DNA of 45,998 nucleotides from Promethearchaeota archaeon (GTDB lineage: Archaea > Asgardarchaeota > Lokiarchaeia > Sigyniarchaeales > SOKP01). The DNA is taken from contig JAHPZI010000003.1 in assembly GCA_019058295.1 (NCBI GenBank), positions 1 through 45,998 on the forward strand. The letters are read 5' to 3'. Shown piece after piece: positions 1 to 45,998 of the stretch; position 1 is the stretch's first letter; every line of letters starts with the position of its first letter. Below the pieces are notes generated by a model. It made no database searches. It worked only from the letters and a program-made list of their open reading frames with translations, and was not told where the DNA came from. The position numbers and the translations under genes are program-made.

Positions 1-117
1 ATATATGCCCTTCTTAGCTATTCCTTACTTATTGGGATTAATTAAACAAGTAGAAGATAACTCATCAATATAAATGATAATAAAGAAATTATTTAAAAAT
101 AAAAAAAAATAATTATT

Positions 118-1404
118 TTATTTTCTTACTTTTTTCTTTAATTCTCTAATTAATGGTTTTAGAACTGTTGCGCCATTAGAAATTATATTTGAAGCAATAA
201 AAGATGTTTGTTCGTCAGATAATTCTTTTAAGATATTGCTTTTTAAATAATAAGCTTCTAAAAGGAGTTCATAATTCTCGGGGTCAGTTCCTTTAATCAC
301 CACGTCTATCAAATGCAATGCAAGTTGTAATTTACCTTCTTCTAAATTCTTCTTTGCTTGTTCTAAAAACTTTTCTTCATTCGCAACTTTCAAAAATTCT
401 TTTGCTACATCTTGAGATTTTGCTGGGAAAAGATCCGTAGGATTTCCTGTGTTATACCATCCATGATATTCTCTGTATACCGCATGTATTGCAAATTCGA
501 AGCAACCATATAGAGGGCGTAAATATTCGTGCTTTTTCAAATGTTCTGGAAAAATCTCAAGTAATTCGTGAAAAATTTGTTCAAACCATTTACCCTCATT
601 CATTCTCTTTACTACTTCATCATGAACGAAATTTAATGCTTCTGCTGTAATAGATAATACTTCTTTGACTTTTTCTTGTCCTTCTATTAGGAGGCCATGT
701 CCGGGTAATAAATATTCAGCATTTTTTTCCAGCATTTTTTCCATTGCTAAAGCCCAATGTTTTGGATATCTCTGAACTTTATATGGATTACCTACATTTG
801 GAAAGTGGCTTACCATGAGGTCTCCCGCGAAGATTACTTTTTTTTTCGGAACCCATAACCAAATCGCATCGTCAGTTTCTCCCCAGTCGTGATATATCTC
901 GCAATCATAATCCCCAAATTTAAATTTATAAACTTCTTTTCCTTTAATGACTATATTTGGTTCTAATTCTTCATGAGCGGGAAAAATTTTTCCCATCCCT
1001 TTAGTCAACGATGAGAATTGCTGTTGATTTAACCACTCGTGATATTTATCCAGCATGCGGTATTTTTTAAATCTCTCCACGCAATTTTCATGCGCTATTA
1101 CTATAGGCATTTCCCAGCCTTTTTCCTCTGCTTCTTGTATGATTGGTCCAAATCCGTATGCATGATCTATATGTCCATGGGAATAAATGATATATTTAAC
1201 TGGTTTATCAGTAATTTCTCTTAGCTTACGAAATTTTCCCGGTGCCATTTGTCTAACCGGAGTATCAAAAATTATTAATCCCTCATCCGATTCTAAAACG
1301 CCCATATTTCCAAAAGCAGGTATAATATGGCAAGTGCCTTCTGCAAAAGTTATGGCGGGTGTATTTCCCATCATCGCATTTGCTATTTCGGTTGACATTT
1401 TCAT
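118..1404 (-). CDS. Metallo-beta-lactamase-fold hydrolase, alkyl/aryl sulfatase (SdsA/BDS1)-like
   Basis: YSHGHIDH (HxHxDH) metal motif, GETDD, AGD, FPNVGNP and LPGHG motifs; helical C-terminal dimerisation region. Confidence 0.8.
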   Translation of the reverse strand: MKMSTEIANAMMGNTPAITFAEGTCHIIPAFGNMGVLESDEGLIIFDTPVRQMAPGKFRKLREITDKPVKYIIYSHGHIDHAYGFGPIIQEAEEKGWEMPIVIAHENCVERFKKYRMLDKYHEWLNQQQFSSLTKGMGKIFPAHEELEPNIVIKGKEVYKFKFGDYDCEIYHDWGETDDAIWLWVPKKKVIFAGDLMVSHFPNVGNPYKVQRYPKHWALAMEKMLEKNAEYLLPGHGLLIEGQEKVKEVLSITAEALNFVHDEVVKRMNEGKWFEQIFHELLEIFPEHLKKHEYLRPLYGCFEFAIHAVYREYHGWYNTGNPTDLFPAKSQDVAKEFLKVANEEKFLEQAKKNLEEGKLQLALHLIDVVIKGTDPENYELLLEAYYLKSNILKELSDEQTSFIASNIISNGATVLKPLIRELKKKVRK

Positions 1405-1411
1405 TTTTCTC

Positions 1412-2548
1412 TCAAATCCTCTTTTCTTTTTTGTATTCCTCCCATGTTGGAGGATAATATATTATTTCTTTTCCATTTTCATCTATTTTTTTAACGTATT
1501 CTTGACCTTTATCGTCAAGATACATTATTCCTGAAGTTTTTAACATTTTATAGAGTTCTGCTCTTTTTTTAGGATCCGCAACGCAAATAAAATTACAATT
1601 ACCGCAACGGGGATTCGTATCTTCAATTGGTCGCAATCCAACATTTTCTGTTTTCCCCACTTTAGCAAAGGAGGCTGCAATTTTTTGATTAAATTTACGT
1701 AACTGCCGAGGTGTTTCCTTTCCAGACATTACTTGTTGCATTAAATTTCGTATATATCCTCTTGTTAAATCCTTATCGGGAATTTTTTTTAAGCATGTAT
1801 GGTCTGCTGTCCATGTACTCCATGTTCCATTTACTGACAATCCCGTAAACCCAGCACATCCTATACCACATTTCATGTATATACCCCTTTTTCCATAAGT
1901 TTGCTTTACTCCTCCAATAACTACAGGTTGTCGTTCCTCAGGTTCGTCCTTGGCTACATATCCCGTAGTACAAACTTTCTGGCAAATTTTACAGAGATTA
2001 CAATTATTTTCTTCTGCCATAGGGTCTGCTTCGAGTGGTGCGGTTGTAAGAACCCCATTTAAGTATATTGAGCCTCCATATTCTTTGCTAACAAGGTTTC
2101 CAGACCATCCAAGATGACCAAGTCCCGCAGCAACAGCACCATACCGAAGTGAGAATGGTGGGAACGATTCTGCATTTTTCATTACACTAGCAACCCCACC
2201 TCTATATTTTCCATTCGGAATTACGGGATGAGCCTGATAATCAGTATTATCTTCTATAAACTTAGCAATCTGTTGAGCAGTTTTCCAACCAGTTGCATAA
2301 CCTAAGTCTTGTAATATTTTAATGCTCCATCTTTCTTTCTTAGAGAAATAATATTCTAACGCTTCAATATCATTTGGATATGCCCAAATAATGCAACTCT
2401 GAGCTCCAGGAAGACAATAATCCATATCAGCAGATGGCGGATTATTTTCAAGTCTTTCTCGACTCCCAACACCAAATAACTTCGCTCCTGAATCGAGAGC
2501 TATTCTTTTTATATTTTCCTTAAGTTCTATTAAATCCATTTTTTTCAC
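1412..2548 (-). CDS. QueG/reductive-dehalogenase-like cobalamin-dependent Fe-S protein
   Basis: FSLRYGAVAAGLGHLGWSGNLV..EYG and VLTTAPL..D motifs; CNLCKICQKVC and CGNCNFIC Fe-S motifs; no Tat signal. Confidence 0.7.
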   Translation of the reverse strand: MKKMDLIELKENIKRIALDSGAKLFGVGSRERLENNPPSADMDYCLPGAQSCIIWAYPNDIEALEYYFSKKERWSIKILQDLGYATGWKTAQQIAKFIEDNTDYQAHPVIPNGKYRGGVASVMKNAESFPPFSLRYGAVAAGLGHLGWSGNLVSKEYGGSIYLNGVLTTAPLEADPMAEENNCNLCKICQKVCTTGYVAKDEPEERQPVVIGGVKQTYGKRGIYMKCGIGCAGFTGLSVNGTWSTWTADHTCLKKIPDKDLTRGYIRNLMQQVMSGKETPRQLRKFNQKIAASFAKVGKTENVGLRPIEDTNPRCGNCNFICVADPKKRAELYKMLKTSGIMYLDDKGQEYVKKIDENGKEIIYYPPTWEEYKKEKRI

Positions 2549-3648
2549 TCCTTTTTTATAATTAATTTATAGCTTTCTTTTTTATCTTGCATTGTGGGTC
2601 CACATACCAATTGACAAAATCCACAGCTCGGTCTAAAATCTTCTGAAAGCTTATCATTACGTCCTAAGAAGGAATTAGAGACCAAACGAAATACATTTTC
2701 AGCTTCATCCCCTCCCTTCTCAACAGCCTTAGCAAACATATTTTGAACGTAATCATTTACAGAATCATCTAAAGGAAGCCTCTCTATATCATCAAATCGA
2801 AAAGGTGACCATATTGACCACTCTTTAAATTTATTTTGACCTACCATACCGCTGCAGATCGCAATGCAATATGCATAACTATTTCTCTTAGCAATAGTTT
2901 CTTCAATTCCAGCAATATTAATTTTTTGTGTCTCCTCCTTAGAAAATAGGCCACCTTGACATGATTTTTCACATATTTTACAATTGAAACAAGGATGCTT
3001 TTCTAAAATTTTATCAGATTTTAATTTTGCATCAGTGATAATAGAATTCAGTAATATTCTTGCTCCAAATCTTTCTGTTATTACATTCCCAGAAAATCCA
3101 ATTCGACCGAGCCCACTAGCTACGGCAGCACAACGATGTGAAAAATTAGGAATTAAATTCATTGGTGTTTTTCTTAATCCCGGTAACATCATTTTCTTTA
3201 ACCTCCCAAGTGTTTTCACTTCCCCTTTCGTAAGCTCTATATTTTCATCCTTTTCTTTATTAATAAGATCAATTAGAGTTCTTAGAGAAGAAACAACTGT
3301 TTGGGTTCTTGCCCCAGCTCTCCTTGTAAATCGATAATTAAAATTACAATCACAATTATAGGCTTTAAATCCTTTTTCTTCAAGAAAAATCTTGATTTTT
3401 TCTCCCACTCTCTTCAAACTTTTGGTAACTTCCCCCTCTTCAATGCTTAAAGGCATTCTATCTTCTTTTGAGATAAATTTTCTCACCTTCTCATCATCAA
3501 AGCCTATTGCGATACTGATTATAGATTGAGCACCGGGTAATAAGAAATTAGGATCTGAGAAGTCTTTATCTTTTATGCTATCGGCTGAACAAATACCAAC
3601 TAAATCAGCACCAGCATCTAATGCTATTTTTTTAATCTCATCTTCCAT
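2545..3648 (-). CDS. QueG/reductive-dehalogenase-like Fe-S protein, paralog of 1412..2548
   Basis: Start revised to ATG at 3648 (MEDEIKKIALDAGADLVGI) because the ORF-track extension overlaps the flavodoxin gene; FSHRCAAVASGLGRIGFSGN, CFNCKICEKSC, CGFCQLVC; 4-nt overlap with the next gene. Confidence 0.7.
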   Translation of the reverse strand: MEDEIKKIALDAGADLVGICSADSIKDKDFSDPNFLLPGAQSIISIAIGFDDEKVRKFISKEDRMPLSIEEGEVTKSLKRVGEKIKIFLEEKGFKAYNCDCNFNYRFTRRAGARTQTVVSSLRTLIDLINKEKDENIELTKGEVKTLGRLKKMMLPGLRKTPMNLIPNFSHRCAAVASGLGRIGFSGNVITERFGARILLNSIITDAKLKSDKILEKHPCFNCKICEKSCQGGLFSKEETQKINIAGIEETIAKRNSYAYCIAICSGMVGQNKFKEWSIWSPFRFDDIERLPLDDSVNDYVQNMFAKAVEKGGDEAENVFRLVSNSFLGRNDKLSEDFRPSCGFCQLVCGPTMQDKKESYKLIIKKE

Positions 3649-3685
3649 AATAATATCACTTTTTTCATAAAATAAAAAAATTTTT

Positions 3686-4195
3686 TTATATAAGATTTGT
3701 TCCAAACTCTTTAGCTTTCTCAAGATCTTCTGCGTTTGGTCGACCTTCAATTTCTTCCATACGCTTTTTAGCTTTTTCTTGTTCCGCTGGTGGCAAATTT
3801 GATAGCATTTCTTCTTGTTTTTCTTTAGGAATACCAAGATTTTCACCAATACATTCAAAATTTCCAACCACCTTGGCACCACCAGTTTCAAATTTCTTTA
3901 TAATTCTTTTAAATGCTTTTCCAGAATAACTCATTGGACTCGAGTGCGTGTTGAAAAAGGCAACTTTCGGAGGGAAATCTGTAATTTTCTTCATCATTGT
4001 AAGAATGTTTTTACTAACCATTCCTCCATAGATACCAGAGCCTAAAACAACAAGATCATATTCACCAATCTTGGCAGGATCTACATCATTTATTTTTATA
4101 AGATCCACTTCTTGCCCTTGTAAGCCTTCTTGAATGCTTTTTGCTACTTTCTCAGTATTTCCAGTTCCGGAAAAATACCATACTAATATTTTCAT
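3686..4195 (-). CDS. Flavodoxin family protein
   Basis: YFSGTGNTEKVA FMN phosphate-binding loop, YDLVVLGSGIYGG, C-terminal P..EDLEKAKEF. Confidence 0.85.
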   Translation of the reverse strand: MKILVWYFSGTGNTEKVAKSIQEGLQGQEVDLIKINDVDPAKIGEYDLVVLGSGIYGGMVSKNILTMMKKITDFPPKVAFFNTHSSPMSYSGKAFKRIIKKFETGGAKVVGNFECIGENLGIPKEKQEEMLSNLPPAEQEKAKKRMEEIEGRPNAEDLEKAKEFGTNLI

Positions 4196-4294
4196 ATTTT
4201 TTTTACCTCTTTTTAGTATTTTGTTATATTTTACTTATGGTGAGGAATTCTATAAATAATTTTTTTTCCGATATTCTTCTAAAATTATCGGTTT

Positions 4295-5383
4295 CTATGT
4301 TTCTGACATTCCCCTTAATGCGGGAATATCTTCTCTTTCAATTCTTTTCATAGTAATTGCATTTTCGGGGCAAGTTACAGCGCATAGTCCACAACCAACA
4401 CATTTATCGGGATTAATCTGTGCAAAATCCTCAACTGTAATAGCATCAAACTTACATCTCTCAATACAAGTTCCACACGCAACGCATAACTCTTCATCAA
4501 TACTAGAGATATAATTTGCTCTTGCTATACATCTAGGATTATCTAATCTTGTCAATCCTGCTAAATTTCCACAACAACACTCACAGCATTGACAAAGAAT
4601 ATGAGTGTTAGTAACATTATTATCTGACATATGAACAAGGCCAAGTTCGTTAGCTTCAATTGTAATTTGTTTTGCTTCTTCTTTTGTTATAGCTTTTATC
4701 GCCGGATCTCCCATCTCTAACAATGCCTTGGCAAAAACTCCGAAGGTTATACAATTATTAATTGGATATTTTCCTTTACATTTTCTATTTCCCTCGATTT
4801 CCCTTCTAGAACGGCAAGGACAAGGAAAAACTGCAATATCTGTTTGACTATCAATTACTTCATAAACAGCTTCTATAGGAATAATTTCCTGACTAGGTTC
4901 TATTTTTTCTTGTACTGTTAAAACTCTGGTGCGAGGAATCCCGGATCTACTAGTCTCCCAGGTTTTATAATAACCACCATCAAAATATTCTCTACTTAAA
5001 TTAGCAAATTTCACAACATCCTCCCGATCCAGATTCTTTTTAAGAATAAACGGCATATCATGGATTTGTAAAGGAGAGGGACGAGCATAAAGATTTCCTA
5101 CTCTAACTACAAATCCTCTTTTTGCAGGCTCTTCCAACTTAGCCTTTAATTCATTTTTATCAATATTTAATGTTTTTGCTAATTTTCTTATGGCTAATAA
5201 TTTAGGCATAATAGGAAGTTCCAACATTATTTTCACGAGTTCTGGATCATACATTAAGCTTAAATATTCAAGGTAAGCCTCTTTTGGCTCCTCATTTTCA
5301 TCTGCAGGATAAGATTGTGCAGAATATTTGTATCCTTTAGCTAATTTTATCAAATCCGCTCTATGCTCTTCGTTTACAATCAT
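4295..5383 (-). CDS. Multi-cysteine Fe-S protein with C-terminal 2x[4Fe-4S] ferredoxin domain
   Basis: CPCR..C..C, GLVH, CQCCECCC cluster; CVACGTCIERC and CVGCGLCAVTCP. Confidence 0.8.
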   Translation of the reverse strand: MIVNEEHRADLIKLAKGYKYSAQSYPADENEEPKEAYLEYLSLMYDPELVKIMLELPIMPKLLAIRKLAKTLNIDKNELKAKLEEPAKRGFVVRVGNLYARPSPLQIHDMPFILKKNLDREDVVKFANLSREYFDGGYYKTWETSRSGIPRTRVLTVQEKIEPSQEIIPIEAVYEVIDSQTDIAVFPCPCRSRREIEGNRKCKGKYPINNCITFGVFAKALLEMGDPAIKAITKEEAKQITIEANELGLVHMSDNNVTNTHILCQCCECCCGNLAGLTRLDNPRCIARANYISSIDEELCVACGTCIERCKFDAITVEDFAQINPDKCVGCGLCAVTCPENAITMKRIEREDIPALRGMSET

Positions 5384-5668
5384 TTTCCTTAAAAATAACT
5401 CTTTTTTATTATTTTTTTAAGCTCTTTCAATATAGTATTTTTTTTTATTGAGATTATTATGATTAACTATTATTTAAGGATTGCTCTTAGTGATTATCAG
5501 TAGTGTAAAGTTTAAATAGAATCCTTATAGTATCAATAAAATGAATAATAACGGAGAAAGAAGGTTTAAGCTTACCCATTTTTTCAATTTCTTGATTTAA
5601 TGTAATAATTAAATTATTTAGATTCAAATTATTTATTAATTCTAAAAGATGTTGGAGTTTTTAATATA

Positions 5669-6049
5669 ATGAAAATTGATCATATAGCAGTAGCATCAAA
5701 CTCGATTGAAGATAGCGATAGATTTTTTATGGAATTATTAGGCTTAAAAAAGACTAAAACGTTCACGGTTTCAGCAGAATTAATGGAACAATTTTTCGGA
5801 ATAAATAAAGAACATAATTTTGTTAGATATCAAAACGATAATTTAGGAGTCGAGGTAATTATTACAAATGATACTAGTAAAGCTATTGATGTTTTTACGC
5901 ATTCCTGCTTAATAGTAGATAATAAAGAGGCTTTCATAAAGAAATCATCGTCAATGGGATTTAAAACGATAAAGGTTCCGCGGAAAAATGGTGAAGGATA
6001 TTATTCTTTTGTTAAGGATTCGTTTGGAAATTTATATGAAGTCAAATAA
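5669..6049 (+). CDS. VOC (glyoxalase/bleomycin resistance) family protein
   Basis: KIDHIAV, FF..LLGL, FVKDSFGNLYEV; GGAG upstream. Confidence 0.8.
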   Translation: MKIDHIAVASNSIEDSDRFFMELLGLKKTKTFTVSAELMEQFFGINKEHNFVRYQNDNLGVEVIITNDTSKAIDVFTHSCLIVDNKEAFIKKSSSMGFKTIKVPRKNGEGYYSFVKDSFGNLYEVK

Positions 6050-6155
6050 TTAATTTATTTATTATTATACCCGCAACGAATTAAATAAAATTAAAATATT
6101 TTTAAATTTGATTATATCATTTATTATTTGGAACAAATAGGATAAAAGTGAAAAT

Positions 6156-6929
6156 TTGAAGAATAGTGTATTTAAAATTATTATAGCGGGAGCTTCTGGC
6201 TCAGGAAAAACCTCATTTTTAAACGGATTGTCTTATCCTTTTAATGATAGTGAGTATCTTCAGATAGGGGTCTCCTTCAAATTAGTAGATTGTCTGATAA
6301 ATAATGAAGACTCCTGTCTGCTACAGATATGGGATTTAAAAGTGACTTCTGTATTAGAAAGCCTATATCCGAGCTTTTGTAAAGGGGCTAAAGGAGCTCT
6401 AGTTTGTTTCGATATAACTGATCGTAATTCTTTTAACGAATTGAATTATTGGATTCAAATTATAAGAAAAATGGCAGGTTACATTCCAATTATTTTAATA
6501 GGCACTAAACTTGATCTAAATGATCAGACTGTGCCTAATAACGAAATTAACGAATACGTTAAAAAAAATCAGCTAAGTGGGATTTTTTTTACGACAATTG
6601 AAGAAAAGAATCATATAGAGATATTTAAACATTTATTAGAAAGTATAAAATTTCCTCACATTTATCGGCTTAGTATTCCATTACCTGAGTACGATTATGA
6701 TTTTGAAAATTTTCTCGAATTATTTTCGGAGTGCATTGTTTGTGGTCGTAAGAATCACTACAGAGAACTCAAGGAGCTTTTTTTCAGTCAAAAACCTACT
6801 GTTGTTAAATTAAGGGAAAGACTGTTAGAATTGGTAAAAAAATCAAAAGCTTTTAATAAAAAATATAAATTTAGTGTGGGGATTCCTTGTTGCAGATGCT
6901 TCAAATTGATTTCAGATGTATCAAATTAA
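6156..6929 (+). CDS. Rab-like small GTPase (degenerate G2/G3) with C-terminal Cys-rich, probably Zn-binding domain
   Basis: G1 GASGSGKTS, WDLK in place of WDxxGQ, GTKLD as G4; C-terminal CIVC...NH...GIPCCRC. Confidence 0.75.
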   Translation: MKNSVFKIIIAGASGSGKTSFLNGLSYPFNDSEYLQIGVSFKLVDCLINNEDSCLLQIWDLKVTSVLESLYPSFCKGAKGALVCFDITDRNSFNELNYWIQIIRKMAGYIPIILIGTKLDLNDQTVPNNEINEYVKKNQLSGIFFTTIEEKNHIEIFKHLLESIKFPHIYRLSIPLPEYDYDFENFLELFSECIVCGRKNHYRELKELFFSQKPTVVKLRERLLELVKKSKAFNKKYKFSVGIPCCRCFKLISDVSN

Positions 6930-7034
6930 TAAAAACTAGGATTAATATTGATTTTGATATTTTGAGATAAATTTTTTAGTTTGTATTTTCATATAAAAAT
7001 AGAGTTATAGATTTTTAGGTATAAATAGTGCTTT

Positions 7035-7847
7035 TTGAAAATGTCCGGTTCTTTCAAATTAAAAATGGTCGTTGGAGGCTCATCTGGTTCTGGAAAAACT
7101 TCATTTTTATTAGGAAATACCCAAAGTGAACCTGAATTCGACCACTTAGGTGTCTCTTTTAAGTCGATAGAATGTGTAGTAAATGAGGTTGATTCTTATA
7201 AATTTATTATTTGGGATTTAAAAGTAAAAGAAAGATTCGGTTTTCTGTATCCTATATTTTGCAAAGGTGCTTCTGGAGCATTTATTTGTTTTGATACTTC
7301 AAATCATAAGTCTTTTGAGGAAGTTGCCTATTGGGTTGAAATGTTTAGAAATAATGAAAAAAACATTGAAGTAAAAATACCTATTATTTTAATAGGAACA
7401 AAAACGGATTTAAATCATCAGGAAGTTTTAGACGAAGAAGTTAATGATTTAATTAATAAATATGACTTAGACGGTGTATTTTATACTTCTATTTACGATA
7501 TCGACAACGAGGAAAAAAAAGAAGCAATTTTCAAATGTTTAATAGAAAAAATAGAACCATATAGTCGCATAAATGACTGTTCCATTTTCATTCCTAAAGA
7601 AGACGAAGAGTTTAAAAATTTTGTGAAACAATTTGCGACTTGCCCCATTTGTAAGAAAAATAATCATTTTCAGAGTTTAAAAAATTTTTATTTCAGTCGA
7701 GAACCTAATGTTGTTAAATTAAGAGAAAGGGTACTCGAATTAATTGATATATCAAAAAATATTAATGATATTTATTTAAATAAAATAAGTTTGGGAATTC
7801 CGTGCTGCTCCTGTTTCGAAATGATTTTTTCGATGGAGAAATTATAA
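7035..7847 (+). CDS. Rab-like small GTPase with Cys-rich domain, tandem paralog of 6156..6929
   Basis: GSSGSGKTS, WDLK, GTKTD; CPIC...NH...GIPCCSC; colinear similarity to the upstream gene. Confidence 0.75.
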   Translation: MKMSGSFKLKMVVGGSSGSGKTSFLLGNTQSEPEFDHLGVSFKSIECVVNEVDSYKFIIWDLKVKERFGFLYPIFCKGASGAFICFDTSNHKSFEEVAYWVEMFRNNEKNIEVKIPIILIGTKTDLNHQEVLDEEVNDLINKYDLDGVFYTSIYDIDNEEKKEAIFKCLIEKIEPYSRINDCSIFIPKEDEEFKNFVKQFATCPICKKNNHFQSLKNFYFSREPNVVKLRERVLELIDISKNINDIYLNKISLGIPCCSCFEMIFSMEKL

Positions 7848-8258
7848 GATAATCCCTGAATCCTTTAAAATCTCCATATGATCAAAAGCTAATTTTAAAG
7901 AAGGAATTTTTGAAACTGGGATTATTTCCAAAGACGCAGCATCATCCTGAGCTTTTGGTTTCTCTTTTTTTGTCTTGGGTTCACATAAATATGCTATTGA
8001 AACTATATGGCCACGAGGGTCGCGTGAAGGCTCAGAGAATACACCGATTAACTTCTTGATTTTGACGTTGATATTCGTTTCTTCTTTAGCTTCTCTGACA
8101 CATGCATCTTCAACAGTTTCCCCAACATCTACAAACCCTCCAGGTAATGCATATTCCCCTTGAAATGGAGGATTTTTTCGCTTTATTAAAACTAATTTAT
8201 CTTTTTCATATAAAATAACAGCATCGACTGTAAGAAGTGGACATATTGGCCTAGGCAT
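7842..8258 (-). CDS. NUDIX hydrolase (ADP-ribose pyrophosphatase-like)
   Basis: Nudix box GGFVDVGETVEDACVREAKEETNI, RDPRGH, LAFDH; likely start ATG 8258 (MPRPICP). Confidence 0.9.
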   Translation of the reverse strand: MPRPICPLLTVDAVILYEKDKLVLIKRKNPPFQGEYALPGGFVDVGETVEDACVREAKEETNINVKIKKLIGVFSEPSRDPRGHIVSIAYLCEPKTKKEKPKAQDDAASLEIIPVSKIPSLKLAFDHMEILKDSGIIL

Positions 8259-8357
8259 AAATAAATTATAGATTATATGCATTAAAAACTTTAGTTGCTG
8301 ATTAAAAAAATAGTAAAAAAATTTGATTAAATTAACTATTATGAAGTAAAATAAATT

Positions 8358-9083
8358 TTATTCAACTAACACATTAAACTTTTCAAAATCTTCGATGAGT
8401 TGCTCTGTACAAGAATATTGGATGCCATTAAAACCTAAAGATTGACCAATTTCTAAAACGGATCTATGATCATCAATAATTAATGCCTGTTTAGGTTTGC
8501 AATTAATATGGTCTAATAATTCATGATAAAACTCAATATTTCTTTTATTATATTGATAATCGAAGCTAAATACAGTATCATCAAAATACTTTAAAAAGTC
8601 ATATTTTTTATCTAAAAATTCAATTCTCTCTCTGACATTTCCACTAAAAATCACCATTCTATATTTTCCAGATTTAGACAATTGTTGAATTAATTCGAGC
8701 ATTTTAGGATTTGGAACATATGAATTGAACCAAATTTGCCATATACTATGATTTTTAGATTTTGGAATTCTAAGTTTAGATCTAATTTGAGTTTCAAATT
8801 CATTAATTGTAATTAATCCTAATCTTACCTGAGTTCCAATAGAATCAGTATCTGAACTAAAGAGATATTTTAGTAATCTTTTATCTTGAATACTATATAT
8901 TTCTTTTATCTTTTTTTTAGCAATGGGTGTCCCAGCAGTAAAATAAACCCCTCCTAAATCAAAAACTAGAGTTTTAATATTATAACTCTTGGGTGATTTT
9001 AATTGAGGAGTAGCTATTATATTATCTAATATTTCATTATAATCTTGTTCTTTTATTAATTCTTCCATTTTTAACTCATTCAC
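8358..9083 (-). CDS. HAD-superfamily hydrolase (YihX-like phosphatase)
   Basis: LVFDLGGV motif I, FDDTVFS...K, LIIDD motif IV. Confidence 0.8.
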   Translation of the reverse strand: MNELKMEELIKEQDYNEILDNIIATPQLKSPKSYNIKTLVFDLGGVYFTAGTPIAKKKIKEIYSIQDKRLLKYLFSSDTDSIGTQVRLGLITINEFETQIRSKLRIPKSKNHSIWQIWFNSYVPNPKMLELIQQLSKSGKYRMVIFSGNVRERIEFLDKKYDFLKYFDDTVFSFDYQYNKRNIEFYHELLDHINCKPKQALIIDDHRSVLEIGQSLGFNGIQYSCTEQLIEDFEKFNVLVE

Positions 9084-9096
9084 ATTTCACTTTTAT

Positions 9097-9264
9097 TCAT
9101 TTGGCGAAGATTCTCTTAAAAGCTCTTCCTAACTTTCGATTTATTCTTTTTATTATTGTATTTATATGTTTTTTGAGCTTTTTTTCAGAAATATAATCAT
9201 TAAGTCTGATAAACTCTTCTCTTTCTTTTAATAGAAAAAGCAAATCCTCGTCATTTCTTATCAT
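9097..9264 (-). CDS. Small basic hypothetical protein (55 aa), not in the ORF track
   Basis: ATG 9264 to TGA 9097: MIRNDEDLLFLLKEREEFIRLNDYISEKKLKKHINTIIKRINRKLGRAFKRIFAK; ends 13 nt before the HAD gene start on the same strand. Confidence 0.5.
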   Translation of the reverse strand: MIRNDEDLLFLLKEREEFIRLNDYISEKKLKKHINTIIKRINRKLGRAFKRIFAK

Positions 9265-9327
9265 TTTCTATCTAAGTAACTAACATAATTATACCGTTTT
9301 AAGTAGTTTCTTTATAAAATATAATGT

Positions 9328-9345
9328 CTATATAGATCTATATAG
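9328..9345. promoter_or_regulatory. 18-bp perfect palindrome CTATATAGATCTATATAG, candidate operator
   Basis: Self-complementary, made of two CTATATAG units, about 65 nt upstream of the small ORF/HAD genes. Confidence 0.35.
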
Positions 9346-9464
9346 GGAAAATCACTTGAATGAAAACGATTTGGTATAGAATAAGATTAAAAAAACTAAT
9401 TCTATATAAATAAGATATGATCTATTTATTTTTTAAACTATTATTTCTTCGTTCAAAAATTATT

Positions 9465-12419
9465 TTAACTCTCAAAAAGTTGTTTTTTGATATAGTTTAT
9501 GATATCATCTATTTTCAAATCATTTCTAGAGATGAAACCTTGTCCAAAATCTTTCCTGCCTCCCCCTTTTCCGCCAAATTGAGATACACATTTGCTAACA
9601 AAATTACCCATATTAAACTCCAATTTCTCTGAGGGACTTTCTCCCACCATTCCCATAATTGATATTCCATTTTGGGTCTTATTTAAGAATATAAGTATTA
9701 AATCATTTTTATCTTTTAAAATCTTAACTCCAAAATTCTTTAGATCATTTTGCTCTAAGTTTTCAAAAGATTCAATTATCAGTTTAAATTTATTGAATTC
9801 ATAAGCATTTTTTATCAGATTGTTTATATTTTCATTGCTAAAGAGTCTCTGAATCTTTTTTATCTTAACTTTAGCTTCATCCCATTCTTGATATAGTTTT
9901 TCTATTTTTGAAGGAACTTGGTCTTTCTTAATATTGAGAAAGTATGAAATTTCAGTTAAAATATCTCCCTTGAAAACATCATTAGAAGTTAATTTTAGAT
10001 CACTTTCATTAAAGTTTCCAGTTGTTAGAGATTTATTTACATTTTTCCATTTTTCTAAAAGTTCTCTAACTCTTCCTACTATTTTATCTGAATCAATTTT
10101 CATCAGAGTTACTAGTTCATTTAAAATTTCTTTATCTTTCTTTTTAATTCGTTCTGTAGCTTTTCCAGCTGTAAATTTTAATCTTACGACGCCATCCTGA
10201 ATTTTTTGTGATTTTATTATTTTAATTTTACCTGTTTCTGCTGTGTTATTTAAATGGGTACCACCGCATGCTTCTACATCCACATCTGGAATCTCTACTA
10301 TCCGAATATTTTTACCAGGAACAGCTCCACCTTGGTATATTGCCATTCCATACTTTTTCTCAGCTTCCGTCCTCGGGATAAAATCTAAATAGAGATCAAT
10401 TCCTTGTTCAACTATTTCGTTTGCACGCCTTTCAATTTCTTTGAGTTTATCTCTAGAGATTTGTTCAAAGTGAGTGATATCTAGATGAGAGCTTTTAAGC
10501 GTTTTTTTAGCACCTGCCTGATTAACATGACTACCTAAAACATCTCGAGCAGCTGCATTAACAATATGAGTTGCTGTATGATGCTGAGAAAGTTGTCTAC
10601 GCCATTTTTCATCGACTTTTATTTTAACAATATCTCCTTCTTTAAATTTTGGTTTTTCATCTAAAATATGAATAATGTAGTTACCTTGTTTGAAAACATC
10701 GCTGAATCTTTGATTATTAATAGTACCAATATCGTGTAATTGACCTCCAGATGTTGGATATGCTACTGATTTATCTAAAACAACCATATTATCAAAAATT
10801 TTCAATACTTTAGCTTTATTAGTAGTTTCAGTGTAATCATAGTAATAGAGAGATTTTGTCTCAGGAAGTCCATTTAAATCTAATTCCAATTCTCTTTCTG
10901 TTGCATGAATTTGCTCAACCTTTTCATGTCTTTCGACAACTAAAGAATAGAAATCATCTGGAATTTTCACCTTCTTGTCATATTTTTTAGCTGCGTCTTT
11001 AACCATATCTGGGCTAATTCCATTAGAATCGTATAATTCTATTAAAGTATCAGTAGAGATATCCCCTTTTTTCAAGATCTTTTCTAAAATTTTTCCAGCT
11101 TTTTTCTTTGTGGCGTAAAATTTTTCCTTTTCGACATTAAGAATTTCTCTAATTTCGTCTAAATGTTCAGAAACTTCAGGAAAGAGGACTTTTAATTCTT
11201 CAGCGTGCCAAGAGCATACATCCGCCATATCTATATTCCAATCAAATTTGTCAATAAAGCTTATGGCACGCCTAAAAATCACTCTTAAATTATAACCACC
11301 ACCTACATTTGAGGGAAGTTTACCATCATTAATTGCAAACAATAAAGTTCGAGCGTGCTCAGCAATTGAATATAATCCGGTCATTGGTAATATTTTTTCT
11401 TTTAACACCTTAACATCTATCTGTAATTCCTTACCAACGCGATTCCAAGCAGCGTCCATATCATCAACTTCGTCAATATTTAGATATGCAGAATATTGAG
11501 AGAATCTATTATATAGCTCTAAATCTAATTCGATTTTTGTAATTTCTCTTAATTTTGATAGGACATGAGGAAAAATTGCTTCATACATATTAGGAGTACC
11601 CTGTGAAAACCATGCAACTCGTTCTTGTCCAAGGCCCATATCTAAAACTTTAAGCTGTAATTCACGTGGGCCTTCAGGGGATTGTTCAAACATAGTATAA
11701 ACTTGATTAAAAAGTTCAACACCTCTACTAAAGAATTCAAGACTACATCCAAAAGAGCCTCCACCTGCCCAACTATCTTCATGAATAGTAATTTCTTCCT
11801 TCGCAAGACCAACCCCTTTATGGATAAAATCATGCATGTCCATAAAAAGCTGCCCTTGATCCCATTCTTGGGGTGAAACAAATGTATGCTGTCCAATCAT
11901 TACAAAACCAGTGTTATGACTTCCAGTAACCCCTACATTCTCGATGTCATTAAATCTCAAACAGAACTGAGGGATTAATAATTTTTTTGCTGGGGGTTCC
12001 ACCTCACCTGTTATAACATATGGCTGAAATGCTGAAATTGAAGCTATGGTAAACTCAGATGTGGGATTCCACCTTGCTACACATGGATACCTTTTTATTG
12101 GTTGATATCCTCTTGGCTCTAAAATTTCAACAATTTTGTTCCAAACATCGATAAATGATAGTTTTATTGCTGATGGATTATCTATGACAACTTGAAATCC
12201 TCCTGAACAAGCTGGGTCTCCACAAACTTCTCTATCATTATGAACAGTCCAAAAATAGGTTCCGCACTTACATAATTTTCTCATATATCCAAGTTTTTTG
12301 AGCTCTTCAGTAGGAAAATATTTCTCGGGTTCTTTTGATGCGATTTTTTTGAAGACGCTTTTCAGCTCTTTATCTGTTTTGCTGTTTTTAAGCTGTGTCT
12401 CAAGGTCATTAGAAGGCAT
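9465..12419 (-). CDS. alaS: Alanine--tRNA ligase, archaeal type
   Basis: N-terminal Cys-rich CKCGTYFWT..CGDPAC, class II motifs (CLRFNDIENVG, DMGLGQER), editing domain HTATH and EACGGTH, C-terminal GGKGGG; start ATG 12419 (ORF track TTG 12428). Confidence 0.95.
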   Translation of the reverse strand: MPSNDLETQLKNSKTDKELKSVFKKIASKEPEKYFPTEELKKLGYMRKLCKCGTYFWTVHNDREVCGDPACSGGFQVVIDNPSAIKLSFIDVWNKIVEILEPRGYQPIKRYPCVARWNPTSEFTIASISAFQPYVITGEVEPPAKKLLIPQFCLRFNDIENVGVTGSHNTGFVMIGQHTFVSPQEWDQGQLFMDMHDFIHKGVGLAKEEITIHEDSWAGGGSFGCSLEFFSRGVELFNQVYTMFEQSPEGPRELQLKVLDMGLGQERVAWFSQGTPNMYEAIFPHVLSKLREITKIELDLELYNRFSQYSAYLNIDEVDDMDAAWNRVGKELQIDVKVLKEKILPMTGLYSIAEHARTLLFAINDGKLPSNVGGGYNLRVIFRRAISFIDKFDWNIDMADVCSWHAEELKVLFPEVSEHLDEIREILNVEKEKFYATKKKAGKILEKILKKGDISTDTLIELYDSNGISPDMVKDAAKKYDKKVKIPDDFYSLVVERHEKVEQIHATERELELDLNGLPETKSLYYYDYTETTNKAKVLKIFDNMVVLDKSVAYPTSGGQLHDIGTINNQRFSDVFKQGNYIIHILDEKPKFKEGDIVKIKVDEKWRRQLSQHHTATHIVNAAARDVLGSHVNQAGAKKTLKSSHLDITHFEQISRDKLKEIERRANEIVEQGIDLYLDFIPRTEAEKKYGMAIYQGGAVPGKNIRIVEIPDVDVEACGGTHLNNTAETGKIKIIKSQKIQDGVVRLKFTAGKATERIKKKDKEILNELVTLMKIDSDKIVGRVRELLEKWKNVNKSLTTGNFNESDLKLTSNDVFKGDILTEISYFLNIKKDQVPSKIEKLYQEWDEAKVKIKKIQRLFSNENINNLIKNAYEFNKFKLIIESFENLEQNDLKNFGVKILKDKNDLILIFLNKTQNGISIMGMVGESPSEKLEFNMGNFVSKCVSQFGGKGGGRKDFGQGFISRNDLKIDDIINYIKKQLFES

Positions 12420-12524
12420 TTTAATCAAGTTTCATTAAAGTATAATCTTGAAATATAGATGATTACTAAGAAATAAAATAAAACATTTCCTAAAACTATT
12501 ATTATTATTCCTAATATAACAAAT

Positions 12525-15500
12525 TTAGGAATAACAGGTCCTATTGATAATAACCTTTTTCATCTCATCAGAAAGCTCATTAAAGTAGGCGCAGTAACCG
12601 GCAATACGAACCATAAGGTTGGGGTGTTTTTCTGGGTTTTTATAGGCTTCCAGTAATATTTCACGGTTAATGACATTGGGTTGAAGTTCCATTCCCCCTT
12701 TTGTAAGAAATGTCTTTATTATACTTGCCAGATTTTTTACACCCTCTTTGCCCTGAAACAATGCGGAATCAATAGTAAACGTAACCGTTGTACCATTTTC
12801 AGCATGATCTATAAAATTAACCCCAGCGATAGAATTCAGTGACGAAAATAGATCCGATTGTTCCATTCCATAATGCGGAATAATACTGTTGGCAAGAGGA
12901 ACGCCTTTTAATCTTCCCGAAGGCAGGGCTGGGGTATTTTTACCATATCTAGTACAGACATTCAAGGCATAATAGCCAGCTGAATATCTGCCGTTTCGCG
13001 GACAATTCTTCACAGAGTCCAGAGCATTATTATAAATCTCCATTACTTTGGTTACCCATTCTGTAGCTTCACGAGATGAATCATCACCGAATTTTGGTAT
13101 CGCGAGCAATGCAGACCGGATATTCTGGTTATAGTCCCCTTGGAAATTTTTTTCGATGGCATAAATGATGTCACTGATACTATAAAGTTTTTTCTTGAAT
13201 ACAACCTCATTGATGGCATACAACGAATCTGCGACATCCGTAACCCCTAACGCTTGAATACCACTGCTGTTAAAGGTTGTACCGCCTTCGTTTACATCTT
13301 TTCCACTTTCAATACATCCATTAAAGAGTGAGGAGGCAAGAGGTGTTGTAAAATTTTTACAAAGCTCTTTTTCAATTTTCTGGTGATCGGTCAATATTGA
13401 ATTTGCCAGATGGTTCAATCGTGTCTGGAAGCGTTCAAGTAATTCATCCATACTGGATGGTGGGTTATAAATATAGAGACCTTTCTTACTATTACGCCTT
13501 TTAATTAGCTTGTTAAAAATAGTATTAATGTACCTGGAAATTATATTTTTCTTGTATGAATATAAGTATTTATTAAAATTTTTTATTAATTGCAATAATG
13601 CCTCACGGAATCCATAATTCCATAGATCATGTCTATGACCTCTAATTGCCTGCAATAAAGGAAGAGCAAGATTCATATTGGCACAATCTGTATTGCCAAA
13701 ATGGTCATCTGAAGCATTAGGTTCAACACATCCTATTATTGAATAATTTCTCGCATTTTCCAGAGTAGTAGAATAATGTCTTTGTATGGTTTCTATGTAA
13801 ATCTCATCGCTGAATAATTGTGGTATAGGACATCCGTTGATATATCCCTCTGCAATTCTTTCCAGATATTGAGCAGGACTGTTTTTATGAACTCGTGCTG
13901 CCATATCTACACATCGCGGCAGCAGTTCACAGGCATCAATCAGCATATAGGTAATGTCATTGGTGGCATCCCTGCCGTCCTTGTCAACACCGCCAAAAGT
14001 CAAAGCCTGATCTGTAGAGAGAGTCTCAAAATTCTTAGAGATACTTAAAAATGATTCGCCATCATTTATAAAAAATACTTCATCCATTTTGAGAATAAAT
14101 AAACAAAGAAGTTCTTTTGCTTTCTCGTAAGTAATTAACCCTGCTTCTTTGTCCTTTTTATAATAAGGATACAAGATCTGATCAAGACGTCCATAGGAGA
14201 CCGCATTTTCAAAAGATTCAAGGCAAAGCGCGATTTGTATAAACAACATGGATTGCAGAGCTTCATGAAATGTGCGGGCGGGATACATAGGAACATGCCT
14301 ACAGATCCTTTCCATTTCTTCCAATTCCATGCGACGCTCCGGATCTTTTTCTTTCTTGCTCAAACTCGACAATTTTTCAGCATATTTCAGAGCAAAAGAT
14401 TCCAATCCTTTTAGAGCAATTATGATACTATTATAAAAATCCTGATTATTCTCAGGCTTTTCTTTTTGCTTTGCCTTAATCTCTTCTATGAGACCAGAGG
14501 TTCCTAGATTAAGAATGCGTTTAAAATTTACAATATAATGCGCTATTGATACTAAATTATTATTAAATCCAGAATCCATCTCTGAAGTTCGTCCCAGATA
14601 GAAGATAAACTCAGATAATTTTGGATATACCTTCTTTAAAAGGCTATGTTTCGACCAGAAAGGATATATCCGAAAATAAAAGTAGAGCCTATCTTTACGA
14701 GAAATGTGGAATGAAACCGGTTTTTGGCGATTTATTTTATAGAGAAACATTATAGCCGAAGTGCCAGCGTATTCTTCCCAAAGCTGGCCAGCGGTTCTTT
14801 TGGATGTAAAATTACCAACGAGTAGCTCCCGGGGATAGATTATGACTTTCTTATTTCGTAATACATACGAAAGACGTTCTGCCCTATGAATGGGGGTCGG
14901 CTTTTTAAAACCGTGCTTCTTATAATACTTTGTTTTAAGTTTAGCTGCTTCTATACAAAGAGCCAGCCTACTCTCTCTTATATCTTTCTGTATTTCTTTA
15001 ACACGCTGCGTAAAGACGGTTTGATGTCCGGAAGAATCTAGATCCGTGTTTTCGGCCTTAATGCCATAAGATTTGAATAATTTTACTCCATTTTTTAGTG
15101 ATACAAGGCTTTGTTCTGGGGTGATATTTAATGAAGCCACATCCAGACCAAGACGTTGAGCTTTTTCTTCATACAAGTTGTGGTATTTCATTAATTCAAT
15201 TGAGTTATACTTGATTGATTTTAAAAAATCAGAAGTGTTTTGTATATTGCTTTTACTATCGGTGAATCCCGGCACCATTACCATTCGAAATTTAATTTTG
15301 GCGTTTAAATCAATTAATTTCTTTATATTGCTATGGATCAAGGTGCTGTCTTGTTTTGTGTATTTTATATGGAGCTTGTCGTCACCAACAACCTTAAGAT
15401 CAACGAGAAAAAGATCTATGTAAGGTGCGATTTTACTGATATTTTTCCAAGGCGCATGAAGCGATGTTTCAGCGGTTATCTTTATATTTTCTTTTTTTAA

Positions 15501-15803
15501 TAATTTCAATAAATCTATTAGACTATTCGGGTCTTGTAAGAGAGGCTCACCGCCGCTCAGCGTCACTCCACCGTTGGTTGAGCGGTAATAATCAATATCT
15601 CTCGAAACCACTTCCATTATGTCGTCTATTGAATAATTACAATCAGACGCCATGACGCCCTGAAATGATTGCATTTCTGGATTTTGACACCATAAACATC
15701 TCAAATTGCACCCCTTGAAAAACAATGTGGTATTAATCCCGGGGCCGTCATAAACACAGGTACGTTGTATTTGAAAGGTTTTTAGGCTTTCAGTTGTTTG
15801 CAT
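12525..15803 (-). CDS. Fusion of glycyl-radical enzyme activating enzyme (radical SAM) and PFL-family glycyl radical enzyme
   Basis: N-terminus DGPG..T.FFKGCNLRCLWCQNPE and GGVTLSGGEPL; C-terminal part with VSYGRLDQILYPYY, Cys loop GCVEP and Gly loop VRIAGY; one uninterrupted ORF. Confidence 0.9.
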   Translation of the reverse strand: MQTTESLKTFQIQRTCVYDGPGINTTLFFKGCNLRCLWCQNPEMQSFQGVMASDCNYSIDDIMEVVSRDIDYYRSTNGGVTLSGGEPLLQDPNSLIDLLKLLKKENIKITAETSLHAPWKNISKIAPYIDLFLVDLKVVGDDKLHIKYTKQDSTLIHSNIKKLIDLNAKIKFRMVMVPGFTDSKSNIQNTSDFLKSIKYNSIELMKYHNLYEEKAQRLGLDVASLNITPEQSLVSLKNGVKLFKSYGIKAENTDLDSSGHQTVFTQRVKEIQKDIRESRLALCIEAAKLKTKYYKKHGFKKPTPIHRAERLSYVLRNKKVIIYPRELLVGNFTSKRTAGQLWEEYAGTSAIMFLYKINRQKPVSFHISRKDRLYFYFRIYPFWSKHSLLKKVYPKLSEFIFYLGRTSEMDSGFNNNLVSIAHYIVNFKRILNLGTSGLIEEIKAKQKEKPENNQDFYNSIIIALKGLESFALKYAEKLSSLSKKEKDPERRMELEEMERICRHVPMYPARTFHEALQSMLFIQIALCLESFENAVSYGRLDQILYPYYKKDKEAGLITYEKAKELLCLFILKMDEVFFINDGESFLSISKNFETLSTDQALTFGGVDKDGRDATNDITYMLIDACELLPRCVDMAARVHKNSPAQYLERIAEGYINGCPIPQLFSDEIYIETIQRHYSTTLENARNYSIIGCVEPNASDDHFGNTDCANMNLALPLLQAIRGHRHDLWNYGFREALLQLIKNFNKYLYSYKKNIISRYINTIFNKLIKRRNSKKGLYIYNPPSSMDELLERFQTRLNHLANSILTDHQKIEKELCKNFTTPLASSLFNGCIESGKDVNEGGTTFNSSGIQALGVTDVADSLYAINEVVFKKKLYSISDIIYAIEKNFQGDYNQNIRSALLAIPKFGDDSSREATEWVTKVMEIYNNALDSVKNCPRNGRYSAGYYALNVCTRYGKNTPALPSGRLKGVPLANSIIPHYGMEQSDLFSSLNSIAGVNFIDHAENGTTVTFTIDSALFQGKEGVKNLASIIKTFLTKGGMELQPNVINREILLEAYKNPEKHPNLMVRIAGYCAYFNELSDEMKKVIINRTCYS

Positions 15804-16117
15804 TTTTGACTAATTCTAAATATATACATTAACTCTAGTAAGTATATAATAATATAAATCAACGGAATAATATTAATTTTCTTTTTATGTATTGGTTAAT
15901 TTTTCTTGAAAATGATTATAAATTATAACTTAATGCTTTCTTATTATTTTTTCCAATATTTCTATATTAATAAAAAACATTTATTATGGCGGAAAAAAAC
16001 TAGAAATAGTTCATTATTTAGTTCTATTTATCTTTTTCTAAAGATTTAAAAGACATTTCTATTATTAATTTTGAGAAAAATTTCAAATTTAGAGAATATA
16101 TTTTAAAAAGTGATATT

Positions 16118-16696
16118 ATGAGTGATGATGAAGAAAGAGGATTTGTTTTTAAAATTGCGGTGATAGGAGATGGTGCTGTAGGAAAAACATCCCTAATTAA
16201 AAAGTATACTTCCGGTGAATTTAATGAGAAATATATAATGACATTAGGGGCACAGTTTACAGAACACAATACTGTTATTCACGACAACCCAATAAGGCTT
16301 GTTTTATGGGACATTGCAGGACAGGAGCAATTTGCCCAACTCCGACAAGGATTTTACAAGGGAAGTAGAGCCTGCATAATTGTTTTCTCTCACGAAGAAA
16401 ATGAACTCGGAGAAAATAGTTTTAATAACATTTCTAAATGGCTTAATGACATAAAGAAGAATTGTGGGAATTTACCAATCATTTTATTTGGAAATAAAAT
16501 CGATTTAATTAAAGATATTGATAAAATAGCCCAAGACAAAGATTATCCAAAATCAAACGACAATATTGATAAAATGGTGGAGGGATACAACTTCCTTGGT
16601 TATTATCTAACGAGTGCACTAACAGGGATAGGAGTTAACGAGGCTTTCCAAATATTATGTGAGAAACTATATCAGATATATAAGGATTTTGCATAA
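16118..16696 (+). CDS. Rab-like small GTPase
   Basis: Complete G1 GDGAVGKTS, G2 T, G3 WDIAGQ, G4 NKID, G5 TSA; no C-terminal prenylation cysteines. Confidence 0.9.
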   Translation: MSDDEERGFVFKIAVIGDGAVGKTSLIKKYTSGEFNEKYIMTLGAQFTEHNTVIHDNPIRLVLWDIAGQEQFAQLRQGFYKGSRACIIVFSHEENELGENSFNNISKWLNDIKKNCGNLPIILFGNKIDLIKDIDKIAQDKDYPKSNDNIDKMVEGYNFLGYYLTSALTGIGVNEAFQILCEKLYQIYKDFA

Positions 16697-16763
16697 ATAA
16701 TTTTCCAATATAGCCAAATTTATTGGTTTCTCTTTTTTTCGAGATTATGATTCTAAAATATTT

Positions 16764-16778
16764 AAAAAAAAAAAAAAA
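16764..16778 (-). terminator. Oligo(T) archaeal terminator candidate
   Basis: 15-nt A run on +, i.e. T run on -, just after the stop of 16784..17902. Confidence 0.4.
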
Positions 16779-16783
16779 GTTTT

Positions 16784-17902
16784 TTAAGTAGTTTCTTTAC
16801 TTTTAGCTTTTAGTTGTGCTTTGTGTTCAAAATAAGCATTTTCCAGTACATTTAAGTATTCTATTAAGACTCTATCTGATTTTGATTTTACATCGTATTC
16901 TGAAATTATTGTTTGCAAAATATATTTTGGAAAAATTTTGGCAATGTAAAAATCAGAGAGCATTGCATAATATTCAATACCTTTAGAGCTCTGGAAGACA
17001 TGGACTATTTGATTCTCCCATAAGATTTTTAGTACCCCATCGACATCCTCAACGCCTTTCTTTTTAAGTTTTTCAATTTCGTTTTTAGTACAAATAGAAG
17101 TTCTCAACAATTTTAATGTCTGATAAACTTGAGGATCCATCAAAATATTTATCAGTTTTAAATTGTCTTCTTCTGATGGACGATAATTTTGGAAAAAATT
17201 TTTTACTTCTATATAATAATCATTAGTAAAATTCTCTGGCAAGCCTAGCTCTACAGAATTTTTCAGCAATTTATTTGGAGGAGGTCTTCGAGATATTAAC
17301 AAATCATTAATGAAAAAAATCAACTCTGAAGGCATACCTTTTACAGATGATTCCTTTATAATATCAATTTTAATTAAATCGACGATAAGCGCATTTATAT
17401 CCACATATCCGTGTCGATATTTGTCTTTAAGCCAGATAACTAATTCTGATTTAGTAAATACACCTTCTTCTCTGAGCCGTTCGATAATCATTCTTTTAAC
17501 CTGATCTTCGTAAGCAATAGCAAGTCTTAATTCTTCAGATAGACTTGGATAAACAGAAATACGATTGAAAAGAGATGGTAACAATGTTTTAAAGGTTTTT
17601 TCCTCAATATTTTGTAAAATCATTCTACTAATGTCAGATAATCCTCCCTCATAAGCATCTGCATCTTCATTTAAATTTAGAAGTAAGACAATGTAATAAC
17701 CCACATCAGGGCCACTATAATAAGAAATGAGATTTAAAGGACCAACCATCAAACTGATTACGCCTGCTTCGCCGCTATATTCGTGTGCACTGTAGATCTG
17801 CATCAATGTGTCTTCACTTAGTTCAATCTCTTCTGGATATTTGGCTTCAATTTTCGTACCAAGACGTTTATCCCATCTCATGACTATTATTCCAATTGGC
17901 AT
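16784..17902 (-). CDS. Hypothetical protein with N-terminal longin/uDENN-like domain and two winged-helix-like repeats
   Basis: IGIIVMRWDKRLGTKIEAKYP resembles the longin/uDENN hhhxxFDxxxGPxhxxxxP start; two helix-turn-helix-plus-hairpin segments follow; GGAGGTG RBS lies in the end of the upstream gene. Confidence 0.6.
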   Translation of the reverse strand: MPIGIIVMRWDKRLGTKIEAKYPEEIELSEDTLMQIYSAHEYSGEAGVISLMVGPLNLISYYSGPDVGYYIVLLLNLNEDADAYEGGLSDISRMILQNIEEKTFKTLLPSLFNRISVYPSLSEELRLAIAYEDQVKRMIIERLREEGVFTKSELVIWLKDKYRHGYVDINALIVDLIKIDIIKESSVKGMPSELIFFINDLLISRRPPPNKLLKNSVELGLPENFTNDYYIEVKNFFQNYRPSEEDNLKLINILMDPQVYQTLKLLRTSICTKNEIEKLKKKGVEDVDGVLKILWENQIVHVFQSSKGIEYYAMLSDFYIAKIFPKYILQTIISEYDVKSKSDRVLIEYLNVLENAYFEHKAQLKAKSKETT

Positions 17903-20900
17903 TTATTTAGCACCTCCTTTTTTTCTTAATTTATCTTTCGCTTTACCTAAATTTGGCGATTCAATTTCTTTAATTCCTAATGTATCTTTAAGTGAGATTC
18001 CAAGTTGGCTCCATTCTTTACCAAGTTCTTTTAAAAACATTTTATTCTTTGTAGGAATAGGAATTGAAGGAACAGAACTTCTTGATTTAATTGATTTTTT
18101 TACTTTTCTAATATTTTTAACGAATTTAGGAATTCTAGCCTGTTGAATGATTCTATATCCAGCAATAGCGCCCACAATACCAATAATAGCAGCTAAAATC
18201 AAAATAAAATAGAATGTTGGCATTCCAGGGAAAATCTCTTCCATTTCAACGACAATAGTTACTTCGATTTCATCGCTATCGAAATCCACTTTCTCAATAG
18301 TTATGGTGCATGATAAAGTTTTAGATGTATAGAAAGCTTCAACATCGTCTGTATCATAGGTGTACTTATACACACCAGGCTCATCTTCATCCATGTCATA
18401 TTCTTTATTGTCTATTTCAATTGTGACATCTGCTCCTGTTAAGGGGATATTACCCCTTGTTTTATCTATTAAACTCACTTCAAATTCTATCTTTTTTCCA
18501 TGAACTACTGTAATTATCTCATCGTCTAAATTCGTTGCGTCCAAATCTGCATCGAAAATTCTAATTTTAACTACTAGATTAATTACTGCAGTCCGTAATT
18601 CGTAATTGTCCTTTTGGATAGCTAAATAAAGTAGATAATATCCAATAGATTTTTTCTCTGTATCAAAATCCAAAACATATTTTTTATCGCCCCTTTTTAT
18701 AAGTGTTCCTACGCCTTCTTGTCCGCTGATAGGATTCCCTTGTGCGTCTGTTTTTTGCCAAGTATATTCATGAACATCTAGTTCACTAATTAGATTCTTA
18801 GTTAAGTAATCTCTATATCCAAAGGTAAAGTTGTAGGGATCTTTGACCCAAACACTTTTAGAAATATAATAGAATCCAGTCTGGTTATTTATAGATGTTG
18901 GTCTCTCCAAAATTCTTAGTTCTATAAGTATATTTTGTTTGATTGTATAATTTTCTTTATAAACCGTGAGTTTAATAGATTTTAATCCTACAGATCCTGC
19001 TAAAGAAGTGTTTAATGATACTGTATAATAAGAATCATTAACTTCGTCTGCGTAAAATTGTTTATCTCCTAAATTAAGCCAATCATAAAATACTTTTGCG
19101 TCCTTTATAGCAGTTTTGGTTTCATTATCGATATACATGATTGATATGTTGATAAGTTCCCCAAAATATTGTGAAAATTCAACCCCCTCAACAAAATCAG
19201 GGTAACCATCGTGAATAGTATAATCGGTTTCTCTTGCGTTAACTATTGTATAATTTACCGCATCTGCGGGATCAACATACTCACTTTCATCTGCAGATAT
19301 TATTACCACATAACTTTTACTACTTACCCCAGCAGTTAAGAGACTTGAATCTGCGTTATATATATAATTACCTCCTCCTGTATTTGACATAGGAGCAGTG
19401 ATGTATGTTTTACTGTCTGCACCCATAGTTGAAAATTTAATCATTACATTACTACTATCGGTTATAGGATTCCAGCCGCCGACACCTATAGTAAATTCAT
19501 AATAAACTTGTACATATATAGTATCACCCCAATCCACTTCTTCTGTTATTGTCATATTAGTGAATCTCGTTTGAATTTGGGCAGCAACTACATTGGTATC
19601 TAATATTACTGTTCCATCATCATATGTCATTGTTAAATTATATGTGTTTCCTGCTGAAACAAAATAATCTTCTCCCCACTGATCATTAAGAGTTGTGTTA
19701 ACTTCGAAATCAACTAATACAGATGAGATTGTCACTGAAAGATTGTATGACCCACCAATAATATACCAAAATGGTATTAGATAATTGATTCTACCGTAGC
19801 ACCAACCATCGCTATCTAATCCTAATAATGGAATAACATAAGATGTAAGATTTATTATCGATTTTCTATTAGGGGGACCTGTTTCAACATGAACAGTTGC
19901 AACATCAATAGGATTTAATCCGCTTACAACTTGGATATTCATTCTTGCCAATGCTGTTCTATTAAACTCATTCCACGTTTCGACTAATTCAACTGTAATT
20001 GTTCCATTGCATTTTACGGTATTATTTGTTCCTTTTACTATAATTAATAATCCATAAGCATCATAATTATCAGTAGCTAAATTATCGCAATATTCAGGAG
20101 GATCCCGTATTGTTATCGATATCGTATCGCTGTTGTCTGTTGGGCCATAACTGGTATCAGTAAAAATAAGGTTCCCGTCTGTGGAATTTGTTCTATCAAC
20201 GTAATAGATAGTGACATTATCAAGAAAGTTATCCATATTTTCTAACGTTACAGTGAAATTAATTATCTTTTTATTTCCCAATTCTGTTGAAGATCCATTC
20301 GTATAGACATACTGTTCTACTAAATATTCAGGACCTGGTGTAAGATTAGTCTCATTTACTTTAAATGTCTGAGTTTTTTCAATTGCTGCTAAATAATCAG
20401 ATCTATATACATAGCTTTCATTCAGTTTAATAGGATTATCAGCATAATCTGTATTATTATAATAAATTTCATAGTAATAACTACTTACATTAAACCATCG
20501 AAAAGTTGTTGTACCTCTTGAGTCAAGGGTTCTATTTTCTAAAGAGGACCCAGTTTCACTTGTTTTTATATTAACAAAGCCATAATTTAAAGGTCTCCCT
20601 ACCCAATCAGTAATCTCAAAATCTAATGTTGACATATTCAATATAAGCACAAATTCATAGATAGATTGTTCTTCACTAATAGTATAGTTTTTCTCTCCTG
20701 GTTTTGTGCTATCATAAACTACCCCTTTTTGCCCTGTATTTAATGTATATTCTACAGTAAAATTATATGTTCCATATCCTATATTTGAGAATAAAGCAGA
20801 ACCGGTTGAGTCTGTAACTTCCGATCTTAGTATAGATGGTGTTTTTGTTATGTCGACGAGAGACACATTCGCATATGGTACAATACGTCCATATACATCT

Positions 20901-22282
20901 TTTGTTATGATATTTATTTCTGACTGAACTTCTTGTACATCATCTTGCAAATCAATATCTAATTTATAATTATATGATACATTATCAACTTGTCCAAATG
21001 CCATTTTAAATTTATCTTCAACACCATACATTCCAATTTCTAAAAATACCGGCTGACCTTGCCATGCTGCGGGAATTTCAAAAGTATTTGAGACCATTCC
21101 CGTCAATTCACCATCTGGGACTCCTGTAGGAGGATCAACAATTTCATTTCTTGTATCAACTAGTGTTGTTCCATAACCTTTTGGGTCGACAGGATCTCTT
21201 TGCATTTCTGTAAATGGGAGATTCTTATCTTCCATCTTATATTCCTGAAAATATTCAACCGAGTCAGCGCTACTTCCAGGATTATCATAATTTCTAGTAG
21301 CATTACTGATTCTAACGAAAAAAGTCATTGCAGCCTGTGGTTTTTCATTATATACTCGTATATTACGAAATAGATTAATATATAATTTTTTATCAGCATC
21401 TACTTTTGGAGTAATAAAGGGATAACTATATAATCTTCCTTCAAAGTCAAATGAATATCCTCCACCAGGAAATTTGCTATCATCGACGATTTCGTGTGAT
21501 GTCCCCCATTTATAAGTAAAATTTCCATAAACTCTCTCTTGTCCTAATGCTGTGTCAATTAAACCGTGTACAAAACTTTCAGTTCCAGAACCACTTCCAC
21601 CTGGTTTAAGATCGGTTGGAGGTTGATCAGACCATTTCCATCCAAAAAATTCTGTTTGGAAAAGGTTATCGCCAGGCGGATCTATTAACTCGAAGTCGCC
21701 GTTTCTAATCCAACTAAAAGCATCTGCGGAATCGCTCGATGATTCATTCATGAAGTAATCTGTATTTATTTCAATATCCAGGTTACCATAATATAAATAA
21801 GTATCATACTCAGTTGTGCCAGGACCACTAGCAATGGTTGTATCGAACCATACTGTAACTAATTCAGGTGCGGGATAATCTCTCAGAAAATAATACTTAC
21901 GAAGAGCGCCGCCCTCTACAATTCTAATATCCTTACAGGTTGAATTCATATATCCATCATCAACTAGTTTTGAATAGTTAAATGTTATTTTTACGGGATA
22001 ATTTTCCAACCCCGTAGGATTCTCATTTGTAATAACTATTAATTGTCTGAAGCGCCAATTAATATCCCACCAAGTATCATTACCAACAATGCTTAATTTA
22101 GGGTTATTATCAATGTCAATCGATTCAATTTCCGTGTCAATATCATTATTATTCTTATTTTTTAAATCCGCTCCAGAATCAAAATTATTCATTGGAAAAA
22201 TCATGAGAAAACTTGAGAGAAAAATCATTAATAGAATTGTCAAAGTCGTTATTTGCTTCTTAAATTTTGTATTTTTTTTCAT
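17903..22282 (-). CDS. Large membrane-anchored surface protein (DUF2341-like N-domain, beta-rich Ig-like repeats, C-terminal TM, basic cytoplasmic tail)
   Basis: N-terminal basic + hydrophobic signal; WWDINWRFRQLIVITN..NYPV..DIRIV..VWF..YLYYGN; many N-x-S/T sequons; TM FYFILILAAIIGIVGAIAGY then about 80-aa Lys-rich tail. Confidence 0.75.
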   Translation of the reverse strand: MKKNTKFKKQITTLTILLMIFLSSFLMIFPMNNFDSGADLKNKNNNDIDTEIESIDIDNNPKLSIVGNDTWWDINWRFRQLIVITNENPTGLENYPVKITFNYSKLVDDGYMNSTCKDIRIVEGGALRKYYFLRDYPAPELVTVWFDTTIASGPGTTEYDTYLYYGNLDIEINTDYFMNESSSDSADAFSWIRNGDFELIDPPGDNLFQTEFFGWKWSDQPPTDLKPGGSGSGTESFVHGLIDTALGQERVYGNFTYKWGTSHEIVDDSKFPGGGYSFDFEGRLYSYPFITPKVDADKKLYINLFRNIRVYNEKPQAAMTFFVRISNATRNYDNPGSSADSVEYFQEYKMEDKNLPFTEMQRDPVDPKGYGTTLVDTRNEIVDPPTGVPDGELTGMVSNTFEIPAAWQGQPVFLEIGMYGVEDKFKMAFGQVDNVSYNYKLDIDLQDDVQEVQSEINIITKDVYGRIVPYANVSLVDITKTPSILRSEVTDSTGSALFSNIGYGTYNFTVEYTLNTGQKGVVYDSTKPGEKNYTISEEQSIYEFVLILNMSTLDFEITDWVGRPLNYGFVNIKTSETGSSLENRTLDSRGTTTFRWFNVSSYYYEIYYNNTDYADNPIKLNESYVYRSDYLAAIEKTQTFKVNETNLTPGPEYLVEQYVYTNGSSTELGNKKIINFTVTLENMDNFLDNVTIYYVDRTNSTDGNLIFTDTSYGPTDNSDTISITIRDPPEYCDNLATDNYDAYGLLIIVKGTNNTVKCNGTITVELVETWNEFNRTALARMNIQVVSGLNPIDVATVHVETGPPNRKSIINLTSYVIPLLGLDSDGWCYGRINYLIPFWYIIGGSYNLSVTISSVLVDFEVNTTLNDQWGEDYFVSAGNTYNLTMTYDDGTVILDTNVVAAQIQTRFTNMTITEEVDWGDTIYVQVYYEFTIGVGGWNPITDSSNVMIKFSTMGADSKTYITAPMSNTGGGNYIYNADSSLLTAGVSSKSYVVIISADESEYVDPADAVNYTIVNARETDYTIHDGYPDFVEGVEFSQYFGELINISIMYIDNETKTAIKDAKVFYDWLNLGDKQFYADEVNDSYYTVSLNTSLAGSVGLKSIKLTVYKENYTIKQNILIELRILERPTSINNQTGFYYISKSVWVKDPYNFTFGYRDYLTKNLISELDVHEYTWQKTDAQGNPISGQEGVGTLIKRGDKKYVLDFDTEKKSIGYYLLYLAIQKDNYELRTAVINLVVKIRIFDADLDATNLDDEIITVVHGKKIEFEVSLIDKTRGNIPLTGADVTIEIDNKEYDMDEDEPGVYKYTYDTDDVEAFYTSKTLSCTITIEKVDFDSDEIEVTIVVEMEEIFPGMPTFYFILILAAIIGIVGAIAGYRIIQQARIPKFVKNIRKVKKSIKSRSSVPSIPIPTKNKMFLKELGKEWSQLGISLKDTLGIKEIESPNLGKAKDKLRKKGGAK

Positions 22283-22510
22283 TTTCTCTAACCATTTATA
22301 ATAAATAAGAGTTCAATTTTTCTTTAGATTTTAAAAAGGTTTATATTAGTTATAATAGTAAAAAAGTATGTATTTAAATCCTATCTAAATTAAAAAGCTT
22401 CATTTAATTTTACTTTCAATAACCATATAAAATAATTCATTTTTTAAGCGATTTGGGTTGACTATTTGCGTTTTAGTTTTATTAGAGTTTTTTCAAAAAG
22501 ATTTTTCATT

Positions 22511-23770
22511 TTAGCTAGCTTTTTTTCCTCTACGAAATAATCTTCTTTTAGTTTTCTTTTTTTCAATAGGGATTTGAAGACCTTGCGGTGTTTCAATTGT
22601 GTCAATGGAGTCAAATGTTGTTGAAGTTTTCAATTTTTCGTGTGATACTGGTAGTGGCTCATTTTTTTTTAAAATTTCGGGTGCAAAAGGTACTTCTGAA
22701 ATTTCGGATACTTGCGTTGGTGGAAAGGAATTCCCACTCAATTCTATTCTTAAATTTTGAGCTTTCTCATAATATTCCTTTGATAGCGAATCATCGCCTA
22801 TTTCAAGGCAAATATTAGCAATTTTTTCAAAATAAGATAATGCATTATCATAATTGCCCCGTTCATAGGCATTCTGAGCATCTATAATCAGAAGATCTCT
22901 CTCATAAATAGGGCTTAATAAAGGTGAATCATCAATACTTATCTCGAGAATCTCTGAAATAATTCGAATCATTTTTTCTCGATTTTTCGGGTCAATTGCT
23001 ACCATATCATAAGCTTTTAATCCAAGAATTTTTTCCAATTCTTCAGGTTTTAAGGCACCAGGCAAATCTTGTTTATTTGCTATGATTGCTGAATTTGCAT
23101 AAGGGGCTTCCTCATGTATTAGTTCAATAAAAAACTTACTTTTTTCTGCATTTTCTAAAGTTGAATCTGAAATTAAAAGGGCAGCATCCGAACCTTCAAT
23201 AAATTTATTCCATAAGTAGCTGAATTGTTCTTGACCAGCAAAATCCCATAAAATAAACTGTAATTTTCCTATTTTAATTATTGACCTCTTCCCTGTAATT
23301 GTTGGACGATGTACAGTCGGAATCTCTTCTTCTCTAATTAATTTGGAAATTGTCGTTTTTCCTACTCCAGAAAAACCAATTAGAGATATTTTAGGTCTCA
23401 GATTTATAAAAATTTTATCAATAATAGGATTTAATAACTCTAATAATGAAGTTTCTATAGTATTTGTAAGTACTTCGCCAAATATACTTAAAAAGTCATT
23501 TCTTAATTCTTTTAACTCAATTTCAATATCTTCAGGTTCATCACTCAACCCTGATATAAAAATAAAAAATAAATCTAAATCTCTTTCAAATATATATGAT
23601 AGTCTATTTTGAAACGATATATAATTACCATAATTTTTTGTTAGATCTAAATTTGCCTCCTTTTTTAGTTTCATTAAAAGAAGTTTAAGTTCCTCTTCAC
23701 CCATGGCTCTTCCAAATTCTCTACAATATATTATCTCATCATCTTTAGTTATAAGGACTTTTTGTAGCAT
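22511..23770 (-). CDS. Arf-like small GTPase with N-terminal longin-like domain and C-terminal helical hairpin/low-complexity tail
   Basis: G1 GFSGVGKTT, G2 PTI, G3 WDFAGQ, G4 ANKQDLPGA; about 125-aa N-terminal alpha/beta domain; TPR-like AQNAYERGNYDNALSYFEK; AGGAG RBS. Confidence 0.8.
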   Translation of the reverse strand: MLQKVLITKDDEIIYCREFGRAMGEEELKLLLMKLKKEANLDLTKNYGNYISFQNRLSYIFERDLDLFFIFISGLSDEPEDIEIELKELRNDFLSIFGEVLTNTIETSLLELLNPIIDKIFINLRPKISLIGFSGVGKTTISKLIREEEIPTVHRPTITGKRSIIKIGKLQFILWDFAGQEQFSYLWNKFIEGSDAALLISDSTLENAEKSKFFIELIHEEAPYANSAIIANKQDLPGALKPEELEKILGLKAYDMVAIDPKNREKMIRIISEILEISIDDSPLLSPIYERDLLIIDAQNAYERGNYDNALSYFEKIANICLEIGDDSLSKEYYEKAQNLRIELSGNSFPPTQVSEISEVPFAPEILKKNEPLPVSHEKLKTSTTFDSIDTIETPQGLQIPIEKKKTKRRLFRRGKKAS

Positions 23771-24226
23771 CTTTTTTATCTCCTTACGATTTTCTTATTT
23801 CTTACGAATTATTTTAATTTTTAACCATGTTAAAGAGCAATTTTAAATCTTTTGAAGTTATTAAAAGTTAAACTAAAAATCTAAACTATCTTCTGATAAA
23901 TTCTCTAATATATCCATCTTAATTTTTATATTTAAACTTATTTTTATCATAAAATAGCATAGATTCGGTTAAATATTATTAAAATTGAGATGTTAATGAA
24001 GTAAAACGGTAATTAATGGAATAAATTGATTTTTGAATTTAATAAAATCTTTTCAAATGATATTCATAGATTATAATTCTAAAGATTAAAGGCTTGAATT
24101 TGTTTTTTTAATTCTTCTTTGGACATTTTCTGCATTATCTTATCTATTTTAAATCTGCATAAATCTTCCTTTATTTCCTTATATGAATTAGTAATAATGA
24201 TTTGGATAATAATGCTGATAAAATAT

Positions 24227-25408
24227 TTATTGAAAGGGAATATCATCATCAGCATTAACAGCAGATCTTACATAAGGAGAGATTGGCCCTTTTCCTAAGA
24301 CCATAATTCTTATTTTAGTATCCAAATTAGGATCCATATTAGCACCAAACTTAATTTTTGCGTTCTGAGGAACTTCATTTGAGATAGTTGATACTATTTT
24401 ATCGACATTTGATAATGATAATTTATGGTCGCTTGAAACGGATATTAAGCAACGATCGACGTCATTTGTATTTGGTTTTAAAAGAGGGTTATGTATAGCT
24501 AATTTTGACTTTTGAATGATATCATGTTCATTTCCTAGTGTTTCAGTGATTCCAATTAGACCAGAAGGATAATTTCCAGTTCTTTCGAGAATTTTTCTTA
24601 CATCAGCAAAATCGATGTTAATTAATCCACAGTTATTCATAAGATTTACAATTTCCCTTATGCTTCTAACTAAGACTTCGTCCATAACTTTAAAGCATGT
24701 TAAAATAGGTGCTTTGGGTATCAGTTGTAATAGATTATCATTAGGTATTGGAATAATGGAATCGGAATATTTAGCAAGTTTTTTGAGTCCTAATTTCGCC
24801 CTTAATCTTCTTTGGTTTCCTTCACTTCTAAAGGGAATTGAACAAAAACTTACCACCAAGGAATTGTTTTTTTTTGCTTCTCTCGCAATAATGGGTGCCG
24901 CTCCAGTTCCCGTACCACCGCCCAATCCACATGTTAAAAATACAACATCAGCCTTTAGAATCTTATTTAGCCTATCAGTATCCTCTTCAGCAGCTTTTGA
25001 ACCAATAAGAGGATTATTTCCCGAACCTGTACCATTGCATTGATCCTTACCAATTAATAATTTTTTTTTCGCATTAGAATAATATAAATCGTGAGCATCT
25101 GTATTTACATTCAAAGTTTCAGTACCAACTAAACCCATTTCTTGTAATCTCGAAACAGTATTATTTCCTGCTCCACCAACACCGACAACAAGCGTCTTGA
25201 TTTTTAAAACTTTTAATAAATCCGATAAATAATCGTCATTATCATAAATATGAGTCGAAGTTGCATTTCTCTGTAGATTAGAGAGCTGTTTAAATCTTGA
25301 GTTAATTGCTGTTTCAGATCTTGAAAAATTGGGCAATTGTAATCCTTCTTTTAATCGAAATTCCTTCAAATTTGTCATCTCCGATATTATTTTATAATCA
25401 TAATACAT
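24227..25408 (-). CDS. ftsZ: Cell division protein FtsZ
   Basis: VVGVGGAGNN, NTDA, GLGGGTGTGAAP, PFRSEG, T7 loop GLINIDFADV; exact start uncertain. Confidence 0.92.
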   Translation of the reverse strand: MYYDYKIISEMTNLKEFRLKEGLQLPNFSRSETAINSRFKQLSNLQRNATSTHIYDNDDYLSDLLKVLKIKTLVVGVGGAGNNTVSRLQEMGLVGTETLNVNTDAHDLYYSNAKKKLLIGKDQCNGTGSGNNPLIGSKAAEEDTDRLNKILKADVVFLTCGLGGGTGTGAAPIIAREAKKNNSLVVSFCSIPFRSEGNQRRLRAKLGLKKLAKYSDSIIPIPNDNLLQLIPKAPILTCFKVMDEVLVRSIREIVNLMNNCGLINIDFADVRKILERTGNYPSGLIGITETLGNEHDIIQKSKLAIHNPLLKPNTNDVDRCLISVSSDHKLSLSNVDKIVSTISNEVPQNAKIKFGANMDPNLDTKIRIMVLGKGPISPYVRSAVNADDDIPFQ

Positions 25409-25581
25409 AAATTATATCAGAATAATATTTGATTGTAATATGTAAATAATATGCTTAAAGATCTTAATTTTTAATTTTTGAGTATTCTCTTTGATGGTGA
25501 GAAATAAAAGATAAGTATATTGCACATAGATTTATAAACAAAAATTATTTCTATTATATTAGAAAGTGAAGGGTTGCTATT

Positions 25582-25821
25582 TTGGAAATTGATTATAATA
25601 ATAATAATGGAAATGACATAGAATCTACAAATAAATTGGCTTCTGACCTAATCAAGGTTAGAGCCACTCTGAGTTGTCCTAGTTGTTCTTATAAAAAATC
25701 GTTCAAAAATCAATTTCGTCTAAAAAATATAGAGCATATGATAGTTTCATTGAAATGTTTTGACTATATGACATGTAGCTGTGGAGAGCTTCTTAGTTTA
25801 AATTTAGATTTTGAAATTTAA
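25582..25821 (+). CDS. Small Cys-rich (zinc-ribbon-like) hypothetical protein
   Basis: CPSC...CSCG pairs; divergent from ftsZ; TTG start. Confidence 0.55.
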   Translation: MEIDYNNNNGNDIESTNKLASDLIKVRATLSCPSCSYKKSFKNQFRLKNIEHMIVSLKCFDYMTCSCGELLSLNLDFEI

Positions 25822-25838
25822 CAATAATTACTAATTCT

Positions 25839-27149
25839 TTATAAATCGATTTTTATTTGTCCATATATTCCTCCTCCACCAGGAGTGTAATCTATCTCAT
25901 TATTTCTAAAGGCTTTTATTACAGAAGCAAGCTTTTTATCGAAATTTTCGATTTGATTTATTGGTGTATCAATTAATATTTCAAATTCAGGAGCAAGTTC
26001 TTTTATAATTTTATCGTAGAAATTTAAAACTGTTTTACTACTTGTACTTTTTATACCCCTTACTGAACGAATGATATCGATTAAAGGTATAGCATTAATA
26101 TACGGTGGTCTATGATCAGGATGTTGAGGCTTAACGTAAGTAGAGATGACATCAATTCTTTCGCTCACCCCTAATTTAATTTTAAAATTTTTTTTTAATT
26201 TTTCTTGACAAGCCGGACATATCATTTTATCTTTTGCTGTTTGGTCAATATAATTTTCTTTAGCTTTAACAGGATCATTAGTGTAAAATATGATAAAATT
26301 TTCTGAAATAGAATACTGACTAAAAATTGTATCTATTTTTTTTTTCGCTTTTTTAAATAATACCCTTCTTCTACATTTATAACAGAACATATTATAATAT
26401 TTTCCAAGCATAGGAGAAAGCCCGAAATTGAGTGTAATTTTTCTATTATTCTTACGTTCTAATGCTAATTGAATTTCTTCAAAAGAAGGACAATCAATAT
26501 CGAATTTATTAAATTCTCGACCTAGTGAGCGAGGATCCTGAGAATGAGCATCACTATTACTTAGGAAAGTCACATCTTTTAGACAAGATAACCTATCTGC
26601 TAAATCTGTATTAGCAGAAAGACCTAACTCGATAAAGCTAATTTTTTTTATCGCATCTTGGTAGCATTCTTTAAGAGTTTTGAATTTATTTTGACGGAAG
26701 ATTGCTTTAAAGGGGGTGAAAGCATGAGCAGGACCAATTAATCCTCCCGAATCAGCCACTATATCAACTAATTCTGCAGGGGATAAATTAACTCTAGGGC
26801 GTCCGCCCCATTCATCTAAGATATTTTTTGAATGGGGATTTAATTTTTTTTGAATTTCCCTAACCGAGTCAAAATCAGGGAAAAAAACAACTTGATGTAT
26901 GCTTTCTTGATCTTCTATTTCAGTTTGTAGAATAAAATAAATATCTTTATACTTAAAAGCGCCATCTTTATCTTTATCAAGATTACTTTCCATATATTTA
27001 AGCCATTCTGGCTGTAAAATGTCACCAGTACCCAAAATATGTAACCCTTTCTTATTACATGTTTGAACCATCGTATCAAGATTTAAACTTTTTGAGACAG
27101 CAATAGAATGAGGTGAATGAATGTGGAGATCACTATTATAAATATCCAT
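25839..27149 (-). CDS. Endonuclease Q family (PHP-domain phosphoesterase with Zn finger)
   Basis: DLHIHS, LGTGD, GPAHAFTP, ELGLSA, LSNSDAHS, LGREFN, GKYY..CxxC..CPAC, GGGGIYG. Confidence 0.88.
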   Translation of the reverse strand: MDIYNSDLHIHSPHSIAVSKSLNLDTMVQTCNKKGLHILGTGDILQPEWLKYMESNLDKDKDGAFKYKDIYFILQTEIEDQESIHQVVFFPDFDSVREIQKKLNPHSKNILDEWGGRPRVNLSPAELVDIVADSGGLIGPAHAFTPFKAIFRQNKFKTLKECYQDAIKKISFIELGLSANTDLADRLSCLKDVTFLSNSDAHSQDPRSLGREFNKFDIDCPSFEEIQLALERKNNRKITLNFGLSPMLGKYYNMFCYKCRRRVLFKKAKKKIDTIFSQYSISENFIIFYTNDPVKAKENYIDQTAKDKMICPACQEKLKKNFKIKLGVSERIDVISTYVKPQHPDHRPPYINAIPLIDIIRSVRGIKSTSSKTVLNFYDKIIKELAPEFEILIDTPINQIENFDKKLASVIKAFRNNEIDYTPGGGGIYGQIKIDL

Positions 27150-27242
27150 TGAAATTATAAGAGAATGATTAATTAAAAAGTTTGATTCAAATTTTATTAA
27201 TTATTTAAGAATTTTTAAGTTCTTAAATAAGGGCATATGACA

Positions 27243-27719
27243 TTATTTTTTTCTACGTCTTTTTACAGTCATTTGAAATTCAATTGATAACCCAAACGCT
27301 TCTTCTGTATCAAAGTAGACAAATTTTTGCTTTCCAATTTGACCAGATTGACTAATCTCAAATCCCTTTTTTTTAAAATCTTTTACATAAGGATCTATAT
27401 CATCAACAAAAAGACTAATATGCTGAAGCCCTTCCCTACCTTTATCAAGGAATTCTGTATGAGCACTTTGACCTGTTAAGGGTTGAATAAGCTCAATTTG
27501 AGTACCCAACCACCTACTTATTCCAATTCTCGCAGAATATTCTAATTCCTTCCCTCTATAAATGATTGTATTGGTTCCCTCTAAAATTGCAAAGGGAGGA
27601 ATTCCAAAAGTCTCTTCCATTATTTTAGCTTGCTTCTCAATATCTTTATAAACATAACCTAATTGATCAATCTTCATATTTTTTAAATCTATTTCGATAT
27701 TTTCACCCATTATAATCAT
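27243..27719 (-). CDS. VOC family protein (methylmalonyl-CoA epimerase-like)
   Basis: IDQLGYV.KDIEK, QIELIQP..G.S.H.EFL..G.EGLQHI. Confidence 0.8.
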   Translation of the reverse strand: MIIMGENIEIDLKNMKIDQLGYVYKDIEKQAKIMEETFGIPPFAILEGTNTIIYRGKELEYSARIGISRWLGTQIELIQPLTGQSAHTEFLDKGREGLQHISLFVDDIDPYVKDFKKKGFEISQSGQIGKQKFVYFDTEEAFGLSIEFQMTVKRRRKK

Positions 27720-27773
27720 CTTTTTAATATTTTGATTATCAGTAATTAATTATTAAAATTTAAAAAATTTTAA

Positions 27774-28622
27774 TTAAATCTCATCATAATTTTTTTTTTT
27801 TTTCCCCTCAATCATTTTTTTATAGCTAAAATCAATGTTATCATATAACACATCAGCGTTATCTTGATCTAACTCAAGTGCTTTTCTATAACATTCTATT
27901 GACTTTTTATAATCTTCATTAAAAGTATATGCGAGTCCTAAACCATTCCAAGCATTGATGGAATATGGATCAATTTTAAGGGCTTCTTTATAGCATTTAA
28001 TTGCTTCTTTAAATTCGTTTAATTCGTAATACATATTCCCTAAATTACTCCAGAGTATAGCGTTATCTTGATCTAACTCAAGAGCTAATTTATAATAGAA
28101 TAGAGCATTATCATAATCTTTTTGGTCATAATATATTTGACCTAAATTTTTTAAAAGAAGAATATTATCTGGATCAATGTTTAGAGCCTTTTTATAGCTC
28201 TTAATTGCCTCATCGTACATCTCGTTATTCCTGTGGATTGATGCAATATTATTTAAGGGATCGATGTAGCTGGGATCAATTTCAAGAGCCTTGTTGTAAT
28301 ATTTAATGGCTTTATCAAACTCCTCCAAATCTTCAAATGAATAGCCCAAATTATAAAGGGTTATACTGTCGTCGGGCTCAAGCTCTAAAGATTTTTTATA
28401 AGATTCAATGGCTTTATGATAATTCCCATTACAAGAATGTGAAAGTCCAAGATTATTCCATGCTTCGCTCGAATATGGATTTAATTCTATTACTTTTTCA
28501 TAACATTCTATTGCTTTTGAATAATTAGTTTCATCATAATAAACATCACCTAAATTCATCCATGAATCTACATCGTGAGGATCAATATCAACTAATTCTT
28601 TATAACGATCAATTTTATTCAT
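27774..28622 (-). CDS. Tetratricopeptide repeat protein (about 7 TPRs)
   Basis: 34-aa repeats of W.NLG..Y.....Y..AI..Y.KALE.DP; likely ATG 28622 (ORF track extends to 28673). Confidence 0.9.
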   Translation of the reverse strand: MNKIDRYKELVDIDPHDVDSWMNLGDVYYDETNYSKAIECYEKVIELNPYSSEAWNNLGLSHSCNGNYHKAIESYKKSLELEPDDSITLYNLGYSFEDLEEFDKAIKYYNKALEIDPSYIDPLNNIASIHRNNEMYDEAIKSYKKALNIDPDNILLLKNLGQIYYDQKDYDNALFYYKLALELDQDNAILWSNLGNMYYELNEFKEAIKCYKEALKIDPYSINAWNGLGLAYTFNEDYKKSIECYRKALELDQDNADVLYDNIDFSYKKMIEGKKKKNYDEI

Positions 28623-28715
28623 TAAGAATCTATTAAAGATAAAAGAATCATAGAAAATAAGTGTAATTGACAAAAATTTATAAAAAAAATTAAAAAAAGA
28701 GCAATAAGAAGACGA

Positions 28716-29759
28716 CTATTTACCCAATAGAAGCATCTTATCTTGGACCTGATCGCTTAATAATATTCTATAATATTTCTTTTTATCTTTGCTCTCTATA
28801 AATATCTCTTCTAGTTTGCCCTCTACGATCACTTCTTCTCCTTTTTTTGCATGTTCACAGAATCTTCCTCTAAATGAATTAATCTCGCTGATATCATTTA
28901 GATGCATTCGATTTTGTGGGATATCGCTTTCAATAATTTTAATTACATTAATTTTATAGGAACATGGTGTAAAGATCGAATTTTTATCGTCTATGATTAA
29001 TGCCTTGAGTTTAATTCTACCGTAATTTTTATATCTGTAATCATAAAAACTTCCTTGCCAATCTTCTGGACTTTTAATGTATCGGATGAAGAATTCAAAA
29101 CCATTAAACATTCCTTGATGTAGTTTTCTCTGTTCGCATCGAATAAAATTATTAAATGGGATGTCAGAACCTCCCGCTCTCCATTCATAATGAGATTTAA
29201 ATTCTTGTAGATTATATTTCCGGCAATTTTCAGATTTATTTAATATTTCTTCAATTTTTTTTTGGAATTTCAAACTTACGTCCGTACCATAAATGATCAG
29301 ATCAATGTCAGAATCGTCTTTACTTAAACCTATCATAGAGGAACCAGTTATTCCTATTGAATTGTCAGGTACTCCTTCCTGAATAAATAATTCACATAAT
29401 TCTTTTGAAGATTTTTCAATTTGAGAAAGTTTAGATTTATTGAATAAACTCTTAAAATACTCTCGAGGAGTATAAATTTTTTTAATATCTTTGTCTTTAA
29501 CTCCCTGTAATTCTAAATCAAGTTCCTCGGAGAAAAAAAGATATTTAGGATAATTTTCTCTTAAGAACAAATATCTTTCTTTTAAATCATAAATTTTTTT
29601 ATATTTTCTTCCATTTTTTATTCTATCGCCCTCTGAATGAGGATAAAATCGTATAAAGCATATTTTTCGATCTTTTGGATGAAGAAGCCCTTTTACATCA
29701 AAAAATAGATTATCCTTAGTTTCAATATAATCCCCTTCAATCCCTCTAATAATTTCCAT
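28716..29759 (-). CDS. Archaeal predicted nucleotidyltransferase (Pol-beta-like fold)
   Basis: IGITGSSMIGL...DSDIDLIIYG signature; N-terminal EGDY..T....FDVKGLLHP. Confidence 0.75.
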   Translation of the reverse strand: MEIIRGIEGDYIETKDNLFFDVKGLLHPKDRKICFIRFYPHSEGDRIKNGRKYKKIYDLKERYLFLRENYPKYLFFSEELDLELQGVKDKDIKKIYTPREYFKSLFNKSKLSQIEKSSKELCELFIQEGVPDNSIGITGSSMIGLSKDDSDIDLIIYGTDVSLKFQKKIEEILNKSENCRKYNLQEFKSHYEWRAGGSDIPFNNFIRCEQRKLHQGMFNGFEFFIRYIKSPEDWQGSFYDYRYKNYGRIKLKALIIDDKNSIFTPCSYKINVIKIIESDIPQNRMHLNDISEINSFRGRFCEHAKKGEEVIVEGKLEEIFIESKDKKKYYRILLSDQVQDKMLLLGK

Positions 29760-29771
29760 AATCTTTATAAA

Positions 29772-30731
29772 TTAAATGCTTTTAATTTTTCTTTTTAGTT
29801 CTCCTATGGTAGTTTTAAGTTCAGCATAAACGTTATGTGGATGGATTGATTCTTCTGATTCTATTTTGAATATAATTTTAAAATCATCTTCTAAATTCGG
29901 ATAATCTTTTTCTATAAAATTTTTTGCCATTTCTCTAACAGCATCTTCAGAAAATAACGGATTAAGATGAGAACTTCTAACTAATTCAGCTTCTTGAGGT
30001 CTTTTTAAAACACTCTGTATTTTACCACTCATGCTTTCTTCAATAACGTCGATTATATCCAAAACATCAATCTTATGATTTTCCAAATCCTTAATTTGGA
30101 CAATAATAGTTCCCTTAGAACGCTGATTGTGAGAGGAAAAGGGTAAAATATTAATCAATTTTTCAATGTCTTCTTTAGAAATATTGATATCTTCTCTTGT
30201 TTTAATAACTTCTGCCGCATATTCCTGAGACATTTCTTTAGCGCATGGACAAACGGTCATACCAACGGCGCTTGCTCCAATATAATAATTATAATCAATT
30301 TCGCCAGAAGATCCACATCTTTTTGCTTTAACATAAGAACTAATATTATAAGCTTTTTGTATATTTCTCTGTTCGCTTTCTCTAACTTGGACAATGATTT
30401 TTCCCTCTAATTTTACTTCAGCTTTTTTTGTATAGGGATGAGCCTCTAACAACCTCTTTACAATTCTATAGGCTACAAATTCAATTGTAGGAGTAGGTTC
30501 AAAAATAACTTCATTAATAACTTCTTCAATAGTCTCTGAGGTTCTAGACATATGAATTCCGCGTTGCTGTCCTGGAAGAGAAATTAAAGCAGAAATTTTA
30601 GGATAAAATGAATATTTTTTGTCTTCTTGTACAATTTCAACTTTCTTTTCAAGTCCAACGATACCAACTTTATCAAGTGGTAAGTCTACTGATGAAGGTT
30701 TTGAACTTTGTAAATCCGTCTTGAAAGGAAT
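29772..30731 (-). CDS. mptA: GTP cyclohydrolase IV (MptA/FolE2 family)
   Basis: RGIHMSR, GMTVCPCA, SHNQR, LKRP.E, NPLFSED.VR, ESIHPHN; frame continues upstream of the ORF-track ATG (30551) with family-like TDLQ..LPLDKVGIVGL to an ATT at 30731/30734. Confidence 0.9.
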   Translation of the reverse strand: MPFKTDLQSSKPSSVDLPLDKVGIVGLEKKVEIVQEDKKYSFYPKISALISLPGQQRGIHMSRTSETIEEVINEVIFEPTPTIEFVAYRIVKRLLEAHPYTKKAEVKLEGKIIVQVRESEQRNIQKAYNISSYVKAKRCGSSGEIDYNYYIGASAVGMTVCPCAKEMSQEYAAEVIKTREDINISKEDIEKLINILPFSSHNQRSKGTIIVQIKDLENHKIDVLDIIDVIEESMSGKIQSVLKRPQEAELVRSSHLNPLFSEDAVREMAKNFIEKDYPNLEDDFKIIFKIESEESIHPHNVYAELKTTIGELKRKIKSI

Positions 30732-30835
30732 AATGTGCCACCGATAACTTAAATTAATTTTTTGTTCTAATTTATAATAATTTAATATTAAATTATATTA
30801 TTTTTTAATACACTATTTAAAAATTCAAGTAATAA

Positions 30836-32005
30836 ATGCCTAATTCTCAAATTTTTTGTAAATATGGTCTCATAGGAGAAAATTTAGATTTAAAAGAGAA
30901 TATATCATTAGAAATCGATAAAGAAGGACAAATTTTAAATATTGATTTTGAAAATCCGGGTAAAATATTAGATATTATTCCTGAAAACAAAAATAATTTA
31001 ATGATACCTGGGCTTATTAATTCTCATGTCCATATTGTTGATAATTTTGCTAAAGAAATGGGTTTTAACAAAGAATTACGTGAGATTGTAGCACCTCCTT
31101 TCGGTTTAAAACATAAAATGCTTAGACAAACTTCAGAGGACATTAAAATTGAAGGAATTCAAAATGCTGTTATAGAAATGCTTTCAAATGGAATAACATA
31201 TTTTATTGATTTTAGAGAGGGAGGATGTGATGGAGTAAATCTTTTAAAAAAGGCTTTAAAGCAAAATCCAATAAATTATTTAATCTTAGGCAGATTCGAG
31301 GATGAGAGTGAAATAGATTCTATATTTAATTTGGCAGATGGGGTAGGACTCGCAAGCTATAACCAAATAACTACAACAAATATAAAATGGGTTATAGAAT
31401 CTAAACGAAAATTCAATAAAATAATTGCATGTCATTGTGCTGAGAGCAATCGAAATACTAGTTTAATAAAAAAAATGTTTAACGATAATCTTGTTGATGT
31501 AATCGTCCATGGAACAAAATTCATGAAAGATGATCTAGAAAAAATAAAAAAAGAAAAAAAATCATTAATTCTCTGTCCCAGATGTAATGGATATTTTGGA
31601 TCGGGATTTCCCCCTATTATGGATATTTTAAGATTAGGAATTCCTGTATCCTTAGGAACAGATAATTTAATGGTAAATAATGCTGATTTATTTGAAGAAA
31701 TGCGATATCTTTACAGAATTTCAAGAGTATTATGCAATTTTGATAAAAATATTCAATTAACCTCAAAAGTATTATTAAAAATGGTAACCATTAACGCAGC
31801 AAAAACTTTTGGCCTTGAAAATAAATTTGGCTCGATTTCAGAAGGAAAGTCAGCCGATTTATTTTTGATTGACCTAAATGAACCAAATTTATACTCATGT
31901 AATATAGATAATGATAATATATTTAACTTAATCACTCAAAGAACAAAATCCGAAAATATTAAAAAAACTTATATAAAAGGAGAATTAGTATTTGAAAGAA
32001 AATAA
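30836..32005 (+). CDS. Amidohydrolase-superfamily metal-dependent deaminase
   Basis: PGLINSHVHI, HCAES, VHG, LCPR.N, SLGTDN, GSISEGKSADL. Confidence 0.85.
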   Translation: MPNSQIFCKYGLIGENLDLKENISLEIDKEGQILNIDFENPGKILDIIPENKNNLMIPGLINSHVHIVDNFAKEMGFNKELREIVAPPFGLKHKMLRQTSEDIKIEGIQNAVIEMLSNGITYFIDFREGGCDGVNLLKKALKQNPINYLILGRFEDESEIDSIFNLADGVGLASYNQITTTNIKWVIESKRKFNKIIACHCAESNRNTSLIKKMFNDNLVDVIVHGTKFMKDDLEKIKKEKKSLILCPRCNGYFGSGFPPIMDILRLGIPVSLGTDNLMVNNADLFEEMRYLYRISRVLCNFDKNIQLTSKVLLKMVTINAAKTFGLENKFGSISEGKSADLFLIDLNEPNLYSCNIDNDNIFNLITQRTKSENIKKTYIKGELVFERK

Positions 32006-32011
32006 ATATTC

Positions 32012-32029
32012 ATGGGGTATTTGCCCCAT
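32012..32029. terminator. Hairpin ATGGGG-N6-CCCCAT between convergent genes
   Basis: Inverted repeat 6 nt after the amidohydrolase stop and about 26 nt after the stop of the convergent small ORF. Confidence 0.4.
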
Positions 32030-32055
32030 TGATGCGGAATGAAAACACTTGTAGA

Positions 32056-32238
32056 TTATTTATACGATAATATATATGCTCTATTAGTTAGGTCAAATTC
32101 TTCAATTTTGATATCTGACATTGATTTTTTATAATCTACACTACTGAGAGGCACTTTAACTACTATTTTATAATCCTCCAAATATAGATTATTGTAAAAA
32201 ATCCTATCCTGTTTGTCAAAATCTATAAATTGACCTAT
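32056..32238 (-). CDS. Small hypothetical protein (60 aa) with non-canonical ATA start, not in the ORF track
   Basis: Strong RBS AAGGAGGTG 7 nt upstream of ATA; (M)GQFIDFDKQDRIFYNNLYLEDYKIVVKVPLSSVDYKKSMSDIKIEEFDLTNRAYILSYK*. Confidence 0.5.
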   Translation of the reverse strand: MGQFIDFDKQDRIFYNNLYLEDYKIVVKVPLSSVDYKKSMSDIKIEEFDLTNRAYILSYK

Positions 32239-32309
32239 ACAAATCCACCTCCTTAATTTATGTTTTGTTTTTTTTAATATTTTATGAAATTTTTTTTAAT
32301 AACTTTTAT

Positions 32310-32395
32310 GCCTGTTTAGGCTATAGTTTTTCGGCAACTCTATGTGCCGTGCGAGGGTTTTTTATAATGCGAGACCACTACGCCTACTCGCTATA
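32310..32395 (-). ncRNA. Candidate structured cis-regulatory RNA or small RNA
   Basis: GC-rich island in very AT-rich DNA with three hairpins and alternative pairings, upstream of ORF 32056..32238; no known family recognised. Confidence 0.35.
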
Positions 32396-32765
32396 TTTTT
32401 TTTATTTTTCTTTTTTTCTTTTTTTACATCCCTCATAACATTTTTTTCTAGTTATATTTTTTTGTTTAAGTATATATTTTTTAATTTTGGTTATATTATG
32501 ATCAATATGTTAATATTCATATTTAAATGTTACTATTTCATCCAGTGATCAGTGGGAAAAGTGGACGAATGCATGATATGCCCATAAAAAAGTGATCATA
32601 AAATGATTAATAAAACCACTAGTATAAAAAAATGAGATTATCTTATAGATACTTTTTTTAGGTAATAATAATTTAAGTTAAAAATTTTATTTCTTCTTGA
32701 TTTTTATATATAAAAGAAAATTATTCTGAGACTTGAAACATTACAAATAATTAAGGAGCACTATT

Positions 32766-33425
32766 TTGGAATTCAAAAAGCCGTATATAATTCTTAGTGC
32801 GGCCATGACTATAGATGGAAAAATAGCTACAAAGACGGGTGATCCTGAACTTTCAGATGAGCAAGACTGGCGAGAAGTGCATAAATTGCGATCAACTGTT
32901 GACGCAATTATGGTTGGAAAGGGAACAATATTAAAAGACAATCCAAAACTTCACATAAAATTCTACGAACATAAAGGATATTTTCGGATTGTAGTAGATA
33001 GCAATTTATCTATTCCAATTGATTCGAAAGTTATTGATTTTCAACCTGAAACTTATCCAACAATTATATGTACAACTGAAAATGCACCTACAGAAAAAAT
33101 CAAGGAATTCGAAGCTATAAAGATAAAAATAATTCGTTCAGGAAAAGGAGAAAAAGTAGATATCGTAAAACTAATGCCCTTTTTATATGATTTAGGGATA
33201 AAAACGATCTTATTAGAAGGAGGAGGGACTTTAAATTGGAGTTTTATTAAAAATAATTTAGTAGATGAGATGCGGATAACAATTGCTCCGTGGATTGTAG
33301 GAGGGAAAGATGCTATTAGTTTAGTTGAAGGAGAGGGATTCGAAAAAATGGTTCAAGCTACGCGACTTAAATTAATTGATGTTGTTAATAGAGATAATTA
33401 TGTAATTTTAAAATATAAAAAGTAG
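32766..33425 (+). CDS. arfC: 2,5-diamino-6-ribosylamino-4(3H)-pyrimidinone 5'-phosphate reductase (RibD C-terminal/Rib7 type)
   Basis: AAMTIDGKIAT, VHKLR..VDAIMVGKGTILKDNPKL, LLEGGGTLNWSF; AAGGAG RBS. Confidence 0.88.
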   Translation: MEFKKPYIILSAAMTIDGKIATKTGDPELSDEQDWREVHKLRSTVDAIMVGKGTILKDNPKLHIKFYEHKGYFRIVVDSNLSIPIDSKVIDFQPETYPTIICTTENAPTEKIKEFEAIKIKIIRSGKGEKVDIVKLMPFLYDLGIKTILLEGGGTLNWSFIKNNLVDEMRITIAPWIVGGKDAISLVEGEGFEKMVQATRLKLIDVVNRDNYVILKYKK

Positions 33426-34531
33426 TGATAATGAACAATAGAGAAGATATTGAATATTTTAAAAGCTTATCAATTAAAAAAATAAAGGAAAAAGTAAAAG
33501 AGATAAAAGCTCAATTACCTAAAGAAGAGCAAAATGTAATTACATATTCTAAAAATTTTACATTATCACTTTCTAATTATTGTCAAAATTTTTGTAGTTA
33601 TTGCTTCTATAATTACAAAGTTCCTAAAGTTTCAGGGGAGGGAAATGTTATTTTATTGGATAATGATCAAATGAAAACTCTTATCCAAAAAGCCCTTTCC
33701 TATAATTGTAAGGAAGCTCTATTAATGTCTGGAGAAAGACCATATAGTTTTGAAGAAGTTCAGAAAGAATTAGAAAATAGAAATTGTATTGATTTTATTG
33801 AGTTTATTAAGGATATTTGTACGTATTTATTAGATTTAAATTTACTTCCCCATTCTAATATTGGTCTGCTTTCATATGAAGAATTAAGGGATTTAAAGAA
33901 TTATAATGCCAGCATGGGATTAATGTTGGAAAGTACGAGCATGGAACTCTTTAAAAAAGGTGGGGTACACGAATTTTCTCCTGGAAAACTTCCTGAAAAG
34001 AGAATAAGACATATTGAAGATGCTGGTAAGTTAAAAATCCCGTTTACTACTGGATTGTTGTTGGGTATTGGAGAAACTTTAGAAAATAGAGTTAATGATC
34101 TACATTTGATTAAAAAAATACATGAAAAATACGGTCATATCCAAGAGGTTATAATTCAGAATTTTGTGTATAAAGATGGTGTACAATATCATCCCGAAAA
34201 TCCCATTTCAATTGAAGATATGTTGAAAATAGCTGGCATAGCAAAATTAATTTTTAAAAACGAAATTGCTATTCAAGTTCCACCAAATTTAATCTCTGGA
34301 TTTGAAAAAGATTTTATTGAGATGGGTGTTGATGATTTTGGAGGAATATCACCGTTCACAATAGATTACATTAATCCTAATATGTCTTGGCCTCAAATTG
34401 ATGATTTAAATCAAATCTGTAAAAGATTAGGTTTTGTACTTAAAGAAAGACTTCCTATCTACGATAAATTTATAAAAAAGAGCGAATTCTGTCCCGTAAG
34501 TATTAAAAAAAGAATTGAGAGTATAATTTAA
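33425..34531 (+). CDS. cofG: FO synthase subunit 1 (radical SAM), F420 biosynthesis
   Basis: ITYSKN, CQNFCSYC, LPHSN.G, NASMGLMLE, IPFTTGLL.GIGE, YGHIQEVIIQNF, IQVPPNL, DFGGISP. Confidence 0.92.
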   Translation: MIMNNREDIEYFKSLSIKKIKEKVKEIKAQLPKEEQNVITYSKNFTLSLSNYCQNFCSYCFYNYKVPKVSGEGNVILLDNDQMKTLIQKALSYNCKEALLMSGERPYSFEEVQKELENRNCIDFIEFIKDICTYLLDLNLLPHSNIGLLSYEELRDLKNYNASMGLMLESTSMELFKKGGVHEFSPGKLPEKRIRHIEDAGKLKIPFTTGLLLGIGETLENRVNDLHLIKKIHEKYGHIQEVIIQNFVYKDGVQYHPENPISIEDMLKIAGIAKLIFKNEIAIQVPPNLISGFEKDFIEMGVDDFGGISPFTIDYINPNMSWPQIDDLNQICKRLGFVLKERLPIYDKFIKKSEFCPVSIKKRIESII

Positions 34532-35662
34532 ATGCTAAAATCTGAAGTTTTTAATCATATAAAACCTAAAATCAAATCTATTCTAAAAAAGGCTCTCAAT
34601 TCAGAAGAAGATTTAACTTTAGAAGAAGGCTTTGAACTGCTCAAAGTTACTGGCAAGGAATTTATTGCCTTACAAAACGTTGCTGATACGATCTGCTTTG
34701 AAAAAAAGAGAGATTTAGTGACTTTTGTAATAAATCGCAACATAAATTTTACAAATATATGTTTTCAAGAGTGTAAATTTTGTTGTTTTAGTGTTCCCGA
34801 TAAAAATAAAGGATTTTTATTAACTCTTGATGAGATTAAAGAAAAAGTTATAGAGGCAAAAAGAAATAATTGTACTGAAGTTTGTATTCAAGGAGGGATA
34901 CACCCTGATTTAACTTTTGAATTCTATTTGGATATTTTGAAAACAGTAAAGGATGTTGATAGAAGAATTCATACACACGCTTTTTCACCTCAAGAAATAT
35001 TATATATGTCTCAATTATTTGGAGATACTATTGAGAATACATTAAAGGAATTGCAGAAAGCAGGTTTAGATTCAATACCTGGAACTGCGGCTGAAATATT
35101 AGTTGATAAAATAAGAGAAATTATCTGTCCAAATAAAGTCTCTGTATCTCAATGGAAAGATATTATTACATCTGCTCATAATTTGGGTATTCCAACTACA
35201 TCAACTATTATGTACGGTCATATCGAGGATTTAAAGGATAGAATTGTACATTTAGAGATTTTAAGAGAGATTCAAAAAGAAACTCATGGTTTTACCGAAT
35301 TTGTTCCATTACCTTTTGTTAGAGAGAATTCTATATTATCAAAACAAAATGAATTTCCTTTAAAATATAGTTATGGAGTGGCAGATTTAAAGCTCTATAG
35401 TGTAGCAAGATTGTTTCTTAATAATTATATTAATAATATTCAGACTTCTTGGGTAAAATTAGGTCCAAAACTCGCTCAAATTTCTTTGAATTATGGTGTA
35501 AATGACTTTTCCGGTACATTGATGGAAGAAAACATATCGAAGAGTGCTGGGGCGGGCTTTGGAGAATATTTACCTCCAGATGAAATGATAAGAATAATTA
35601 AATCTGCAGGCAAACACCCTGCTCAAAGGGATACTGTTTATAATATTATTCGAAATTATTGA
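34532..35662 (+). CDS. cofH: FO synthase subunit 2 (radical SAM), F420 biosynthesis
   Basis: VTFVINRNINFTNICFQECKFC, PGTAAEIL, FTEFVPLPF, NIQTSWVKLG, NDFSGTLMEENIS; abuts cofG. Confidence 0.92.
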   Translation: MLKSEVFNHIKPKIKSILKKALNSEEDLTLEEGFELLKVTGKEFIALQNVADTICFEKKRDLVTFVINRNINFTNICFQECKFCCFSVPDKNKGFLLTLDEIKEKVIEAKRNNCTEVCIQGGIHPDLTFEFYLDILKTVKDVDRRIHTHAFSPQEILYMSQLFGDTIENTLKELQKAGLDSIPGTAAEILVDKIREIICPNKVSVSQWKDIITSAHNLGIPTTSTIMYGHIEDLKDRIVHLEILREIQKETHGFTEFVPLPFVRENSILSKQNEFPLKYSYGVADLKLYSVARLFLNNYINNIQTSWVKLGPKLAQISLNYGVNDFSGTLMEENISKSAGAGFGEYLPPDEMIRIIKSAGKHPAQRDTVYNIIRNY

Positions 35663-37056
35663 TTTTTGACTCTAGTACCATCAATCGAAAAAAAATTTTT
35701 TCTCATATATAAGTAAATACATATAAGTGGTATAATTACTAATCCAATGAGAGGAGGTAAAATTTCTATTATATTGTGTGGCTGATCACTACATTCAGGG
35801 TCAAAATCAACAATGCCGTCATGGATTTGTATTGTTTCGATTTCAGCGTCGTTAAATTCTCTTAAAATCCGTAATATAGCTGATATTGCGTGTTGATTGT
35901 AATCAATACGAATATCATAGGCATCTTTTATTGTAAAACCATTATGAAATCCTCCATAGGCGCGATTAGGACATGCTAATTGTGATTTTTTGCGAAACTG
36001 AAGTGTTAAAACCCATTCAATACCAGCTTTTAAACTTTCATAATATTTTGCGACTCTTTTGGAGTCATATACTGATTTAGCAACTCTATAGGCATCGCCA
36101 ATACCTTCTAAATATACGCCAGTATTCACTGTTGGGCCTATAAAATAACCATAAAGATCGTTCCCTAACACATCTAATTCATGCTGAAAATTTTGTCTAG
36201 ATATTTGAATATCGGTCATATTGAAACAAAAATCACGAAATTTTGAATTATCCGTTAATTCATACCATTTTGCACAACCTGAAGTAGCCCAAGGAATAAA
36301 AGCAGCATCATCGTAATCATAATCTTCTGACCAATAATAATCAAGAGCATCTTCCATTGCTCTACGATAGCTTCCATGGTCAAGCATATCATAGGCCAAT
36401 GCGAGAGCAAAAAAAGCTTCCCCCGAATAATATCGGTTTTCTCCACGCTCTCCGTAAAGTCCATCAAAAGCCCCATCATCACGCTGTTGAGATACAATGA
36501 AGTTAGCGAAATTCTCGACATAGGAATTATATTTTTCATTTTCCGTAGCCTCCCAATAGCGAACCATTCCGAGTATAGCAAGTGAGACTGTTCCAACTTT
36601 CATTTTGCCTCCCCAGTTTATTGCCCATTTATCCCAACTTATCATTTGAGTAAAACTACATAAATAATCTAGTCCTGCTTCACCTGCAGTTAAATATTTT
36701 TCCTCTTCTAATTCCTCATATAAGTCCAATAGAGCATAAGTTGTTCCAGCATGTCTTACAATATTATATTCTGAATCATCATATTCATCATCTTCGGCAT
36801 CGTAGAGATATCTGTACTTACCGTTGCAATATTGATTGAAAACGAGATTATCAGCCCCATAACGAGCACATTCCTCAACTAAACTATCTGCAATACCATC
36901 TTCGTAATACTCACGTTCTTCCCAATCAGGATCACAATCAAAATTCTTACAACAAAAAGGATCGTAGAAAAGCGTTAGATATCTTAGAAGGACTCCGATC
37001 CCAATACTTAAAAGGATTATCGTAATTACCGATATTGTTTTTTTTTTATTACCCAT
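35656..37056 (-). CDS. Membrane-anchored alpha/alpha-toroid (six-hairpin glycosidase-like) protein
   Basis: N- and C-terminal TM segments; YNIVRHAG, QQRDDGAF, YYSGEAFFAL, RIDYNQHAISA motifs. Confidence 0.55.
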   Translation of the reverse strand: MGNKKKTISVITIILLSIGIGVLLRYLTLFYDPFCCKNFDCDPDWEEREYYEDGIADSLVEECARYGADNLVFNQYCNGKYRYLYDAEDDEYDDSEYNIVRHAGTTYALLDLYEELEEEKYLTAGEAGLDYLCSFTQMISWDKWAINWGGKMKVGTVSLAILGMVRYWEATENEKYNSYVENFANFIVSQQRDDGAFDGLYGERGENRYYSGEAFFALALAYDMLDHGSYRRAMEDALDYYWSEDYDYDDAAFIPWATSGCAKWYELTDNSKFRDFCFNMTDIQISRQNFQHELDVLGNDLYGYFIGPTVNTGVYLEGIGDAYRVAKSVYDSKRVAKYYESLKAGIEWVLTLQFRKKSQLACPNRAYGGFHNGFTIKDAYDIRIDYNQHAISAILRILREFNDAEIETIQIHDGIVDFDPECSDQPHNIIEILPPLIGLVIIPLICIYLYMRKNFFSIDGTRVKNQ

Positions 37057-37148
37057 TTTTTTTTATAAAAATATCTAATTGTTTAAAGAATATTTTTAAT
37101 TTTAATCATTATTATAATTTTACATCAATAAAAAACTGAGTTGATTAT

Positions 37149-37442
37149 TTGCCAATAACTGTAATTGCTATGGTAAAAGTAAAAGAAGGAAAAATGGAAG
37201 AAGCTATTGAGGTTTTGAAAGAAATTGCCCCAAAAGTAAGAGAATCTGAACCTGGAACCCTTGAATATATCCCTCATACTGTGAAAGGTTCAAAAGAAAA
37301 GAACACAATACTTTTTTATGAAAAGTATGCGGATCCAAAGGCATCACAAGAACATATGCAAAAACTTGGAAAAACTATGGAAAAATTGTTGCCGCTTTTA
37401 GAACCAGGAATGGATATTAAAACTTGTTTTGAGATAGTATAA
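37149..37442 (+). CDS. ABM-family (YgiN-like) monooxygenase
   Basis: VIAMVKVKEGK.EE, EPGTLEY, FYEKYAD..A...H. Confidence 0.85.
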   Translation: MPITVIAMVKVKEGKMEEAIEVLKEIAPKVRESEPGTLEYIPHTVKGSKEKNTILFYEKYADPKASQEHMQKLGKTMEKLLPLLEPGMDIKTCFEIV

Positions 37443-37478
37443 AATTAACTTTTTATTCATCTTTTTTTTCTTTTTTAG

Positions 37479-39050
37479 TTATACATCTTGAATGTAGGAC
37501 TTACTTGAAAAAAGAGAAAATTCAGCTTTACTGAGTTCTCTTCCTAAATAATTAATATGTTGGAAATTCTTAGTTAACTTTAATTCGATTATTTTTTTGC
37601 TTAGGGCTTCCGCATTGGTCCCAATTAAAGTGTTAAGTAATTTATGATCATTTGATAAATGCAATACATAAATCTTTTCAGCATAATGATTTACATATAT
37701 TTTAAAATATCCAATTTCATCTGGTATATATTCGGGATCCAATTGATCTACTATGATCGCATCATTTTCATTGATTTTTGGCATTTTTTGGCTTACTTTT
37801 CCTTTTGCTCGAAAGAATTGAATTCCCTGATTGATTGGAGGTGATTTTTTATATTTCGAAATATAATTCAATTTTACGCTCTCTTTTAATTCCTCCACAC
37901 CTCCCATAAGTTTTATGCTATGCTCAACTGTAAACAATACACCTATATCTAATTCTATTGCTATACTTGCTAAAAGTCCATTAATTCCAACAGAGTCAAT
38001 ATCCATTAGTTCTACGACATTTGAAATGCCAAAGAAAAGCGGCAATTCCATATTTTGATATTTTTTGGTACAAACTTTCTTTTTGTATAAGAAATATGTT
38101 TCTAAAGAATTACAAATTCCGGGGGCAATGGGGGTTTCTAATAATGGATCAGCAATTAATTTTTTAAAGCCATTTTTTTGTAATTCTTCCGTTAATTTAA
38201 ACAAATTTTCAATTCTAGATTCTGGATCTTTAGGGAAATACCCTTCCTTTACGTTAGTTGGGAGTATAACAATTGGGATATTTTTAGGAATGTTTAGAAA
38301 TTCCTTATAATTACCTAAATCTAAACTTAGAATTAAATCGATTTTTTCATCAACTGCGGCTAAGATTTCTTCTGTATCCATTGAATCTATACTTATTAAG
38401 ACATCGAAATTTTTTTTGAGATTCTTAATTATTTGTTTTACTTTATCCGGATTTGGTTTATTTGACACGCAGCCAATATCAATAATATCTGCTCCAGATT
38501 TAATGTAATGTTTTGCTTTTTTAATAATGCTTTTATCGCTTTTTTCAGTGCAATTTACGATTTCGGCTATAATTGGTGGAGGAAGATTGCGCCCAATTAT
38601 TATATCTGATTTTTGTTCATTTATATAAAAGCTATGATGCTCTAGATGATTTCTAGCAAGTTCAATTTGTTTTTTAACAATTGTTTCATATTCTTTTTCT
38701 CCAGAACTCTCAAACAATTTATTTGCCGGGATGTTATTCGATAATTTTATTTTATCAAAGTTTCTTAAAATAACGGGAAGATCTGACGCAAATTCCGGGC
38801 CTTTTCTGATATTGATTAAAAATTTTTTTTCTAAGTTAGTTGTATCCCATTGAATAAATCCCGGAAGTAATACTAAATCGTATTCAGAAATCGAAATATT
38901 TTTTAAAGTCTTTTCCGTTAAACCCTCTGAAAGAAAAGCAGAAATGGAGACAGGAGCTTTTTCAACTGTAATCTTATGCTCCTTAATTGGTTTTATTATT
39001 TTCACGATTGTTGAATAACTTTTTAATCCAGTAATGATGAGAATATTAAT
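37479..39050 (-). CDS. Dihydropteroate synthase-like protein (archaeal, methanopterin-associated)
   Basis: GADIIDIG, ISIDS, ADPLL, PLFFGISNVVELMDIDSVGINGLLA, C-terminal HINYLGRELSKAE; N-terminus (M)NILIITG needs ATT at 39050 (ORF track GTG 39005). Confidence 0.85.
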   Translation of the reverse strand: MNILIITGLKSYSTIVKIIKPIKEHKITVEKAPVSISAFLSEGLTEKTLKNISISEYDLVLLPGFIQWDTTNLEKKFLINIRKGPEFASDLPVILRNFDKIKLSNNIPANKLFESSGEKEYETIVKKQIELARNHLEHHSFYINEQKSDIIIGRNLPPPIIAEIVNCTEKSDKSIIKKAKHYIKSGADIIDIGCVSNKPNPDKVKQIIKNLKKNFDVLISIDSMDTEEILAAVDEKIDLILSLDLGNYKEFLNIPKNIPIVILPTNVKEGYFPKDPESRIENLFKLTEELQKNGFKKLIADPLLETPIAPGICNSLETYFLYKKKVCTKKYQNMELPLFFGISNVVELMDIDSVGINGLLASIAIELDIGVLFTVEHSIKLMGGVEELKESVKLNYISKYKKSPPINQGIQFFRAKGKVSQKMPKINENDAIIVDQLDPEYIPDEIGYFKIYVNHYAEKIYVLHLSNDHKLLNTLIGTNAEALSKKIIELKLTKNFQHINYLGRELSKAEFSLFSSKSYIQDV

Positions 39051-40143
39051 CTAAATCACTTATCAATTTTTCTTTATTAAATGGTATAAAAATATCATCT
39101 AGAATTGTACCAGAAGCTTCTTTAATTTTTAAATTATTAATTATTGATTCATACAGATCTTCTTTTCCCAAAATTCCTTTAGCTATAAAAGCAGCACCTT
39201 GAGCTGCACGTTTTGCAATATGACTATATGATTTCATTACTCTTACAGGTGCAACGTCGTTCAATCCACGGATAAATCGATCTTTTAAATAATTTAACTC
39301 AGCACCCCTTCCAGCTAATAATATTTCTACTATTTTTTCTTTACTTGAAAAGGAGGAGGATATTCCAAAGACTGCTTTTTTAACGCTTGAAATATAAGCT
39401 TTAAGAGCATTTTTAATTTGATCGTCTTTTTCGGCTAATAATGTTATTTCTTTTAGACTTAAATCTAAATAACCTGCAATTGAAGCCACTCCACCTTTAT
39501 AGATATTTTTCTTTTCTATATTTTTAATTAGATATGCCAATTCACCATCTAAACTGCCGCATGCTCTGAAGCCCATGATGTTTGAACCTCCAATACCATC
39601 AATGATTTGGCCATTTTCTATTGCGAGAACAGCTGTAAATCCATAACCTATTTCGACCATTATAAAATTAATTTCTTCAGGATTTATCTTAAATCTCTCG
39701 ATTTGATCTCTCATTCCAACAACAGAAGTACATAATTTATCAGCAGTACCCATATCAATTTTATTAATTTTTCGATATCTTGGAACTGTAGGTAAATGTT
39801 TAACTCCTGGAACGATTATACCTGGAATTCCTGACGATTTTATAAGTCTTAAAATTTCTCCAAGCCCTACTAGTTTTTCCTTATCAGTTTGTTCAAACTT
39901 TAATAATGTGAAAAAAATATCTCTTTCCGTTAAATCACTTACATCTTTCAACGGTAGACCAAAACCGCTTGGAGCGACCATTAGGTCAATATTTTCAACA
40001 GATTTTATAATCTTTATTGCTTTTTGGGGGGCCCTCATTAATTCTTTAGTTGGTATAGATGTATCTAAAATAACTCTATTATCCTCCAAGCCAAAAAAAT
40101 CCCAGCTTGCAGAGCCAGGATCAATACCAATTACTCTATACAA
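39046..40143 (-). CDS. DUF1464-type ASKHA-fold (predicted kinase) protein
   Basis: RVIGIDPGS, APSGFGLP, PGVKHLPTVP..RK.NKIDMGTADK, IIDGIGG, LDGELAY, AAQGAA. Confidence 0.8.
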   Translation of the reverse strand: MYRVIGIDPGSASWDFFGLEDNRVILDTSIPTKELMRAPQKAIKIIKSVENIDLMVAPSGFGLPLKDVSDLTERDIFFTLLKFEQTDKEKLVGLGEILRLIKSSGIPGIIVPGVKHLPTVPRYRKINKIDMGTADKLCTSVVGMRDQIERFKINPEEINFIMVEIGYGFTAVLAIENGQIIDGIGGSNIMGFRACGSLDGELAYLIKNIEKKNIYKGGVASIAGYLDLSLKEITLLAEKDDQIKNALKAYISSVKKAVFGISSSFSSKEKIVEILLAGRGAELNYLKDRFIRGLNDVAPVRVMKSYSHIAKRAAQGAAFIAKGILGKEDLYESIINNLKIKEASGTILDDIFIPFNKEKLISDLD

Positions 40144-40371
40144 GGAATGTCAGACTTAAAAAATTAATATTTTTTATTAATATTTTGAATGAATTAACTT
40201 TTTCTCTAATTCAAATTATGGAATTAATCAAGAAAAATAGAATCCATTTCATCCTTTAATTGAATTTCTCTAATATTTATAGATCTTAAGTCCAAAGTAT
40301 TTATATTTTTAAAATCTATAAATTTTAAAATTAAAAAAAAATTTAATATGAATCCAAGATGGTGAAAAAAA

Positions 40372-40902
40372 ATTTTCGTTCAAGTATTTGTATGTAAGAT
40401 TTGTGGTGAAGCTTATATAGGAGAGGAAGAACCATCAAGGTGTCCTTTCTGTGGAGCTTACAAGAAATATTTTGTAAAATCAACGGAATATGATGATTCA
40501 GGAGATTGGGATGTCGAATTGAATGAAACTGACAAAGCTAATGTTGAAAAAGCTTTAGGAGTTGAAATTTCAAACACCTTATTTTACAAATGCGCCTCAA
40601 AGAAGGTAAAAGAAATAGATGGTCAAAAACTCTTTAAGATTCTTAGTAAGGTAGAAAATGAACATGCTTCCGTATGGAAAAAAATACTTAAATTAGATAA
40701 AATCAAAATGGAACCTCCTGAAAGTTGTGTAGAAGATTATACAGCAGATCTTAATGACTCGCATGCACGAGAAGAAAGAGCAATAAAATTTTATGGTGAA
40801 GCTGCTGCTGCCGCTCAAAATCCAAGAGTAAAAGAAATTTTTCAAGCTTTTATAGAAGTGGAGACAGATCATTTAAAGCTCTCAGAAGAAAGATTGAAAT
40901 AA
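40372..40902 (+). CDS. Rubrerythrin-family protein: N-terminal rubredoxin + ferritin-like diiron domain
   Basis: In-frame upstream of ORF-track TTG 40519: VFVCKICGEAYIGEEEPSRCPFCGA; diiron E..., ENEH, ETDH motifs; start ATT 40372 after GGTGA, or a frameshift in the A8 run. Confidence 0.85.
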   Translation: MFVQVFVCKICGEAYIGEEEPSRCPFCGAYKKYFVKSTEYDDSGDWDVELNETDKANVEKALGVEISNTLFYKCASKKVKEIDGQKLFKILSKVENEHASVWKKILKLDKIKMEPPESCVEDYTADLNDSHAREERAIKFYGEAAAAAQNPRVKEIFQAFIEVETDHLKLSEERLK

Positions 40903-41041
40903 TAATTACTTTTTTTTTAAATTTTTTAATTTTTTTTTCTCATAAATATATTCTTATATTCTGTAAAAACAATTTATAAATACCCATATAAATTTATAGA
41001 TATTGAATTTTAGACATAATAATTATTAGATGAGTCTTTAA

Positions 41042-43546
41042 ATGAGTAAAATCAATGGCAAATTAGACAGCCACAGAGAGGAACCAAAATTTCCGATTGC
41101 GGAACCTCATGATCTCTCACCTCGTTCAAAATGGCTAAGAGAATATTATTTTAAGGGAGCAGAAAGAGAATGGAATAACGAATTTATGGTATTTACGACA
41201 GGGACTGATTGGGATATAATTTGGTATGAAGGAGATTATTATAACGCACCTGAAATTCTTTATTATATTCAAATTTTGGGAAAAAAAGACAAAGGAGTTT
41301 TTGCTTCTTCCTTTAGATCGATGGGTATACCAGTTAAATTGCCCGATGATTTTTGGGAATTATCCTTGCCAGAACGTAGAATGACATTTCTTGAGGATGT
41401 TATTCTCAATTATATTCCCCAAGAAATTATTTCAGAAAACGATTTAGTTGCTGGGGGAAGGTTTAACACTCAATTAAGTAAATGCTTTAATAAAAACGAA
41501 TCTAAAGAGTATTGGAAAAAAAATATAAGAAATAGAGATGATGTTTTCAAATATCATAGATCTGGATTTGGAAATCTTGGCGCTATCGCAGGACATATCA
41601 TTCCCGATTACGAAGCTGTTGTCAAGAAAGGATTTAAACATATATATGAGAGTGCAAAAGAAAGTTACTCCAAATTAAGTGAAGAGGAAAAAAACGGTCC
41701 AAAAGGACAAGAACTTAGAGCAATGATAAAAGCTGCTGAAATTCCAAGAAAATTAGCAAAAAAATACGTTGAGGAATGTAGAAGATTAAAAGATGAAGCA
41801 ACGACTCCTGAAAGAGTGGAAGAACTTGAACTAATGGCAGAAAATTTGGAGCGCGTTCCGTGGGAGCCTGCAGAAACCTTCTGGCAAGGAGTTCAAGCGA
41901 TTTGGCTTACACACATGTTAGTAATGACAGAAGAGTCTTATCCCGGACCTGGGCTTTCTTTTGGTAGAACAGATCAACATTTATGGTCTTTATACAAAAA
42001 AGATGTTATAGACGAGAAAAATATTACAAAAGAATTTGCAAAGGATATATTGGGAAGCTTCTGGTTTCATTGTAATACTGTGTACGATGCTATGATAAGA
42101 GTTGGCAAGCAAGGAATTACGTCAGCCTTTGGACAATTAATGACATTATCCGGATGCGGTCCGAATGGAGAGGATTTGACGAATGAATTAACCTATACGA
42201 TTTTAGAGGTTATTGATGAGTGGTCGCCTATTCTAGAACCAAAGCCAAACGTAAGATTACATAGAAATTCACCTGATAAATTATTAGATAAAATAATTGA
42301 GATGATCTCAAGGTCTCAAGGTGCTCCTTTTCTAATAAATTTTGATGAAAGGAGTATTGCCGGTATGGTTAAAGAGGGTATTTCTAAAGAAGAAGCTTGG
42401 GATTATGCTTGTGTTGGATGTTTAGAAAACACTATGCAAGGAAACGATCGTTCAGGAACGGTCAATTGTAATCCTAATCTGACAAAAAGTATAGAATTAA
42501 CCCTATGGAATGGAAAAAATATGCCAGGAAACAATTTAGCAACGAAACCCAGCGAACAAATTGGACCTGAAACAGGAGAACCTGAAAATTTTGAAACATG
42601 GGAAGATTTCTGGAACGCATGGAAACAACAAATTCAATTTGCTATAAAATACACTGTAGATATAAACAATTTATGTGAAGAACTACGTGGAGAGTTTCTC
42701 CCAACTCCGTACTTATCAACTATCGTTCGAGGGTGTATAGAGAAGGGTTTAGATGTACGGAATGGTGGACCAGAACTTAGATTCATAACTATTGAAGGAG
42801 TTGGTTTTGCAACCACCGTTGACTCTTTATTAGCAATTAAAAAGTTAGTTTATGATGATAAAAAATATACAATAACTCAAATTAAAGAAGCATTAATTAA
42901 CGATTTCAAAGATACTGAAGTTATGCAAACTTTCCTAAAGAATAAGGCTCCAAAATATGGAAACGATGATGACGCTGCAGACGAATTGGCTAGAAAGGTT
43001 ATGAAAGTCTGGGCGGATGAAACTTGGAAATATAAAACACTAACCGATTTTCAATATCGTCCCGGAATGTTATCTTGGAATTATTGGGCTGGAGCTGACG
43101 CTGGTTTTACAGCTACGACTCCAGATGGTCGAAAAAAAGGTACATTTCTTTCAAATGCGATTTGTCCTTCAAATGGGGCCGACAAATGGGGGCCCACGGC
43201 TGTCACTAATTCAGTAGGAATTGTTTTAGGTGGTAAGACAGAAACAGGAGAATACATAAATTATTTACCAAACGGTGCTTCGCATACGATAACGTTTAAT
43301 CCTAGCATTCTTGTTGATCCCGAGCATAAAGAAAAGTTTAAATCTTATCTAAGGGGCTATGTTGAGAATGGAGGAACATGTTTGCAAATAAATATGCTAG
43401 ATGCTGAAATGTTAAAAGACGCTCAAAAGCATCCAGAGAATTATAAAAACCTCTTAGTTAGAGTTACCGGATATAATGCTTACTTTACGGCAATTGGAAG
43501 GGAATTACAAGACGAGATAATTGCACGAGAATCTCATAAAATTTAG
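41042..43546 (+). CDS. Glycyl radical enzyme, PFL-like family, substrate unknown
   Basis: SFGRTDQ, Cys loop CVGCLEN, ATTPDGRK.G..LSNAICPS.G.D..GPTA, Gly loop LLVRVTGY. Confidence 0.9.
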   Translation: MSKINGKLDSHREEPKFPIAEPHDLSPRSKWLREYYFKGAEREWNNEFMVFTTGTDWDIIWYEGDYYNAPEILYYIQILGKKDKGVFASSFRSMGIPVKLPDDFWELSLPERRMTFLEDVILNYIPQEIISENDLVAGGRFNTQLSKCFNKNESKEYWKKNIRNRDDVFKYHRSGFGNLGAIAGHIIPDYEAVVKKGFKHIYESAKESYSKLSEEEKNGPKGQELRAMIKAAEIPRKLAKKYVEECRRLKDEATTPERVEELELMAENLERVPWEPAETFWQGVQAIWLTHMLVMTEESYPGPGLSFGRTDQHLWSLYKKDVIDEKNITKEFAKDILGSFWFHCNTVYDAMIRVGKQGITSAFGQLMTLSGCGPNGEDLTNELTYTILEVIDEWSPILEPKPNVRLHRNSPDKLLDKIIEMISRSQGAPFLINFDERSIAGMVKEGISKEEAWDYACVGCLENTMQGNDRSGTVNCNPNLTKSIELTLWNGKNMPGNNLATKPSEQIGPETGEPENFETWEDFWNAWKQQIQFAIKYTVDINNLCEELRGEFLPTPYLSTIVRGCIEKGLDVRNGGPELRFITIEGVGFATTVDSLLAIKKLVYDDKKYTITQIKEALINDFKDTEVMQTFLKNKAPKYGNDDDAADELARKVMKVWADETWKYKTLTDFQYRPGMLSWNYWAGADAGFTATTPDGRKKGTFLSNAICPSNGADKWGPTAVTNSVGIVLGGKTETGEYINYLPNGASHTITFNPSILVDPEHKEKFKSYLRGYVENGGTCLQINMLDAEMLKDAQKHPENYKNLLVRVTGYNAYFTAIGRELQDEIIARESHKI
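43487..43546 (+). repeat. Copy 1 of a diverged 60-nt direct repeat (3' end of the GRE gene)
   Basis: Encodes TAIGRELQDEIIARESHKI*; 51/60 identical to 45905..45964. Confidence 0.9.
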
Positions 43547-43593
43547 TTTTTAATCACTCACTTTTTTTTTCTACTATAGCATATTTATTTTCA

Positions 43594-44097
43594 TTAATCA
43601 ATTTTCATTTTAATTAGCGCTCCAATAATAATTAAATTTGCTCCGATAAAAAGAGTATACACACCAATATAAAACTCAAAAAAATCCCAAAAATTCAATC
43701 TTAATTGTTCACCAAAAATTACAATTGATGCAGAATAATAAAGTTCAACTGCAAATATCCAGCTTATCATTGTGAGAATAGCAATAATTGCCATAAAAAA
43801 TGCAAGTGTTCCTCCACTATTGCCCTTTCTAATAGTGTTTCCTTTTAATATCGCTATTATTGATGCTATGATTATTCCTATAGCACATATACAACCGTAG
43901 AACTCAATTGCGAATTTACTTTCTGAAATGGAATCTTCTGTTCCTTGAGCATAAGTAAATCCCCACATCCAATAGTAAATATCCATATCTAAACCAGAAT
44001 ATTCCCATCTTATATATGTTGTTGGAAGTAAAACTGATATTAAAGTTAAAATGCCTCCAATAATAACAATGATACCTCCTTTTTTTTCAATAGTCAT
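43594..44097 (-). CDS. Four-TM membrane protein
   Basis: Four hydrophobic segments; aromatic loop (YYWMWG) between TM1 and TM2. Confidence 0.7.
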   Translation of the reverse strand: MTIEKKGGIIVIIGGILTLISVLLPTTYIRWEYSGLDMDIYYWMWGFTYAQGTEDSISESKFAIEFYGCICAIGIIIASIIAILKGNTIRKGNSGGTLAFFMAIIAILTMISWIFAVELYYSASIVIFGEQLRLNFWDFFEFYIGVYTLFIGANLIIIGALIKMKID

Positions 44098-44100
44098 CTT

Positions 44101-44952
44101 TTAATCATTTGATTTCTTTTTTTTAAGAATTCTACTAAAAATTTCTCTTTTTTTAACCATTATTATAATAATTATTGAAATAATTGCTATTATTCCTAAA
44201 ATTACCAAATAATCATATTCTATAAAAACACCCCAGTCTAATTCAACCTTTATAATCGTATCTCCATCATATAAGAATTCATATGACCAAAGAACTCCAT
44301 TTTTTGTATATTTAAAATTATATTCTCGCTCTTCAAAATCATCGCTAATATCACAATCAATTTCAATATTTATTCCATTTTCTCTGCTTTCTCTCAAAAC
44401 ATTAATTTTCTCATACTTTAAGCTCTGATAATAATCCTTAATCACAACTTTAATATCAGCCCAATTCATTGAATTTGAAATAAAATAAGGTAATTCTGTT
44501 TTAAGTCCGTCTTCATCATAAGGAAATCCTAACCAAAAAAAACTGGCATAAATATCATCCTCATCATCATCAAAAATGGCAAATTTCTCATCCTTCTTTA
44601 CACGATCCCAATCATTAGCTGCTATATCTTCTGTAATGTAATAATTATAGATAATTTGCACACTCTCCCTACCAAAATTGTTTCTTTCCTGATTATCAAT
44701 ATCGAGAATGAAAATTTTTATTGCTTCATTATCCTCATCAAGTTCGACATTTTTATCGATATACGAATTACTATATCCTTGATCTTCGTAATAATCTTCT
44801 AAAGTATCTTCGTCATATTCCGTATGCCAAATAAATATCTGATTCTCTTCAATGCCAACATACTTTGGTCTCATAGCAAGCGCAAAACTACTAATTAATA
44901 TTATAAATATACCTATTAACGCAAGAATATGGATAATCTGATATTTCTTAAT
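44101..44952 (-). CDS. Exported acidic protein with signal peptide and C-terminal TM anchor
   Basis: In-frame extension upstream of ATG 44874 gives (M)KKYQIIHILALIGIFIILISSFALA from ATT 44952 after AGGTGA; C-terminal TM + basic tail. Confidence 0.7.
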   Translation of the reverse strand: MKKYQIIHILALIGIFIILISSFALAMRPKYVGIEENQIFIWHTEYDEDTLEDYYEDQGYSNSYIDKNVELDEDNEAIKIFILDIDNQERNNFGRESVQIIYNYYITEDIAANDWDRVKKDEKFAIFDDDEDDIYASFFWLGFPYDEDGLKTELPYFISNSMNWADIKVVIKDYYQSLKYEKINVLRESRENGINIEIDCDISDDFEEREYNFKYTKNGVLWSYEFLYDGDTIIKVELDWGVFIEYDYLVILGIIAIISIIIIIMVKKREIFSRILKKKKSND

Positions 44953-44973
44953 AAAAAATTCACCTTAATTTAG

Positions 44974-45804
44974 TTAAAAATCTTCATTCTTGTTTTTGTT
45001 TTTTAATCTTTCTTCTTTTTCCAAAATTTGATCAATATTAAATTTCTTTTTAATGTCTTTTTTTTTTAATATAGAACCAAAAATTAATGTTATACCAATA
45101 ATTCCCAAGGTTGTTATGATAAATGGAAGTAAATCAAAAAACAATTCATTATTAGTAGGGGATTCAAGTTCTCCATCATATCTAGCTCGAAATATTATAT
45201 CTTCACCCTTTATAATTGAATATTCACTTATATACCCATATTTACTATATTGATGATATACATTATAATTTCCCTCAATTATTATGTAACAATACCCATA
45301 TTGTATAACATTAGGTTTCCAGTTTACTTCAGATAGATAATCATCAACGTTATCTAAAATTATACTCATTATAAATTCTGTATTATTATGTATACGATCA
45401 ATAGGACGTGCGGGCCAACCTTGATAATAGGGGTCTTTAGAAGTTTTTATTTTACTTCTACGATCATATTTTTGATAAAAATTGTTATCATCATCCGTCC
45501 AATCCCAAGCTCTATATCTAAAAATATAACGACCGTTTGTCTTCTTTATATCATATATCTTATAATAAGCTCTATCTCCTTTTTCTAAATCATAAACTGT
45601 AGTAATACTAAAATTTTTAATAAGATCATCATCATAATCCGTAATCTCATAAGTAAGAGTTCTTCCCTTCCTTATTCTTCTATAAAAACTCGCCTCCGAT
45701 TCTCGAATATTTAAAGAAAAGAGCATTAAGGCTATTAATAATAAGGTAAAAGTAAATTTTAAATATGTTTTAAGTGATGAATTTGAATTTTTTCTAAATT
45801 TCAG
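44974..45804 (-). CDS. Exported protein with signal peptide and C-terminal TM anchor, probable distant paralog of the neighbour
   Basis: Signal-like KTYLKFTFTLLLIALMLFSL..SEA; TM LLPFIITTLGIIGITLIFGSIL; start uncertain (CTG 45804 or ATT 45807 after GGGAG; ORF-track ATG 45939 lies inside the GRE remnant). Confidence 0.65.
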   Translation of the reverse strand: MKFRKNSNSSLKTYLKFTFTLLLIALMLFSLNIRESEASFYRRIRKGRTLTYEITDYDDDLIKNFSITTVYDLEKGDRAYYKIYDIKKTNGRYIFRYRAWDWTDDDNNFYQKYDRRSKIKTSKDPYYQGWPARPIDRIHNNTEFIMSIILDNVDDYLSEVNWKPNVIQYGYCYIIIEGNYNVYHQYSKYGYISEYSIIKGEDIIFRARYDGELESPTNNELFFDLLPFIITTLGIIGITLIFGSILKKKDIKKKFNIDQILEKEERLKNKNKNEDF

Positions 45805-45904
45805 AATTTTCTCCCTATGAATTTTCGCTTTTTGCGGAATTATTTTTAATAATATATTTTTTAATTTTAAAATATATAAATATTCTTTTTTTGAAAGGAT
45901 TAAT

Positions 45905-45964
45905 ACGGCAATAGGTAGGGAACTAAAAGATGAGATCATTGCCCGAGAATCTCATAATATGTAG
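45905..45964 (+). pseudogene. Orphan 3' end of a glycyl radical enzyme gene (repeat copy 2)
   Basis: Translates TAIGRELKDEIIARESHNM*, followed by a T-rich tract; no upstream GRE coding sequence. Confidence 0.85.
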
Positions 45965-45998
45965 ACTTTATTTTTTATATTTAATTTATATAATCTAA

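Follow-up and report, generated by a model that had tools for sequence, protein, structure and literature searches.

Glycyl radical enzymes (GREs) are oxygen-sensitive and are normally switched on by an activase that is a protein of its own. How the activase gains access to the glycine, which lies buried, is an old unresolved question, and a natural fusion of the two proteins would offer a one-chain model of activation. A stretch of 45,998 nucleotides from a Loki-type Asgard archaeon (Promethearchaeota; contig JAHPZI010000003.1), referred to below as the window, contains what an earlier note, made from the sequence alone, had read as such a fusion. Is this locus truly one gene coding for a GRE and its own radical-SAM activase (AE), could the encoded enzyme activate itself, and which kind of reaction would it catalyse?

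A single reading frame and its domains

Translation of positions 12525-15803 on the minus strand gave a single stop-free open reading frame (ORF) of 1092 amino acids, P0001, and upstream of its ATG the frame stays open for just two codons. Pfam placed Radical_SAM and Fer4_12 at aa 19-183, a PFL-like domain from aa 265 and Gly_radical at aa 972-1075. The GRE body is matched by PF02901 with an E-value of 2.5e-134 and the glycyl radical domain by PF01228 with 78 bits, RIAGY fitting the glycyl radical motif RVxG[FWY]. The ten-stranded PFL-like barrel that defines the GRE superfamily fold was recovered by Pfam as well as by an AF2 model searched with Foldseek, in which the GRE body reached a TMt of 0.88-0.92 to propanediol dehydratase, glycerol dehydratase and PFL2. 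The following features were located by these searches, by alignment or by translated coordinates.

12525..15803, minus strand: whole ORF P0001, activase-GRE fusion, 1092 aa + stop codon (translation, Pfam, NCBIfam)
15054..15803, minus strand: activase (radical SAM) domain of the short type, aa 1-250 (Pfam, TIGR02494, alignment to 3c8f)
15738..15749, minus strand: DGPG, aa 19-22, within the Gly-loop-binding motif of the activase (translated coordinates)
15687..15710, minus strand: CxxxCxxC (CNLRCLWC; C32, C36, C39), ligands of the radical-SAM [4Fe-4S] cluster (translated coordinates)
15543..15554, minus strand: GGEP, aa 84-87, SAM-binding motif (translated coordinates)
15015..15053, minus strand: linker, aa 251-263 (ENTDLDSSGHQTV), gap-free in the 21-sequence alignment A1 and thus of constant length
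12528..15014, minus strand: GRE body, aa 264-1092, PFL-like barrel and Gly radical domain (Pfam, Foldseek)
14604..14708, minus strand: aromatic and basic segment, aa 366-400 (family mean net charge about +4)
13719..13733, minus strand: Cys loop GCVEP with catalytic C692 and general base E694 (aligned to C433/E435 of glycerol dehydratase)
13449..13628, minus strand: family-specific basic insertion, aa 726-785 (about 59 aa, mean net charge about +7)
12579..12890, minus strand: glycyl radical domain, aa 972-1075 (Pfam Gly_radical), with helices 985-993 and 1018-1035 as predicted activase docking surface
12594..12608, minus strand: Gly loop RIAGY, aa 1066-1070, with G1069 as predicted radical site (translated coordinates)

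Within the family-specific insertion, two helices were predicted (aa 732-748 and 754-773). Translation, Pfam and NCBIfam agree with the earlier description of one 1092-aa frame holding both an activase (CxxxCxxC, GGEP) and a full GRE (GCVEP, RIAGY), and it is confirmed that one ORF joins a short activase to a complete eliminase-type GRE. That note had also seen no Met near the junction (about 15020) and had argued against two genes joined by a lost stop. Both points hold: no in-frame ATG, GTG or TTG occurs in codons 223-345, the junction itself lies at about 15015-15053, and relatives share the architecture.

These relatives are numerous and come from many uncultured anaerobes. The same architecture was found in the 120 best protein-database clusters and in the 80 best species genomes, save for copies truncated by contig ends or start calls, and the fusion relatives belong to Asgard archaea, Hadarchaeota and more than ten bacterial phyla, with identities of 50-93%. 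Among the 80 best species genomes, syntrophs of the Smithella type commonly carry the family. Every full-length member examined is fused, so that the activase is in no case a separate polypeptide; the only representative that appears unfused, P0123, is truncated by the end of its contig, where it begins at base 9. A count of 592 relatives in species genomes is not taken as the family size, since the pattern counted is partly common to other GREs and only the 80 listed loci were verified. A tblastn search of 72,556 plasmids retrieved no family member, only ordinary two-gene GRE and activase pairs with about 30% identity; the one pair inspected had the order GRE then AE.

The earlier note had named an assembly error at the junction and homologues that are always split as results that would refute it, and had proposed the search for homologues of like architecture that shows neither to be the case. 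That neighbouring activase and GRE genes were fused through a mistake in sequencing or assembly, or through the recent loss of a stop, is a reading for which no support was found and to which practically no weight can be given, considering the uninterrupted frame in these clusters and genomes from independent studies, the constant linker length in alignment A1, the lack of start codons near the junction and an AE-then-GRE domain order that reverses the operon order on contig C21 of the source genome and in the plasmid example. Because architecture and length recur in the database, in the species genomes and in 11 other Asgard genomes, an assembly artefact is judged excluded, by recurrence and without read-level evidence.

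The name of the enzyme is another matter. JGI and NCBI entries call family members 'formate C-acetyltransferase' or 'pyruvate formate lyase family protein', which would make P0001 a pyruvate formate-lyase (PFL). PFL has two adjacent catalytic cysteines, C418/C419. P0001 has one, in GCVEP, and scores 119 bits with TIGR01255 against a cut-off of 994; PFL structures match it by sequence over the C-terminal 140 residues only. These names are almost certainly wrong.

Motifs of the activase and of the active site

The N-terminal domain passes the motif test for GRE activases, with CxxxCxxC, GGE and an N-terminal DGxG. With TIGR02494, the GRE activase model, it reaches 200.4 bits where 174.35 are required. 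The match falls into two parts and leaves out model positions 41-102, which correspond to the ferredoxin-like insert, as expected from the earlier remark that this insert is lacking; TIGR02493 (PflA type) gives 143 bits, below the 200 of TIGR02494. The test for a long-type activase, which calls for a ferredoxin-like insert with auxiliary [4Fe-4S] clusters, is not met. A stand-alone activase of the same genome is 33% identical to the fused domain and has a Cys-rich insert of 57 aa at this place, and judging from these comparisons the fused domain looks like a long-type activase after loss of its insert. In 116 members of the family D19, G20, G22, C32, C36, C39, G84, G85 and P87 are invariant; the source copy reads DGPGIN where the family consensus is DGPGIR.

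Activases of the characterised eliminase GREs known to us carry the auxiliary-cluster insert. Its lack could be taken to mean that the fused domain has degenerated into a structural appendage and has no radical-SAM activity, but we regard this as very improbable, in view of the invariance of CxxxCxxC, GGEP and DGPG in the 116 sequences and of PFL-AE (3c8f), which also has no insert and yet is active.

In the GRE body, the residues invariant in the same 116 members are C692, E694, H422, D706, Y945, R1066, A1068, G1069 and Y1070. C692 aligns to C433 of glycerol dehydratase (1R8W), as the catalytic Cys test for the superfamily requires, and C692-V-E694 on the Cys loop forms the Cys-x-Glu that is the criterion for GRE eliminases, the class of glycerol and propanediol dehydratase, CutC and HypD. 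H422 and D706 align to His164 and Asp447 of glycerol dehydratase and fulfil the acid-base criterion, and the equivalent of Tyr640 is likewise kept and invariant. Only the alignment was computed; the roles of these residues in 1R8W are those which we take to be established in the literature. The eliminase-type reading of the earlier note, drawn from a single Cys followed by Glu, is strengthened by these invariant equivalents.

Other parts of the pocket differ. Invariantly in the family, Ala534 and Asp598 stand where glycerol dehydratase has its substrate contacts Ser282 and Tyr339. P0001 thus fails the test for a glycerol or propanediol dehydratase, as it does with TIGR01774, which gives 486 bits where 678 are needed. 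None of the NCBIfam equivalog models comes near its cut-off with P0001, and the substrate, which the earlier note had called unknown, has not been identified here either. Since two invariant pocket positions differ, we infer that the substrate is probably none of the known ones.

An X-succinate synthase activity has been proposed for the related archaeal PFL2/PflD and also for Asgard GREs. P0001 might accordingly add a hydrocarbon to fumarate: its nearest solved sequence is that of Archaeoglobus fulgidus PFL2, a suggested alkylsuccinate synthase (PMC8163825, PMC13450708), and the family is common in Smithella-type syntrophs. The chance of this appears slim, as benzylsuccinate and methylalkylsuccinate synthase structures are matched weakly (116-132 bits, the dehydratases giving about 330), Glu, His and Asp of the eliminase type never vary in the family, and the neighbourhood offers neither conserved small genes nor conserved accessory-subunit or beta-oxidation genes. 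In the elimination that we favour, and which is itself inferred, the stored radical would move to C692, the resulting thiyl radical would abstract a hydrogen from the substrate, and E694, H422 and D706 would then drive a 1,2-elimination, the leaving group being most likely a hydroxyl, as in the B12-independent dehydratases.

Activation, gene context and origin

An AF2 model of the whole chain had a pLDDT of 89 and a pTM of 0.90, values (not coordinates) which suggest that the relative placement of activase and GRE domains is confidently predicted. The linker block aa 251-260 has a mean pLDDT of 71, with 95 and 93 for the flanking blocks. A complex prediction was also run, with its own alignment, for AE 12-248 and GRE 330-1092 as separate chains, GRE 264-329 being left out. 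The activase with its own GRE gave an ipSAE of 0.63 versus 0.00 for the best of three controls, with 100% contact agreement between runs and a partner pLDDT of at least 79. In a benchmark, 58 of 80 solved complexes scored at least this high, as did 2 of 110 mismatched pairs; because our own alignment was used, these counts are only a rough guide, and ipSAE is the model's own confidence rather than a measurement. The predicted interface joins AE 13-23 and 64-76 to GRE 908-909, 984-990 and 1015-1035, mostly inside the Gly_radical domain, and includes G22 and I23 of the DGPG region.

In the mechanism that we propose, the N-terminal radical-SAM domain would bind a [4Fe-4S] cluster via C32, C36 and C39, together with SAM. 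Reduction of the cluster by flavodoxin or ferredoxin would lead to cleavage of SAM, and the 5'-deoxyadenosyl radical so formed would abstract hydrogen from G1069. The C-terminal glycyl-radical domain that holds this residue might be that of the same chain or, in a dimer, that of the other subunit. According to the prediction, the activase lies with its Gly-loop-binding face on this C-terminal domain, from where a local flip of the Gly loop might suffice to reach the SAM site, and the 1:1 tether would let the enzyme re-arm once its radical has been quenched. Formation of the glycyl radical and self-activation are thus inferences, supported by the complex prediction with its controls and by no biochemistry. 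The geometry of activation is inferred too: as the domains were modelled as separate chains and aa 264-329 omitted, activation in cis and in trans cannot be separated. Activase chains matched in the PDB (3c8f/3cb8, 8fo0/8fol/8fsi, 3can) are titled as the activating enzyme alone, and to our knowledge no AE:GRE holo-complex, or activase on a whole GRE, has been solved.

The fused domain could have other clients. The source genome codes for eight PFL-like GREs and just two stand-alone activases besides the fused one, and at least six of its GREs, including a second one in the window at 41042-43546, have no adjacent activase; with so few activases for eight GREs, the fused domain might also serve the others. 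It is conceivable that it acts mainly in trans, on other GREs or on the partner chain of another dimer, and that fusion only secures co-expression. This seems unlikely to us, although it cannot be dismissed outright: architecture and an identity of about 60-90% are kept across very different genomes whatever other GREs these contain, the predicted interface is specific to the protein's own Gly radical domain, the controls giving 0.00, and a 1:1 tether would be wasteful for a catalytic, diffusible activase. We hold with good, though not full, confidence that P0001 is a genuine single-chain glycyl radical system in which activation, elimination chemistry and a portable unit are combined as proposed, in the absence of biochemical, expression or read-level evidence.

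Gene neighbourhoods did not reveal the substrate. A total of 1002 ORFs from the 80 loci were clustered and 114 immediate neighbours scanned against Pfam; no neighbour family was common to more than 12 of the 80 loci. A GntR/FadR-type regulator lies directly upstream in 12 of the 80, all in Syntrophales-type genomes, and other neighbours are lineage-specific as well: Fe-ADH (4 loci), MFS_2 (8 loci, adjacent in 2), TetR (3-4), START/SRPBCC (about 5), sulfatase (3) and, near the fusion gene in a few loci, an Aas-like acyltransferase. Three further Asgard contexts had nothing in common among their neighbours. Since no neighbour is conserved across loci, assignment of a substrate from an operon was rejected. 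Neighbours with RNA metabolism functions (alaS at the present locus, RNase R in Christensenellales, a DEAD helicase in a spirochaete) do not recur in the 80 loci and are therefore treated as coincidence.

One gene with both functions and no operon partner may be regarded as a portable unit, and in this Asgard lineage probably as a bacterial import. The fusion family forms one clade, the nearest other GREs being about 38% identical, and in a tree built with FastTree only and rooted on long outgroup branches the clade of its Asgard members has a Bacillota clade as its sister. In Asgard archaea the fusion is patchy, with 12 of 400 genomes carrying it, the source genome among them. This patchiness and the adjoining Bacillota clade point to a bacterial origin; the Asgard lineage likely received the gene from bacteria, the direction of transfer being inferred.

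A more specific picture, which we regard as doubtful, is that of a one-gene cassette with a permanently docked activase and re-arming in cis, whose independence of partner genes has let it move between bacteria and Asgard archaea, and performing a new elimination, possibly on a lipid polar head or a membrane-associated molecule. The hints of a lipid-type substrate are weak: the additional, invariant Asp598 of the pocket, the two aromatic and basic segments (mean net charges +4 and +7) and the lipid-type neighbours that recur in some lineages, namely the FadR-like regulator and, in a few loci, START/SRPBCC proteins, TetR regulators and the Aas-like acyltransferase. Membrane binding through the basic segments found no support in an amphipathic-helix test, their hydrophobic moments (about 0.54-0.57) being like those of ordinary surface helices of P0001.

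Comparison with known systems

The earlier note had allowed that the fusion might already be characterised. A full-text literature search found an activase-GRE fusion described nowhere, a comprehensive 2026 GRE review being without the words 'fused' or 'fusion', and a PDB sequence search found no solved structure with this architecture. Reconstitution of the active form, with activases that are often insoluble, is a major bottleneck according to a 2026 review (PMC13450708). A natural 1:1 fusion with a short constant linker and a confidently predicted docking is a ready single-chain system for cryo-EM, EPR and the mixing of mutants to tell cis from trans activation. The family further indicates that auxiliary clusters in the activase are dispensable for an eliminase-type GRE, which bears on the purpose of these clusters, and it represents a widespread, highly conserved, solitary enzyme of sediment and digester anaerobes, including relatives of the ancestor of eukaryotes.

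P0001 and its relatives are not the only AE-GRE fusions. At least two other fused representatives exist, P0126 (1095 aa) and P0131 (1136 aa), for which no characterisation was found. They have the same domain order in one chain; unlike P0001, their activases keep the ferredoxin-like insert, with Fer4 hits near aa 50-100. In the GRE body they are only 37-38% identical to P0001, and they group with unfused GREs outside the family, which makes them separate lineages.

Escherichia coli PflA (3C8F/3CB8) is, like the fused domain, a short activase without auxiliary clusters, and DGPG, CxxxCxxC and GGE are common to both. The alignment to PFL-AE 3c8f spans the whole domain (residues 17-230 to 14-224, E 3e-22) and places DGPG on the DGPGIR motif of PFL-AE. 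PflA differs in that it is untethered and activates PFL catalytically, and by family score the fused domain is nearer to the long PflC/PflE type (TIGR02494) than to PflA (TIGR02493).

A. fulgidus PFL2/PflD (2F3O), whose activase PflC is separate, matches P0001 in sequence better than any other solved structure (E 1e-99), and its function is unknown or debated (PMC13450708). It resembles the GRE body of P0001 in fold (TMt 0.92, about 28% identity), in its Cys-x-Glu loop with a single Cys, in having Ala where glycerol dehydratase has Ser282 and in its His and Asp at the places of His164 and Asp447; its loop reads ENYEQA where the fusion family has ESFENA. PFL2 is unlike P0001 as a stand-alone GRE of 776 aa without the insertion (about 40 aa in this comparison) at aa 726-785, and with Asn in place of the Asp598 that is invariant in the fusion family.

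The B12-independent dehydratases, namely glycerol dehydratase of Clostridium butyricum (1R8W) and 1,2-propanediol dehydratase (Roseburia inulinivorans 5I2A/5I2G; 9RCO), are close in fold, with a TMt of 0.88-0.90, and share the catalytic Cys, Glu and the equivalents of His164, Asp447 and Tyr640. They are distant in sequence, at 26-28% identity, and in the pocket, where glycerol dehydratase Ser282, His281 and Tyr339 correspond to Ala534, Asn533 and Asp598. Their activases are separate, carry a two-cluster ferredoxin-like insert and are encoded 3' of the GRE. P0001, by contrast, has a short activase fused at its N-terminus, and by analogy would follow the same logic of radical 1,2-elimination as these dehydratases.

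The fused reading frame and its conservation

The source genome, from an Asgard archaeon, measures 3.2 Mb and is 79% complete, with the window forming one whole contig (C3, 45,998 bases). Translation of positions 12525-15803 (reverse strand) revealed a single open reading frame of 1092 codons, upstream of whose ATG the frame remains open for two codons only. The following features were located in the protein by Pfam (residue numbers) and by translated motif (window coordinates):

aa 19-183, reverse strand, Radical_SAM and Fer4_12 domains of the activase (AE)
aa 265 onwards, reverse strand, PFL-like domain of the glycyl radical enzyme (GRE)
aa 972-1075, reverse strand, Gly_radical domain
15738-15749, reverse strand, DGPG motif
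15687-15710, reverse strand, CNLRCLWC motif
15543-15554, reverse strand, GGEP motif
15015-15053, reverse strand, linker ENTDLDSSGHQTV
13719-13733, reverse strand, GCVEP motif
12594-12608, reverse strand, RIAGY motif

The activase domain scored above the cut-off of TIGR02494, the GRE-activase model of NCBIfam (200.4 bits against 174.35), with a match in two pieces that skips model positions 41-102. At the skipped site, one of the genome's stand-alone activases, 33% identical to the fused domain, carries a 57-residue Cys-rich insert. The fused activase is therefore of the short kind without the ferredoxin insert, as had been read from the sequence alone.

When 5.8 billion clustered proteins were searched and 8000 candidates scored, 933 matches were obtained. 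The lengths of the best 120 range from 1047 to 1146 aa and their identities from 65 to 93%. Nearly all contain the full set of four Pfam domains, and in the few shorter proteins just the first residues are missing. Additionally, when each prokaryotic species was represented by a single genome, a scan yielded 80 best loci, which match the query nearly end to end wherever the contig permits, at 50-75% identity. After clustering of a library at 50% identity, the family is left with a single full-length representative (P0122), together with an 881-aa protein (P0123) and fragments. Since P0123 starts at base 9 of its contig, this representative, the only one that looks unfused, is truncated rather than split, and homologs that are always split, which would have refuted the earlier note, were not seen.

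The alternative that two genes were joined, by assembly error or otherwise, is ruled out by the conserved length and architecture and by a linker that is free of gaps in an alignment of 21 family sequences. No in-frame ATG, GTG or TTG was found in codons 223-345, so that a separate GRE start at a canonical codon is impossible; the absence of Met near the junction thus holds, and extends to the other two codons. Separate genes, on another contig of the same genome (C21) and in a plasmid example, are ordered GRE then activase, the reverse of the fusion, which therefore did not arise by simple loss of a stop in a standard operon. Judged on this conservation, the one-frame fusion first proposed from the sequence is real.

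Distribution, origin and genomic context

The best 80 loci all come from metagenome-assembled genomes. They belong to Thermodesulfobacteriota (including Smithella and Syntrophaceae), Bacillota (including Christensenellales and Oscillospiraceae), Spirochaetota (including Leptospira-like genomes), Myxococcota, Bdellovibrionota, Hydrogenedentota, Chloroflexota, Nitrospirota, Bacteroidota, one genome labelled Rickettsiales and, among archaea, Hadarchaeota and Asgard archaea. A family-level match to the activase domain (E <= 1e-50) occurs in 12 of 400 Asgard genomes and, within the window's own genus, in two of ten, source genome included.

In a FastTree phylogeny of 95 rows the family forms one clade (support 100), and the nearest GREs outside it are only about 38% identical. 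Asgard sequences fall in a clade of 25 rows (support 100) with one Hadarchaeota and a few bacterial sequences, sister to a Bacillota clade. This position, together with the patchy distribution and the high identity across domains, suggests horizontal transfer of the fused gene, probably from bacteria; the direction is an inference only, since the tree was built quickly and its root rests on long branches. The G+C content of the gene is 36.8%, that of the window 30.7%; this fits a foreign origin and is weak evidence alone. Two further activase-GRE fusions, P0126 (1095 aa) and P0131 (1136 aa), retain a ferredoxin-like two-cluster insert, have GRE bodies 37-38% identical to the family and are placed among unfused GREs. 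Fused yet outside the family, they indicate that the architecture is present in more than one lineage.

In the window, alaS (alanyl-tRNA synthetase; 9465-12428, reverse strand, with an ORF listed as beginning at TTG) lies 96 bases downstream on the same strand, and a divergent gene for a Ras-like GTPase lies upstream. Contexts in other genomes are entirely different. When 1002 ORFs around the best 80 loci were clustered and 114 immediate neighbours scanned with Pfam, no family was common to more than 12 loci. The fused enzyme is thus encoded as a solitary unit, and its variable neighbourhood is silent on the substrate. A GntR/FadR-type regulator (GntR, FCD and FadR_C domains) lies directly upstream on the same strand at 12 of the 80 loci, all Syntrophales-type (L030, L032, L033, L038, L042, L043, L046, L052, L062, L069, L072 and L098), and may give a route to the inducer or substrate. 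Fe-ADH, MFS_2, TetR, START or SRPBCC proteins and sulfatase are neighbours in a few lineages each. In a spirochaete genome (L023/L024, 1741-7818), a lineage-specific string of four genes with lipid-type domains lies ahead of the fused gene in the same orientation; it encodes an FAD-linked oxidase, an ABHD18-like hydrolase, a fusion of an acyl-activating enzyme with an acyltransferase, and a DUF1295/steroid-reductase-like membrane protein.

The genome encodes eight PFL-like GREs (C7:73647, C2:83940, C2:88913, C28:118098, C26:17110, C21:87482, C3:43154 and C3:12579), in each of which the Cys-x-Glu loop has a single Cys. With only two stand-alone activases encoded (C30:197723-198607 and C21:86506-87366), a dedicated activase next door is missing for most of these GREs. 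A second, unfused GRE of the window (41042-43546, forward strand, 834 aa, Cys loop GCLEN) is under every NCBIfam cut-off, has its first ~180 residues unmatched by any GRE model and has no adjoining activase gene. The C21 locus (85982-89293; L008, L010) carries, in canonical order, a GRE with a 992-aa open frame and a ~190-aa N-terminal extension, then a long-type activase; the similar proteins P0147 and P0161 show weak YjjI-like Pfam matches inside the GRE body.

Predicted structure and docking of the two domains

AlphaFold2, supplied with 116 family sequences, modelled the whole chain with a pLDDT of 89 and a pTM of 0.90; the ten-residue linker block 251-260 averaged 71. The activase (12-248) and the GRE (330-1092; residues 264-329 omitted for size) were also predicted as separate chains, giving an ipSAE of 0.63 against 0.00 for the best of three controls. 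Among reference cases, 58 of 80 solved complexes attained this mark, as did two of 110 mismatched pairs; these counts are only approximate here, our own alignment having been used. Three runs agreed on 100% of contacts, with partner pLDDT of at least 79.

The predicted interface comprises activase residues 13-15, 17, 22-23 and 64-76, and GRE residues 908-909, 984-990 and 1015-1035, mostly helices of the Gly_radical domain that bears G1069, the predicted radical glycine. Activase residues 13-15, 17 and 22-23 belong to the strand and the DGPG loop, to which the Gly-loop peptide binds in PFL-AE (3CB8). Q13, R14, G22, R68, D69, Y72, D908, N990, F1016, G1021 and T1031 are invariant or nearly so. 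The activase is thus predicted to dock on its own glycyl-radical domain, a statement of model confidence and not a measurement, in which cis and trans activation cannot be separated. No solved structure of an activase bound to a complete GRE is known to us; that the model merely reproduced a similar complex is therefore unlikely, though it cannot be ruled out.

No description of an activase-GRE fusion, and hence no prior characterisation of the family, was found in open-access full text; a report in a subscription journal is not excluded. The words "fused" and "fusion" are absent from a comprehensive 2026 GRE review, which counts archaeal GREs and the insolubility of activases among the unsolved problems (PMC13450708). 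The fused protein offers a natural single-chain model for GRE activation, and a widespread enzyme of unknown substrate.

Active site and probable chemistry

The GRE body superposes on propanediol dehydratase, glycerol dehydratase and A. fulgidus PFL2 with TMt of 0.88-0.92 at 26-28% identity. The GRE part was aligned to glycerol dehydratase (1R8W), whose functional residues are listed below; each residue number coincides with the type of residue anticipated there.

Glycerol dehydratase residues and their equivalents in the fused protein
Cys433: C692
Glu435: E694
His164: H422
Asp447: D706
Tyr640: Y945
His281: N533
Ser282: A534
Tyr339: D598

All eight equivalents are invariant in 116 family members. 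Invariance of C692 and E694, with the dehydratase equivalents H422, D706 and Y945, supports the eliminase-type GRE of unknown substrate proposed in the earlier note, and the reading with the best support is a radical 1,2-eliminase, most probably a dehydratase; the activity is inferred from sequence and the substrate unidentified. No NCBIfam equivalog model came near its cut-off for the fused protein, the best being sulfopropanediol dehydratase (368 bits against 1000). Succinate synthases gave far weaker matches to the fused GRE, and a true pyruvate formate-lyase is excluded by the single Cys.

Two family features are an aromatic and basic segment (aa 366-400, mean net charge +4) and a true insertion (aa 726-785, mean net charge +7), the latter predicted as two helices (732-748 and 754-773) in a stretch with block mean pLDDT of 66-78. 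A membrane or lipid link, hinted at also by some neighbours, remains speculative because the hydrophobic moments of both segments are ordinary.

Finally, in the alignment, PFL2 resembles the fused family in carrying Ala at the Ser282 position and in the loop ENYEQA, the counterpart of ESFENA in the family, but differs from it in an Asn in place of Asp598.
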